This document shows, piece after piece, positions 1 through 64,000 of a DNA stretch of 64,000 nt; position 1 is the first letter of the stretch, and every line of letters starts with the position of its first letter. A model generated the notes under the pieces. It did not search any database and was not told the origin of the DNA. It saw only the letters and a list, made by a program, of their open reading frames with translations. The position numbers were made by a program, and so were the translations under genes. The stretch is from Acidimicrobiales bacterium (GTDB lineage: Bacteria > Actinomycetota > Acidimicrobiia > Acidimicrobiales > CATQHL01). The DNA lies in the NCBI GenBank assembly GCA_963664235.1, contig OY760933.1, forward strand, positions 3,035,419-3,099,418, written 5' to 3'.

Positions 1-1069
1 TGCGCACAGCGGTGAATTGCGCGGCCAGGTGCTCCACGGTGGCCTGCTGCGCGGGCGGCCGGGGTTCTACATCCCCGCCGACCGGCTCAGCCTCACCACA
101 CCCACCGAGACGGACCTCCGCTACGCAGAGGCACTCACCGAGGTTGGAGTGGACTTCATCGGCATGTCGTTCGTGCGAGGGGCGGAGGACCTTCACACCC
201 TGGGAACCGCGGCACCCCCGGAAGGGCCGCTGCTGATCGCCAAGATCGAGACTCGTCCCGCGGTCGAGAACATCGACGCCATCATCAACGCGGCCGACGC
301 CGTGATGGTGGCCCGGGGCGACCTGGGCATCGAGATCCCGATCGAGAACCTGCCGCACCTGCAGAAGGACATCATCCGGCGCTGCATCGCCGGCGGCCGT
401 CCGGCCATAACCGCCACCCAGATGCTGGAGTCCATGATCGACTCGCCGGTGCCGACCCGCGCCGAGGCGTCCGACGTTGCCAACGCCGTCTTCGACGGCT
501 CCAGCGCCGTCATGCTGTCCGCGGAGACAGCCATCGGCGCCGACCCGGTACACGTCGTCACCACGATGGCGCGGATCGCCCAGGAGGCCGATCTCCGCTT
601 CGACCACATCAGCTGGGCGCAGAACATTACGCAGCTGCACATGATCAACCCGGACCAAGCGTCGCTGTCGGTCACCGACGCGATGACGACCGCTGCCTCA
701 CGAGTCGTCGAGGAGGTCGACCTGGCGGCACTCATCTGCGTGTCCGGCAGCGGCTTCACGGTCCGTTCCATGGCGCGGTTCCGGCCACGCGTCCCGGTGC
801 TCGGCTTCAGTGCCGATCCCCGGACGGTGCGCCAGTTGACGCTGAGTTGGGGCGTAGAACCCATCTGCCTTGCCAGCGAGACCGCCTACGAGTCACGGGT
901 GGCCGACGCCGTCGAGGCGGCAACGGAGTCGGGGCACGTTCGCGGCGGTGATCTCGTCGCCGTTCTCGCCGGCATCAATCCGGCGAGTCGCAGCACCGAC
1001 GTGTTGCGACTCGTCCGCGTGCCCGGAGACCTGCGAGAACTCCGTCGCTCCCCGCAGCCGGCGCGATAA
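1..1069 (+). CDS. pyk: pyruvate kinase, 5' end outside window
   Basis: ORF 17..1069 carries pyruvate kinase motifs (IAKIETRPAVENID, MVARGDLGIEIP, ATQMLESM, MLSAETAIG) followed by the C-terminal regulatory domain. There is no credible start inside the window. Confidence 0.9.
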   Translation, partial: AHSGELRGQVLHGGLLRGRPGFYIPADRLSLTTPTETDLRYAEALTEVGVDFIGMSFVRGAEDLHTLGTAAPPEGPLLIAKIETRPAVENIDAIINAADAVMVARGDLGIEIPIENLPHLQKDIIRRCIAGGRPAITATQMLESMIDSPVPTRAEASDVANAVFDGSSAVMLSAETAIGADPVHVVTTMARIAQEADLRFDHISWAQNITQLHMINPDQASLSVTDAMTTAASRVVEEVDLAALICVSGSGFTVRSMARFRPRVPVLGFSADPRTVRQLTLSWGVEPICLASETAYESRVADAVEAATESGHVRGGDLVAVLAGINPASRSTDVLRLVRVPGDLRELRRSPQPAR

Positions 1070-1159
1070 TGCGGGCGACAGTCCAATGAACCGGGGGAGA
1101 ACCGCTACCGGCGCGCCCCGGTTCGAGGCCCACCGAAACCCGGCAAGCAAGGAGCGCAC

Positions 1160-1606
1160 GTGAGCGACGTCCCAATCTCGCTGAGCCCGTCAGGGCCGCC
1201 GGAGACGGTGCTGGACCCCGAACCCACCGAGGCGCTGACCCGCCTGGCGCGTGCGTTGGCCGCTCCTGCGGCGGAGAGGCACTCTCTTATCAGCGATGTC
1301 GTCTCTCGCTGGCCCCAGTTCCTGGAAGGCTGGGCTCGGCTGGGCCAGGAGGCCCGGGACAGGGTGGAGGCCTACGCCTGCTTCCGTGTCGGCTATCACC
1401 GCGGCCTGGACCGGCTCCGTCGCAGCGGTTGGCGCGGTTCGGGGTACGTGCGCTGGGAGCACCCGCACAATCGCGGGTTCCTGCTGGCGCTGGCAGGTCT
1501 GGCGCGCACCGCCGCGGAACTGGGGGAGCAGGAGGAGGCTCACCGATGCGAGCAGTTCCTCATGCAGCTGGATCCCCAATGGTCGCCGGAGCGGTTCGAT
1601 TCCTGA
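1160..1606 (+). CDS. DUF3151 family protein
   Basis: 148 aa with a GTG start. The core YHRGLDRLRRSGWRGSGYVRWEHPHNRGFLLAL matches my memory of the actinobacterial DUF3151 signature. Confidence 0.7.
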   Translation: MSDVPISLSPSGPPETVLDPEPTEALTRLARALAAPAAERHSLISDVVSRWPQFLEGWARLGQEARDRVEAYACFRVGYHRGLDRLRRSGWRGSGYVRWEHPHNRGFLLALAGLARTAAELGEQEEAHRCEQFLMQLDPQWSPERFDS

Positions 1607-1634
1607 GGGTCCGGCGACGAAATTCAGCGGCGCC

Positions 1635-2270
1635 GTGCTCGCCGGCGGCAACAGCAGCCGCATGGGCCAGGACAAGGCCTTCGCGTCTTTCGAAGGGCGC
1701 CCCCTGGCCGAGATCGCTCGCGCTGCCCTCGCCGAAGCCGGGGCAGTCGAACTGCTGAGCATCGGTGGCGACGAGCCTCGCCTCGCCGGGCTGGGTTTCA
1801 GGGCGATACGCGACGACGACGCCGGTGAAGGTCCGCTGGGTGGGCTGCTCACGGCGCTCCGGTCGGCGGCGGGGGAGTGGGTCGCCGTCCTGGCGTGTGA
1901 CCTGCCTCGTGCCAGCGCCGGGACAGTGCGCGAGCTGCTGAGGCACACCGGCGAGGACATCGACGCAGTGGTGCCGCTGCTGGGCGGTCGCCCGCAGCCG
2001 GCCCACGCCGTGTGGCGGCGCGAATGCCTCCACGCCCTCGAGCCACTCTTCACTGCGGGGGAACGCCGGCTGCGCGCCGCGGTGGACCACGTCCGCGCGC
2101 GGCTGGTGACCGTGCACGACCCGACCACCCTGCAGGACGCCGACACGCCGCATGACCTGCGCTCGTTGACGCCGGCTGCAGCGCCGAACGCACCGCCGGC
2201 ACCAGAAGCGGCAGATGGCAAATCCGATCCTGCCAGAGCCGCTTCGGGCTCCTTGCAGCTCGGCGTGTGA
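1635..2270 (+). CDS. mobA: molybdenum cofactor guanylyltransferase MobA-like (start uncertain)
   Basis: In the 1251..2270 frame, homology begins near 1620 with the nucleotide-binding motif VLAGGNSSRMGQDK and later LACDLP. The first usable in-frame start is GTG 1635 (ATT at 1599 is an alternative). The upstream part of the ORF overlaps DUF3151 and looks non-coding. Confidence 0.65.
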   Translation: MLAGGNSSRMGQDKAFASFEGRPLAEIARAALAEAGAVELLSIGGDEPRLAGLGFRAIRDDDAGEGPLGGLLTALRSAAGEWVAVLACDLPRASAGTVRELLRHTGEDIDAVVPLLGGRPQPAHAVWRRECLHALEPLFTAGERRLRAAVDHVRARLVTVHDPTTLQDADTPHDLRSLTPAAAPNAPPAPEAADGKSDPARAASGSLQLGV

Positions 2271-3444
2271 TGGACGGAGCCGACTACTGAGCGACTACGA
2301 ACTGGTGGACCACGAGGCGCGCCTCGTCGAACTCGTCGCCGAGGCTTGCGACGCACCGAGTTACGCGCTCGACACCGAGTTTCACCGTGAACAGACCTAC
2401 TACCCACGCCTCGGCCTGGTGCAACTGGCCTGGGCGGACCGGGTGATCCTCCTCGACCCGCTCGCCGCCTCGTTGGAACCCCTGGGAGCGCTGCTCGACA
2501 GCTCGGCCACAGCGGTCATGCATGCTCCCGACCAGGACCTCGAGATCCTGCGTCATGTAGTCGGCCGGGTACCGGCGCGCCTCGTCGACACGCAGACGGC
2601 GGCCGGATTCTGCGGGATGCGCTCCGCATCGCTGCGTGACCTGCTCGCCCGGTTCCTCGATATCGACGTTGCCAAGGGCGACCGGCTCACCGACTGGCTG
2701 AGACGGCCCCTCCGGCCGCAACAACTCGAGTACGCGGCCGGCGACGTGCTCCACCTGCCGGCCCTGTGGGCGGCCCTCCGCGACCGCCTGAACGACCGTG
2801 GCCGGTTGGGGTGGTGCGAGGAGGAATGCGAGCGATTGCGTATCCGACAATCGGCGTCGCGCCGGCCGGAGGACGCCTGGCAGCGGGTGCGGGAGCTCCG
2901 CAGGCTGCCACGGCGATCCCAGCCGTTGGCGATCGCGGTGGCGGCTTGGCGCGAGCGTCGCGCCGCGCGACTGGATCTCCCGGCTCGCTTCGTGCTCAGC
3001 GATCTGGCGTTGGCGGCGGTCGTGCAGGCCTCGCCGGCCTCCCAGGCCGCGCTCGCTGCGGTGCGCGGGGTGGACGCTCGAGCCATGTCCTCCGGCACGG
3101 GAACAGAACTGCTGGAGGTCATCTCCGAGGCTCGGCGCAACCCACCGCGGGTGCCCCGGAACTCGAAGGGTCCCGACAGGTCACACCTCCAGCCCGTCGT
3201 CGCTCTGGTGTCCGCCTGGCTCTCCCAGGTCGCCCGGGATGATCGCTTGGACCCCGCGCTCGTCGCTACCCGGGCCGATCTGGCCGCGTTCTTGGAGGGG
3301 GAGCCGGGGGCGCGGCTCGCCACCGGCTGGCGTTACGAGCGCTACGGCTCCCGGGTTGAGGAGTTGATGACCGGCAAGGCGGCGGTGGCGCTGGAGCCGG
3401 AGGGCAAGCTGCGTATCGAGCAACGATCCGGGCTTCCGCTCTGA
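2215..3444 (+). CDS. rnd: ribonuclease D (DEDDy 3'-5' exonuclease + HRDC domain)
   Basis: Exo motifs are present: ALDTEFHRE, QLA..DRVILLDPL, DQDLEIL and YAAGDVLHL. The C-terminal HRDC-like region is helix-rich. The start may lie downstream of ATG 2215, which overlaps the mobA end. Confidence 0.8.
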   Translation: MANPILPEPLRAPCSSACDGRSRLLSDYELVDHEARLVELVAEACDAPSYALDTEFHREQTYYPRLGLVQLAWADRVILLDPLAASLEPLGALLDSSATAVMHAPDQDLEILRHVVGRVPARLVDTQTAAGFCGMRSASLRDLLARFLDIDVAKGDRLTDWLRRPLRPQQLEYAAGDVLHLPALWAALRDRLNDRGRLGWCEEECERLRIRQSASRRPEDAWQRVRELRRLPRRSQPLAIAVAAWRERRAARLDLPARFVLSDLALAAVVQASPASQAALAAVRGVDARAMSSGTGTELLEVISEARRNPPRVPRNSKGPDRSHLQPVVALVSAWLSQVARDDRLDPALVATRADLAAFLEGEPGARLATGWRYERYGSRVEELMTGKAAVALEPEGKLRIEQRSGLPL

Positions 3445-3484
3445 GCAGCACGGGCCGCGGTCGCGGCAGCTCCGTCAGAGCCCT

Positions 3485-3500
3485 GCCCCGTGTCCGGGGC
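3485..3500 (+). terminator. GC hairpin downstream of rnd (possible intrinsic terminator)
   Basis: Perfect 6-bp stem GCCCCG-tgtc-CGGGGC lies 40 nt after the rnd stop. There is no U-tract. Confidence 0.2.
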
Positions 3501-3641
3501 ACATGCCGGAGATGGACGGGAGTACCGCACTAAGATGCTCAATCCCGCGAGAACGTGCGGTGGTAACGGCGTTTCTCGCCAACAGACAGAGCTGGACGCC
3601 GGAGATGCGGCGCTCGGCCCAGCGAGTTCGGAGTTCTGCTT

Positions 3642-3806
3642 GTGAAGAAGGGACGCCACCGGCGCTACGAGGAAGCCCGCGCTCTGAAGCAGACCAGCGA
3701 CGGTTTCGATGAACTCTTTGAGGACGACGAAGAGCCCTGCCCCGAGTGTGAGGCACTCCCGGGCCACGACCACCGGTCGTGGTGTGCGCACAGTTCCGAC
3801 GCCTAG
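3642..3806 (+). CDS. possible small protein (54 aa, basic N-terminus, Cys/His-rich C-terminus)
   Basis: GTG-started ORF not on the supplied track because it is under 60 aa: VKKGRHRRYEEARALKQTSDGFDELFEDDEEPCPECEALPGHDHRSWCAHSSDA. A GGAG lies about 10 nt upstream. It sits in an otherwise empty 440-bp gap. Confidence 0.25.
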   Translation: MKKGRHRRYEEARALKQTSDGFDELFEDDEEPCPECEALPGHDHRSWCAHSSDA

Positions 3807-3886
3807 CGCCCGACGGCCGGCCACCGACTCGTTGAGCGAGGCGTAACGCCCCTGAGCGAGGCGTTGCCGGACCCGCCCGGTGCCCC

Positions 3887-5644
3887 TCAGCCGCCGGTTT
3901 CCTCCAGGATCTCGTCGAGCTTCAGAATGTCGTCCTCCAGCACGAGGCCGACGAACGAACCGTCGGCGGTCACGACGGCCAGCATCTCGACGTCCGCCTT
4001 GTCCATCGCCGCCACGGCATCGCGGAGGGTCCAGGAGGGGTTCGCCACCGGGAGGTCCATCGCGGCCATCTCCCCGACGGTTCTGGACTCCCATTCGCTC
4101 CGCGGCAGGTCGCCGATCTGATCCAGACCGCACATCCCGGCATAGCGGCGCCCCTCCACCACCGCCACCTCACGCTCGCGCCGGCCGAGGACGTGCATGG
4201 TCATCAACTCCGAGATCGTCGCATCGGGTGGAACGGTGAGGACGTCGGTCCGGAGCACCGAGGTGATCGGCAGCATGAAGCGGCGCTCGAGGTGTCCGAG
4301 GCGTTCGGCAGCCTGGTGGGACGAAACGCTGGCCCGACCCGCCACCAGTTGCGCCACCGCCGCCGCCACAAGTGCCGGTACCACGAATGCGGAGCCCTGG
4401 CTGGACTCGGCCACGAACATGACCGCGGCGATAGGCGCGCGGTACCCCGCGCCCAGGAACGCAGCGAGTCCGAGCGTCGGATACAGACCGGTCTCGCTGT
4501 GGTCCAGCAGAATCCCTACCACCGTCCCCATCAACACGCCCTGGACGGCAAGGGGGATGAACAATCCTCCTGTACCGCCCGCCGCCACCGTCGCCAGCGT
4601 GGCCACGATCCGGATCCCGAACAGCGCCACAATGAGCCAGACCCCCCGGGGCACATCGAGCACCCACTCGGCGGAGCGCACGCCGGGCCCCAAGCTCAGC
4701 GGCGCCCCGAAGAGCGCGTTCGTGGCGAATGCCAACCCGCAGAGCAGGCCTCCGGTGGCAAAGATGCGGGGCACCGGCCCGAAGCGGGCCGGCAGGGCCT
4801 TGCCCCAACGGACGAGCGCCGAGAACCCCCGCCCTCCCAGTCCCGCGGTGACACCCACGAGTGCGCCACCCAACAGGTCGACGATCGCCAGAGTCCGCAC
4901 GTCTCCCGCCAGACCGGGAAAGACCGGACTGGTGTCGCCCAACACGACGGCGAACATCAAGAAACTGACGGCCGAGGCCACCAGCGAGGGCAGTAGCGCC
5001 CGGCGCGTCACGTCGTCCCGGTACGGGGCCTCCAGAGCGAAGATGACGCCCGTGGCCGGCGCTCGGAAGATCGCCGCCACGCCGGCGGCGGCACCGGCGG
5101 TGAGCAGCATCTGTATCTCCTCGCGGCGCAGGAAGCGCTGCAGCACGCGTTGCAGGTTGTGGGCCACGGAGGCTCCCGCGTAGATCGACGGGCCCTCCAT
5201 CCCCAGTGCCCCGCCACAACCGATCGTCGCGGCTCCCGCAAGCAGCTTTGCGGGAAGCTGGCGCAGGGGCAGCCGCGGCGAGCGCTCGTGAAACGCCTTG
5301 ATGTACTCGTCGGAAGTGGCCGGCGTGGTTCCCCGTCCTCCCACGAGGCGCAGCAGCAGCGCCGCCGCGCAGAGCCCGACGAGCGGTCCGAGAGCCTGCT
5401 GCCACAGCGGCAACTCGAAGAGCCTCTCCAGCATGATCTCGACGACGACCTGCTCGAAGAGCGCCACCAGCAGGCCGACACCAACACCCACACCGACCGC
5501 CGCGCCGAGCACGCGCGGCAGGCGGCCGGCCGGCCGGAACGAGCGGAGAAAGCGCACCGGAGGCGAGGCTACCGGGCTCGCTCGCCGACGCTGAGAATCA
5601 TCGGTGCACCACCCCGTCCTTGCGCCGTCGCCGCGACCCGCCAC
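3887..5644 (-). CDS. ClC-type voltage-gated chloride channel/antiporter with C-terminal CBS pair
   Basis: ClC selectivity motifs GCGGALGMEGP and GGTGGLFIPL are present with about 10 hydrophobic helices. The C-terminal 140 aa has CBS-pair character. The start could be downstream of 5644. Confidence 0.85.
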   Translation of the reverse strand: MAGRGDGARTGWCTDDSQRRRASPVASPPVRFLRSFRPAGRLPRVLGAAVGVGVGVGLLVALFEQVVVEIMLERLFELPLWQQALGPLVGLCAAALLLRLVGGRGTTPATSDEYIKAFHERSPRLPLRQLPAKLLAGAATIGCGGALGMEGPSIYAGASVAHNLQRVLQRFLRREEIQMLLTAGAAAGVAAIFRAPATGVIFALEAPYRDDVTRRALLPSLVASAVSFLMFAVVLGDTSPVFPGLAGDVRTLAIVDLLGGALVGVTAGLGGRGFSALVRWGKALPARFGPVPRIFATGGLLCGLAFATNALFGAPLSLGPGVRSAEWVLDVPRGVWLIVALFGIRIVATLATVAAGGTGGLFIPLAVQGVLMGTVVGILLDHSETGLYPTLGLAAFLGAGYRAPIAAVMFVAESSQGSAFVVPALVAAAVAQLVAGRASVSSHQAAERLGHLERRFMLPITSVLRTDVLTVPPDATISELMTMHVLGRREREVAVVEGRRYAGMCGLDQIGDLPRSEWESRTVGEMAAMDLPVANPSWTLRDAVAAMDKADVEMLAVVTADGSFVGLVLEDDILKLDEILEETGG

Positions 5645-5664
5645 GGCGCGGGCAGACTGCCGGT

Positions 5665-5886
5665 GTGAGCGACATCGACGACGCCCTCGAGGACCTGGCC
5701 GAGCGGCTCGCCGGGATCGCAGCGGACATGGACGACCTGGGTTTCGAGTACCTGCGGGCGGCCGCAGCAGGTGGTGATCCCACTCACCTGGCGGTTGAGC
5801 GACGGCTTCTCAAGGCCCGCCGGGCGGTCGCCAGGGCGGTCGCAGCGCTGCAGCCGCGCCCCTCAGACGACCCGACGACCCTCTGA
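5665..5886 (+). CDS. hypothetical small acidic protein
   Basis: In the 5620..5886 frame, GTG 5665 avoids overlap with the divergent ClC gene. No recognisable motif. Confidence 0.3.
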   Translation: MSDIDDALEDLAERLAGIAADMDDLGFEYLRAAAAGGDPTHLAVERRLLKARRAVARAVAALQPRPSDDPTTL

Positions 5887-5899
5887 GGACTCCGGCCGC

Positions 5900-6994
5900 T
5901 CAGGCGGTGAGTTCGGCGGCGCGTCCCGCGAGGGTCTCCAGCAACTCGTCGAAGGACTTGGCGAATGCCGCCACTCCCTCGGACTCGAGAACCTCGGCCA
6001 CCGCTGCGAGATCCACCCCCACTTCAGCGAGATCCTCCAGGTCCGCGGCGGCCCGGTCCAAGTCGGCATCGATCGTGCGCCGCACCGTGCCGTGATCCTC
6101 GAACGCCTCGAGAGTTGCCTCGGGCAAGGTGTTCACCGTGTCGGGTCCGATCAGGTTGTCCACATACAGCGTGTCGGGGTAAGCGGGGTTCTTCGTCGAG
6201 GTCGAGGCCCAGAGGGGACGCTGCAGGCGGGCGCCGCGGGCGCTGAGGGCCTCCCAGCGCGGCCCGGAGAAGCAGCGCCGGAAGATGTCGTACGCCAGCT
6301 TCGCCTGCGCCACCGCGATCCGGCCACCCAGCGCCCGGGCAGCGGGGGTGCCCACGGCCTCCAGGCGCCTGTCGACCTCGGTGTCCACCCGGCTCACGAA
6401 GAACGAGGCCACCCCTGAGATGCCGCTCAGATCACCCGGGCGGCTCTCGAGTCCCGCCAGGTATGCCTCGATCACATCCTCGTAACGCTGGAGGGAGAAG
6501 ATGAGCGTGACGTTGATGCTGTGGCCCTCGGCGGTGAGCGTTCGCAGGGCGTCGACGCCGGCGGCGGTGGCCGGCACCTTCACGTACAGGTTGGGGGCGT
6601 CGATCCGGGCGTGGAGCTCCCGGGCCGCGCCGGTGGTGGCCACGGCGTCGTGTGCGAGTTCGGGGGCCACCTCCACCGACACGTAGCCGTCGGTGCCGGC
6701 GCTGCTGTCGTACACGGGACGCAGCACGGCCAGCGCGGCACTGATATCGCTGGTCACGAGGTGCCAGTAGCTCTCCTCAGTGCCCGTGCCTCCCGCGGTC
6801 AACTCCGCCAGGTCGCCGTCATAGGCGTCGCCGGAGGTCATCGCCTTCTGGAAGATCGTGGGGTTGGACGTGATGCCGCGACAGCCGCGCTCCACCCAGC
6901 GGTTCAGCTCACCGCCGGTGATCCAGCTGCGCTTCAGATTGTCCAGCCAGGGACTCTGCCGCCCCACCTCGTGGAGTTCGACCAACCTGCTCAT
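5900..6994 (-). CDS. tal: transaldolase
   Basis: Motifs SPWLDNLKR, GITSNPTIF, YVSVEV, NLYVKVPAT and SINVTLIFS are present. ATG 6994 is preceded by AGGGAG. The longer ORF to 7069 would overlap tkt. Confidence 0.9.
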   Translation of the reverse strand: MSRLVELHEVGRQSPWLDNLKRSWITGGELNRWVERGCRGITSNPTIFQKAMTSGDAYDGDLAELTAGGTGTEESYWHLVTSDISAALAVLRPVYDSSAGTDGYVSVEVAPELAHDAVATTGAARELHARIDAPNLYVKVPATAAGVDALRTLTAEGHSINVTLIFSLQRYEDVIEAYLAGLESRPGDLSGISGVASFFVSRVDTEVDRRLEAVGTPAARALGGRIAVAQAKLAYDIFRRCFSGPRWEALSARGARLQRPLWASTSTKNPAYPDTLYVDNLIGPDTVNTLPEATLEAFEDHGTVRRTIDADLDRAAADLEDLAEVGVDLAAVAEVLESEGVAAFAKSFDELLETLAGRAAELTA

Positions 6995-7007
6995 GACGCT
7001 TCTCCCT

Positions 7008-9005
7008 TCAGCAGCAGCCGGTGGGCTGTTGCGCCTCTCCGAGCAACTCCCGGGCTGCCGCCACGACACGATCGGGGTTCATGCCCAGCTCGGCCAGGAC
7101 GACGTTTCCGGGCGCGGATGCGCCGAATCGGTCGACCCCCAGCGCACGGTCAACCCAGCGTTCCCAACCCTGGGTGACACCCGCCTCGGTCGCCAGCGAG
7201 GGCCGGTCGGGTGGAATCACTGTTTCCCGGTACGTGGCCGGCTGCGCGGCGAACAGCTCCCAGCAGGGCATGGAGACCACCGCCGCGGCAATGCCTTCGG
7301 TCCTGAGAAGTTCGGCCGCGCTGACGCACAGCGCAACCTCGCTGCCCGAACCCACGAGCGTCAACGCCGCTCCGGAAGGTTCGCTGAGGACGTAGGCGCC
7401 ACGGTCAACCCCCTCGGGGGTGGTTCCCGGCAGCACCGGAGTTCCCTGTCGGGTCAAGATGAGCGCGGTCGGGCCATCGCAGTCCAGCGCGACACGCCAG
7501 GCACCGAGAGTCTCCGGCGCATCCGCCGGGCGGATGACCGTCAGGTCCGGGATGGCCCGCAGGGCCGCCACGTGTTCCACCGGCTGGTGCGTGGGCCCGT
7601 CCTCGCCGACGCCCAGGGAGTCGTGTGACCAGCAGAACACGGCCCTGGTTCCCGACAGGGCCGCCAGGCGCACCGCCGGGCGCATGTAGTCGCTGAAGAC
7701 CAGGAAGGTACCGCCGACCGGCAGCAGGCCACCGTGGCGGGCGATCCCCACCATCGCCGAACCCATGGCGTGCTCACGCACGCCGTAGAACACCTGGCGC
7801 CCGTCGCCGGCCTCGCGGCTCAGCGGGGTCTCGGCGGTCAGCTTCGTGCCGGTGTTCCCTGTCAGGTCGGCACCGCCGGCCAGCACGTGGTCCATGGCGG
7901 TCGCGACGGCGTTGAGGCACGCGCCACTGGCCGCGCGCGTCGCCACGGAGGTTCCCACCTCCCAGGGCCCGAGGCCGTCATCCCAGCCCTCCGGGGGTCG
8001 GGCCGCCCAAAGGCCGGGTAGGTCCGGGCGGGCTCCGGAGGCCTCGGCCCAGCGGTCCTCCCAGGCGCGGCGCGCCCCGGCTCCGCGGCGACCGACCGCG
8101 CGGTAGTACTCCAGCACATCGTCGGGCACCCAGAACCGCTCGGTGGGCGGCAACCCCATCACGGCCTTGGCAGCCGCGATCTCGTCGTCCCCCAGGGCGT
8201 AGCCGTGAGCCGCCGGCGCGTCGGTGAGCTCGGGGGAGGGGTGGGCTATGTGGCTGCGCAGTACGAGCAGCGAGGGGGCCTCGGTCGTCATGGCGCGACG
8301 CAACGCCGCTTCGAGCGCATCGAGATCCTCGGCCACCTCGCCCAGGGTCTCGACGTGCCAGCCGTAGGCCGCGAAACGGCCGGCGGCGTCGTCGGAGAGC
8401 CATAGATCGGTCTCGCCGTCGATGGACACCCGGTTGTCGTCGTACACGTAGACGAGGCGGCCCAGACCCAGATGCCCTGCCATGGACGCCGCCTCGTGGC
8501 TCACCCCTTCCGCGAGGTCGCCGTCACTGCAGATCACGAAGGTGTGGTGATCACAGAGTCCGGGGCCGTAGCGGGTGCGCAACCAGCGCTCGGCCAGCCC
8601 CATCCCCACGGCGTTGGCGAAGCCTTGGCCGAGCGGGCCGGTAGTGACCTCCACGCCGATCGCGGTCTCGGCCTCGGGGTGCCCCGGAGTGCGGCTGCCC
8701 CACTGCCGGAAGGCCTTCAGGTCGTCCAAGGAGAGGTCGTAGCCACAGAGGTAGGCCATGCTGTAGAGGAGGATCGAGGCGTGTCCGGCACTCAGCACGA
8801 ACCGGTCCCGGTCGGGCCAGTCGGGAGCCGCCGGGTCGTAGGTCATGATCCGGCTCCACAGCACGTGCGCCAGCGGAGCCAGAGCCATGGCGGTGCCCTG
8901 ATGGCCTGAGCGAGCCGCGTGGGGCGCATCCATGGCCAGCGCCCGGACCACGTCGATGGCGCGCCGTTCGAGAGCGAGGTCGCGGGCGAGATTCCCGCTG
9001 CTCAC
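7008..9005 (-). CDS. tkt: transketolase
   Basis: 665 aa carrying SGHQGTAMALAPL, the TPP-binding GDGDLAEG, and GEDGPTHQPVEH. The GTG start overlaps the upstream stop as GTGA. Confidence 0.95.
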   Translation of the reverse strand: MSSGNLARDLALERRAIDVVRALAMDAPHAARSGHQGTAMALAPLAHVLWSRIMTYDPAAPDWPDRDRFVLSAGHASILLYSMAYLCGYDLSLDDLKAFRQWGSRTPGHPEAETAIGVEVTTGPLGQGFANAVGMGLAERWLRTRYGPGLCDHHTFVICSDGDLAEGVSHEAASMAGHLGLGRLVYVYDDNRVSIDGETDLWLSDDAAGRFAAYGWHVETLGEVAEDLDALEAALRRAMTTEAPSLLVLRSHIAHPSPELTDAPAAHGYALGDDEIAAAKAVMGLPPTERFWVPDDVLEYYRAVGRRGAGARRAWEDRWAEASGARPDLPGLWAARPPEGWDDGLGPWEVGTSVATRAASGACLNAVATAMDHVLAGGADLTGNTGTKLTAETPLSREAGDGRQVFYGVREHAMGSAMVGIARHGGLLPVGGTFLVFSDYMRPAVRLAALSGTRAVFCWSHDSLGVGEDGPTHQPVEHVAALRAIPDLTVIRPADAPETLGAWRVALDCDGPTALILTRQGTPVLPGTTPEGVDRGAYVLSEPSGAALTLVGSGSEVALCVSAAELLRTEGIAAAVVSMPCWELFAAQPATYRETVIPPDRPSLATEAGVTQGWERWVDRALGVDRFGASAPGNVVLAELGMNPDRVVAAARELLGEAQQPTGCC

Positions 9006-10150
9006 CGACCCGCTCCCTGCCCGAACAGGGCGACGGAGGCCGTGAATCCGTGCAGGTAGCTGCGCGGGCCCACGGGCCCGATCTCACCGGCACAGAACAT
9101 CCCGGCCACCGGGGCCGGTGCGATGGCGCCGGACACCACCGAGGCGTCCTGGTCGGCAACATCGAAGAGACGGCGTCCCCTGCCGTTGCAGGTGAACAGC
9201 AACGCCCCGTCAGCACACCGTCCCGACATGAGGCCGCTGAGGTCGTCGCGCGCCGTGGTGGCGTCGCGGACGTGGAACTGCACCGTGGTGCCGGTCTCGA
9301 CGATGTCGCCCACCGCCAGCGCCTGCGAGGTTCGCTCCAACCCCAGCACGCCGCGCACCAGGAAGTCGCCCCTGTCGAAGTCCAGTTTGTGCTCGTTCAC
9401 GACGATGCCGACGTGAAGGCCGCGCTGCACCAGGGCGCGCTCGGAGGCATCGAGACCCTCCACGATCTCCTGCAGGCGTTCGAGGGCGGGTCGTCCACCC
9501 AACTCGTGAATCAGGTTGCGCTCGCCGTGGGTCACGACGTAGGGCTGCCCGATCGGTCGGCAACCTTGGGACACCACGGTCCGGGGCTCGGCGCTCGACT
9601 CCAGCAGCAAGCCGACGGCTCCATCGTCGAACACCTCGCCGCCGAGCACCAGGCGGTTTCCTCCCGCCGTACCCGACGCCGAAGCCAGCCCTCCGATTGC
9701 GCGAACCTGCCGATGGTCGGCTCCCAGCTGCACCAGCAGGCGGTCGGCGGGGAAGCTGAACGGATCGGCTATCAGCAGCAAAGTGCGCGGCCGATCGTCG
9801 AGCGGCGGGAGATCCTCCACGGGCGAGTGCTCAGCGGTGAGAGCGGGACCCAGACGCACAGGTACAGCGCCGGTGAGGGGAGCGGCCCAAGCCGCCACCG
9901 CCGGCGTCTCCTCCAATTCACGGCCTCCGGCGATGACCGACACCGCACAGGTGCCCAGCATCACCTCCGGTGCGAGCCGCTCGGCGAGGATGGCCGCCAG
10001 GCTGTCCATAGCTTCCAGATGCGTTGCGGTGGCGAAGAAAACCACCGCAGCGGGCGAACCGGCTTCCAACGAGCCGGCCAGATCGGCGGCGACCGCCGCA
10101 GCCGCGTCCGCCGTGGATTCCGCCTCCGAGAGGGCCACTGCAAAAGTCAT
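9002..10150 (-). CDS. FIST-domain (FIST_N + FIST_C) sensory protein
   Basis: 382 aa. The C-terminal part (LLFTCNGRGRRLF ... AGMFCAGEIGPVG ... YLHGFTASVALF) matches the FIST_C pattern as I remember it. Its stop overlaps the tkt start by 4 nt. Confidence 0.7.
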   Translation of the reverse strand: MTFAVALSEAESTADAAAAVAADLAGSLEAGSPAAVVFFATATHLEAMDSLAAILAERLAPEVMLGTCAVSVIAGGRELEETPAVAAWAAPLTGAVPVRLGPALTAEHSPVEDLPPLDDRPRTLLLIADPFSFPADRLLVQLGADHRQVRAIGGLASASGTAGGNRLVLGGEVFDDGAVGLLLESSAEPRTVVSQGCRPIGQPYVVTHGERNLIHELGGRPALERLQEIVEGLDASERALVQRGLHVGIVVNEHKLDFDRGDFLVRGVLGLERTSQALAVGDIVETGTTVQFHVRDATTARDDLSGLMSGRCADGALLFTCNGRGRRLFDVADQDASVVSGAIAPAPVAGMFCAGEIGPVGPRSYLHGFTASVALFGQGAGR

Positions 10151-10175
10151 CGACGCGGCGACCGTATCGTCGGGC

Positions 10176-10571
10176 TCACTCGGCCGCCGGCGCCGGCGGC
10201 AACAGGGCGTAGGGGACCACAGTCGTGGGGCCGTCGCCGAGGCGGCAATGCGCCTCCACCGTGGAATAATCCTCGAACTGCAACTCCGCCCTCACCAGCC
10301 GGAAGTTGAACTTACCGGGCTCCACCTGCAGGTATTGCACATTCCGGGCGATCTGGGCGCCGTCGCGGGTGTAGACCACCTCGAGCACCTCGTTCCCGTC
10401 GCTGTCGGCGGGACAGCGCACGATCACCACGAGATGCGGCGTCCACAGCAGCGGCAACTCGCCGGATGCCATCACGGAGAAATGCACCCCGGACAGGTCG
10501 AGGCGCGTCGAGGGGCCGGGAACCTGCCGGACGTCGATCTCCTCGATGAACAGTGCGGCGACAATCTGCAC
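10176..10571 (-). CDS. hypothetical protein (131 aa)
   Basis: The coding-looking part of ORF 10176..10820 begins at GTG 10571 (VQIVAALFIEEIDV...). The upstream part is Arg/Pro-rich junk overlapping the dacB leader. Confidence 0.4.
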   Translation of the reverse strand: MQIVAALFIEEIDVRQVPGPSTRLDLSGVHFSVMASGELPLLWTPHLVVIVRCPADSDGNEVLEVVYTRDGAQIARNVQYLQVEPGKFNFRLVRAELQFEDYSTVEAHCRLGDGPTTVVPYALLPPAPAAE

Positions 10572-10693
10572 GCCCTGACCGTACCGCCTCGACCGCCGCG
10601 AAGGTGGCTTCTGAGGGGCCGGAGAATCCCCGCGCCCCGGCGTGGACGCCAGCGCGCACCGGTCGGGCAGGGCGGGCGTACAGTTTGGGCGGT

Positions 10694-12142
10694 ATGTTCC
10701 GCATCTTCGTGCCGCTCGTACTGCTCGCCGTGGCGGTCGCGACCTTGCTGGTGTCCAATCAACTGGCCGACGAACCCGCGCCGGGCCAACCCCTCGGCGT
10801 GGCCGGTGCGGACCTTCCACTGCTCTCGGCGCGACGGCTGCCGACGGTGACCACCAGCGCCACTCCGGTCACAACACCGGGGCGGGAAGTGACGCTGGAA
10901 CGGGACTTGACGGCGCTGGTGATCAGCGCTCCCACGCAAAGTTGTGTCGTGGTCCGCCAGGACGGCGAGGATCTCTTCGCGAAGGATCCCGATGAGCGCC
11001 TCGTGCCCGCGTCGCTGCAGAAGCTGGCCACTGCCCACGCCGCCCTGGTGACCCTGGGAGCCGACTACACCTACCGGACAACGGTGATCGCAGAATCCGA
11101 GCCGGTCGACGGTGTCCTGCCCAACGATCTCTACCTGGTCGGCGGTGGGGATCCGCTGCTGGCAACCGAGAACTACGCGGAACTCCTGGCGATACAGGGA
11201 GCGGAGCCCACCCGGCTCGACGGGCTCGCCGCGGAACTCGTGGCCGGCGGGCTCACCCGCATCAACGGCGCCGTCATCGCAGTACAGGATCGCTACGACG
11301 ACGCCCCGTCGGTGGCAGGCTGGCCCGAGGAATGGCTCGGAGCCGGCGGGCCCGGGACCCTCAATGCGATCGCACTCAATCAGGGGTATCAGGCACCGGA
11401 GGGAATCACCGGGACGGCGGGACTGCTCCCCGAACCCGAGCCGGCGCTGCGTACCGCCGCCCTGTTCGACGACATGCTCGAGGCACGGTCGGTGACGATC
11501 CCCGAGCGTCCCGGCGTGGCCACACCCGACACGGACTTCAGCGGCTACCTGGAGTTGGGGTCGATCACCTCGGCGCCGCTGAGCAACTACCTGCGCTTCA
11601 TGCTGGCCAACAGCGACAACACAACCGCCGAATTGATCCTGAAGGAGATCGGCCGGTCCTGGTCCGGCACCGGCACGACCCTCGACGGCGCCCTGGGCGT
11701 ACTGGAGTTGCTGGCGGAGGACGCCGGCCGGCCAGTGCTGGTGTTCCCGCCCGTTGACGGCTCGGGTCTCAGCCCCGACAACGAGTTGACCTGCCGTCAG
11801 GTCACCGACATCCTCGAGATCGACGGCCCCGACGGACCCCTGGCGTCCTACCTGCCGGTGGCGGGCGAGTCGGGCACCATGCGCAACCGCTTCGTCGACT
11901 CCACCGCCGCCGGACGCGTCCGGGCGAAGACCGGCTCATTGCCCGGCGTGTCCTCCCTGGCGGGTTTCGTCACCGGTGCCGACGGTCGGCCGATCACCTT
12001 CGCCGCCATCTTGAACGGCGAGAGGCTTGCCGCCATCGACGCCGACGCCTTCCTGCAACAGATGCTGGAGATCCTGGTGGCCCACCCCAACTTCGCCGAG
12101 ACCGGCGACAGCGGCACCGATACCCTCGACGGCGGGGGATAG
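10694..12142 (+). CDS. dacB: D-alanyl-D-alanine carboxypeptidase/endopeptidase, PBP4 (peptidase S13) family
   Basis: An N-terminal TM/signal segment (MFRIFVPLVLLAVAVATLLV) is followed by the active-site triad motifs SLQK, SDN and KTGS. Confidence 0.85.
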   Translation: MFRIFVPLVLLAVAVATLLVSNQLADEPAPGQPLGVAGADLPLLSARRLPTVTTSATPVTTPGREVTLERDLTALVISAPTQSCVVVRQDGEDLFAKDPDERLVPASLQKLATAHAALVTLGADYTYRTTVIAESEPVDGVLPNDLYLVGGGDPLLATENYAELLAIQGAEPTRLDGLAAELVAGGLTRINGAVIAVQDRYDDAPSVAGWPEEWLGAGGPGTLNAIALNQGYQAPEGITGTAGLLPEPEPALRTAALFDDMLEARSVTIPERPGVATPDTDFSGYLELGSITSAPLSNYLRFMLANSDNTTAELILKEIGRSWSGTGTTLDGALGVLELLAEDAGRPVLVFPPVDGSGLSPDNELTCRQVTDILEIDGPDGPLASYLPVAGESGTMRNRFVDSTAAGRVRAKTGSLPGVSSLAGFVTGADGRPITFAAILNGERLAAIDADAFLQQMLEILVAHPNFAETGDSGTDTLDGGG

Positions 12143-12147
12143 CCGCC

Positions 12148-12828
12148 GTGGCCGCATCGCCGCCGGCAGTCTCGGCGGTGCGAGAACTGCCGATGTTCCC
12201 GCTGCAGCGGCTGCCCTTTCCGGGCTCCGCGTTGCCTTTGCACGTGTTCGAGCCGCGTTATGTGGAGTTGACGAGGTGCTGTCTCGACGGGGACCGCATG
12301 TTCGGCGTCACGCTGATCATGCGCGGATCGGAGGTCGGAACCGATCCGACCCAGGTCCGCAGCGACGTCGGCGTCGGCGTACGGATTCTCCGAGCGCGCC
12401 CGGTGGAGGGCCAGCGCTGGATTCTCGAGACCGAGTGCCTCGACAGATTGCGGGTCCGCCGCTGGCTCGACGACGACCCCTATCCCCGAGCGCTCACAGA
12501 ATCCTGGCCCGATCCACCGGCTCCCACCTCCGACACCGCCGGCCCGGCGGAGGCTGTCACCGAGACGTACCGGCGGATCGCGGCACTGCTCGGAGCCGCT
12601 CGGACCGGTGGAGCCCCCGAGCTGCGTTTCGACCGGCTCAGCGACGACTCCACCCGGGCCGCCTACCAACTCTGCAGCGCAGCGCCGGTCGGGGAACTGG
12701 ACCGGCTGCGCCTCCTCGAAGCACCCGGCACCGTGGAGCGCCTCCACCTGCTGGCGGATCTCCTCGGGGGCGTCGAGGACACGCTTCGCCTGCTCCGGGA
12801 CACCGGCGAACACCCCTCGCGGGACTGA
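12148..12828 (+). CDS. LON peptidase substrate-binding (Lon N-terminal) domain protein
   Basis: LPMFPLQRLPFPGSALPLHVFEPRYVEL is the typical start of the Lon N-domain. 226 aa, with no ATPase or protease part. Confidence 0.8.
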   Translation: MAASPPAVSAVRELPMFPLQRLPFPGSALPLHVFEPRYVELTRCCLDGDRMFGVTLIMRGSEVGTDPTQVRSDVGVGVRILRARPVEGQRWILETECLDRLRVRRWLDDDPYPRALTESWPDPPAPTSDTAGPAEAVTETYRRIAALLGAARTGGAPELRFDRLSDDSTRAAYQLCSAAPVGELDRLRLLEAPGTVERLHLLADLLGGVEDTLRLLRDTGEHPSRD

Positions 12829-12895
12829 GCCGGCGCATCGTCGGGACCGATTCCCCGCCTCAGGGCCCCCAAGGGCCGGCGGTAGACTCGGCGGC

Positions 12896-13309
12896 ATGGT
12901 TGCAGCTAGCGGTGACGAGGCGCGGCCTCCCGACGGACCCGCCGCCGGAACCGGAGCGCCGGAGACCGGGGCGGCCCCGCAGGGGGCACCCACCGATCCG
13001 GCCACCGCTCTCACCGAACTGCGTGACGTCGTCCTTGCCTATTTCCGCCAGGAGGCCGTGGACCCCCTCAAACGTCTGGTTGCCTGGCTGGGTTTCGGGA
13101 TTCTGGGAGGCGTCTTCGTGTGCACGGGGCTGGTCCTTCTCGCCCTCGCCGCCCTGCGGGCCTTGCAGACCGAGACCGGTGGGCACCTCGCCGGCAACCT
13201 CAGCTGGACCCCGTACGCAATCGTGCTGGCCGGGGTGCTCGTGGTATTCCTGGTCGCACGCTCCGCCGCGCGGGCACGACGGCGCGCTGGCGCGGAGGAG
13301 GAGAAGTGA
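12896..13309 (+). CDS. membrane protein, actinobacterial holin-X-like
   Basis: ATG 12896 lies within ORF 12608..13309. There are two hydrophobic helices (WLGFGILGGVFVCTGLVLLALAAL, YAIVLAGVLVVFLVA) and a basic tail. Confidence 0.45.
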   Translation: MVAASGDEARPPDGPAAGTGAPETGAAPQGAPTDPATALTELRDVVLAYFRQEAVDPLKRLVAWLGFGILGGVFVCTGLVLLALAALRALQTETGGHLAGNLSWTPYAIVLAGVLVVFLVARSAARARRRAGAEEEK

Positions 13310-13521
13310 CCACAGGCCGCTCCGGCGACATCACCCGTGAGGATCTCGAGGCGCAGTTGCAGCAGGTGGCCGATGCCGTCAACGTCGCCAGCGCCCCTGC
13401 CCGGCGGAGTGGGTTCCGTCTCGGCGTGATCGGCGGGATCGCTCTGGTGATCCTGGCATTCTTCCTCGGCAAGCGCCGTGGCCGCCTGACTCGCACCTTC
13501 GTCGAGCTGCGCCGGTACTGA
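13306..13521 (+). CDS. small single-TM protein
   Basis: GTG 13306 overlaps the previous stop (GTGA). There is one TM segment (LGVIGGIALVILAFFLG). Confidence 0.4.
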   Translation: MTTGRSGDITREDLEAQLQQVADAVNVASAPARRSGFRLGVIGGIALVILAFFLGKRRGRLTRTFVELRRY

Positions 13522-13525
13522 GCCC

Positions 13526-13753
13526 GTGGCCGCCGCACCGCTGAGTCCTCTGGCACTGGCACGACGACGGGGCATCACCCGCGGGCTACTGGGCGACAGC
13601 ACCTTCTGGCTGCTGGCAGGGGCTCTGGCATGGGGTCTAAGAGGCGTGCGCAGGGCGTTTCGACCCGTCGAGCCCGCTGCCCGCACCACGTTGCGGTTGA
13701 GACCGGGGGAGCGGCTCGTGGTCTCGCACGGCGCACCGCGACCCCGCCGCTGA
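13526..13753 (+). CDS. hypothetical small protein
   Basis: 75-aa ORF packed tightly between neighbours. No motif recognised. Confidence 0.3.
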   Translation: MAAAPLSPLALARRRGITRGLLGDSTFWLLAGALAWGLRGVRRAFRPVEPAARTTLRLRPGERLVVSHGAPRPRR

Positions 13754-13767
13754 GTCGCCGGACGCGC

Positions 13768-14607
13768 GTGAGCAGGGAGACCGAGAGCCCCGGCAGCCGG
13801 GAAGACGGCACGGCGGACTCGGGCACCTCGCCGTCCGCGGAGGGATTCAGCGACGGGGAACTGGTGATGCTGGTCGACCGGAAGAACCGCAGCTACCTGC
13901 GCCGGCTGGAGCCCGGAGGCTTCTTTCACTCCCATTCCGGGCTCGTGGCCTGGGATGATCTTGCCGGCCAACCCGAAGGCAGCGAGGTGCGATCGGTCGG
14001 CGGAACCCGCTTCCGGGCGTTCCGCCCCACGCTGTCGGACTTCATCGTGAAGATGAAGCGCGGCGCGCAGGTCATCTACCCCAAGGACCTCGGTCCCATG
14101 CTGCTGCTCGCCGACATCGCTCCTGGCCATCGGGTGCTGGAATCGGGCGTGGGATCCGGGGCCCTGTCCCTGGCGTTGCTGCGCGCCGGTGCCGAGGTGT
14201 TCGGCTACGAGATTCGCCCCGACTTCGCCCGCCGCGCCCACAAGAACGTGCAGGAGTTCCTGGGGCCGGAGGCACTGGCCCGCTACCACATCTCCGAACG
14301 CGACTGCTACGAGGGCATCGACGTGGACCGCCTGGACCGCGTGGCCCTGGATCTCCCCGAGCCCTGGCGAGTCGTGCCGCACGCCGCGGACCGGCTCCGG
14401 CCCGGTGGCATCTTCATCGCTTATACCCCCAGCGTGCTGCAGGCCACACACCTGCGGGACTCACTGGAGCGCGGCCCCTGGGCGCTTGCCGCCACTGTCG
14501 AGATCCTGCAGCGGAGCTGGCATATTGCAGGAGAGGCCGTCCGGCCGGACCACCGGATGGTTGCCCACACCGGGTTCCTCACGCACGCCAGGCGGCTACC
14601 GGCCTAG
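13768..14607 (+). CDS. trmI: tRNA (adenine58-N1)-methyltransferase TrmI (GCD14 family)
   Basis: Carries RGAQVIYPKD and the SAM motif VLESGVGSGALS. It occupies the same position upstream of arc as Rv2118c in M. tuberculosis. GTG 13768 was chosen as start. Confidence 0.85.
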   Translation: MSRETESPGSREDGTADSGTSPSAEGFSDGELVMLVDRKNRSYLRRLEPGGFFHSHSGLVAWDDLAGQPEGSEVRSVGGTRFRAFRPTLSDFIVKMKRGAQVIYPKDLGPMLLLADIAPGHRVLESGVGSGALSLALLRAGAEVFGYEIRPDFARRAHKNVQEFLGPEALARYHISERDCYEGIDVDRLDRVALDLPEPWRVVPHAADRLRPGGIFIAYTPSVLQATHLRDSLERGPWALAATVEILQRSWHIAGEAVRPDHRMVAHTGFLTHARRLPA

Positions 14608-14619
14608 AGGCGTCGGGCC

Positions 14620-15129
14620 GTGAACCTCCTCGACCTGGGATTGCTGGGTCTGTTGCTGCTGACGGGGTTGCTGGGGTTGCGCACCGGCCTGCTGCGGCCC
14701 GGTCTTGCCTGGCTGGGCCTGGCCCTCGGTCTGGTGGGCGCCATCCAGCTTCTGGCGTGGGCCTTGGAGGAGATCGCTCCAGCCGCCGAGCGGTGGCACC
14801 CGATGGCCTACCCCCTCGGAACCAGTGCCGGGATCCTGGTGGCTGGAGCCCTGGCCGGCCACATCGCGGGCCTCCTGGTGGGCAGGCTGGCGCACCTGGC
14901 TCTCCCGGAGTCGCTGCGCACAGTCGATCGGGTTGCCGGTTTCCTCGCCGCCGTCGCTGCTGTGGGAGCCCTGATCTGGCTGCTCGCTCCGACGGCGGCC
15001 AGCACTCCCGGCTGGTTCGCCGAAGCGAGCGAGGGCTCGGCGCTCGTGCGGGCGAGCCTGGAACTCCTGCCGCCGCCGCCGGAGGGGCTCGACCGGGTCG
15101 TGGCCTGGGTGCGCCTCGACTCCGCCTAG
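14620..15129 (+). CDS. CvpA-family membrane protein
   Basis: Four hydrophobic helices. The N-terminus NLLDLGLLGLLLLTGLLGLRTG is typical of the CvpA (colicin V production) family. Confidence 0.55.
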   Translation: MNLLDLGLLGLLLLTGLLGLRTGLLRPGLAWLGLALGLVGAIQLLAWALEEIAPAAERWHPMAYPLGTSAGILVAGALAGHIAGLLVGRLAHLALPESLRTVDRVAGFLAAVAAVGALIWLLAPTAASTPGWFAEASEGSALVRASLELLPPPPEGLDRVVAWVRLDSA

Positions 15130-15187
15130 GAGAGTCGGCGCGGCAGGGAAATCCGCAGGGTCGTTTGCCGTGGCGCCCGCGGGCGTC

Positions 15188-15427
15188 TCAGGCCTCGATC
15201 TCTATGAAGATGCACTCGCCGGGGCATTCCTCGGCGGACTCGATGGTCGCTTCTTCTTGACCGTCGGGCACCACGGCCAAGCCGGTGGGCCCGCCGGGAT
15301 CGCTGAAGATCGTGTCACCTTCTCGCACATAGGCCAGACCGTCATCGAGCAGGGTGAACACGTCAGGGGCGATCTCCTCGCAGAGTCCATCGCCTGTGCA
15401 GAGATCCTGGTCGATCCAGACCTTCAT
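15188..15427 (-). CDS. ferredoxin (single [3Fe-4S]/[4Fe-4S] cluster type)
   Basis: 79 aa with CTGDGLCEEIAP ... ECPGECI. Confidence 0.85.
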   Translation of the reverse strand: MKVWIDQDLCTGDGLCEEIAPDVFTLLDDGLAYVREGDTIFSDPGGPTGLAVVPDGQEEATIESAEECPGECIFIEIEA

Positions 15428-15617
15428 CGTGCTGCTCCCGAATTGCTGGGCGGTGCGTGCAGGGGTGGTGAGTCCTTACCGGCGCTTCACCATCGGCGCA
15501 TTATAGCGGCGGCTGGAGGGCCACCGGCACGTTCACCGCTGCCGGTGCCACGCCCTGTGCGGTCACGTGAAGGTATCGCGCCGCGTGTAGGGTCGCATCC
15601 GAGGACATGCCGAGGAG

Positions 15618-17351
15618 GTGAGAACGATCGACGAGGTCCCAAAGGATCAGGCCGTCCAGCTGAAGCTGCTGCGCCAGGAGATCGAGGCGTTGCGGCGACG
15701 CCTGCAGGACACCCCGCAGCGCATCCGCACCCTCGAGGAGCGTCTGCTGGAGACCAAGGGCCAGTTGGCCCAGGCCGTCTCGCAGAACGAGAAGCTGACC
15801 CACACCCTGCGCGAGGCACGCGAGCACATCGGCGCGCTGCGCGAGGAGGTCGAGAAGCTCACCCAGACCCCGAACGCCTACGGCACCGTGCTCCAGCTCA
15901 ACGATGACGGCACCGTCGACGTGTTCTCCTCGGGGCGCAAGATGCGCGTGGCGATCCATCCCGAGGTGGAGGGCACCCTGGAACGCGGCCAGGAGGTCGC
16001 GCTGAACGACTCCCTCAGCGTCGTCCTCGCTCGCACCGCCGACGGCACCGGAGAGGTTGTCACCCTCACCGAGTTGCTGGAGGGCGGTCGCCGGGCGGTG
16101 GTGAGTTGCCGCGCGGATGAGGAGCGGGTGGTGGATCTCGCCGAGGGTCTCGACGGTATCCCGCTCCGGGTCGGCGACCCGATGCTCATGGACGTCCGCT
16201 CCGGCCTCCTCACCGAGCGCCTCGTGCGCTCGGAGGTCGAGGATCTGGTGCTGGAGGAGGTTCCCGAGGTCACCTACGACGACGTCGGCGGGCTCGACTC
16301 GCAGATCGAGAAGATCACCGACGCCGTGGAGTTGCCATTCCTGTACGCGGACCTGTTCGCCGAACACCGCCTGCCGGCTCCGAAGGGCATCCTGCTGTAC
16401 GGGCCGCCCGGCTGCGGCAAGACGCTCATCGCCAAGGCGGTCGCCAACTCACTCGCCACCAAGGTGGCGAGTGCCACGGGCAACGAGAAGGCGCGCAGCT
16501 ACTTCCTGAACATCAAGGGCCCCGAGCTTCTCAACAAGTACGTCGGCGAGACGGAGAGGCAGATCCGGAGGGTCTTCCAGCAGGCCAGGGACCGTTCGGC
16601 AGAGGGCTGGCCGGTGATCGTCTTCTTCGACGAGATGGAGTCGCTGTTCCGCATGCGCGGCAGTGGCATCAGTTCGGACATGGAGTCCACCGTCGTGCCA
16701 CAGCTACTCGCCGAGATCGACGGGGTGGAGGCACTGCGCAACGTGATCGTCATCGGTGCGTCCAACCGGGAGGACCTGATCGATCCGGCGATCCTGCGCC
16801 CGGGTCGCCTCGACGTGAAGATCAAGATCGAACGGCCCGAGGCCGAGGCGGCCGCGGCGATCTTCGCCCGCTATCTCTCGGTGGACCTGCCGATCGCCCA
16901 GAGCGCCGTGGAGACCATCGGCGGCGGCGAGAGGGACAAGGCCGTCCGCGGCATGATCGAGGAGACGGTCACGGAGATGTTCAGCACCGAGGAGCGCAAC
17001 GAGTTCCTCGAGGTCACGTACCAGAACGGCGACAAGGAGACGATGTACTTCCGCGACTTCGCCTCCGGGGCCATGATCGAGAACATCGTTCGACGGGCGA
17101 AGAAGCTCGCCATCAAGCGCGTCATAGCCGGAGGGTCCCGCGGCATCACCCTGGACGACCTGCTGCAGTCGGTCACCCAGGAGCACACCGAGCACGAGGA
17201 CCTCCCGAACACCACCAATCCGGACGACTGGGCGAAGATCGCCGGCAAGAAGGGCGAGCGGATCGTGTTCGTGCGCACGCTGGTGCATCGTGACGATGCC
17301 AACAGCGGCGGACGCTCCATCGAGCGCGTCGCCACCGGCCAGTACCTGTAG
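15618..17351 (+). CDS. arc: proteasome-associated AAA ATPase ARC/Mpa
   Basis: N-terminal coiled coil, Walker A GPPGCGKT, Walker B VIVFFDEM, and a C-terminal GQYL docking motif. GAGGAGG lies before GTG 15618. Confidence 0.95.
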
Positions 17352-17371
17352 CACCTCGGACTTCGCCGAAC

Positions 17372-18877
17372 GTGGCCGTCCCCAAGATCTGCGGGCTCGA
17401 GACCGAGTACGGCATCACCCATCGCGGTGCCGAGGAGTCCAACCCGATCACCGCCTCCTCACTGCTGATCAACGCCTACCTGTCGGGACTCCAGCACGCC
17501 CCCGGCTCGCCGATCGCACGCGTCGAGTGGGACTTCGAGGACGAGATGCCGGGTCGGGACGCCCGCGGCGTAGGCGGGGGAGACATCGGCTACGAGCCCG
17601 AGACGCACCTCGTCAACGCCGTGTTGACCAACGGTTCGCGCTACTACGTGGATCACGCCCACCCCGAGATCTCCGGGCCGGAGTGCGCGGATGCCCGTAG
17701 CGCCGTGCTGTGGGATCGGGCGGCGGACATCATCGCGCAGCGCTCCATGCAGGCGGCCGGGGCTCTGCTCCCGGAGGGGCAGGAACTCGTCGTCTACAAG
17801 AACAACTCCGACGGCAAGGGCAACTCCTACGGCTGCCACGAGAACTACCTCATGGATCGCGCCACACCCTTCGGGCGCATCGTGCACGGAGCCACACCAC
17901 ACTTCGTCACCCGCCAGATCTTCTGCGGCGCGGGGAAGTTGGGGACCGAGGCACCGGGGGTCGACCGCTTCTCGGTCCCGTACCAACTCAGCCAGCGAGC
18001 CGACTTCTTCGAGGAGGAGGTGGGGCTGGAGACCACCCTCAAGCGGCCGATCGTGAACACCCGCGATGAACCCCACGCCGATGCCCGGCACTACCGGCGA
18101 CTGCACGTCATCGTGGGCGACGCCAACCTCTCCGAAGTGGCCACCTTCCTGAAGGTCGGCACCACGGCGATGGTCCTGGCTCTCGTGGAGCACGACCTCT
18201 TCCCCGACGATCTGTGCCTCGCCGCGCCGGTGCAGGCGATCCGCGCCGTCAGCTGCGACCTGAGCCTGCGTCGACCGTTCCGGCTTGCCGACGGAACCAG
18301 CGCGACCGCGCTCGATGTGCAGTGGGAACTCCTCGAGCGCTGCACGAAGTACTGCGACGACGTCGGTACCGATGCGGTGGGCGGCGAGGTCGCCGGTGAG
18401 GTACTGGCTCGCTGGGAGACCGTCCTGACACAACTCGACACCAACCCGCTCAGCCCCGCCACGACGGTGGACTGGGTGGCCAAGTACCGGCTCCTGGAGG
18501 CCTACCGCACCCGCAACGGTTGCGACTGGACCGACCCCCGGCTCCAGGCGCTGGACCTCCAGTATCACGACCTGCGACCCGAACGCTCGGTGGCGGACCG
18601 CCTGGGCCTCGAACGGCTCGTCGACATCGAGACGGCCCAGTGGGCGACGGAGAACCCACCGCCGGACACCCGGGCGTACTTCCGCGGCCGCTGCCTGCAA
18701 GAATTCGCGCCCCACGTCGTGGCGGCGAACTGGGACTCGGTGGTCTTCGATCTCGGCGGCGAGACCCTCCGCCGGGTGCCCATGATGGAGCCTGCCCGCG
18801 GAACCAGCCGACATGTGGCTAGCTTGTTTGACGAGTGTCCGACCCCAGCCGACCTCATCGGGAGGCTGCAGCAGTGA
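17372..18877 (+). CDS. dop: Pup deamidase/depupylase Dop
   Basis: Has the GLETEYG start of the Dop/PafA family. It lies immediately upstream of pup, as in mycobacteria. Confidence 0.9.
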   Translation: MAVPKICGLETEYGITHRGAEESNPITASSLLINAYLSGLQHAPGSPIARVEWDFEDEMPGRDARGVGGGDIGYEPETHLVNAVLTNGSRYYVDHAHPEISGPECADARSAVLWDRAADIIAQRSMQAAGALLPEGQELVVYKNNSDGKGNSYGCHENYLMDRATPFGRIVHGATPHFVTRQIFCGAGKLGTEAPGVDRFSVPYQLSQRADFFEEEVGLETTLKRPIVNTRDEPHADARHYRRLHVIVGDANLSEVATFLKVGTTAMVLALVEHDLFPDDLCLAAPVQAIRAVSCDLSLRRPFRLADGTSATALDVQWELLERCTKYCDDVGTDAVGGEVAGEVLARWETVLTQLDTNPLSPATTVDWVAKYRLLEAYRTRNGCDWTDPRLQALDLQYHDLRPERSVADRLGLERLVDIETAQWATENPPPDTRAYFRGRCLQEFAPHVVAANWDSVVFDLGGETLRRVPMMEPARGTSRHVASLFDECPTPADLIGRLQQ

Positions 18878-18895
18878 TGGGTGAGCGCAAGAGCC

Positions 18896-19093
18896 ATGGC
18901 TGAACGAGAGCGGATCCAGAAGTCGACCCGGAAGAGTTCCGAATCGGAACCGGCGACCGAAGCACCGGCCGCCAGCCCCAGCGGCGACCGCCTGAAGGCT
19001 GAACTCGATGATCTCCTCGACGAGATCGATGAGGTCCTCGAGACCAACGCCGAGGAGTTCGTCAACTCCTACATCCAAAAGGGTGGCCAGTAG
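18896..19093 (+). CDS. pup: prokaryotic ubiquitin-like protein Pup
   Basis: 65 aa ending DDLLDEIDEVLETNAEEFVNSYIQKGGQ (a GGQ terminus). An in-frame GTG at 18881 is an alternative start. Confidence 0.9.
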   Translation: MAERERIQKSTRKSSESEPATEAPAASPSGDRLKAELDDLLDEIDEVLETNAEEFVNSYIQKGGQ

Positions 19094-19166
19094 CGCCTCA
19101 GCCGCGGCCACCTGGCCGCGTTACCGAACGACACGCTCGCCAGCTCACCGGGAGTAGCCTCGGGCC

Positions 19167-20021
19167 ATGAGCCTTCCGCTGCTGCGGAGCCTGCCCCTGT
19201 TCGGCGCCGGCGAGGATCCGGGACCCAGCTTCACCGGCCTGCTGGCCGCGGCGGGGCAGCCCCCCGACAGTGGCCTTCCCGATGCCGGGAGTCACGGAGA
19301 TCTGTCCGCTGTGACCCATGGCACCACGGTTGTGGCGCTGCGCCACCGCGACGGCGTGGTGATGGCGGGGGACCGGCGGGCAACCGCGGGGAACTTCATC
19401 AGCCATCGCACGATCGAGAAGGTGTACCCCGCGGGCCGTCACGCCGGTGTCGCCATCGCCGGCGCTGCCGGGCCGTCGATGGAGATGGTGCGCCTGTTCC
19501 AACTGCAACTGGAGCACTACGAGAAGGTCGAGGGGCAGCCGCTCAGCCTGGATGGCCAGGCCAACCAGCTCAGCCAGATGGTCCGGGCGAACCTCACGTC
19601 GGCGCTGCGAGGCCTCGTCGTAATCCCGCTGTTCGCGGGCTGGGATCAGCGCCGCGTCCGTGGGCGCCTGTTCCAGTACGACGTGACCGGGGGTCGCTAC
19701 GAGGAGCAGGACTACGCCGCGGGCGGCTCGGGAAGCCTGCACGCCGGCACGGTCGTGAAGCTGGGGTTCCGGCCCGCCCTGGAGCCTTCCGAGGCCGTCG
19801 ACCTTGCCATCTCGGCCCTCTTCCAGGCGGCCGACGAGGACTCCGCGACCGGCGGGCCCGACCTCGTCCGGGGCATCTTCCCCGTGGTGGTCAACATCGA
19901 CGCCGACGGCTACCGCCGACTCGAGGACTCCCTCGTCGAGGAATGCTTCCGGACCCTGCTCGCTGCGCCGGACGGCGACGGCGGCAGGCCCACCGAACGG
20001 AGCGCCGGTGACGCACCCTGA
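19167..20021 (+). CDS. prcB: 20S proteasome beta subunit with propeptide
   Basis: The propeptide is followed by the catalytic Thr context HG/TTVVALRHRDGVVMAGDRRAT. Confidence 0.95.
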   Translation: MSLPLLRSLPLFGAGEDPGPSFTGLLAAAGQPPDSGLPDAGSHGDLSAVTHGTTVVALRHRDGVVMAGDRRATAGNFISHRTIEKVYPAGRHAGVAIAGAAGPSMEMVRLFQLQLEHYEKVEGQPLSLDGQANQLSQMVRANLTSALRGLVVIPLFAGWDQRRVRGRLFQYDVTGGRYEEQDYAAGGSGSLHAGTVVKLGFRPALEPSEAVDLAISALFQAADEDSATGGPDLVRGIFPVVVNIDADGYRRLEDSLVEECFRTLLAAPDGDGGRPTERSAGDAP

Positions 20022-20075
20022 GCGTGAGGCCCGCGCGCCGGGCCTCCAACGCAGCCGAAGAGGCTGGTAACGCCC

Positions 20076-20786
20076 ATGAACATGCCCTTCTACGTGGCGC
20101 CCGAGCAGATCATGAAGGACCGGGCGGACTATGCCCGCAAGGGGATCGCCCGGGGCAAGAGTCTCGTGTCCGTGACCTATCGCGATGGTGTCCTGCTGTG
20201 CGCGGAGAACGTCTCCAACACGCTGCGGAAGATCAGTGAGATCTACGACCGCATCGCATTCGCCGGCGTCGGCAAGTACAACGAGTTCGATCAACTCCGT
20301 ATCGCCGGTGTACGCCACGCCGACCTGAAGGGCTACGCCTACAGCCGCCAGGACGTGGATGCCCGCAGTCTCGCGAACCAGTACGCGCAGATACTGGGGC
20401 AGATCTTCACCCACGAGATGAAGCCCATGGAAGTGGAGATCCTCGTGGCGGAGATCGGCGACGATGCGGGCACCGAACAGCTCTTCCACATCCTCTACGA
20501 CGGCACGGTCAATGACGAGAGTCGCTGGTCGGTCCTCGGCGGTGAGACGGAGACCATCTCCGAGCGACTGGGCGGGATCCACGACCCCGACACCGACGCG
20601 GCGGCTGCGCTGAAGGCGGCAGTCTCCGCCCTCGCCGGGCCCGAGCGAACGCTCACCGGCGACGATCTCGAGGTCGCCGTGCTCGACCGCAGTCTCGGCC
20701 GGCGCTGCTTCCGCCGCCTGGAGACAGCCGAAGTGGACACGCTGCTTGGCGAGCCGCAGACCGCACCCGACGAGACCCCGGGCTAG
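20076..20786 (+). CDS. prcA: 20S proteasome alpha subunit
   Basis: [25 protein letters not shown] is the characteristic actinobacterial PrcA N-terminus. Confidence 0.95.
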
Positions 20787-20796
20787 GGGCCACACT

Positions 20797-22179
20797 TTGC
20801 AGCGACGCATCTACGGGATCGAGAACGAGTACGGCGTCACCTTCGCACTGGGCGGCCAGCGCCGCCTCAGCCCCGACGAGGTGGCGCGCTACCTGTTCCG
20901 CAGGGTGGTGTCGTGGGGACGAAGCAGCAACGTGTTCCTCGCCAACGGAGCCAGGCTGTACCTGGACGTCGGCTCACACCCCGAGTACGCCACCCCCGAG
21001 TGCGATTCCCTCTACGACCTGGTGGCGCACGACCGAGCGGGCGAACTGGTGCTGGACCAGCAGGTGGTCTACGCACAGGAGCGCCTCAACGCCGACGGCA
21101 TGCGCGGCGAGATCTACCTCTTCAAGAACAACACCGACTCGGCGGGCAACTCCTACGGCTGCCACGAGAACTACCTCACCACGCGCCGGGAGGAACTCGC
21201 CGAGTACAGCGAGGTTCTCATTCCGTTCCTGGTGACCCGGCAGATCTACGCCGGCGCCGGCAAGATCCTGCTGACGCCGCGGGGGGCCAAGTACTGCATC
21301 AGCCAGCGTGCCGAGCACATCTGGGAGGGAGTCTCCAGCGCCACCACCCGCTCGAGGCCGATCATCAACACGCGCGACGAACCCCACGCGAATGCCGAAC
21401 TGTTCCGTCGCCTGCACGTCATCGTGGGCGATTCCAACATGAGCGAGTACGCCACGTTCCTGAAGGTGGGGGCGTGCAGCATCCTGCTGCAGATGCTGGA
21501 GGAACCGTCGATCGTCCTGCGCGACATGACCCTCGAGAACCCCATACGGGCGATCCGGGAGGTCAGCCACGACGACTTCGAGAAGATCAGCGAGGGTTCC
21601 CGTTCCTGGCGGAGCGTGCGTCTTGCGAACGGCCGGCAGATGAGCGCCCTGGACATCCAGCGGGAGTACTTCGAGCGGGCGCAGGAGTTCTCCACCCGGT
21701 TCGACCTCGGCGTGGAGCAGAAACGCGCCCTGCAGATGTGGGGCCACTGCCTGGAACGCCTCGAGGCCGACCCCCTCAGCTTGGATCGGGAATGCGACTG
21801 GGTGATCAAGTACCGGCTGATCGACCGCTACCGGGAGCGGAACGGGCTTACCTGGGACGACCCCCGGCTGGCGCTGCTGGACCTGAAGTACCACGACGTG
21901 AGCCGCGAGCGTGGGCTGTTCTACAAGCTGCAGGAGCGGGACCTCGTCGAGTCGATCTGCCTGCAGGATGATGTCGTCGAGGCGATGCACCGACCACCCC
22001 AGACCACCCGGGCCCGCTTGCGCGGCGAGTTCGTGCGGCGCGCGAAGGAACGCAAGCGGGACTACACCGTCGATTGGGTACATCTCAAGCTGAACGACCA
22101 GGCACAGCGCACGGTGCTGTGCAAGGACCCGTTCAAGTCCCACGACGAGCGGGTCGAGAAGCTGATCGCATCGCTGTGA
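20797..22179 (+). CDS. pafA: Pup-protein ligase PafA
   Basis: Carries [11 protein letters not shown] and the Dop/PafA fold. TTG 20797 avoids the overlap with prcA that ATG 20746 would create. Confidence 0.9.
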
Positions 22180-22201
22180 ACGGCTGCGGGGAGCCCCTGC
22201 G

Positions 22202-24166
22202 GTGAGCACTCCGGCCAGCGACAAGCTGGAGCGCCTCCTGAATCTGACCGCAGCCCTGCTGGACACCGAACGGCTGCTGCCGGCCACCGAGATCGCCGCC
22301 AAGGTTGCGGGCTACGCCAGCGGCAAGGAGGCGTTCAGGCGCACATTCGAGCGAGACAAGAGCGAACTGCGCCAGATGGGGATCCCGTTGACGACCGGCG
22401 TCGTGCCGGCCAGCGATCCACCGGTGGAGGGCTACCGCATCCACCCCCGCGACTACTACCTCGACGACCCCGACCTCGCCCCCGATGAGCGTGCGGCCCT
22501 GCACCTGGCCGCCCGGACGGTGCGCTTGGAGGGCACGTCGATCGAGACCGCCTTCTGGGCTCTCGGTGGCCGGCCGCCGGACGGGGATCCGGCTCCCGAA
22601 CTTGCCGTGATCCCGTTCAACGAACATCTCGCCACCTGCTACCGGGCGATCAGCGAGCGCAGGCTGGTGACGTTCCGCCACCGCGGCGAATTGCGCTCTG
22701 TCGAACCGGTGCGCCTGCACTTCACCCGCGGGCACTGGTACCTCGGGGGCCAGGATCAGGACCGCGCCGCGTGGCGACACTTCCGCCTCGACCGCATCGC
22801 CGAACCGGCGCTCGGCAGCGCGGGCGGTTTCGTACCGGTACCCGAACCCGCCGGGAGCCTCGAGCGGCCTCCGTGGGAGATCGGCAGCGATGTCGGCATG
22901 GCCGAGATCGACGTGGACGCCGACGTTGCCGACTGGGCATTGGGCCAAGTCAGCCCCCACACGCGCCACGAGCGCCGCCCCGACGGGTCGCTGCGACTGC
23001 ACCTCTCTGTCGCCAATGCCGACGCCCTCGTGGACTTCGTCATCGGTCTGCTGGACCGCGCCGAGCTTGTCGGCCCACCCGAACTGCGGGAGAAGCTCCT
23101 TCAGAGGATCCGTGCCTGTGCATCCGCCGGATCCCTCGATTCGGCCTCGCCGTCCCCGAGCCTGCCCACCGCAGCGCGGGCGAATCTGCCCGCGACGGCT
23201 CCGCCCCCGGCGGCGACCGCCGACCAGCGCCCGCGCAGGCTGACCTCCTCCGAGCGCATGCACCGGCTCCTGCAACTCATCCCCTGGGTGGCGGAGCGGG
23301 GCGGGGCAACTCTCACCGAGATCATCGAGCGTTTCGACTATCCCGCCGGCGGGTTGCTCGACGATCTGCAGCAGGTGGTCTTCATGGTCGGTGTACCGCC
23401 CTACACACCCGACGCCCTGATCGAGGTGGAGGTGGCAGACGGCTGGGTCCAGATCAACTTCGCCGACTACTTCCGCCGGCCGCTGCGCCTCACGCCACCA
23501 CAAGCCGTGGCGCTGCTCGTCGCGGCGACCGGCCTGTTGGGGCTCACGGGCGACAGCGCGCTGGAACGCGGCCTCGCCAAGATCGCCCGAGCGCTCGGCG
23601 TGAACCCGGCCGAGGCACTCGATATCCGCCTCGGAGACGCGAGCTCCGAGGCGCTGCTGACCCTGCGGGAAGCGTGCCGGAGCCACCGCCCGGCCGCCAT
23701 CCGGTACTACAGCTACGACCGCGACGCCGTCACCGAACGGGTCATCGAGCCCTACCGCACCTTCGCCCACGAGGGTGCCTGGTATGTGCGGTCGTTCTGC
23801 CGGCTCAGCGGTCAGGAGCGCACCTTCCGCATCGATCGGGTGACCGAGGTGGACCTGCTCGCCGAGTCGTTCGACCCGCCTCCGGGACCGGTCCCGGCGA
23901 CAGTCTGGGATCCGCCGGCGGACGCTCCCTGGGTGGAGCTTGCTCTGGAGAGCTCCGCCCAGTGGATTCTCGACTACTACCCGGCGGGGCAGGTCCACTG
24001 GGAGGGGCGGACTTGCCGGGTGCGTCTCCCCGTCGGCGGGATCGCCTGGCTCGAGCGCCTCCTCCTTCGCCTCGGGCCCGCCGCTCGGGTCACCGCCGGC
24101 GCGGGTCTGCCACCCGAACCGGGTGTCGGAGCAGCTCGACGGATCCTCGCTCGTTACGGTGAATAA
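22202..24166 (+). CDS. pafBC: PafB-PafC fusion (two HTH-WYL regulator modules in one 654-aa ORF)
   Basis: Two tandem modules each start with a wHTH (KLERLLNLTAALLD..; SSERMHRLLQLIPWVAERGGATLTEI..) and are followed by WYL-type regions (HWYLGG, GAWYVRSF). It sits directly after pafA. Confidence 0.8.
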   Translation: MSTPASDKLERLLNLTAALLDTERLLPATEIAAKVAGYASGKEAFRRTFERDKSELRQMGIPLTTGVVPASDPPVEGYRIHPRDYYLDDPDLAPDERAALHLAARTVRLEGTSIETAFWALGGRPPDGDPAPELAVIPFNEHLATCYRAISERRLVTFRHRGELRSVEPVRLHFTRGHWYLGGQDQDRAAWRHFRLDRIAEPALGSAGGFVPVPEPAGSLERPPWEIGSDVGMAEIDVDADVADWALGQVSPHTRHERRPDGSLRLHLSVANADALVDFVIGLLDRAELVGPPELREKLLQRIRACASAGSLDSASPSPSLPTAARANLPATAPPPAATADQRPRRLTSSERMHRLLQLIPWVAERGGATLTEIIERFDYPAGGLLDDLQQVVFMVGVPPYTPDALIEVEVADGWVQINFADYFRRPLRLTPPQAVALLVAATGLLGLTGDSALERGLAKIARALGVNPAEALDIRLGDASSEALLTLREACRSHRPAAIRYYSYDRDAVTERVIEPYRTFAHEGAWYVRSFCRLSGQERTFRIDRVTEVDLLAESFDPPPGPVPATVWDPPADAPWVELALESSAQWILDYYPAGQVHWEGRTCRVRLPVGGIAWLERLLLRLGPAARVTAGAGLPPEPGVGAARRILARYGE

Positions 24167-24206
24167 CCGTAAGACAGATGGTCCAGTCGGTTACGGTGAA
24201 CCCGCG

Positions 24207-25589
24207 ATGACCCAAGAACCGCCAGGGAAGTCCCCACCCATGCCGGACCCGTCCGATCCGGCATGGGTGGACCACATCCTGGATCAACTCACCAGCCGGC
24301 CGATGCCTGCAGGACCGGAGGTGGCAGGCAGTCCGCCCACCGAGGATGAGGGTGCCGACGCCGTCCCGGAGCCTCCCGGGTCCGGCGCCGCACACCTCGA
24401 ACCGCCACCCGCTGAGGAGCCATCGCCACCGCCACAACCACCGCCGCATCCGGCGCCCCCGCCTTCCAGGCCGGCTGCGCCCGAGGAGGCTCCGGCAGCG
24501 GCTGATCCCCGACTCTTCGACGAGCTGCTGTCGCAGGATCCGGAGGGCACAACCGCCCCGCCGGATGATCCCGGACTGCCGCCGGGCGAGCCCGCACCAG
24601 TCCCTGTCGAGACCGCGCCCCCAGCGCCACCTCCGGAGCCACCCGCGCCCCCAGCGCCACCTCCGGAGCCACCCGCGCCCCCGGCGCCACCGCCGGAGCC
24701 ACCCACGCCCCCGGCTCCGCCTGCCGCGGCGCCTCCACGCGAGGCACCCGTCCCGCCCGCGCCCCGGCCACCGGTTGCCGATCCGGGCTTCAGACCACGA
24801 CCACAGGCTCCGCGCCCCCCGCAGGTGCCTCCTCCGATCCCACCTCCTCCGCGCCAGCGCGCACCCCGGCCCGCCCCCGTTCCGGCGTCGCGCCATGCCG
24901 ACCCCTTGCTTGCAGGGGCGCCGCCGAGTCGCGCGCCGGCACCGCCGGTCCCGCGCCGGCCCCGCTCGGCCCCGCGCGACTCCGAACCGCCGGGCGCCCC
25001 CTACGACGACGATTACCTGGCCGACTTCGACGAGGACCTCCAGGAGACGCACAGCAGGTGGCGCACCGCTGTCGGTTGGGGCCTCACCGTGGCAATCGCC
25101 ATCGTTCTGTCGCTGGTCATCCGCTCGTTCGTCGCCCACGCGTTCCACGTGGAGTCGGGATCGATGGAGCCGACCCTGTCGCCCAGCGACCGGATACTCG
25201 TCAACAAGCTCTCCAGCAACCCGTCACGTGGCGACCTCGTGGTCTTCAGCAGGCCGGACGGCGACCTCGTCAAGCGGGTCATCGCTCTCGAAGGTGAGAC
25301 GGTCATCTTCGAGGACGGTCTCCTGAAGATCGGAGAGAGTTGGGTCCGCGAGCCCTACCTCTCTGCAGGAACCGGCACTTACGTGCGTTCGGCCATACCC
25401 AACTGCGATCCGACCGAGGGCTTCGCCGGCAACGAGGCCTGCACCGTGCCGGAGGGACACGTCTTCGTGCTGGGAGACAACCGCGGAGTCTCCTTCGACA
25501 GCCGCAATTTCGGGCCTGTCCCCCGGGAGAACCTCATCGGCAACGCGGCCTTCCAGTTCTGGCCGCTGGGCGACCTTCGCGGCTTCTGA
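24207..25589 (+). CDS. lepB: signal peptidase I with about 300-aa proline-rich N-terminal extension
   Basis: The C-terminal 160 aa carries SGSMEPTL, RGDLVVF, KRVIALEGE and GDNRGVSFDSR, after a TM segment (WGLTVAIAIVLSLVI). ATG 24207 was chosen inside ORF 23940..25589. Confidence 0.8.
   Translation: MTQEPPGKSPPMPDPSDPAWVDHILDQLTSRPMPAGPEVAGSPPTEDEGADAVPEPPGSGAAHLEPPPAEEPSPPPQPPPHPAPPPSRPAAPEEAPAAADPRLFDELLSQDPEGTTAPPDDPGLPPGEPAPVPVETAPPAPPPEPPAPPAPPPEPPAPPAPPPEPPTPPAPPAAAPPREAPVPPAPRPPVADPGFRPRPQAPRPPQVPPPIPPPPRQRAPRPAPVPASRHADPLLAGAPPSRAPAPPVPRRPRSAPRDSEPPGAPYDDDYLADFDEDLQETHSRWRTAVGWGLTVAIAIVLSLVIRSFVAHAFHVESGSMEPTLSPSDRILVNKLSSNPSRGDLVVFSRPDGDLVKRVIALEGETVIFEDGLLKIGESWVREPYLSAGTGTYVRSAIPNCDPTEGFAGNEACTVPEGHVFVLGDNRGVSFDSRNFGPVPRENLIGNAAFQFWPLGDLRGF
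24615..24704 (+). repeat. 3 x 30-bp tandem repeat inside lepB (encodes APPAPPPEPP x3)
   Basis: The unit gcgcccccagcgccacctccggagccaccc is repeated three times. The first two copies are identical and the third has 4 substitutions. Confidence 0.85.
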
Positions 25590-25603
25590 CCGGCACCGCG
25601 CGC

Positions 25604-26308
25604 CTAGGCGTAGTAGGCGGCGATGGCACCCATCATCCTGTCCACGTGGTCGCTGTAGACGGCGTCCAGCCCGGCGTCGAGTAGCTCGCGCAGGATGCGG
25701 TCGTGCTGAGCACCCCAGCCGAAGGCCAGCACCCCGAAGCGGTGAAACAGCACTGCGGTCCCACCCGTCCAGTCGACATGGGGCATATTGACCGCGTCGA
25801 TCCGCTTGCGCGACATGCGCTCCGCCAGGCGCTCTGGGCCGTGCTCCATGAGCCGGCGCCTCGTTGAGAGCACCAGCCGGACCTCACTCCAGCGTTCCCG
25901 CCATTCCTCGAGCAGCCGCAGCGAGCCCGAACAGAGCCACAGCCGGCCGGGAGCCTCGGCGCCGGCGCGCCGGGCTGCCGCCACGACGCCCGGAGCCGCA
26001 TCGGGATCCTTGATGTCCACGGAAAATTCGAACCCGGTGCCGCAGGATTCGTAGAGGCTCTCCGGCGAGAGCACCGCGGCGGGCATGTCAACCCGCTGCG
26101 CCGCACGTACCTTGCGGGTCCCCAGGCGGGGGAGGGGCGGGCGAAAGCGACCGTCGTGGTGCAATACCACCTCACCGTCAGCGGTGATGCGAGCATCACT
26201 CTCGAGCCCGGTGGCTCCCATCGCCAGCGCGCTCTCGAAGGCGGCGAGCGAGTTCTGCGGGGCGTGCGCCATGCCGCCCCGGTGGGCGAAACCGATGGGG
26301 CGCGACAT
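25604..26308 (-). CDS. glycerophosphodiester phosphodiesterase family protein
   Basis: Carries IGFAHRGG...APQNSLAAFESA...G...LESDARITADGEVVLHHD. ATG 26308 is preferred over 26353. Confidence 0.8.
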   Translation of the reverse strand: MSRPIGFAHRGGMAHAPQNSLAAFESALAMGATGLESDARITADGEVVLHHDGRFRPPLPRLGTRKVRAAQRVDMPAAVLSPESLYESCGTGFEFSVDIKDPDAAPGVVAAARRAGAEAPGRLWLCSGSLRLLEEWRERWSEVRLVLSTRRRLMEHGPERLAERMSRKRIDAVNMPHVDWTGGTAVLFHRFGVLAFGWGAQHDRILRELLDAGLDAVYSDHVDRMMGAIAAYYA

Positions 26309-26385
26309 CAGGGCGGGGAGTCGCGGACCCATGCCACAGTTTGCCCTCGACAAGGCCGATCGCGGCCCACAGATAGGCTGACCGG

Positions 26386-26775
26386 GTGCTGAACATCGGA
26401 CCGGGTGAGGTGCTGGTGATCCTCGTCATCGCCCTCGTCGTGCTCGGTCCGACCAGGTTGCCGGCGACGGCGCGCACGCTGGGCCGGTTCCTGGCCAAGA
26501 CCCGCGACGTGGTCAACCGCTTCCAGCAGGAGATGCAGGCGGCAGCGGACGCCCCGCTGGAGGCGATCGCCCGCGAGCGGGGACGCCTCTCCGAGCCGCT
26601 CACCGCCCCCGCCGCGACCGGCGCTCCGCCTACCGACCGGGCGCCACCCACCGACGGTCCGTCCCCACCTGCCGCCGAAGAGTCCCCCGAGGCCGCAGAA
26701 CCCACCACCGAGCACACCAGCAACCCCGCCGGCGCCGAACCGGATCCCGAGCCCGAACAACCCGACGCCAAATGA
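26386..26775 (+). CDS. twin-arginine translocase TatA/TatB family protein (TatB-like)
   Basis: N-terminal IGPGEVLVILVIALVVLGPTRLP followed by an amphipathic helix and a Pro/Ala/Glu-rich tail. Confidence 0.8.
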   Translation: MLNIGPGEVLVILVIALVVLGPTRLPATARTLGRFLAKTRDVVNRFQQEMQAAADAPLEAIARERGRLSEPLTAPAATGAPPTDRAPPTDGPSPPAAEESPEAAEPTTEHTSNPAGAEPDPEPEQPDAK

Positions 26776-27608
26776 GCGACCCCTCGCTGACCCCGGAACC
26801 ACCCGGCGGACGCATGACCCTCGTCGAGCACCTCAGCGAGCTGCGCCGGCGCCTCATCATCTCCATGATCGCTATCGCCTGCGGCTTCGTGGTTTGTTGG
26901 GTGTTCTACCCCCAGATCCTGGACTTCCTGGTGGCCCCCTACTGCGAGGTGGTCCCGCCTGACGCCGAAGGCCTCGACACACCCGGCAGCTGCCGCCTGC
27001 TGGTGCTCGACCCGCTCGAGCCGTTCTCCGTGCGGGTGAGCCTCGCCGGCTACGGCGGGATGGCACTGGCGATGCCCGTGCTGCTGTGGCAGGCGTGGCG
27101 CTTCATCACCCCGGGGCTGTACGCCCGCGAGCGCCGGCACTCGGCCGCCTTCGTGTTGTTGGCCACCCTGCTGTTCGCCGGCGGTGTGGCTCTGGCCTTC
27201 TGGACCATCCCGCGTGCTCTCGGGTTCCTGGCCGAGATCGGCGGTGACGACCTCGTCAGCTTCTTCTCGCCGCGCCGCTACCTCTCGTTCGTCGTGAAGA
27301 TGGCGCTTGCCTTCGGGCTGGCGTTCGAGTTCCCGATCGTCCTGATGTTCGGCCAGATCACCGGCATCATCCCGACCCGGACCCTGCAGCGGATCCGCCC
27401 GTGGGCGATCGTGGGGATCGTCGTCGTCGCAGCCGTGATCACTCCCACCGGTGATCCGTTCACCCTGCTCATCCTCTCGGGTCCCATGTACGCGTTCTAC
27501 GAGCTGTCGATCCTCTTCGGCGTGCTCAGGCAGAGGCGGCGGGATCGTGAGGAGGAGGCGGAAGTCGCGCCGGTCCCGGTCGAGGCTTCCCCGGGAGACT
27601 CGTCGTGA
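26772..27608 (+). CDS. tatC: twin-arginine translocase subunit TatC
   Basis: Starts MTLVEHLSELRRRLI, has six TM helices, and overlaps the tatA/B stop by 4 nt. Confidence 0.9.
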   Translation: MSDPSLTPEPPGGRMTLVEHLSELRRRLIISMIAIACGFVVCWVFYPQILDFLVAPYCEVVPPDAEGLDTPGSCRLLVLDPLEPFSVRVSLAGYGGMALAMPVLLWQAWRFITPGLYARERRHSAAFVLLATLLFAGGVALAFWTIPRALGFLAEIGGDDLVSFFSPRRYLSFVVKMALAFGLAFEFPIVLMFGQITGIIPTRTLQRIRPWAIVGIVVVAAVITPTGDPFTLLILSGPMYAFYELSILFGVLRQRRRDREEEAEVAPVPVEASPGDSS

Positions 27609-29764
27609 GCACCGTCGATGCCGCCACCGGAGCGCGGACCTATCCCTTCGAACTGGATCGCTTCCAGCTCGAATCCATCGCTGCGATCGACGACGGTGCT
27701 TCGGTCATCGTCGCCGCACCCACAGGCGCGGGCAAGACGGTCGTGGCCGAGCACGCCGTGCGAGTCGCCCTCGCGGCTGGGCGGCGAGTGTTCTACACCG
27801 CCCCGATCAAGGCCCTGTCGAACCAGAAATACTCCGACCTGGTGGCCGAGCACGGCTCGAAAGTGGTGGGCCTGCTGACCGGCGACAACGCCATCAACCC
27901 CTCCGCCCCGGTGGTCGTGATGACCACCGAGGTGCTGCGCAACATGATCTACGCGGACTCGCCGGACCTGCGCGATCTGCGCTGGGTCATCCTCGACGAG
28001 GTGCACTACCTGCAGGATCCCTACCGCGGTCCTGTCTGGGAGGAGGTGATCATCCACGCCCCGCCGGCGGTGCGGTTCGTGTGCCTCTCGGCCACGGTCT
28101 CCAACGTCGCCGAGATCCGCTCGTGGATAAGTGAACTCCGGGGATCGGCAAACGCCGTGACCGAGACCCGACGGCCGGTGAATCTGGACAGCCTGCTGTG
28201 CTTCGGCGACAACGAGCGGGCCAACCTGCGCTTCCTGCCGGTGCTCGTCGGCGACCGCCCCAACCCCGAGGGCGAACGTGCCGATCGCGACCGCCGCCGG
28301 CGGCGTGGCGCGGGGGGGCGACGCTGGCGCGCACCGGACAGGGTCGCTGTGATCGAGACGCTGTCCCGCCGGCGGATGCTGCCCGCCATCTATTTCATCT
28401 TCAGCCGGGCGGGCTGCGACGACGCCGCCCGCCTGTTGGCCCGGACCGACCTCGAGTTGACCACCCCGGCCGAGCGGGACCTCATCGCCGAGGTCATCGA
28501 GCCCTACGTGGCCTCGCTGGGCCGCAACGACCGGCGCGCCGTGGGATACGAGGCTTGGTCCGCGCAGATCCGCAACGGCGTGGCCGCTCATCACGCAGGC
28601 ATGCTGCCCCCCTTCAAGGAGGCCACCGAGGCCTGCTTCCGGCGCGGCCTGATCAAGGTGGTCTTCGCCACCGAGACCCTGTCGCTGGGCATCAACATGC
28701 CGGCGCGCACGGTCGTGATCGAGAAGCTCACCAAGTTCTCCGGAGACGGCCACGAGCTGCTCACGCCGCTCAGCTACACCCAGCTGACCGGGCGCGCCGG
28801 CAGGCGGGGGATCGATGACCAGGGCTACGCGGTGGTGCTGTGGAGCCCCCGGTTGCGCTTCGGCGACGTGGCAGGGCTGGTCGGTAGTCGAGCCTTTACC
28901 CTTGTCTCGGCCTTCCGCCCGACATACAACATGGTGGTCAACCTGATTGCGCGCCTGGCGCCCGAGGAGGCTCGCAGCGTGCTGGGCCGCTCCCTGGCCC
29001 AGTACCAGGCGGACCGCGAGGTGGTCATCCTGGAGCGGCAGCTGCAGGAGGGTCGCCGGGCACTGGCGGAGATCAACGCCACGGCGCGGCGGCGGGGGAG
29101 CGACGAAGCCCAGCGCCGGCTGCGCCGCACCGCCCGCAGAGTGGAGGATCTGCGCAACAGGCTGAGGAGCAAGAAGGACACCCTGGCAGCCGAGTTCGAC
29201 GAACTCAGCGAGGTGCTGCGCCGGCGTGGCCACCTCGACGGCTGGGCTCTCGCCGACAGCGGCAGGGTGCTCGCCGGCATCTACCACGAGAGCGACCTGC
29301 TCATCGCCGAAGCCGTGGTGGGGGGTCACTTCGACGGGCTCGACAAGGCGTCGTTCGCGGCGCTGCTGGCCTGCTGCACCTACGAGCAGCGCGGGGGCGA
29401 CGTGCCGGTTGAGCCACACTGGCCGACCGCCGCGCTGCGCCGCAGGTGGGCGCGGCTGGGCGAGGCTCACGAGTCCCTGGCCGCAACCGAGCTCGCCTGC
29501 CTCGGCCGCCCGCGCACCCGGCCACCCGACGGCGGTTTCGCCCCAGTCGCCTACGGCTGGGCGGCGGGTGCCCCGCTGGCACGTGTGCTGGACGATCACA
29601 CCACCCCTGGCGACTTCGTCCGGAACGTGAAGCTCGTCTGCGACCTGGCTCGCCAGGTCGCTCGCGTGGCGCCCGATGAAGCCACCACGGCAACCGCGAA
29701 CGCGGTGGCGAACGCCATGTTCCGTGGCGTGGTGTCCGCCTCGGTGCTCGACGCAGCCGGCTGA
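27605..29764 (+). CDS. helY: Ski2-like DEAD/DEAH-box RNA helicase HelY
   Basis: Motif I APTGAGKT, motif II ILDEVH, SAT, a helicase C region HHAGMLP, and a C-terminal DSHCT-like end (GDFVRNVKLVCDLARQV). Its position after tatC matches mycobacteria. Confidence 0.85.
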   Translation: MSTVDAATGARTYPFELDRFQLESIAAIDDGASVIVAAPTGAGKTVVAEHAVRVALAAGRRVFYTAPIKALSNQKYSDLVAEHGSKVVGLLTGDNAINPSAPVVVMTTEVLRNMIYADSPDLRDLRWVILDEVHYLQDPYRGPVWEEVIIHAPPAVRFVCLSATVSNVAEIRSWISELRGSANAVTETRRPVNLDSLLCFGDNERANLRFLPVLVGDRPNPEGERADRDRRRRRGAGGRRWRAPDRVAVIETLSRRRMLPAIYFIFSRAGCDDAARLLARTDLELTTPAERDLIAEVIEPYVASLGRNDRRAVGYEAWSAQIRNGVAAHHAGMLPPFKEATEACFRRGLIKVVFATETLSLGINMPARTVVIEKLTKFSGDGHELLTPLSYTQLTGRAGRRGIDDQGYAVVLWSPRLRFGDVAGLVGSRAFTLVSAFRPTYNMVVNLIARLAPEEARSVLGRSLAQYQADREVVILERQLQEGRRALAEINATARRRGSDEAQRRLRRTARRVEDLRNRLRSKKDTLAAEFDELSEVLRRRGHLDGWALADSGRVLAGIYHESDLLIAEAVVGGHFDGLDKASFAALLACCTYEQRGGDVPVEPHWPTAALRRRWARLGEAHESLAATELACLGRPRTRPPDGGFAPVAYGWAAGAPLARVLDDHTTPGDFVRNVKLVCDLARQVARVAPDEATTATANAVANAMFRGVVSASVLDAAG

Positions 29765-29809
29765 AGTCGTCACCGGGCAGCGTCGGAGCGGACCAGGGAA
29801 GGGACCGGT

Positions 29810-30418
29810 TTGGGCATCCGCCGCGGCGGCGATTGGGGCACCATCGGAGAGCTCCCCGATGGCGGGGTGGTCGTCCCCGACGACGCGCGCGCCCGGGAGG
29901 TGGTGGAGGCTGCCCGCCGCCGCGGTGAGCCCCTTCCGGTACTCGGACTGGCCGGCGGCGACCTCTGCCGCACCCTCGGGGGAACCGGTGACCTGGCGCG
30001 GCTGCACGAAGGTGGCTCCGCGCTGACTTGCGACCTGGGTTCGGTGCTCCTCGACGGCCGGCTCCACTGGTTCACGGCGCATCTCGTCGCCCGCCACAGT
30101 TGGCTGTTCGGCCGGATCCTGGTCGTGATGAACGCCGCCTACATTGGCCGCTGGAATCTCGGCCCGCGCGCACATCCTGGCGACGGGCTGTTGGATATCA
30201 GCGACGCAAGCCTGCCTCTGCGGCAGCGGCTCGGTGCCTGGCGCCGCCTGCCCAGCGGCACACACCTCCCGCACCCGGCGATCGCCACCACCCGGCGCGC
30301 GGCGTTCAGCACGAGCTTCGAGCGCCCCGTGCCGGTGCTGCTGGACGGCGTGCCCGCCGGCCGTGCCCGCCAGATCACCGTGCGTGTGGAGAGCGATGCT
30401 CTCGCCGTGATCGTGTAG
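29810..30418 (+). CDS. hypothetical protein resembling only the accessory (C-terminal) domain of DAG/lipid kinases (YegS-like)
   Basis: The PGDGLLDISD ... GTHLPHP ... LLDGVPAG ... ALAVIV pattern resembles the DAGK accessory domain. No catalytic GGDG domain is present. Confidence 0.35.
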   Translation: MGIRRGGDWGTIGELPDGGVVVPDDARAREVVEAARRRGEPLPVLGLAGGDLCRTLGGTGDLARLHEGGSALTCDLGSVLLDGRLHWFTAHLVARHSWLFGRILVVMNAAYIGRWNLGPRAHPGDGLLDISDASLPLRQRLGAWRRLPSGTHLPHPAIATTRRAAFSTSFERPVPVLLDGVPAGRARQITVRVESDALAVIV

Positions 30419-30465
30419 GCGCCACGATCCGAAGCCGTCGCGACACCCGATGGTAGATTCGCCCC

Positions 30466-31677
30466 GTGGTTAGCTCCTGCCCAGGGTCCGCCGGCTTCAA
30501 AGCGCGGGCCGCGGCGGCGGTGGACGCACGCAGCGAGCAACTCACCGAGATCTCACACCGCATCCACGAGAATCCCGAGTTGGGATTCGAGGAGCATTTT
30601 GCCCATGACCTGCTCGCCGGCGCCGCCGAGGACGCCGGTCTGGAGGTCGAGCGACAGGCCTACGGCGTGGAAACGGCGTTCGCGGCCCGCGCCGGCACAA
30701 CCGGACCTCTCGTGGCGTTCCTCTGCGAGTACGACGCGCTGCCGGGCATCGGCCATGCCTGCGGGCACAACATCATCGCCGCCTCCGGGCTCGGGGCGGG
30801 GCTGGCGGCAGCAGAGGTCGTGGAAGAGTTGGGTGGGCGACTGCTGATCCTCGGGACCCCCGCCGAAGAAGGGGGCGGGGGCAAGCTCCACCTCATGAAG
30901 GGGGGTGCCTTCGCCGGCGTGGACGCCGCCCTCATGCTGCACCCGGCCGGCCTCGAACTCTCCGAAATGCAGACCCTGGCGGTCCAGCAATTGCACGCCC
31001 GCTACCGCGGTCGCGCCGCGCACGCCGCCGCGGCCCCCCATGCCGGGCGCAACGCCCTGGACGGAGCGGTGCTGGGCTATGTCGCCGCAGCCGCCCTCCG
31101 CCAGCACATCGGACCCGACGAGCGGTTTCACGGCATCTTCACCGACGGCGGCCAGAAGCCGAACATCGTTCCCGCCTTCGCCGAGACCAACTGGTACGTC
31201 CGCTCGCCGACCGTGACACGGCTGGAGTTGTTGAAGGAACGCCTGACGGACTGCCTCAGCAGCGGTGCGGTTGCCGCCGGGGTGGAGATCGAGTTGGAGT
31301 GGGCCGACTATCAATTCGCCGAGGTCCGCAGCAATGCACCACTCCAGGAACTCTGGGAGTCAAACGCCGCAGCCGTGGGCAGGAACCCGCAGCCGCCCGC
31401 CCCGGGCCACACCGTGATCGGCAGCACCGACATGGGCAACGTCAGCCAGGTGGTGCCGTCGATCCATCCCATGATCGCGGTGGCCCCGCCCGAGGTCGCA
31501 ATCCACACCGAGGACTTCGCGGTCTGCGCCCGCGGTCCCGGCGGCGACCGCGGCGTCGTCGACGGCGCCAAGACGCTGGCGGGGGTGGCGATCGACTACT
31601 GGAGCGACGCCGCGGTCCGCGCCGCGGTGGCTGCCGACTTCGCCGGCGACGGAGCCACCGTCGCGGCGTCGGACTGA
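30466..31677 (+). CDS. M20-family amidohydrolase/peptidase (M20D, AbgB-like)
   Basis: Carries IHENPELGFEE, EYDALPGIGHACGHN and GTPAEEGGGGK. Confidence 0.85.
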   Translation: MVSSCPGSAGFKARAAAAVDARSEQLTEISHRIHENPELGFEEHFAHDLLAGAAEDAGLEVERQAYGVETAFAARAGTTGPLVAFLCEYDALPGIGHACGHNIIAASGLGAGLAAAEVVEELGGRLLILGTPAEEGGGGKLHLMKGGAFAGVDAALMLHPAGLELSEMQTLAVQQLHARYRGRAAHAAAAPHAGRNALDGAVLGYVAAAALRQHIGPDERFHGIFTDGGQKPNIVPAFAETNWYVRSPTVTRLELLKERLTDCLSSGAVAAGVEIELEWADYQFAEVRSNAPLQELWESNAAAVGRNPQPPAPGHTVIGSTDMGNVSQVVPSIHPMIAVAPPEVAIHTEDFAVCARGPGGDRGVVDGAKTLAGVAIDYWSDAAVRAAVAADFAGDGATVAASD

Positions 31678-31710
31678 GCGTTCGGCCTCAACGGGCGACG
31701 TCGACGGAAC

Positions 31711-33318
31711 ATGTACGTCGCTGAGAGCTTCACCGATCCCGAAGCCGACATCCTGCGGCGCTATTTCACCAACCTCGACCAGCCCGTATTCGCCCTCGTG
31801 AACCTGCCCGAGGTCGTCAAGGGGGCACTTTTCGCCCGTTACTCGCGGTCGGCCAAGAGCCTGCGGCGCCTGTTCCTCGACGAGTTCGTGGGCGAGCTCG
31901 ACGTCAGCGGCGACCTCGGAGTGGACGCCACGATCGGGCTGCGCCGAGCCGAGGAGCTCTACGACCGGGTCTTCCTTGAGTACGGCGACGACTCGGTGGC
32001 CCAGCTCGGCGGGGTGCACCTGGCGTGTGAGCAAGCTTCCAACGTCCTCACCAAGGTGCTCGAATGGGGCCGGCTCATGTCGTACCTGGAGCAATCCACG
32101 CGCTATGTGGCCTACGACGCACGCCTCGGCGGCCGCTACCGGTACTACCGGGATCCGGACATCCTGGGTTCGGGTCTCGGGACGAAATATGTCGCCGACC
32201 TCGACGGCATGTTCGAGTCCTACAGCGCGGCGCTGCCGGTGATGAACGAGCACTTCCGCCGCCAGTTCCCGAAGGCTCCGGGCGATTCGGACTTCGTGCA
32301 CCGCCAGGCCGTGCGCGCCAAGTCGTTCGACTCGATCCGCGGGATGCTGCCCGCCGCGGCACTCTCGAACGTCGGCATCTACGGCAGCGGTCAGGGCTAC
32401 GAGAACCTGCTCCTGCGGATGCGCGCTCACTTGCTGCCCGAGGTGCGCGCCTACGCCGACATGATGCTGGTCGAACTGCGCAAGGTGATCCCGTCGTTCC
32501 TGAAGCGGTTGGACATCGAGGAAAGGGGAGTGGCCTGGAGCCGCTACCTCCGCGCCACCGGAGACTCGATGCAGGCGCTCGCCCACGAGCTGATCGGTGA
32601 ATCCACCGAGCCTGTCGGAGAGACCCCAGCGGTCCGGCTCCTGGACTTCGATCCCGACGGCGAGGTGAAGCTCGTAAGCAGCGCCCTCTACTCCTACGTG
32701 GATCTTCCCGAGGACCGGTTGCGTGCCCGCGTCGAGAAGATGAGCACCGCCGATCGCCTGCGCGTGCTGCTCACCTACGCCGGCGACCGCGGCAACAGGC
32801 GCCACAAACCGGGACGTGCCCTCGAGACCCCGTACTACCGGTTCGACGTACTCTGCGACTACGGGGCATTCCGCGACCTGCAACGTCACCGGATGCTGAC
32901 GATCGAGTGGCAGCGGCTCAACCCCACCCACGGCTACAGCATGCCCGAGGCGGTCGAAGCGGCCGGTCTCGAAGGGCTCTTCACCGAGACCATGGCCCAG
33001 AGTGCCGAACTGCACGACGCCCTCGTGGAGCACTTCCCCGAACAGGCCGCCTATGCGGTTGCCCTGGCCTACCGCATCCGCTTCGTCATGCAGATGAACG
33101 CCCGGGAGGCAATGCACCTCATCGAGTTGCGCAGCAGCACCCAGGGCCACCCCGCCTACCGCCACGTGGCTCAGGAGATGCACCGCCTCATCGAAAACAC
33201 CGCAGGTCACCGCGCCATCGCCGGCATGATGTCCTTCGCCGACCGCTCCAGCGAACCCGAACTCGAACGACTCGCCGCGGAGCGCCGAGCGGCTACGCGC
33301 CGTCGCAGCGCGGTCTAG
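31711..33318 (+). CDS. long-form ThyX-like (FAD-dependent thymidylate synthase family) protein
   Basis: 535 aa. The N-terminal region carries ARYSRS and the C-terminal half carries the ThyX RHR motif (FRDLQRHRM) plus ELRSS. It is twice the length of canonical ThyX. Confidence 0.65.
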   Translation: MYVAESFTDPEADILRRYFTNLDQPVFALVNLPEVVKGALFARYSRSAKSLRRLFLDEFVGELDVSGDLGVDATIGLRRAEELYDRVFLEYGDDSVAQLGGVHLACEQASNVLTKVLEWGRLMSYLEQSTRYVAYDARLGGRYRYYRDPDILGSGLGTKYVADLDGMFESYSAALPVMNEHFRRQFPKAPGDSDFVHRQAVRAKSFDSIRGMLPAAALSNVGIYGSGQGYENLLLRMRAHLLPEVRAYADMMLVELRKVIPSFLKRLDIEERGVAWSRYLRATGDSMQALAHELIGESTEPVGETPAVRLLDFDPDGEVKLVSSALYSYVDLPEDRLRARVEKMSTADRLRVLLTYAGDRGNRRHKPGRALETPYYRFDVLCDYGAFRDLQRHRMLTIEWQRLNPTHGYSMPEAVEAAGLEGLFTETMAQSAELHDALVEHFPEQAAYAVALAYRIRFVMQMNAREAMHLIELRSSTQGHPAYRHVAQEMHRLIENTAGHRAIAGMMSFADRSSEPELERLAAERRAATRRRSAV

Positions 33319-33331
33319 CGCCGAACAATCC

Positions 33332-33348
33332 CGCGGCCGGCGGCCGCG
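33332..33348 (+). terminator. GC hairpin after the ThyX-like gene
   Basis: CGCGGCC-ggc-GGCCGCG is a perfect 7-bp stem. A short T-rich stretch (cattttgt) lies 9 nt downstream. Confidence 0.35.
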
Positions 33349-33429
33349 ACGTGCCGCATTTTGTGACGGCCTGTGTCTATGATCCGCCTTCGCAGGTGAT
33401 CGGTGCCAGCGATGAAGCCGGAGAGACGC

Positions 33430-33921
33430 ATGGCCGACGATGACAACTTGTTGGACCTCGACATCGAGGAGGAGGACGCCCCCGCGTTCGATCCCGAGTT
33501 CGACGAGGAACTCGAGGAGGACAGCGACGATCCTCTCGTCGACGACGACGACGACGATGATGAGATCGAGGAGGACGACGAGGCCGCGCCCCCCAAGCCC
33601 TCCGCCGCCAAGCGGCCGCCCCAGGCCGAGGGCGAGTTCGACGACGAGGTGGATCCGGACAACCTCGAGGCGGATCTCAACACGATCCTGCGAGATCGCC
33701 TCGTCGCCAGCGATGACATCGAGAACGAAGAGGAAACGGGCGAGGCCGAGACCGGCCAGCCTGCGGAGTTGCTCGGCTCGGTGACGCCGCGCCGCGACGA
33801 CGAATGGCTCTGCGAGGGATGCTTCCTGCTGGTGTCCAAGAGCCAACTCGGCAGCCGGAAGGCACCTCGCTGCCCCTCCGGTGAGGAGATCTGCCCGTCG
33901 CTGGACAGGCTGGGCCCCTGA
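33430..33921 (+). CDS. DUF4193 family protein (acidic N-region + C-terminal Cys4 ribbon)
   Basis: A highly acidic region is followed by EWLCEGCFLLVSKSQLGS...PRCPSGEEICP. Alternative starts are 33403 (GTG) and 33412 (ATG). Confidence 0.7.
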   Translation: MADDDNLLDLDIEEEDAPAFDPEFDEELEEDSDDPLVDDDDDDDEIEEDDEAAPPKPSAAKRPPQAEGEFDDEVDPDNLEADLNTILRDRLVASDDIENEEETGEAETGQPAELLGSVTPRRDDEWLCEGCFLLVSKSQLGSRKAPRCPSGEEICPSLDRLGP

Positions 33922-34412
33922 GGGTCGCCGTCGCCGCGGCCTGCGCCGCCGACTGCGCTGCCCTGGCGGGCCTCGAAGGAGCCGCGCGGCACCAAGCGGC
34001 GGGCCAGCGCGGTGGCGCCATGCTGCTGGCGATTCGCTATCCGGAGGCCCTCGAGGCCGCCGGGTTTGGCCGCCTGCTGGAAGGCGGCGCGGTGCGACTG
34101 TGGGTGGGAAGCCTCGACGGTGCCTCGATGGGGTTCGCCGCGGCGCGGCTCGTTGTCCTGGCCGATGGTGCCTCTCTGGCGGAGATCGACGCGCTCTACG
34201 TTCTGCCCGAGGCCCGGGGGGTCGGGCTGGGAGAGGCGCTCATGGATGAGGTTCTGGCCTGGGCGACCGACCAGGGCGCAGCGGCTGTCGACGCCGTAGC
34301 CCTACCCGGTGACCGGGTGACGAAGAACTTCTTCGAGCGGTACGGGCTCACTGCTCGCGCGCTCCAGGTACACCGCCGGCTGGAACCGCCCGATACCGGG
34401 AGCGAGCGCTGA
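33918..34412 (+). CDS. GNAT family N-acetyltransferase (5' end uncertain)
   Basis: Acetyl-CoA motif LYVLPEARGVGLGEALMDEV. The first canonical start is ATG 34020, but the in-frame upstream 33 codons look like a GNAT N-terminus and reach back to CTG 33918, which overlaps the DUF4193 stop. Confidence 0.6.
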   Translation: MRVAVAAACAADCAALAGLEGAARHQAAGQRGGAMLLAIRYPEALEAAGFGRLLEGGAVRLWVGSLDGASMGFAAARLVVLADGASLAEIDALYVLPEARGVGLGEALMDEVLAWATDQGAAAVDAVALPGDRVTKNFFERYGLTARALQVHRRLEPPDTGSER

Positions 34413-34813
34413 TGCGCCCGGAGGTGTGCGTCGGCGCGATCGCCGTCCGGGACCGGTGCGTGCTGCTGATCCGCCGCGGGCACGGGCCCGCGGCCGGCCA
34501 ATGGTCAGTGCCGGGGGGCCGGGTGGAGTGGGGCGAGACCCTTGCCGCAGCCGTTGTTCGCGAGGTTGCCGAGGAGACCGGTCTGGAGGTCCTGTACGAG
34601 GGGTTCGCCGACTGGGTGGAGCGGATCGACGATGAACACCACTACGTGATCGCCGACTTCTGGGTGACGGTGTTGAGCGACGGTCCGCCGCATGCCGGTG
34701 ACGACGCTGCCGAGGCCCGCTGGGTACCCCTCGAGGAGCTAGACGACCTCGATCTCACCGCCGGGCTCGGGGAGTTCCTCACCCGCCTCGGCGTCCTGGA
34801 CCGCCTCGCCTGA
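34412..34813 (+). CDS. NUDIX hydrolase
   Basis: Nudix box GGRVEWGETLAAAVVREVAEETGL. The ATGA junction overlaps the GNAT stop. Confidence 0.85.
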   Translation: MRPEVCVGAIAVRDRCVLLIRRGHGPAAGQWSVPGGRVEWGETLAAAVVREVAEETGLEVLYEGFADWVERIDDEHHYVIADFWVTVLSDGPPHAGDDAAEARWVPLEELDDLDLTAGLGEFLTRLGVLDRLA

Positions 34814-36139
34814 ATCATCGGAGGCTTCAACGGTCTCCGCCGGCTCGGCGACCTGCACTGGCTCCTCAGCCTGCACCGGCTCGACCACCTCGACCACCTC
34901 CGCCGGCTCCTCAGCCTGCACCGGCTCGGCGGCAGCCTCCGGCTCGGCGACCTCTGCCGGCGCGTCGAGGTGCTCCGCGAATTGTGCGCGCAGCGCGGGG
35001 AGGCGATCTTCGAAGCGACGCACCGTGCGCAACAGTCGCTCGGAGGGGTCCGAGGGTAGCTCCTCGGCCACGAGGACCAAGCGGATGGGGGATTGGGCGG
35101 CCGCCTCCAGCATCCTCACCCACAGGTCGTCCTCGGTGCCCGCATCCAGTTGAGACTTGGCGCCCTGGCACAGGCTGTCCGCCAGACTCTCCGGCAGCGG
35201 CGTCCCCGCCTTGGGCGGGCGCTGGCTGACACGCAGAGCCGTCACCAGACGACCCTTCCGCAGCAGCGAACCCAGATCGGCGATCCAAGCCGAGTGCTCC
35301 CGGTCGACCCGAGCCGCCAGCTTCCCGCGCAACTCCTCCGCCAGGGCGCGGGCCTCATCGTCCGGAGCGGGCTCGGGGGTGCCGGCGACGACCGAGCGCA
35401 GGTCGCGCAGCTCCACCTCGTCGCTCACCTTGCGGGCCTCTTCGGCTCGATCCCGCCAATCCACCACCCGGAATGCTGAGAACAGCTCCTCCACGACCGC
35501 CAGGCGCGCCTCGGTGGCCGCGTCGGATCCGCCGTCCTCCTGCCCCTCGGTCTGCGAACTCTCGGCCTGCAGGGCCTGGCGTACCGCCCGGATGCCCTCA
35601 TTGGCGAGCCGATCGGCGATGGGCCGCTCCTCGGAGGACAGTGTTTCCAGCCAGGCATCGCGGTGCTTGCTGGCGGCGCGCAAACGGGGAGCGCGCGGCG
35701 GCCTGTCGCGACCGCCCCGCTGACCGGAACCGCCTCGGTGACCGGAACCGTCTCTCTGGTTGCGTTGCGGCCGCCCACCCTCGCGGCCCCGGCCGCCATC
35801 GCCATCCCTCCGCCGGCGGCCGCCGGAACGCTCGTTCCGGTCGTCGGAGCGCCGCGCCAACTTCGCCGGACCCGTCACGCCCTCGGTGAATTGCTGATTG
35901 CCGAGGTGCTCCACACGGGGCGCCTCGGGCCTCTCCGTCTTGGTCGGCAGCACCTGGCGCACCGCTATGCCGTCGACGCTCACTTCGGCCTCAACACGCA
36001 GGACGTCGCCCACCGCAGCACCCGCGGGCAGCAGCCCCTCCTCGAGCACACCCTTCGGCTGGCGAGCACCGGCGGCCCGCCATGTCCAGGTGCCGTCCGG
36101 GCGCCGGCTCGTCAACATGACCTCCAGGCGATGTGACAT
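34739..36139 (-). CDS. hypothetical protein with central Arg/Gly-rich region and acidic repeat tail
   Basis: ATG 36139 (MSHRLEVMLTSRRPDGTWTW...). The central region reads RSGGRRRRDGDGGRGREGGRPQRNQRDGSGHRGGSGQRGGRDRPPR. The C-terminal tail has EPVQAEEP repeats. The 3' end overlaps the Nudix gene convergently by 75 nt. Confidence 0.5.
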   Translation of the reverse strand: MSHRLEVMLTSRRPDGTWTWRAAGARQPKGVLEEGLLPAGAAVGDVLRVEAEVSVDGIAVRQVLPTKTERPEAPRVEHLGNQQFTEGVTGPAKLARRSDDRNERSGGRRRRDGDGGRGREGGRPQRNQRDGSGHRGGSGQRGGRDRPPRAPRLRAASKHRDAWLETLSSEERPIADRLANEGIRAVRQALQAESSQTEGQEDGGSDAATEARLAVVEELFSAFRVVDWRDRAEEARKVSDEVELRDLRSVVAGTPEPAPDDEARALAEELRGKLAARVDREHSAWIADLGSLLRKGRLVTALRVSQRPPKAGTPLPESLADSLCQGAKSQLDAGTEDDLWVRMLEAAAQSPIRLVLVAEELPSDPSERLLRTVRRFEDRLPALRAQFAEHLDAPAEVAEPEAAAEPVQAEEPAEVVEVVEPVQAEEPVQVAEPAETVEASDDSGEAVQDAEAGEELPEPGGEIEVV

Positions 36140-36226
36140 GCCGTCAACGCTACCGGCCCGGCCACCTAAGAGGGAACCGGGGCCGAACCTTGCGGCCCGA
36201 CGGCAACCCGCCGTAGGGTGGTCAGC

Positions 36227-36318
36227 GAAATCGGGGAGCTCGAAATCTCGGGCTGAGAGGGTGAGGCAACTCACCGACCCGCAGGACCTGATCTGGGTAA
36301 TGCCAGCGGAGGGAATTC
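36227..36318 (+). promoter_or_regulatory. TPP (THI-box) riboswitch
   Basis: CGGGGAGC..GGGCTGAGAG..ACCC..GGACCTGATCTGGGTAATGCCAGCGGAGGGAA matches the TPP aptamer consensus. The P1 3' strand and GGAGGG Shine-Dalgarno abut ATG 36319. Confidence 0.9.
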
Positions 36319-37521
36319 ATGCGCGCGATCATTCATTCTCATTATCTTTCGAGTTCGTTGGGTGCGGTTGCGCTGGCGTTTCTCGTTGTCGTCGGATGCG
36401 GTCAGGACGCCGGGTCCTCCACCGAGGCACCCACCGCGGCGGCTCCTGCGCCCAACCCCGAACCAACTCCGCCGCCGGAGCCAGAACCGCCGGCACCACC
36501 CGAACCCCAGCCCGAGCCGGCTCCGCCACCGGAGCCGAGTCCCGAACCCGCCCCCGAACCGCCGCTGGAGCCGGGGGAGGTCACGGTGGTCACACACGAT
36601 TCCTTCGCCGTCTCCGAGGGCATCATCGAGTCGTTCGAGGAGAGCACCGGAATCACGGTGAACCTGCTCACCGGCGAGGACACCGGGTCGATGCTGAGCC
36701 AGGTCATCCTCACCAAGGACAACCCCATCGCCGATGTGGTCTTCGGCATCGACAACACGTTCCTGCAGCGGGCCCTGGACGAGGATCTCTTCATCCCGTA
36801 CCGCTCGCCTGCCGTCGACAGCGTGCCGGCCGAACTGCAACTCGACCCCGAGGACCGCGTCACGCCCATCGACTACGGCGACGTGTGTGTGAACTACTGG
36901 CTCGACGCCACCGACGGTGATCCACCGTCGACCCTCGAGGATCTTGCCAATCCTCGCCACGCCGGCTCATTCGTAACCCAGAACCCCGAGACCTCCTCGC
37001 CGGGCCTGGCCTTCCTGCTGGCCACCGTGGCAGCGTTCGGTGCCGACGGCTGGGAGGACTACTGGGCAGGCCTGCGTGACGGGGGAGTGTCGGTCACCGC
37101 CGGCTGGAGCGAGGCCTACTTCGGGGAGTTCGTGGCCGGGGGAGGGGACCGGGCTCTCGTGACCTCGTATGCCACCAGCCCGGTGGCGGAAGTGCTGTTC
37201 GCCGACCCGCCGACGGACACCCCGCCCACCGGCGTGCTGACCGACGGATGCTTCCGCCAGATCGAGTTCGCCGGAATCCTGGCGGGCACCGGGAACCTCC
37301 CCGGTGCTCAGGCGTTCGTGGACTTCATGCTCTCGGACACCTTCCAGGAGGACATCCCGCTGAACATGTTCGTGTTCCCCGCCAGCAGCACCGCCGAAGT
37401 GCCCGAGGTCTTCGCCGCCCACGCCGTGGAGGTCGAGGAACCACTCAGCCTCGACCCAGCGCTGATCGCCGCCGAGCGGGACAATTGGACACGCCGCTGG
37501 GTCGAGATCGTCCTGCGGTAG
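36319..37521 (+). CDS. ABC transporter substrate-binding lipoprotein (thiamine/iron(III) SBP family; thiamine-related by riboswitch context)
   Basis: Lipobox LVVVGC, a Pro/Glu-rich linker, then an SBP fold (VVTHDSFAVSE...NLLTGEDTG...ADVVFGIDN). Confidence 0.75.
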   Translation: MRAIIHSHYLSSSLGAVALAFLVVVGCGQDAGSSTEAPTAAAPAPNPEPTPPPEPEPPAPPEPQPEPAPPPEPSPEPAPEPPLEPGEVTVVTHDSFAVSEGIIESFEESTGITVNLLTGEDTGSMLSQVILTKDNPIADVVFGIDNTFLQRALDEDLFIPYRSPAVDSVPAELQLDPEDRVTPIDYGDVCVNYWLDATDGDPPSTLEDLANPRHAGSFVTQNPETSSPGLAFLLATVAAFGADGWEDYWAGLRDGGVSVTAGWSEAYFGEFVAGGGDRALVTSYATSPVAEVLFADPPTDTPPTGVLTDGCFRQIEFAGILAGTGNLPGAQAFVDFMLSDTFQEDIPLNMFVFPASSTAEVPEVFAAHAVEVEEPLSLDPALIAAERDNWTRRWVEIVLR

Positions 37522-37532
37522 CCGACCGGCAC

Positions 37533-39140
37533 ATGCGCTCCCGCCGGCTGGCACCGGCCGCCCTGGCCGCACTGCCGGCGGCCTTCATCGGGATCTTCTT
37601 CCTGTACCCGCTGGTCGGCGTGCTGGTCCGCAGCTTCGACGCCGGCACCCTGCTCGCGACCTGGCGCAACCCGATCACAGCCGACGTGCTGTGGTTCACC
37701 ACCTGGCAGGCATTTGCCTCCACCGGTCTCTGCCTGGTCGTGGCGCTGCCCACCGCGGCAGTGCTGGCGCGCCTGCGCTTCCGCGGCCGGCGGCTCGTGC
37801 ACGCCCTCCTGGTGGTTCCGTTCGTGCTGCCGACGGTGGTGGTGGCCGCCGCCTTCCTCTCACTCATGGATCGCTTCGGCCTCGCAGACCGCTTCCACCA
37901 CACGGTGTGGGCCATCCTGGCGGCGCACGTGTTCTTCAACTACGCCGTCATCGCCCGCTCGGTGGCGGCCTACTGGTCGCAGCTGGATCCGGCCCCCGAA
38001 CAGGCCGCCGCGGTCCTGGGAGCGAGCCCGCTGCGGGTCTTCGGAGCGGTCACGCTGCCGCGCCTGGCGCCCGCGATCGGTGCCGTGAGCGCCATCGTGT
38101 TCTTGTTCAACTTCACCTCCTTCGGCGTCATCCTCATTCTGGGCGGGCCGCGCCGGGCGACCCTGGACACCGAGATCTGGCGCTTCGCCGTGCAGCGCCT
38201 GGAGTTCGACACCGCTGCGGCGCTGGCGCTTCTGCAGTTGCTGTGCGTGCTGGTGCTCGTGGTGGGAGCAACTCTCTGGCAGCGCCGCCGGCACATTGCC
38301 GAGCGTCTCCGCACCGACACCGCCCGGCGTGTGCGCGGCTCCGCCGACCGCGTCCTCCTCGCCGGGACGCTCGGGGTGGCCGCCGCCGTCGTGGGGTTGC
38401 CGCTGGCAATGCTGGTGGAACGTTCGCTGCGCAGCGGCGGGACCTACACGCTCGAGAACTACCGGCGCCTGGGGCAGGGTGGCGAGCGCCTGCAGGCCCT
38501 GTTCGTGTCGCCGCTGGCGGCGATCCGCCATTCCCTGGAGTTCGCCGCCACCGCCACGGCCATCGCCACGGTCGGAGGTCTGCTGGTCGCGCTCGCGGTC
38601 AGTGGCCGGCGCAAGCGCGGTGCGGCGGCCCTCGAGGGCGCCTTCCTCGTGCCTCTGGGCACCTCCGCGGTGATCCTGGGCTTCGGGATGCTGCTGGTGC
38701 TGGACCGCCCCCCGCTCGACCTGCGCCTGTCCTGGTGGCTTGTGCCCATCGCGCACGCCCTCATCGGGATGCCGTTCGTGATCCGCTCGGTCACCCCGGC
38801 GCTGGCGGCGGTGAGCCCGCGGCTGCGCGAGGCGGCGGCAGTCCTCGGCGCCCGGCCGGCGCGGGTGCGGCGCGAGGTGGACCTGCCCCTGGCGCTGCGA
38901 GGCCTGGCCGTCGGCGCCGGTTTCGCCTTCGCGGTGTCGCTGGGGGAGTTCGGCGCCACAGCCTTCGTCGTCCGCCCCGAGCGCCCCACCGTCCCCATCG
39001 CCATCTTCCGCCTGCTGGGGCGACCCGGTGAGGCGGCATTCGGGCAGGCCATGGCCATGAGCGTGATACTGCTGGTCATGACCGCGATGGCCGTGCTGGC
39101 GATCGACAGGCTCCGCCCCGCCGGGGCGGCGGACTTCTGA
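37533..39140 (+). CDS. ABC transporter permease, duplicated (two-domain, ~12 TM) ThiP/FbpB-like
   Basis: 535 aa from ATG 37533 inside ORF 37248..39140. It contains two tandem binding-protein-dependent permease domains. Confidence 0.85.
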   Translation: MRSRRLAPAALAALPAAFIGIFFLYPLVGVLVRSFDAGTLLATWRNPITADVLWFTTWQAFASTGLCLVVALPTAAVLARLRFRGRRLVHALLVVPFVLPTVVVAAAFLSLMDRFGLADRFHHTVWAILAAHVFFNYAVIARSVAAYWSQLDPAPEQAAAVLGASPLRVFGAVTLPRLAPAIGAVSAIVFLFNFTSFGVILILGGPRRATLDTEIWRFAVQRLEFDTAAALALLQLLCVLVLVVGATLWQRRRHIAERLRTDTARRVRGSADRVLLAGTLGVAAAVVGLPLAMLVERSLRSGGTYTLENYRRLGQGGERLQALFVSPLAAIRHSLEFAATATAIATVGGLLVALAVSGRRKRGAAALEGAFLVPLGTSAVILGFGMLLVLDRPPLDLRLSWWLVPIAHALIGMPFVIRSVTPALAAVSPRLREAAAVLGARPARVRREVDLPLALRGLAVGAGFAFAVSLGEFGATAFVVRPERPTVPIAIFRLLGRPGEAAFGQAMAMSVILLVMTAMAVLAIDRLRPAGAADF

Positions 39141-39141
39141 G

Positions 39142-40320
39142 ATGAACGAGCCAACGACCGGTCCCGCACCGTCGCCTCTGGAACCCCCTGAACCCGGTCC
39201 CCCGTCGTCATTCCGGCGAAGGCCGGAATCCAGTCCCGGAGAGGGACTGACGATCCGCGACCTGACGGTGAGCCTGGGAGGCAGTGACCTCCTAGCCGAC
39301 CTCGACCTGTCGGTGCGCCGCGGCGAGATCCTGGCGCTGCTGGGCCCCAGCGGCTGCGGGAAGACGACACTGTTGCGCACCATCGCCGGACTGCAGGCAC
39401 CCGCCGGCGGATCGGTCTCCTGGGCGGGGGAGGACCAACGGTCGGTCCCCGCGCACCGCCGGCGCTTCGGCTTGGTCTTCCAGGACCATGCCCTCCTGCC
39501 GCATCGCAACGTGGGCGCCAACGTGGCCTTCGGGCTGCGGATGCAGAAGATCCCCGCTCCCGAGCGCCGCCGCCGCGTCGCCGAGATGTTGCACATGGTC
39601 GGCCTCGAGGGGTACGAGCGTCGCAGCGTGGCGACCCTCTCGGGCGGCGAGGCTCAACGAGTCGCCCTGGCACGCGCCCTGGTGACCGAGCCCAAGCTGC
39701 TGCTGGCCGACGAGCCGTTCGCCGCCCTGGATCGCCCGCTGCACGACCGCCTCCTCGCCGACGTCCGGCGCATACTCACCGAACTCCGTCAAACCGCAAT
39801 CCACGTCACCCACGACCACACAGAGGCGTTCGCCATCGCCGACCGGGTAGCACTCATGCGAGACGGCCGCATCCACCGCACCGCCACCCCGCAGCAACTC
39901 CGGGACGACCCCCAGGACGCCTGGACCGCCACCTTCCTCGGGCTGGGCACCATCTGGTACCCCACCGGGGGAGCGGCCACCACCGGCGAGCTCGACACAC
40001 CCTGGGGCCCCCTGACCCTCCCCCCATCGACTGCAGGCAAGCCCACCGCCTCCTCCTCCGGTGATTTCTGCCTGCTGATTCGTCCCGAGGCCGTGCGTCT
40101 TCACCGGCCGGCGGGAGTCAGCGCAACAGTCAGCGACGTCAGGGTCGCGGGCGACCGCACCATCGCCACCTTCCATGTCCCTGCTGCGCCCCCCGTCGAC
40201 GGCTACGTCGCCGCCGGGGCCACTCCCGGCCAAACCAGCACGATCAGCCTCGACCCCTCCGGAGTCACGATGCTGCGTTCCGACGCTGCCCAGCTGAGTG
40301 TACGATTCGTACATGAATGA
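39142..40320 (+). CDS. ABC transporter ATP-binding protein with C-terminal TOBE-like domain
   Basis: Walker A GPSGCGKTT, signature LSGGEAQR, Walker B LLLADEP. The N-terminal about 35 aa (incl. SSFRRRPESS) is encoded by an inserted palindromic repeat. Confidence 0.85.
   Translation: MNEPTTGPAPSPLEPPEPGPPSSFRRRPESSPGEGLTIRDLTVSLGGSDLLADLDLSVRRGEILALLGPSGCGKTTLLRTIAGLQAPAGGSVSWAGEDQRSVPAHRRRFGLVFQDHALLPHRNVGANVAFGLRMQKIPAPERRRRVAEMLHMVGLEGYERRSVATLSGGEAQRVALARALVTEPKLLLADEPFAALDRPLHDRLLADVRRILTELRQTAIHVTHDHTEAFAIADRVALMRDGRIHRTATPQQLRDDPQDAWTATFLGLGTIWYPTGGAATTGELDTPWGPLTLPPSTAGKPTASSSGDFCLLIRPEAVRLHRPAGVSATVSDVRVAGDRTIATFHVPAAPPVDGYVAAGATPGQTSTISLDPSGVTMLRSDAAQLSVRFVHE
39207..39233 (+). repeat. 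REP/MITE-like palindromic element, copy 1 (inside ABC ATPase 5' region)
   Basis: gtcATTCCGGCgaagGCCGGAATccag is a perfect 8-bp palindrome. It is the reverse complement of the copies at 54.4, 55.4 and 56.6 kb. Confidence 0.8.
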
Positions 40321-40564
40321 GGTGGCGGTAAGCGAGGCACGAAACCGGCTGGCCGAGGTGATCGAGGAGACCCGTCGCTCGGGCGAGCCGATCTCGGTGA
40401 CACGGCGGGGCCGGCGGATCGCTGTGATCCTGGACTCCGACGCCTTCGACCGGCTCGTCGACAGTGCAGACGACGCCGCTGATCGCCGCGAACTCGAGGC
40501 CGCGCGGTTCGACGACGACTACGTGCCCTGGGACGAGGTAAAGGCTGCACTGGGACTCGAGTGA
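40313..40564 (+). CDS. type II antitoxin, Phd/YefM family
   Basis: MNEVAVSEARNRLAEVIEETRRSGEPISVTRRGRRIAVILD. The start overlaps the ABC ATPase stop. Confidence 0.85.
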   Translation: MNEVAVSEARNRLAEVIEETRRSGEPISVTRRGRRIAVILDSDAFDRLVDSADDAADRRELEAARFDDDYVPWDEVKAALGLE

Positions 40565-40824
40565 GCCGCTACACCGTCGAGATCGCCCGCCGGGCGGTCA
40601 AGTCGATCGCCCGGCTGCCCCGCATCGAACAGCAGCGGGTTCGAGCCACCATTGATCTGTTGGCCGACGCGCCGCGGCCACCAAACTGTGTCGCTCTGGC
40701 AGGTGAGGAGTCCGTCTACCGGGTACGCGTCGGTGACTACCGCATCCTCTACGAGGCCATCGATGCCCGGCTGGTGATTCACGTCGTCCGTGTCGCTCAT
40801 CGCCGCGAGGGTTACCGGCGCTGA
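40561..40824 (+). CDS. type II toxin, RelE/ParE superfamily
   Basis: 87 aa with a GTGA overlap onto the antitoxin. Carries YRVRVGDYRILYEAIDARLVIHVVRVAHRREGY. Confidence 0.85.
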   Translation: MSRYTVEIARRAVKSIARLPRIEQQRVRATIDLLADAPRPPNCVALAGEESVYRVRVGDYRILYEAIDARLVIHVVRVAHRREGYRR

Positions 40825-40940
40825 TGAACCCGATCAGAAGACCACATACATGAACACCGAGGCCGAGGCTGCGCCGCCGGAGGTAGGGGAGCGTCGCTCA
40901 GTCGCCAGCGGTCGGATTGCCTTCACCGCGGCCTGTGCCC

Positions 40941-40968
40941 TTGGCAATCTTTGCCAACGCACTACAAT
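40941..40968 (+). promoter_or_regulatory. putative parDE promoter with overlapping palindromic operator
   Basis: TTGGCA (-35), a 16-nt spacer and TACAAT (-10) end 8 nt before ATG 40977, implying a leaderless or near-leaderless transcript. The perfect inverted repeat TTGGCAA-tct-TTGCCAA (40941..40957) overlaps the -35. Confidence 0.4.
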
Positions 40969-40976
40969 CGGCACGT

Positions 40977-41210
40977 ATGACAACGATGAACGTCTCACTT
41001 CCCGACGAACTCAAGACATTTGTCGACTCCCAAGTCGACCTTGGCCATTTCGGATCGACGAGTGAATATGTTCGTGACCTGATCCGACGGGACCACGATC
41101 GCCGCCAGCTTCGAAGCGCGCTCCTCGAAGGAGGTCGCACCCCTGTAGCCGGCAACGCAGACGCCGCCTACTTCGCCTCACTCCGACACCAGGCCCAAGC
41201 CGGCGCCTGA
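40977..41210 (+). CDS. parD: type II antitoxin ParD (RHH/CopG-like)
   Basis: MNVSLPDELKTFVDSQVDLGHFGSTSEYVRDLIRRD is typical of ParD. Confidence 0.8.
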   Translation: MTTMNVSLPDELKTFVDSQVDLGHFGSTSEYVRDLIRRDHDRRQLRSALLEGGRTPVAGNADAAYFASLRHQAQAGA

Positions 41211-41218
41211 TTCAGTCG

Positions 41219-41539
41219 GTGCAGGTCGACCTTCGCGCCCTCGCAGCCGCCGACATTGAGGCCGCGGTTAACTACTACCGGGACGACGCCAGTCCGCAGA
41301 CAGCGCTCGAATTCGTGGATGCCCTCGAGGCCGCCATCAACCATCTCCGCCGCTATCCGAACAGCGGCTCCCTCCGATTTGCGTTCGAACTCGAGATCCC
41401 GGAGTTGCGGAGTTGGCCTCTCCAGAAGTTTCCCTACGTCATCTTCTACCTGGCCCAGGACGATCGCATCGACATCTGGCGCGTCCTGCACGCCAGGCGT
41501 GACATCCCGGCCTACCTGTCGTCCAATCCTCCCCGATGA
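41219..41539 (+). CDS. parE: type II toxin ParE
   Basis: 106 aa with AAADIEAAVNYY..., FPYVIFYLAQDDRIDIWRVLHARRDI. Confidence 0.8.
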   Translation: MQVDLRALAAADIEAAVNYYRDDASPQTALEFVDALEAAINHLRRYPNSGSLRFAFELEIPELRSWPLQKFPYVIFYLAQDDRIDIWRVLHARRDIPAYLSSNPPR

Positions 41540-41686
41540 ACCCAGTGACAGCAGCGCCGGGGCCGAGGCCGGAAGCTGAAACAACGCCGGAAATGTCCGT
41601 TATGTAAAGTATCTACCTGTCACCGGGCGGCCGGGCGTCTCGTGGCCCGACTCGTCCTCCACGGCGCCTGTGACCGACCTTTCCGG

Positions 41687-44196
41687 TCAGCAACCACCGT
41701 CCCTGAACGGGTTGGCGCTGCGGGCCGGGGCGATCCTCCAGTCCATCAGGAAGTCCGTGCGGCAGAGGCCACCGAACTCGTGCATCAGGTTGCTGAGAAG
41801 CGTGAGATCTCCCGAGGAGTCGAGGAATGCGCGCCACAGGTCCGCGCCGTCGCTTATGTACTCCGTGTACCAATCAGGGACCTCCCCGGCCAGTCCGCTG
41901 CGAAGCACCTCCAGATCCTCGTCGGTTGGCGTCGCGGGCGTCTCCGGACAGGCAGACAGCCGCCCGTAGTAGGTCAGGAATGCGTCCGAATCGACGAGGT
42001 GCAGCATGGCATCCGCGAGCGCTTCGGTTCCTCCGAACGTGCAGCGGGGGTAGGTCACGGCGAAATAGAGCTGGACAGCGCCCCATGCCCTGTTCGGCGT
42101 GAAAGTCGTCGTGTGGTCGTAGACGTGAGCCAACTCGTGGACGCCGATGTGGACGATCTCGCGAGTACTGAGGCGATTCAGTCTCGTGCCGATCGCGACC
42201 TGCGAGGTCCGGCATTCGAACGCTCCGGGCTCAACGAACCCGCAGCTCACCCTTGTGCTCCCCCCGGCTGCCCGGTCGAATATGCGGACGTCCTCACGTA
42301 CGTGATCCCAGGCGACTCGCAGCCAGGGGAATTCATCCTCTTCCTGACGGACCAACTCGTCCATCGCGGCTCGGAACGGTCGGGCATCGATCATGGAATC
42401 CGCGTCGCTCCAGACGGGCAAATTCAACTGTGCGACGGCCGTCCGCCCGGCGCCGCCCGGCGCCGCCACCCTCGAAGGTGTCAGCCGAGCATCGGTGTCA
42501 CCAACACCGAGTTGCCCGTAGTAGTTGTGACCCCAGCACAGAACGCCATCACCGGCGGTCACGGCGCACGCATGTGAGCCACTCCAAGTGTTGCCGCTGC
42601 TTACGGTGACCGCCAGTGCATCGCGGATGTCCAATCGCACGGGCGCCAGCTGACTCTCCGCCGTGCCGGTCCCCAATTGGCCCACGTGATTGGTGCCCCA
42701 ACACGACACGCCACCGTCCCGGTGCAGCACGCAGGAACTGAATTCGCCTATGTCCACTGCCAGTGCGTCAGCGATGCCGAGCACCGCCGCCGGTCGCGGC
42801 TCTTCGAGGAACGGCTCCCGGTACCGAGGAGGCCGACCTCCGTGACCGCCTCACCGGATGCGTTGTAGTACCAGAATTCGTTCTGTCCCCAGCAGGAGAC
42901 CTCGCCCGACCTCCGCACGGCACAGCTGGACCCTCCGCCCGCCGATACCGCAACGGCGTCATCGATGCCCTTCACCTTCGTCGGCGACGAGCTCGACGAG
43001 CGCGTGCCGTCGCCGAGTTGCCCGTAGTAGTTGCCGCCCCAACAGGACACCGAACCGTCGGCGTGGAGGGCGCAGGCGTGGCTCGCTCCGGCTGCAATCC
43101 CGACGAGATCGCTCAAGCCCGTGACCTTCTGAGGCCAGTCTCTGGATTGCCGGGGCCAGTCGCCCAATAATCCGGCGAAGTCCAACCCCCAACACGAGGC
43201 CGTCCCGTCCGCGTGCACCACGCACGTGAACCGCGCACCCGCCGCGACGTCCACGGCATCCCCGATACCCGGCACCTTCGTCGGCACAGCCAGACCACTC
43301 GCGTGCTCCACCACGGGAACCGTCGGATCACCACCGGTCGGACCTTCCTGCTGTGGCACTGGGCTACCGGGAGTTCCCTGCCCCAGTTCGCCCTCGGATT
43401 CGATCCCCCAGCAGGAGACCGTCTGATCCTCGTGGAGCACGCAGGTATGACCGTCGCCGGTTCCCGATGACGAATCCCCGATGCTGATAGCCACGGCGTC
43501 ACGAACGCCGAGAGCAGGGATCGGGGACATCGCCACATAGATCGAGGGATCGCCGAGCCGGAACCCGTGGCTGTTGTCCCCCCAGCAGTCGACACCGCCG
43601 CCTGCGTTGACGGCGCACGTGTGGTACCCGCTCGCCGCAATGAGTGCGGCGACTGCTCCCGGCCCGGAGTCCTGCGGCGCTTCGATCGAACCCGCCGCCG
43701 CGGCGGCGCTCAGACTCAAGGGCGAACTCGACAGCCAGCGCCGCACGTCGGCGTCCGGCGGGAACAAGCGCCGCGACGGCAACAGCCGCTCACCCCACGA
43801 ACCTTCAGCGCCTCGCTGCTGCAACCCGAACTCGACACGACCGCTCTCGAGTCGCCGCGCCACGATGCGCACCTCCACCTCCGCGCTGGGACCTTCGAAG
43901 GCAGTGGTGTCGGTGCTCAGCACCAGCCGCGAACTCGACAGCCAGCGCCGCACGTCGGCGTCCGGCGGGAACAAGCGCCGCGACGGCAACAGCCGCTCAC
44001 CCCACGAACCTTCAGCGCCTCGCTGCTGCAACCCGAACTCGACACGACCGCTCTCGAGTCGCCGCGCCACGATGCGCACCTCCACCTCCGACGTCTCGCC
44101 GCCGGCCTCCTGAGCCGCGGCGGTCGCGGGACTGGCGCCCCCGATCAGGACAACGAGCAGCAGCGCAGCCGCCGGTCGAACAAGTCGCGGGATCAC
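41687..44196 (-). pseudogene. secreted repeat-module + RCC1-propeller + HExxH/6-Cys C-terminal domain protein, paralogue A, split by a -1 frameshift in a C3/G3 run
   Basis: ORFs 42748..44196 and 41687..42784 are the two halves of one gene. Adding one G to the GGG run at 42817..42819 gives a continuous 836-aa ORF (..GLLGTGEPFLEEPRPAAVLGIADALAV..) collinear with the 45593..47938 paralogue. Confidence 0.7.
43724..44090 (-). repeat. two perfect 160-bp direct repeats (period 207 bp) inside paralogue A
   Basis: 43724..43883 is identical to 43931..44090. Each encodes the module VEVRIVARRLESGRVEFGLQQRGAEGSWGERLLPSRRLFPPDADVRRWLSSS. Confidence 0.9.
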
Positions 44197-44348
44197 GGTC
44201 CGCCCCAGGCGATTCGAGCCAGGTGTTCAGTCCTGCCAATCCGTCGGCGACAGCACTCGTCCCGGCAACGAACTCGACGGAGTGCGCGGCGTCACCGTCC
44301 TCAAGACCTTCATGGACGGCAACCTAGTGCAAGGCTCTCAGACGAGTT

Positions 44349-45551
44349 TCACTGCCCTTTGCGGCGGTTCGTCCAGTAGTGCTTGCGGATGTGCACGGCG
44401 ACGTTGCGGGGGTTGTCGCGCCAGCACTGGAGCGGGTCGAAGCCGTCGTGGGCCAGGCACATGTTGCAGGACACGCACTCGACCCCTCCGGTACGGCCCG
44501 CCTCAAGCTTGCGGGCCAGATCCGGCTCGCGGATGAACGGCCGGGCCATGGCCAGGAAGTCGGCGTCGCCGGATTCGAGGATGTCGGTCATCGTCTGGGT
44601 GGTGCGGACGCCGCCGACGAGAATGATCGGCAGGCCCGTGGCCTCCTTGACAGCCTTGGCGAACGGCCGGTAGTAGGCCTCGGCGCCGGCCGGTTTCCTG
44701 GCCCGCTGGATCAGCAGGTTGCGCCAGGCCTGCGCACGGCCCACCGCCACGTACGGGCGAATGTTCTCGAAATAGCTCCGCATCACCCCGTAAGTGGTCT
44801 CGAAGCCGTTGATGCCCCGGTCGGTCAGGCCGCGGGCGCGTTCCAGCGACTCGTCACGCTGCAGCCCGTCGGCTACGGAGTCCTCGACGCTCAAGCGGGC
44901 GGTCACGGGCAACTCGTCGCCGACCGCGGCGCGTACTGCCTCGGCCACCTCGAAGAAGAACCGGCTGCGGCGCTCAGCGTCGCCACCCCAGTCGTCGTCG
45001 CGGGTGTTGGCGTGCGGCGAGCAGAACTCCGAGATGAGGTAGCCGTTGCCGCCGTGGATGTGAATTCCGTCGAAACCGGCCTCGGCCGCCCGGCGGGCGG
45101 CGGCCCCGAAGGCGCGCACCAGCCCGCTGACCTCCTCGGAGGTCATTTCGACAGGTTGGATCGTGTACATGGCGTTCGGGACGGGCGATGGCGCCACGGG
45201 TGTGATGCTCGACATCATCGTCTGGCTGCCGCAGTGGCCGATCTGGGCGAAGATCCGCCCTCCCGCCTCATGGACCGCCTCGGTCGCCTGCCGGAGCGCG
45301 GGGATGACCTTGTCGTCGTGGATTCCCGTCTGGTTGGCGCTGGCCTGCCCGCGCGGATCCACGTACATATGCCCGGTCAACAGCAGCCCCGCTCCCCCTT
45401 CGGCGAGGCGCCGGTACAACTCGACGAACGAGTCGTACACCACGCCGCTCGCCGAGGCCATCGTCTCCGACGTGGCCCCGCGCACGATGCGGTTGGGAAG
45501 CGTCAGCGAGCCGATCCGGCCGGGCCGCAGGTACGGGGGCGCAGTGCTCAC
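44349..45551 (-). CDS. NADH:flavin oxidoreductase (Old Yellow Enzyme family)
   Basis: Carries IGSLTLPNRIVRGATSE, LLLTGHMYV, FDGIHIHGGNGYLISEF and VGGVRT. GTG 45551 was chosen because the longer ORF would overlap paralogue B. Confidence 0.8.
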   Translation of the reverse strand: MSTAPPYLRPGRIGSLTLPNRIVRGATSETMASASGVVYDSFVELYRRLAEGGAGLLLTGHMYVDPRGQASANQTGIHDDKVIPALRQATEAVHEAGGRIFAQIGHCGSQTMMSSITPVAPSPVPNAMYTIQPVEMTSEEVSGLVRAFGAAARRAAEAGFDGIHIHGGNGYLISEFCSPHANTRDDDWGGDAERRSRFFFEVAEAVRAAVGDELPVTARLSVEDSVADGLQRDESLERARGLTDRGINGFETTYGVMRSYFENIRPYVAVGRAQAWRNLLIQRARKPAGAEAYYRPFAKAVKEATGLPIILVGGVRTTQTMTDILESGDADFLAMARPFIREPDLARKLEAGRTGGVECVSCNMCLAHDGFDPLQCWRDNPRNVAVHIRKHYWTNRRKGQ

Positions 45552-45592
45552 AGCCGGCAACCTAGTGGCGCCCCGCGCCGGCGGCGAGACCG

Positions 45593-54554: not shown

Positions 54555-55382
54555 ATGGTCACAGTCGACCGGGATACCGTCCTTGCCGCCCTGACCGGCG
54601 CGTGGGCCGCCATCGAAGAATTGTGCGCCGGGCTAACCGACGCGCAGTGGTCGGCTGACACGGACTGTCCCGGCTGGACCGTCCAGGACAATGTCAGCCA
54701 CATCACCGGCACCGAGCGCATGCTGAACGGCGACCCGGCGCCGGAGGTGGAGGTGGGCGAGTCACCTCACGTACACAACGAGATCGGTCGGATGAACGAG
54801 TTGTGGATCGCCGAGCGCCGGCCATGGGCACCGGCCGCCGTGCTGGCGGAGTTCCGCGAGGTGACCGCGGGACGACTCTCCATGCTGGCGGGCATGACGC
54901 AGGCCGACTTCGACGCCGAGTCCTGGACCCCGGCCGGCACCGACACCTTCGGGCGGTTCATGCGGATAAGGACGATGGACTCCTGGGTGCACGAGCAGGA
55001 CATCAGGGAGGCCGTCAGCACTCCCGGACACCGGGAAGGGCCGGTCGTCGAGTTCGTTCTCGACGAGTTCGCCTTCGCCGTGGGGTTTGCGGTCGCCAAG
55101 CTGGGGCGGGCCCCCGACGGGGCGCGGGTGCTGATCGACCTGACCGGTCCGGCCGCCCGCACCTGGCGGGTGCAGGTCGCCGAGCGGCGCGGCCGGCTCG
55201 TGGACGCCTTCGACGGCGATGCCGAACCGACGATCACCATCAGTACCGCCGCATACACCTACACCCGGCTGGTCGGAGGGCGGATTGAGGGCGCCGAGGC
55301 CATCGCGCAGGGCCTCGTCAGCCTCGACGGCGACACAGAGGCCGCCGAGCGGATCGTCAACAATCTCAGCTACATGCCCTGA
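54555..55382 (+). CDS. mycothiol-dependent maleylpyruvate isomerase-like (DinB/TIGR03083) family protein
   Basis: W..CPGWTVQDNVSHI is a DinB-type N-domain. GAGGGAG lies before ATG 54555. Confidence 0.7.
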   Translation: MVTVDRDTVLAALTGAWAAIEELCAGLTDAQWSADTDCPGWTVQDNVSHITGTERMLNGDPAPEVEVGESPHVHNEIGRMNELWIAERRPWAPAAVLAEFREVTAGRLSMLAGMTQADFDAESWTPAGTDTFGRFMRIRTMDSWVHEQDIREAVSTPGHREGPVVEFVLDEFAFAVGFAVAKLGRAPDGARVLIDLTGPAARTWRVQVAERRGRLVDAFDGDAEPTITISTAAYTYTRLVGGRIEGAEAIAQGLVSLDGDTEAAERIVNNLSYMP

Positions 55383-55401
55383 GGGGCAGCACTGATCCCG
55401 C

Positions 55402-55429
55402 CTGGATTCCGGCCTCCTCCGGAATGACG
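55402..55429 (+). repeat. REP/MITE-like palindromic element, copy 3
   Basis: ctGGATTCCGGCCtccTCCGGAATGACG. It is followed by a partial copy (cgccggaacgacg) and a 2 x 18-bp tandem repeat at 55457..55491. Confidence 0.7.
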
Positions 55430-55509
55430 AGGCAAACGTCGCCGGAACGACGCTGGCGCAGGGACCGACTCTGACGCAGGGACCGACTCTGGCGCTTGGC
55501 CCAGTCCCC

Positions 55510-56514
55510 CTAGTCGCCGGACAGGAGAGCGGCGAAGCGCCGGCGCCACTCCACCGACGGCTTGTCGGACTGCACGCTCACTGTGCCGGCGAGGTCTACC
55601 GGCAGCACGCCGTCCAGACGCTCCAGCATCAGCTTGTCCTCGGCCCCGATGGCCAGATCGAAACGAAGCACCTCGTCAGAAGGCACCGAGAAGTCGTCGT
55701 TGCGCCACACCACGAAGATGAAGTACGAGGTGACGTCGTCGATCGGCGTCGACAGCAGCAGCAGGACGTGCTCGAGTCCGGTCTCGTAGGCGATGGTGCT
55801 GCGGCAGGCGAACGGCAGCGCGAAGCCGCTGGACATCCGCCGGGCCACGGCCCCGGCGCTCTGCACACCTGACGTGGCCGCAGCGATCTCGGGATTGCTG
55901 ACGGTCACCTCGTAGGCGTAGCCGAAGAAGCTGTCGTCGAGTTGCTCCAACTCCAGCCGCGGCACCACCTCGTCGGTCTCGCCGCCGATGGTGCCGGCGT
56001 GGACGAACGGGAAGTGGGTGATGTCCAGGAAGTTGTCGACCATGCGGGTGGCCGACGCCTGCCAGACCTGCACGTCGGGGTTGAGGCGGCGGAACGCCGG
56101 GTCGTCCTCCTGGACGATCTTCGGGATGTCCTCGCGGGGCACTCCCGGGCATAGCCACACGAGGCCGTACCGTTCGGCCGCGCCCACGGGCGCCAGATGG
56201 GCGCGTGGCGGGACAGGCACCCCCGGCTGGGCCGACGGCACGAGTACGCACCGCCCGCCGGCTCCGAACTGCCAGCCGTGGTAGCAGCACTGCAGGCACC
56301 CGTCGATCACCGTTCCCGCCGACAGGGGCGCCTCCCGGTGCGGGCAGCGGTCCGCCGACGCCGTCACCACGCCGTCCGGATCTCGCCAGAGCACGTAGGA
56401 CCCTCCCAGGACGCGCACGCCCAAGGGGCCCGGTGCAACGTCGCCGCTGCGGGCGACCGCGTACCAGGAGTCAGCCAAGGCAGGGCTGTCACTGAAGACG
56501 TGCGTCGTGCTCAT
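55510..56514 (-). CDS. Rieske [2Fe-2S] oxygenase (VanA/PaO-like class)
   Basis: Rieske motifs CPHREAPLS and CCYHGWQF. ATG 56514 lies within ORF 55510..56751. Confidence 0.8.
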   Translation of the reverse strand: MSTTHVFSDSPALADSWYAVARSGDVAPGPLGVRVLGGSYVLWRDPDGVVTASADRCPHREAPLSAGTVIDGCLQCCYHGWQFGAGGRCVLVPSAQPGVPVPPRAHLAPVGAAERYGLVWLCPGVPREDIPKIVQEDDPAFRRLNPDVQVWQASATRMVDNFLDITHFPFVHAGTIGGETDEVVPRLELEQLDDSFFGYAYEVTVSNPEIAAATSGVQSAGAVARRMSSGFALPFACRSTIAYETGLEHVLLLLSTPIDDVTSYFIFVVWRNDDFSVPSDEVLRFDLAIGAEDKLMLERLDGVLPVDLAGTVSVQSDKPSVEWRRRFAALLSGD

Positions 56515-56572
56515 GGGACCGAAGGGACTCTCAAACGGCCCATCGGCGGCATGAGTCGCCCTGGCGGACGAT

Positions 56573-56597
56573 GGATCCCGGCCTTCGCCGGATTGAC
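56573..56597 (+). repeat. REP/MITE-like palindromic element, copy 4 (diverged)
   Basis: GGATCCCGGCCttcGCCGGATTGAC. Its spurious translation on the track gives WIPAFAGLT. Confidence 0.6.
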
Positions 56598-56818
56598 GGG
56601 AGAGGTGATCTGCAGCACTGCTCGGCAGTCTCCTGGGGTCCGTCGGTGCGTTCTGCCAGAACCTTACGACACCGGAAGTCCGAAGCGAAGGGAAGGCTCG
56701 TATCGCTGCCTCCGGGCCGTCCGGCCGGCCGCTGTTCGGCGACCCGATCACCGGACCACGCTGCTAGTTTGGCGGCGGCGCGAGCGCGCCCGACCACACC
56801 GACCCGGAAGGTGCATCC

Positions 56819-57307
56819 ATGGGCTACCCGAACACGCTGATCTTCGTCGACTTCCCCAGCGATGATCCTGAGGCCTCGGCCCGGTTCTACGAGCAGGTGT
56901 TCGGCTGGGAGGTCGAGGGACGACCCGCAGGCGTCTTCCACCGCATCGTGCCGGGTGACGAATTCCAGAAGGACGGCGAACCGTCCGGCGTCGGCAACCT
57001 GCACATGGGCATCCACAACGTCGCCAACGCCCGACCGCATCCCGACCCCGCCGGCGTCGAGCCGCGCACGCTGCGCACCGGGGGCCGCTCCCAGCGCATG
57101 TGGATCCTGGTCAGCGGCGACGACACCGCCGACCGCATTCTCGACACCGCGGTGAGCCTCGGTGCCACGGAGCTGTGGCGAGATCACTACTGGGCCGAGT
57201 TCAACGGCTTCAACTGCGCCTTCGAGGATCCGTGGGGGAACACGTTCATCCTCTGGACCCAGGGCGGGGACGACCCGCAGATCCCCGAGGGCTGGACCGA
57301 CGAGTAG
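56819..57307 (+). CDS. VOC (glyoxalase/bleomycin resistance/dioxygenase) family protein
   Basis: 162 aa with the beta-alpha-beta3 pattern FVDFPSDDPEASARFYEQVFGWEV. Confidence 0.7.
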   Translation: MGYPNTLIFVDFPSDDPEASARFYEQVFGWEVEGRPAGVFHRIVPGDEFQKDGEPSGVGNLHMGIHNVANARPHPDPAGVEPRTLRTGGRSQRMWILVSGDDTADRILDTAVSLGATELWRDHYWAEFNGFNCAFEDPWGNTFILWTQGGDDPQIPEGWTDE

Positions 57308-57351
57308 CCCCGGCCGGCCCCGCCACGGGAGTGAGCAACGGAGGACAAACG

Positions 57352-57909
57352 ATGAGTGAAGAGCAATCCGGATTCGCCCGCGGTGCGGCCGAGGCGCGCG
57401 AGGCAACCGGCATGAGCGGTGACGTCACGGCCCAGACCCGCCAGGACGTCTATTCCGACCATCCCACCACTGCACGCTGGACCCACGTGGCGCTGCCGAG
57501 CGCCGACATAGACGCCTCCATCGACTTCTACACCGAGTTCACACCGATGGAGCTGCTGGACAAGCGCACCGACGCCCTGGGCCACGGCGCCTGGCTGGGC
57601 CATCCCGACGCCGCCGAGCGGCCGTTCATCCTGGTGCTGATCGAGTTCTTCGCCAGCAGCGGTCAAGAGGGGCTCGGGCTTCTGAAGCCCTTTGCCCACC
57701 TCGGCATCGAGCTACCCAGCCTCGAAGCCGTCGACGACATAGCTCGCCGCGGCAAGGAGGCAGGTTGCCTCAACATGCCCCCCACCGAGATGCCCCCACC
57801 CGTCGGCTACATCTGCGCCCTCAACGATCCCGACGGCAACGTCATCGAGTACTCCTACGACCAGGGCGTCTACTCCACCGCCAAGACCGTCTGGGGCAAC
57901 GGGGACTGA
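57352..57909 (+). CDS. VOC family protein
   Basis: ATG 57352 follows GGAGGA. Carries WTHVALPSADIDASIDFYTEF ... HLGIELPSLEAVDD. Confidence 0.6.
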   Translation: MSEEQSGFARGAAEAREATGMSGDVTAQTRQDVYSDHPTTARWTHVALPSADIDASIDFYTEFTPMELLDKRTDALGHGAWLGHPDAAERPFILVLIEFFASSGQEGLGLLKPFAHLGIELPSLEAVDDIARRGKEAGCLNMPPTEMPPPVGYICALNDPDGNVIEYSYDQGVYSTAKTVWGNGD

Positions 57910-57945
57910 GCCGACCGGCACCTCAAACACTCCGAGGCCCAAATT

Positions 57946-58005
57946 GCTTCTGTGAGCAGAATCGCCGCTCCGTGCGGCGTAAATGCGCAGATTTGGCAAG
58001 GCGCC
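57946..58005 (+). repeat. 60-bp imperfect direct repeat R1 flanking the DUF559 cassette
   Basis: gcTTCTGtgagCAGAAtCGCCGCtccgtGCGGCGtaaatgcgcagatttggcaaggcgcc. It is about 80% identical to R2 at 59210..59272. Confidence 0.75.
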
Positions 58006-58041
58006 GAGAACAACCCCGGCATGAAGGGGGCGCCGGTTAGG

Positions 58042-58959
58042 TCACGCAGAACCAGCGGCCGCGTAGGCCTTGGCGACGACGGCACACAGGTCTCTGGGCC
58101 GCTCCGAGTAATCCTCCCAGGTGAAGTTGAGCACGTCCCAGCCCGCGGCCTGCAGCTGGTTGCGTCGACGGCGGTCGTTCACAAAGGACTCGCTGTTGTG
58201 GTGCCAGCGGATACTGTCGAGTTCGATGGCAAGCCGACGGCTCGGATAGGCAAGATCCACCTGGGCTACGAAACGCCCATGGTTGTCATACACCCGATAT
58301 TCCATCTCCGGCCGCACGATCCCCACTCCGACCAGGAGTTCGCGAACCGACCGGCTCCACTGGCTCAGAGGCACAACGTCGTCGCCGCAGCGTGCGTCGA
58401 GGGCGGTTCGCAAGTGCAGCAAGCCGTTCCTACCCCTGCGGGAGTGCGCCACCAGCACGTCGTAGAGGTCGCTATACCTCAGCCGCCGGTCGCGTACGAC
58501 AGCGTCGATGGCCCCCTCGAGCGACTGGCGGCTCACCACCGCGGCGAGATCAAGCACAGTGCGAGCCAGTCCTGTGCAGGGTATGCCGTCGATTTCAACC
58601 CGCCGGGCGAGGTGCATCTGCGCCGAGCGGTGCACGATGACCCCGGTGGCCGACCGGCCCCGCCCCAACGCCACCACCACCTCGGGAATCCTCAGGCTGA
58701 ACCCGTCGATGCCGTGTAGGGCCGCGGCCGACCGGTGGCTCGCCAGACCGCCGTGGCTGATACAGGTAGCAAGCAGCCTCGATTCTGGCGTGATCCGAAC
58801 TGCCGAGTGCTGGTACACGCCGCTGCTGACACGCCGCCAGCGGCCCGTACTCACGCGGTTCTGGATGCGATGCCGGGTCATGCCGGCGTCCAAAGCCTGA
58901 GACCGGGAGACAAGTCCATGCTGCCGTCGCATGTGCGTTTCGAGCCGCGCCTCGTCCAC
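58042..58959 (-). CDS. DUF559 (Vsr-like endonuclease fold) protein with AbiEi-like N-terminal domain
   Basis: Carries RRQHGLVSRSQALDAGMTRHRIQNRVSTGRWRRV and the C-terminal VDLAYPSRRLAIELDS...H. The start is uncertain (GTG 58959 or ATG 58932). The ORF to 59097 runs through an AT-rich promoter-like patch. Confidence 0.7.
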   Translation of the reverse strand: MDEARLETHMRRQHGLVSRSQALDAGMTRHRIQNRVSTGRWRRVSSGVYQHSAVRITPESRLLATCISHGGLASHRSAAALHGIDGFSLRIPEVVVALGRGRSATGVIVHRSAQMHLARRVEIDGIPCTGLARTVLDLAAVVSRQSLEGAIDAVVRDRRLRYSDLYDVLVAHSRRGRNGLLHLRTALDARCGDDVVPLSQWSRSVRELLVGVGIVRPEMEYRVYDNHGRFVAQVDLAYPSRRLAIELDSIRWHHNSESFVNDRRRRNQLQAAGWDVLNFTWEDYSERPRDLCAVVAKAYAAAGSA

Positions 58960-59209
58960 GGCCGCAGCACTGGCAGCAGACTCGTGGGAGCGATAGCTAT
59001 CTATAGCTATGGGAATATATGGGCAACTATTAATAATGCGAGAATACGGCCGATATCTGCCGCACGACAGGGACACTGCCCGGCGCCTTGCGCCCACAAG
59101 GGGGAGAGGCGAGCAGTTCAGGCCGTCGGAGGCGTCCCGACTTCAGGGTCCGTTGATAGGACAAGCGGCGGAAGCTTGATCGGTGCCTGGGTCGTCGGCT
59201 CTGGCCATC

Positions 59210-59272
59210 GCTTCTGTGAGCAGAAACGCCTCCTACGGCGGCGAAATCGCGCAAAGTTGGTGCAAGGCCGCT
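59210..59272 (+). repeat. direct repeat R2 flanking the DUF559 cassette
   Basis: gcTTCTGtgagCAGAAacgcctcctacggcggcgaaatcgcgcaaagttggtgcaaggccgc. It is in the same orientation as R1. Confidence 0.75.
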
Positions 59273-59296
59273 CCAGCCGCGCTAGGCCCGGGAGCG

Positions 59297-59478
59297 TCAA
59301 ATCGGCAAGGTCAGCAGGAACTCGACCCGACCGTCGCTGTCGTGGCCGTGAAGCAGGCGACTACCGGTGCTGTCGAGCAGCTAGAAGCCCGATCACGTGC
59401 CCGTATGCGTGAAGGAACAGTTCGTCAGCTATCGAGACTCGCGCCACAGCATCTGGAGGTGATCCTGAGGTGTCGACG
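59297..59478 (-). pseudogene. 3' fragment of a decayed thioredoxin-fold paralogue (split by IS256 insertion)
   Basis: Aligns at DNA level with the 3' part of 62346..62645 (..F*LLDSTGSRL.. versus ..FWLLDSTGRRI..). Both Trp codons of the intact copy are stops here (TGG->TGA, TGG->TAG), and there is a 1-nt indel. Confidence 0.55.
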
Positions 59479-59595
59479 GGCAGCGTCCCGCCGAGTGGTG
59501 GGGATTTGAGGTAGCTGGGAGGGTCCACCTGTAGGTGGGTCATCGGCATGATCCTCGGTGAGAGGAACTACTCACTCATCGAGGAGGACACACCG

Positions 59596-59913
59596 ATGAC
59601 CCTTTCTGATACTGCCACGGCACAGCTGTGGGAGAGTTTCCGCGCCGGCGGCGGCGCGAGCCTGGTCCGTGAGGCGGTGGAGTTGGTGCTCCAGGAGCTG
59701 ATCGAGGCCGAGGCCACCGAGGCGATCGGCGCCGGGCGCTATGAGCGCACCGATGCGCGGATCACCGAGCGCAACGGGCACCGGCCCCGGCTGTTGGCGA
59801 CCCGGGCCGGCGATGTCGAGTTGAAGATCCCCAAGCTGCGCAAGGGCAGCTTCTTCCCGTCAATCATCGAGCCCCGCCGGCGCATCGACCGTGCCCTGTG
59901 GGCGGTGGTCATG
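59596..59913 (+). pseudogene. IS256-family transposase, N-terminal part (interrupted)
   Basis: MTLSDTATAQLW...ERNGHRPRLLATRAGDVELKIPKLRKGSFFPSIIEPRRRIDRALWAVVM. Homology breaks after codon 106. Confidence 0.8.
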
Positions 59914-59914
59914 G

Positions 59915-61192
59915 CGCCTCTGTGTGTCAAGTCGACGGGGCGAGATGGCGTCGATGGTCGGCGAGGAGGGTGCGGAAGACCAGGTCAGACAGCCGTCGCT
60001 TGACGCAGCGAAGGGCTTCTCGACGGCTCTTACCCTCGGCGATCTTGCGCCGGTAGTAGTCCTGTCCAGCGGTGGGTTGGCGGATCTGGGAGAGCGCCAT
60101 GATGTGGAGCGCCGAGTTCAGTTGTCGGTTGCCGGCTCGGGAGAGGCGATGCCGAACGACGTCGCCGGAGGAGGCTTCGATCGGTGCGGTTCCGGTGTAG
60201 GACGCGAACTGGTCTTTGCTGTTGAAGCGGGTGATGTCGCCGACGTGGCCGAGGATCTTGGCGGCTAGGACCGGGCCGATGCCGAACAATTCGGTCAGCG
60301 AGGTGTGGCTCTCGGCGACGGCTTCGGTGGTGCGGGTCTCGAGCGAGGCGAGCGCCCGGTCGAGGTGGCGAAGATCAGCGAGGAGCTCGACAGCGAGCTG
60401 GCGTCGAGTCTTGGTGACCGGGTCGGTGGACCGCACTCGGCGGAGGAGTTGGCGTGCGGTGTCGATCGAGCCGCGGGAGATCTTCTCGCCGGGGACCAGG
60501 TGGGCCATCATGGCGTGCAGCCGGTTGAGCGTCTGGGTGCGTTGCCGACACAGGTCGTCGCGACGGTCGGCGAGGAGTCGCAGCGTGGTGGCGTGACTTT
60601 CGGCGGCGACGCCGTTGAGTCGGTCGTTGTCGATCGCCGCGATGCCGACCGCGATCGCGTCGGCATCGTCGTTCTTGCGGCCGTGACCGGTGGACAACAG
60701 CCGAACGCGGGTGGCGAGTTTGGCGGGCACATCGACGACCTGCTCGCCTGCGGCGACAAGGTGCTGAGCGACGGGTGCGCCGCTGCCGGCGGCGCCTTCG
60801 ACGGCCCAGCGCCGGTTCGGCCAACGCCGGCCGACCGTGACCAGGTCGCGGCGTCCGACGCGGTTGGTTGGGAAGGTCTGCTGATGCAACACCCCTCGGC
60901 GTTGATCGAGCACGGCAATCGTGACTGAGGTCTTGTGGGCGTCGCAGCCGATCGTGACGGACATGGGCTCCTCCTCGGGGCTCAGGGTTCTGGTGCGGTG
61001 TCGCTGGAGGGCAGTCCGACTTGGGGCAATGCAGGCCTCTGTTGAGCCACTCGTGGCGACGGCGGGAGGTGCCGGGCCGCATGCCATTACCGAGCCAACC
61101 CGAAGGCGGCAGAGGCTTACCGAGCGTCCCGACACCTCCCTCGATCGACGAACTCGGCCGAGCCCGCCAACCAGCCACGAGTTAACAAGTCG
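59915..61192 (-). mobile_element. IS110-family insertion sequence (about 1.28 kb) inserted in the IS256 transposase gene
   Basis: Removing this segment restores ..AVVM-EAYVAGVSTRSVDDLV.. in frame. The junction is ambiguous by one G. No terminal inverted repeats or target duplication are seen, which is usual for IS110. Confidence 0.75.
59927..60964 (-). CDS. IS110-family transposase (DEDD N-domain + C-terminal helix-hairpin-helix domain)
   Basis: 345 aa from ATG 60964: MSVTIGCDAHKTS..WAVEGAAGSG..DDADAIAV..LTELFGIGPVLAAKILGHVGDITRF...SSGDVVRHRLSRAGNRQLNSAL. Confidence 0.85.
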   Translation of the reverse strand: MSVTIGCDAHKTSVTIAVLDQRRGVLHQQTFPTNRVGRRDLVTVGRRWPNRRWAVEGAAGSGAPVAQHLVAAGEQVVDVPAKLATRVRLLSTGHGRKNDDADAIAVGIAAIDNDRLNGVAAESHATTLRLLADRRDDLCRQRTQTLNRLHAMMAHLVPGEKISRGSIDTARQLLRRVRSTDPVTKTRRQLAVELLADLRHLDRALASLETRTTEAVAESHTSLTELFGIGPVLAAKILGHVGDITRFNSKDQFASYTGTAPIEASSGDVVRHRLSRAGNRQLNSALHIMALSQIRQPTAGQDYYRRKIAEGKSRREALRCVKRRLSDLVFRTLLADHRRHLAPST

Positions 61193-62137
61193 GAGGCGTA
61201 CGTGGCCGGCGTGTCGACACGGTCGGTCGATGATCTGGTGGCCGCTTTGGGCGCCGAGTCGGGGATCTCCCGCTCGGAGGTCTCCCGCATCTGCGGGGGC
61301 CTCGACGAGGTCGTGGAGGCGTTCAGGACCCGGCGCCTGGACCACGTCGAGTTCCCGTACGTGTATCTCGACGCCACCTATCTGAACGTGCGCAACAACC
61401 TCGCCCAGCCGGCGTCGATGGCCACCGTCGTCGCCACGGGCATCACCGCAGACGGCAACCGGGAGGTCCTGGGCTGCGACGTCGGCGACAGCGAAACCGA
61501 GGCGTTCTGGCAACAGTTTCTCGGCTCGTTGCGCGACCGGGGCCTCACAGGGGTGCGCCTGGTGATCTCCGATGCGCATCGCGGCCTCGGCGCCGCCGCT
61601 GACCGGTGGTTCCAGGGAGCGGCCCGTCAGCGCTGCCGGGTGCACTTCATCCGGAACCTGCTCGCTGTGGTGCCCAAGTCGCACCAGCACATGGCCGCCG
61701 CGCTGTTCCGCACCATCTTCGCCCAACCCGACGCCGGCGCCGTCGCCGACGCCTGGGACCAAGTCAGCGACCAGCTCGCCGCCCGGTTCCCCAAGACCGG
61801 ACCGCTCATGGACGGCGCCAAGACCGAGGTCCTCGCCTTCGCTGGGTTCCCCCGGGCGCACTGGCAGAAGATCTGGTCCACCAACCCCCTCGAGCGGATC
61901 AACAAGGAAATCAAGCGACGCTCCCGGGTCGTGGGGATCTTCCCCAACGAGGCCTCCGCCATCCGCCTCGTCGGCGCCATCCTCGCCGACCTCCACGACG
62001 AATGGCAGGCCACCGACCGCCGCTACCTCTCCGAAGACTCCATGAGCCTCCTCTACCCCGAGCGCGATAGTCTCGCCACCGCCGAACTCACAGTCGGCAA
62101 CCATCACCGAGGCTCAACTCAAAAGCCCACCACTTGA
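61193..62137 (+). pseudogene. IS256-family transposase, C-terminal part
   Basis: EAYVAGVSTRSVDDLV...YVYLDATYLNVR...VISDAHRGL...CRVHFIRNLL...TNPLERINKEIKRRSRVVGIFPN is the IS256 DDE domain. The stop lies inside the right IR. Confidence 0.85.
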
Positions 62138-62149
62138 TGGGACGCCCCC

Positions 62150-62345
62150 TGTCGACGCAGTCTTTGTTGCTCGCGAGATCACCGGTCAAGCCGACGACGG
62201 TAAGGCGGTGGAAGTTCTCTCGAGGGATCTGCTCGCCAGACCGAGCGACGTCCTGGCCCGAAGACCCAGGCAGGCCCCACCTCCCGGAACGGCATCGGCA
62301 TGAAGTTCGAAGAGCAGTGGCGAGGCGCACCGACTGGAAGCACGC
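62150..62345 (-). pseudogene. 5' fragment of the decayed thioredoxin-fold paralogue
   Basis: ..EQIPRENFHRLTVVGLTGDLASNKD.. aligns with ..EQFARENSHRLRVVGIGSTGDLATNQA.. of the upstream gene. The CxxC region is lost through a 17-nt deletion or frameshifts. Confidence 0.5.
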
Positions 62346-63314
62346 TCAGGACAGGTGGTTCAGCAGCAGGGTTAGCAGTTCCTCGTCGAACGCGCTGCCA
62401 CCGAAGATGCGCCGGCCGGTGCTGTCGAGCAGCCAGAAGCTGGACCAGGCGGGCGCCGGGAAGTGGTAGTAGTTCGTCGGCACCCGTGAGTCGCTCAACA
62501 GCATCGTGAAGCTGATCCCGTAGGTGTCGACGAAAGCCTGATTCGTCGCCAGGTCGCCCGTCGAGCCGATGCCGACGACTCTGAGCCGGTGGGAATTTTC
62601 TCGAGCGAACTGCTCGATGGCCGGAGCGTGGCTCTGGCATGTGCCTCAATAGGGACTCCACAACCAGAACAGCAGCGGGGTCCGGCCGGTCACCACCGAG
62701 CGGATGTTCGCCGCCTCCCCGGTGTGCACGTCGACCATGTCGAAGTCGAGCACGTCCTCGGAGACCTGCGCCACGCCGAAGTCGCTCCCCGACACGCTCT
62801 CGGTGAGCGTCACGACGACCGGCGAACTGTTCAGCCAGCGGCCCACCTCCGCATCGGGGCCGAAGAACCGCTGCGCCGGCAAGATCCGGTAGCCCCAGGT
62901 CGCACCATCATGACGTTGCTGCAAGGCGAACTCGATGCGATCATCGGCCAACACCTGCACGGCCACGCGTACGACCACTGCGGCGCGGGCGGAGGAGTCA
63001 GTTGGGTTGGAGGTGATCGTCAGCGGCGAGCTGGCGAACCAGACGCCGACCGGGGCCCCCGGAGGTAGGAACCGCTGCAACGGTGTGGCCGACTCGCTCC
63101 ACGGCCCATCCGCAGCACGGAACTGCACGACGAACTCGACGCTTCCGTCGTCGTGGCGCTGCGCCAGGATCCGGGCCTCGAGTTCGTGCCCGGCCGGCTC
63201 CTCGGCCGCCTCCTGGGCACTGACGGCGGCGGGAACGCCGGCGACGCCCAGCCAGGCCACCAGGCCCGCCAGGACGGCGCGGGCAAATCTCCCCCGTATC
63301 GATCGGGAACTCAT
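62346..63314 (-). CDS. secreted repeat-module + thioredoxin-fold (TlpA/redoxin-like) protein with in-frame TGA at the first active-site Cys position (selenocysteine candidate or recent pseudogene)
   Basis: ATG 63314, signal peptide, two R-x-EF-x-LQ/RFF-P modules, then ..GRTPLLFWLWSPY-TGA(62646..62648)-GTCQSHAPAIEQFARENSHRLRVVGIGS..FWLLDSTGRRI... The frame stays open for 99 more codons to TGA 62346. The track shows only the 5' 245-aa ORF. Confidence 0.55.
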
Positions 63315-63405
63315 GTCGTATCCGCCGGCAACTGCTCCACCATCGCCGGAGCGTGCGGGGCGGGAGGTCGGACCCGGTGCCACTGCCCGGCGTCGGCGTG
63401 GAGCC

Positions 63406-64000
63406 TCAGGCAGCTCGTAGGGTCGAGAGCACCTGCGCGGTGCCGTCGATGGTCTCGGCGAGGCTGTCGTACATGGTTTGCCGCAGCACGGCGGCCAGGT
63501 TGAGGCTGAACGAGTCGAACCCTAGTGCCGCAACGCGACGGATCTGATCCACGCACTCAGCCGGCGTGCCGGCCACGGCGAACCGCTCCACCAGGTCGTC
63601 GTCTATGAGGTCGAACAGCGCCGGCGGGTCGTGGCGGTCGTGGTCGAAGTACCAACCCCGTGCCTCCCCCAGCGCCTCGTCGATCTTCCCGATCAGCCCC
63701 GGGGGAAGGCCCAGGTCCGGCGGGCGAAGGATGCTCAGATAGTGCGCCACGTAGCGCTTCACGCTGCGGCGCGCCAGCTCGCCGTCATCTGAAATGCAGA
63801 CGGTGAGTCGCGGTGAGATTTCGAGGTCGCCCGGCGGGCGGCCGACCCGGGCCGCCCCTTCGGCCAGCCAGCCGCGGTACTCACCGGCCTGTGCCGCCGA
63901 CCAGTAGCGCGCCCCGATCAGCACCCGGTCGGCCAGCTCCCCGGCGAGCCGCATGACTCCCGGGCTCCGGCTGCCCAGCACCAGTGCCGGAGTCGTCGCG
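63406..64000 (-). CDS. luciferase-like monooxygenase (LLM, F420-dependent class) oxidoreductase, 5' end outside window
   Basis: This is the C-terminal part of an LLM fold (LGSRSPGVMRLAGELADRVLIG ..., AVAGTPAECVDQIRRVAALGFDSFSL). The ORF is open to the window edge. Confidence 0.65.
   Translation of the reverse strand, partial: ATTPALVLGSRSPGVMRLAGELADRVLIGARYWSAAQAGEYRGWLAEGAARVGRPPGDLEISPRLTVCISDDGELARRSVKRYVAHYLSILRPPDLGLPPGLIGKIDEALGEARGWYFDHDRHDPPALFDLIDDDLVERFAVAGTPAECVDQIRRVAALGFDSFSLNLAAVLRQTMYDSLAETIDGTAQVLSTLRAA

Follow-up and report, generated by a model that had tools for sequence, protein, structure and literature searches.

The window, by which we mean the whole stretch of 64,000 nucleotides analysed here, carries on its minus strand an open reading frame that starts with the ATG at 63314, reads ...TGRTPLLFWLWSPY up to a TGA at 62648..62646 (codon 223) and continues in frame as GTCQSHAPAIEQFARENSHRL... 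for 99 sense codons before it ends at a terminal TGA (62348..62346). This frame, the position of the internal TGA and the length of the open stretch behind it had been described in an earlier note made from the letters of the DNA, and all three were borne out when the sequence was read again; both hairpins that it had placed on the mRNA were likewise recovered at the same coordinates by re-reading and folding. The note had also held that the part downstream of the TGA has no start codon of its own. Nothing starts near the TGA, but an internal ATG at 62504 does open a 52-aa ORF, which gene callers report in the orthologous loci. The predicted product begins with a signal peptide and continues through two N-terminal repeats and a linker into a thioredoxin-fold domain of TlpA/DsbE-like type. 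The features of the locus are the following.

62346..63314, minus strand: predicted complete selenoprotein CDS of 322 residues (Sec at 223) plus stop; start, frame and stop are common to the orthologues.
63216..63314, minus strand: predicted export signal, residues 1-33, MSSRSIRGRFARAVLAGLVAWLGVAGVPAAVSA followed by QE, with a basic N-terminus, a hydrophobic core and a V-S-A motif, read by eye.
62799..63188, minus strand: two beta-rich repeats of ~55-65 residues (RIxAQRxxDGxVEFxxQ...W...LPxxRFFPxxxxVGRWLxSSP), from the AF2 model and the sequence.
62349..62774, minus strand: thioredoxin-fold (TlpA/DsbE/DsbF-like) domain, residues ~181-322, which spans the TGA; from Pfam, NCBIfam and the family profile.
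62637..62648, minus strand: active-site motif U-G-T-C, with the putative Sec codon TGA at 62646..62648, aligned on the C-x-x-C of DsbF/DsbE and of Cys-form relatives.
62620..62638, minus strand: hairpin 1, GCCAGAGC-CAC-GCUCCGGC, with one A.C mismatch; probably a spacer or accessory element within the recoding signal.
62601..62617, minus strand: hairpin 2, UCGAGC-AGUUC-GCUCGA (loop at 62607..62611), which encodes I-E-Q-F-A-R; predicted SelB-binding bacterial SECIS.
62346..62348, minus strand: true stop TGA, its position kept in 19 orthologues at 98 or 99 codons past the Sec codon.

The N-terminal segment suggests that the window protein is exported, and lipoprotein-type L-A-A-C-G signals are present in other members of the family; AF2 places a helix at residues 10-21 with low confidence. 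The two repeats are modelled by AF2 with a pLDDT of ~90 across residues 43-172 (model of the 222-residue N-terminal part). No PDB match was obtained at E<0.03 in a fold search with this 222-residue model, and the repeats gave no match in Pfam or NCBIfam. The same repeat is contained in RCC1-repeat proteins encoded in the window. As for the surroundings of the gene, the decaying paralogue that the earlier note had seen next to it does exist as an adjoining decayed fragment, but it amounts to a remnant of merely ~46 nt (~62190..62235) beside an IS insertion. This insertion begins past the stop codon, and the window gene stays collinear with its orthologues.

A thioredoxin-fold domain across the TGA

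When the read-through product was searched with C at position 223, it gave Redoxin, Thioredoxin and AhpC-TSA matches slightly below the Pfam cut-offs, with Redoxin at 1e-05 over residues 198-275 (25.8 bits against a cut-off of 26.6), and the NCBIfam matches (TrxC, ResA, DsbE and TlpA) were all under their cut-offs too. A family profile that runs across the TGA matched solved structures in the PDB, the best being DsbF (3IOS, 9.5e-18) and Mpt53 (1LU4, 1.3e-17), and thioredoxins, ResA and StoA as well. In these alignments U falls on the first Cys of CxxC; the profile thus upholds the earlier assignment of the TGA to the nucleophilic Cys of a TlpA/PDI-type motif. According to the same kind of alignment, the cis-Pro of DsbF (..TQQP..) corresponds to a Ser that is invariant in 11/11 sequences from the group of the window gene and three other paralogue groups, a correspondence that is one of sequence alignment only, and the larger W-A-P-H-U group retains Q-P at this position. 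The change from cis-Pro to Ser in Acidimicrobiales lineages with sponge-metagenome members may hint at an altered substrate or mechanism. The mature protein would be an extracytoplasmic thiol-disulfide (selenenylsulfide) oxidoreductase.

The TGA is present at the first Cys of the U-x-x-C motif in 115/115 family genes, and TGY in none. These genes come from the window, 16 Acidimicrobiales/Acidimicrobiia genome loci (tandem paralogues included) and 80 metagenome loci, and they form several paralogue groups that reach down to ~35% domain identity. The earlier note had asked for this alignment as a check and would have taken TGC or TGT throughout as a refutation, and this was not what we found. 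Among the orthologues, which are 43-84% identical, 23/23 database proteins that were read end exactly at ...LLFWLWSP[YH]. The frame nevertheless goes on for 92-105 codons from the TGA to the stop across the family, and in the 19 orthologues the third codon position is the most variable, with variable sites at positions 1/2/3 numbering 44/31/63 and 19/21/35. The conservation of the TGA, the continuity of coding and the homology across the TGA are direct observations. The final stop is itself TGA in 87/109 family genes, and the recoding must consequently hang on local context; a genome-wide reassignment of TGA was ruled out by the same fact, as most of these genes end in TGA.

Homologues with Cys at the active site read W-A-P-H-C-x-x-C and are single continuous proteins. 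At least 3/7 of the Cys forms have a CcdA/DsbD_TM gene immediately upstream (L102, L103 and L106), and a fourth (L104) has a weak partial tblastn match to CcdA/DsbD_TM upstream; no such gene was found in the available flanks of any Sec-form locus.

Two hairpins behind the TGA

Hairpin 2 begins at the 29th nt past the UGA and folds with -8.8 kcal/mol (z -3.14, 2/200 shuffles as stable). It is the only consensus structure returned by RNAalifold for the family, in which 91% of its cells are paired as compared with at most 44% in slid controls. The alignment contains 33 compensatory cells within it, including the changes C-G to U-A (9), A-U to G-C (3) and C-G to G-C (1), and its covariation score was reached by 0/500 shuffles. 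Loop and stem are invariant across all groups, with the DNA almost unchanged. Synonymous sites are frozen here, with GAG used in 100/103 sequences, CAG in 103/103 and GCT for Ala, whose background is 12%, in 100/103, and the native hairpin is far more stable (-9.8 kcal/mol, median z -3.4) than synonymous recodings of the same peptide (-3.2 kcal/mol). Furthermore, when AGTT[CTA]-loop hairpins with stems of at least 5 bp were collected from ~0.68 Mb, 114/130 belonged to this selenoprotein family and lay exactly at TGA+37; the search of other genes in these loci for hairpin 2 gave no further selenoprotein candidates.

The consensus for bacterial SECIS elements in the bSECISearch model comprises a loop of 3-9 nt, a stem of 4-16 bp and a spacing of 16-37 nt, together with a G within the first two loop positions and an MFE of -7.5 or lower (PMC13188914). 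Hairpin 2 agrees with it on all four criteria, having a 5-nt loop, AGUUC, whose second and third positions are G-U, a 6-bp stem, a stability of -8.8 kcal/mol and a spacing of 34 nt, near the upper limit of the range. An Rfam scan of the window at gathering thresholds returned a TPP riboswitch only and no SECIS family, a result that carries no information, since Rfam covers bacterial SECIS elements poorly.

Hairpin 1 begins at the 8th nt past the UGA (-9.5 kcal/mol, z -2.95, 2/200 shuffles as stable). A hairpin of 4-9 bp is found at this site family-wide, with registers shifted by up to 4 nt and several pair types per position. RNAalifold gave no single consensus structure for it, which is explained by these shifts between subgroups, and hairpin 1 was judged instead by per-register counts (which lean to structure), by synonymous recoding and by comparison with the Cys forms. 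It averages -11.8 kcal/mol in the Sec forms and -7.5 when these are recoded synonymously.

The Cys forms offer a contrast for both hairpins. Seven Cys-form genes have TGC or TGT at the codon, and hairpin 2 is broken or lost in them. Between these 7 and 103 Sec forms, the mean of the region is -2.5 vs -9.8 kcal/mol for hairpin 2 and -4.1 vs -11.8 kcal/mol for hairpin 1, and EQFAR is present in 1/14 Cys forms as compared to 100/103 Sec forms. RNA-level constraint acts on both hairpins.

Readings of the UGA

We consider it highly probable that 63314..62346 constitutes a single intact gene, that it encodes an exported DsbE/DsbF (TlpA)-like selenoprotein and that its UGA is read as Sec via hairpin 2. 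The UGA at 62648..62646 would be decoded by Sec-tRNA(Sec), brought by a SelB that would be anchored to the mRNA through hairpin 2 (62617..62601), 34 nt past the UGA. Hairpin 1 (62638..62620), between the two, would most likely be a structured spacer or a pause element in a two-hairpin signal, and hairpin 2 would, through its nucleotides, dictate that helix 1 of the domain contains E-Q-F-A-R. The nucleophilic residue in W-S-P-Y-U-G-T-C would then be selenocysteine, in a protein that would work outside the cytoplasm. The residue inserted at the UGA is probably Sec rather than another one. Hairpin 2 is the probable binding site of SelB, an assignment that we keep qualified because hairpin 1 also agrees with the SECIS consensus in many family members.

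Regarding the machinery that this decoding would need, ARAGORN found no tRNA-Sec in the window and 60 loci, and tblastn with SelA, SelB and SelD of E. coli gave no match in the window and 0.61 Mb of related loci. In a search with SelA from the selD-selA-selB genes of Miltoncostaea oceani (Thermoleophilia; a plasmid record), the best 120 of 8000 matches (at least 60% identity) included none on contigs of gene-bearing genomes. Two reports speak for plausibility: Sec machinery has been described for all 84 Actinomarina genomes (Actinomarinales, class Acidimicrobiia), and bin76, an Acidimicrobiia bin from the sponge Aplysina aerophoba, is listed with SelA, SelB and SelD. The metagenome assembly of that sponge, MKWU, contains a gene (L020) that is closely orthologous to the one in the window.

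The earlier note had left two options for this gene, a Sec-containing secreted redoxin and a pseudogene, in which a single change from TGY to TGA would have killed a CxxC redoxin and the open frame would be a matter of chance at high G+C. The first is backed by the conserved TGA, the downstream coding and the SECIS-like hairpin 2. An open frame alone is indeed weak evidence at 65-70% G+C, and a decayed paralogue fragment and IS elements do adjoin the gene, but a TGA kept in all 115 genes, over many lineages and paralogue groups, together with a conserved downstream frame refutes the pseudogene, to which we give practically no credence. The downstream protein sequence and stop are conserved as well, with variation in excess at third positions; the IS insertion sets in behind the stop codon and has left the gene collinear with its orthologues, and the identities between these orthologues are not those of assembly copies of one sequence. 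There is also a very slim chance that translation truly ends at the TGA and yields a 222-residue repeat protein, the downstream part remaining untranslated or being made separately. Gene callers and NCBI annotate the locus exactly so, and TGA is the commonest stop in the genome. However, a stop here would sever strand 1 of the thioredoxin fold from its active-site helix. In the Cys-form relatives the protein is one uninterrupted chain. The downstream part is conserved as protein, yet no start codon is conserved close to the TGA, and a stop would leave the RNA-level constraint right behind it without explanation.

That the same RNA element recodes the UGA to a residue other than Sec, either Cys through a SelB-dependent tRNA with a UCA anticodon or whatever near-cognate read-through would supply, seems improbable to us. 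The sequence data are silent on which residue enters, some bacteria have tRNAs that resemble tRNA(Sec) but carry another identity, and in a second sponge bin of Acidimicrobiia (bin134) SelD is listed, but neither SelA nor SelB. Against this, the Cys-form relatives just use TGC or TGT and shed the hairpins, so that keeping a costly recoding signal merely for Cys would be unparsimonious; moreover, the site is that of the nucleophilic Cys, where known selenoproteins regularly show Sec/Cys pairs, and hairpin 2 matches the SelB-type SECIS consensus. Insertion of Sec could also depend on hairpin 1, or on both hairpins jointly, as the SECIS bound by SelB, with hairpin 2 serving for instance in mRNA stability or pausing; we regard this as unlikely. 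The loop of hairpin 1 lies 15-17 nt past the UGA, a distance close to the geometry of E. coli fdhF, most family members have a hairpin 1 that would agree with the consensus, its loop beginning with G and its stem measuring 6-9 bp, and the hairpin is far weaker in the Cys forms and shows several pair types per position. In the window, however, hairpin 1 departs from the SECIS consensus at two points, as its loop is without G and its spacing is 15 nt. Loop and register also vary between paralogues of one genome (CAC vs GAAG, L002), which must share one SelB, so this variation counts against hairpin 1 as the SECIS, whereas it is hairpin 2 that is invariant in loop and stem across the groups. Besides, a stem that resembles hairpin 1 (-8.4 kcal/mol) persists in one Cys form.

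Relation to known selenoproteins

Reading of the UGA as Sec would place the window protein close to a kind of selenoprotein that has been described before. A 'thiol-disulfide isomerase-like protein' family (TlpA-like, cd02966, UxxC) was predicted from the Sargasso Sea metagenome in 2005 (PMC1088965) and is included in a 2026 review of prokaryotic selenoproteomes (PMC13188914, Table 1). Compared by description only, both are of marine origin, have Sec as the first residue of UxxC in a TlpA-like fold and carry a stem-loop inside the ORF past the UGA; the window protein differs in its two N-terminal repeats, in the Ser at the cis-Pro position and in the invariant EQFAR hairpin. Its best matches of solved structure, DsbF (Rv1677, 3IOS) and DsbE/Mpt53 (Rv2878c, 1LU4) of M. 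tuberculosis, are likewise actinobacterial exported TlpA-like oxidoreductases, and their motif W-F-W-A/T-P-W-C-P-x-C-x-x-E-A-P compares with W-F-W-A-P-H-U-P-x-C-R-x-E-A-P in the family; unlike the latter, they have Cys instead of Sec and lack the recoding element, EQFAR and the N-terminal repeats, and they carry cis-Pro where the subfamily of the window has Ser. The ResA-like WAxxUGC selenoprotein (NF041054) is similar in having Sec in a TlpA/ResA-like fold. Membership in that family was rejected: a family member scored 25.8 bits against a cut-off of 300, the window protein was unmatched, and the motif is U-x-x-C and not U-G-C. With regard to the RNA, the signal resembles bacterial SECIS elements of the E. 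coli fdhF type in being a stem-loop inside the ORF whose small apical loop has G and then U, and differs from them in that a second conserved hairpin fills the gap between the UGA and hairpin 2. Moreover, its core GAGCAGUUYGCUC is near-constant family-wide, whereas bacterial SECIS elements have been described as hardly resembling each other (PMC13188914).

The family is without a model in NCBIfam, where none reached its cut-off on the window protein, and an exact look-up of this protein returned no database record. The orthologues are held in databases as the 222-aa piece up to the TGA, and all the public copies that we saw are 'hypothetical proteins' of ~105-306 residues that end at the TGA. 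We conclude that the gene is a well-supported addition to the TlpA-like UxxC selenoproteins, a kind predicted since 2005, and nothing known about selenoproteins is overturned by it. Tentatively, and with considerable reserve, we propose that it belongs to an uncurated, essentially obligate-Sec clade of exported DsbE/DsbF-like oxidoreductases of actinobacteria, which comprises at least 115 genes, often with two paralogues per genome. This clade may have inherited its two-hairpin signal, with the core GAGC-AGUUY-GCUC, since the family arose, and may have acquired the repeat fusion and the Ser in place of cis-Pro in Acidimicrobiales.

An NCBIfam-type model of the selenoprotein family would mend hundreds of mis-annotations, and hairpin 2 is a compact and highly conserved candidate SelB-binding hairpin for studies of Sec insertion in actinobacteria. 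The Sec and Cys forms of one protein represent a natural experiment in which an in-ORF SECIS constrains a peptide (EQFAR). Finally, the gene would mark the use of Sec in Acidimicrobiales, including lineages from sponge metagenomes.

The reading frame and conservation of its TGA

The candidate gene begins at an ATG at 63314 (minus strand) and reads ...TGRTPLLFWLWSPY up to a TGA at 62648..62646 (codon 223); beyond it the same frame stays open as GTCQSHAPAIEQFARENSHRL... for another 99 codons and closes with TGA at 62348..62346 (minus strand). Re-reading the minus-strand ORF therefore bore out the in-frame TGA and open continuation described in the earlier note. The read-through product with Cys at position 223 gave Redoxin, Thioredoxin and AhpC-TSA matches just below the Pfam cut-offs, and TrxC, ResA, DsbE and TlpA matches below the NCBIfam cut-offs. 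The redoxin fold that had been claimed was borne out by a domain profile spanning the TGA, which retrieved Mycobacterium tuberculosis DsbF (3IOS, 9.5e-18) and DsbE/Mpt53 (1LU4, 1.3e-17), followed by ResA, StoA and thioredoxins, with the TGA aligned to the first Cys of CxxC.

The read-through product, run against 5.8 billion proteins, had ∼68 homologues (43-84% identity, query coverage ≤69% in all), and the C-terminal end was exactly ...LLFWLWSP[YH] in all 23 orthologues whose sequences were read; Sec forms are present in databases solely as truncated 'hypothetical proteins'. At the DNA level, we compared 16 loci, two from ENA and 14 from Acidimicrobiales/Acidimicrobiia MAGs, all of which carry TGA at the matching codon, then G-[TI]-C and a conserved continuation of 98-99 codons with a conserved stop at its end. 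Additional paralogues in these loci each have their own TGA at the equivalent site (U, Sec):

FWFWSPL-U-LTC, in tandem directly upstream of the main gene
FWFWSPL-U-ETC, in orthologous loci
WFWA[HE]W-U-P[TV]C, in orthologous loci

A metagenome scan seeded with the domain alignment yielded 188 relatives; the best 80 were inspected and all had TGA, mostly within W-[FM]-W-A-P-H-U-x-x-C-R-R-E-A-P-G-V-E-Q-F-A-R or F-W-F-Y-S-P-Y-U-G-Q-C motifs. The check for TGY, TGA or truncation at this codon among orthologues, which the earlier note had proposed, thus gave TGA at all 115 family sites examined (103 distinct) and TGY at none. The ORF after the TGA spans 92-105 codons across the family, and in 19 orthologues its variation peaks at third codon positions. 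That note had left room for a pseudogene arisen by a single TGY-to-TGA step, a reading that fails because both the TGA and the downstream coding are conserved in relatives. Nor is TGA reassigned in these organisms, as it is the real stop of 87 of 109 family genes. We consider it very probable that the UGA of the window gene is recoded as Sec.

The two hairpins and the Cys-form relatives

Both hairpins reported earlier were found in place, each more stable than its shuffles:

62638..62620, minus strand: hairpin 1 (-9.5 kcal/mol, z -2.95)
62617..62601, minus strand: hairpin 2, UCGAGC-AGUUC-GCUCGA (-8.8 kcal/mol, z -3.14)

When the 103 distinct TGA+75-nt segments are aligned, hardly any variation appears within the 16 nt UCGAGCAGUUCGCUCG, and hairpin 2 alone is predicted in the RNAalifold consensus structure. 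Its cells are paired in 91% of cases (≤44% with the partner slid), 33 of them are compensatory, and its covariation score was reached by none of 500 shuffles. The substitution R to Q (CGA to CAA) occurs in nine cases, each paired with a synonymous C-to-U change in the codon before, E to G (GAG to GGG) in three, each paired with GCU to GCC, and one sequence exchanges C-G for G-C. Synonymous sites are frozen as well: Ala is GCT in 100 of 103 sequences, although GCT has a share of just 12% among Ala codons in the rest of these genes, and the native mean of -9.8 kcal/mol compares with -3.2 for synonymous recodings (90% of sequences in the top 5%). A search of ∼0.68 Mb for hairpins with an AGTT[CTA] loop and a stem of ≥5 bp found 130, of which 114 were the family element, at exactly TGA+37. 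The published bacterial SECIS consensus has a loop of 3-9 nt with G within the first two positions, usually then G or U, a stem of 4-16 bp, a spacing of 16-37 nt and an MFE ≤ -7.5 kcal/mol (PMC13188914); hairpin 2 of the window agrees with it (AGUUC, 6 bp, 34 nt), and hairpin 1 departs in its loop (CAC) and spacing (15 nt).

The 99 post-TGA residues, used in an exhaustive search, and a W-A-P-H-U member, used in a word-index search, also revealed Cys-form relatives, which are full-length and read ...W-F-W-A-P-H-C-P-x-C.... Seven such genes have TGC/TGT at the Sec codon, and in them the hairpin-2 region averages only -2.5 kcal/mol and the hairpin-1 region -4.1, versus -11.8 for the latter in Sec forms. 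This contrast points to hairpin 2 as the probable SelB-binding SECIS. Hairpin 1 is less clear-cut, as its register differs by as much as 4 nt across the family and its loop varies even among paralogues of one genome. Nevertheless, its stability in the recoding test (-11.8 kcal/mol natively versus -7.5 after synonymous recoding), its weakness in Cys forms and its several pair types per position (e.g. AU/GC/CG, a count biased towards structure by register sorting) argue that it is real, probably as an accessory component of a two-hairpin signal. The EQFAR peptide occurs in 100 of 103 Sec forms versus 1 of 14 Cys forms, which argues that it is imposed by the RNA. The exception, P0198 (L100 261..1061, TGC), retains EQFAR as CTG GAG CAG TTC GCC CGA with two hairpin-2 pairs broken, and appears to have been converted from Sec to Cys recently.

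A CcdA/DsbD_TM membrane electron-transfer gene lies directly upstream of the Cys-form redoxin in at least three of the seven loci (L102, L103 and L106), and L104 has a weak partial tblastn match upstream, whereas none was found in the window or in the examined flanks of any Sec-form locus. The two forms may therefore differ in redox partner or direction of electron flow.

Protein architecture and genomic surroundings

From its N-terminus, the window protein has a predicted signal peptide, a pair of beta-rich repeats, a linker and, last, the DsbE/DsbF(TlpA)-like domain, in which the active-site motif is U-G-T-C; other family members are mostly lipoproteins with low-complexity linkers. The repeats (residues 43-172) were modelled with pLDDT ∼90, and no PDB fold match was found for them. 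Two secreted RCC1-repeat proteins of the window open with the same two ∼55-residue repeats (consensus ..VRIVARRLxxGRVEFxLQ..WGERLLPxRRxFP..GRWLxSSP); this shared module gives a confident beta-rich model and matched no Pfam family or PDB fold. The cis-Pro of thioredoxin-fold proteins faces the active site. In a sequence alignment this position corresponds to a Ser that is invariant in all 11 sequences compared, drawn from the window's group together with three further paralogue groups, and Q-P is kept in the larger W-A-P-H-U metagenome group.

42748..44196, minus strand: RCC1-repeat protein with shared repeats
45593..47938, minus strand: RCC1-repeat protein with shared repeats
62403..62426, minus strand: Ser-for-cis-Pro region (residues ∼297-304, AWSSFWLLD)

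Synteny with orthologous loci is interrupted by an insertion beginning 3 nt past the selenoprotein stop codon; the gene beside it is intact, and its collinearity with the orthologues is preserved.

57925..62342: 4.4-kb insertion
59548..60003 and 61202..62137, plus strand: split IS256/Mutator-family transposase gene, part of a nested IS
within 57925..62342, minus strand: IS110-family element interrupting that gene
∼62190..62235, minus strand: 46-nt paralogue remnant beside the IS, with 80% identity to the gene's EQFAR..VVG segment

The remnant, which lies inside the 4.4-kb insertion, has a degraded hairpin-2 core (GAGCAGATCCCTC). The neighbouring paralogue described earlier as decaying is indeed decayed, to this fragment.

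In many genomes two Sec-containing paralogues are adjacent, each with its own TGA and an identical hairpin 2, and one in L015 is fused to apparent S-layer-homology repeats (judged by eye). Examples from related loci are:

L002, 8979..10004
L010-L014, ∼9640-9705
L015, 10118 and 11276
L016, 2937 and 4153

Elsewhere in the window, a hairpin CGCUGCU-AGUUU-GGCGGCG (56759..56777, plus strand), which precedes a glyoxalase-family gene by ∼40 nt, is conserved across nine orthologous loci; it has no TGA at SECIS distance and is possibly a 5'-UTR or terminator element. A TPP riboswitch at 36222..36331 (plus strand) matches RF00059 at 66.8 bits, exceeding the gathering score.

Selenocysteine machinery and known selenoproteins

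We found no tRNA-Sec, selA, selB or selD in the window and 0.61 Mb of related loci, which is unsurprising in so small a sample. A SelA search via the Miltoncostaea oceani selD-selA-selB operon gave, among the matches listed, close relatives of the query alone. Two papers lend indirect support to the presence of such machinery. All 84 complete genomes of Actinomarina (class Acidimicrobiia) are reported in a 2026 preprint to have selC, selA and selD together with a divergent selB. Slaby et al. 2017 report SelA alongside SelB in most symbiont bins of Aplysina aerophoba, with SelA 2, SelB 1 and SelD 1 in Acidimicrobiia bin76 and SelD alone in bin134 (their Table S4). In the A. aerophoba assembly MKWU, locus L020 holds a gene closely orthologous to that of the window.

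UxxC selenoproteins with a thioredoxin fold are an established group. The 2005 predictions from the Sargasso Sea (PMC1088965) already included a TlpA-like 'thiol-disulfide isomerase-like' UxxC family, which a 2026 review (PMC13188914) also lists; the window family, also TlpA-like and UxxC, is likened to it by description. The WAxxUGC ResA-like selenoprotein family was ruled out (25.8 versus a cut-off of 300 bits), and none of the NCBIfam models scores the window family as high as its cut-off. Distinctive here are the near-invariant inherited SECIS core, the second hairpin, the fused repeat module and the Ser at the cis-Pro position. The window gene adds to the UxxC thioredoxin-fold selenoproteins already known.
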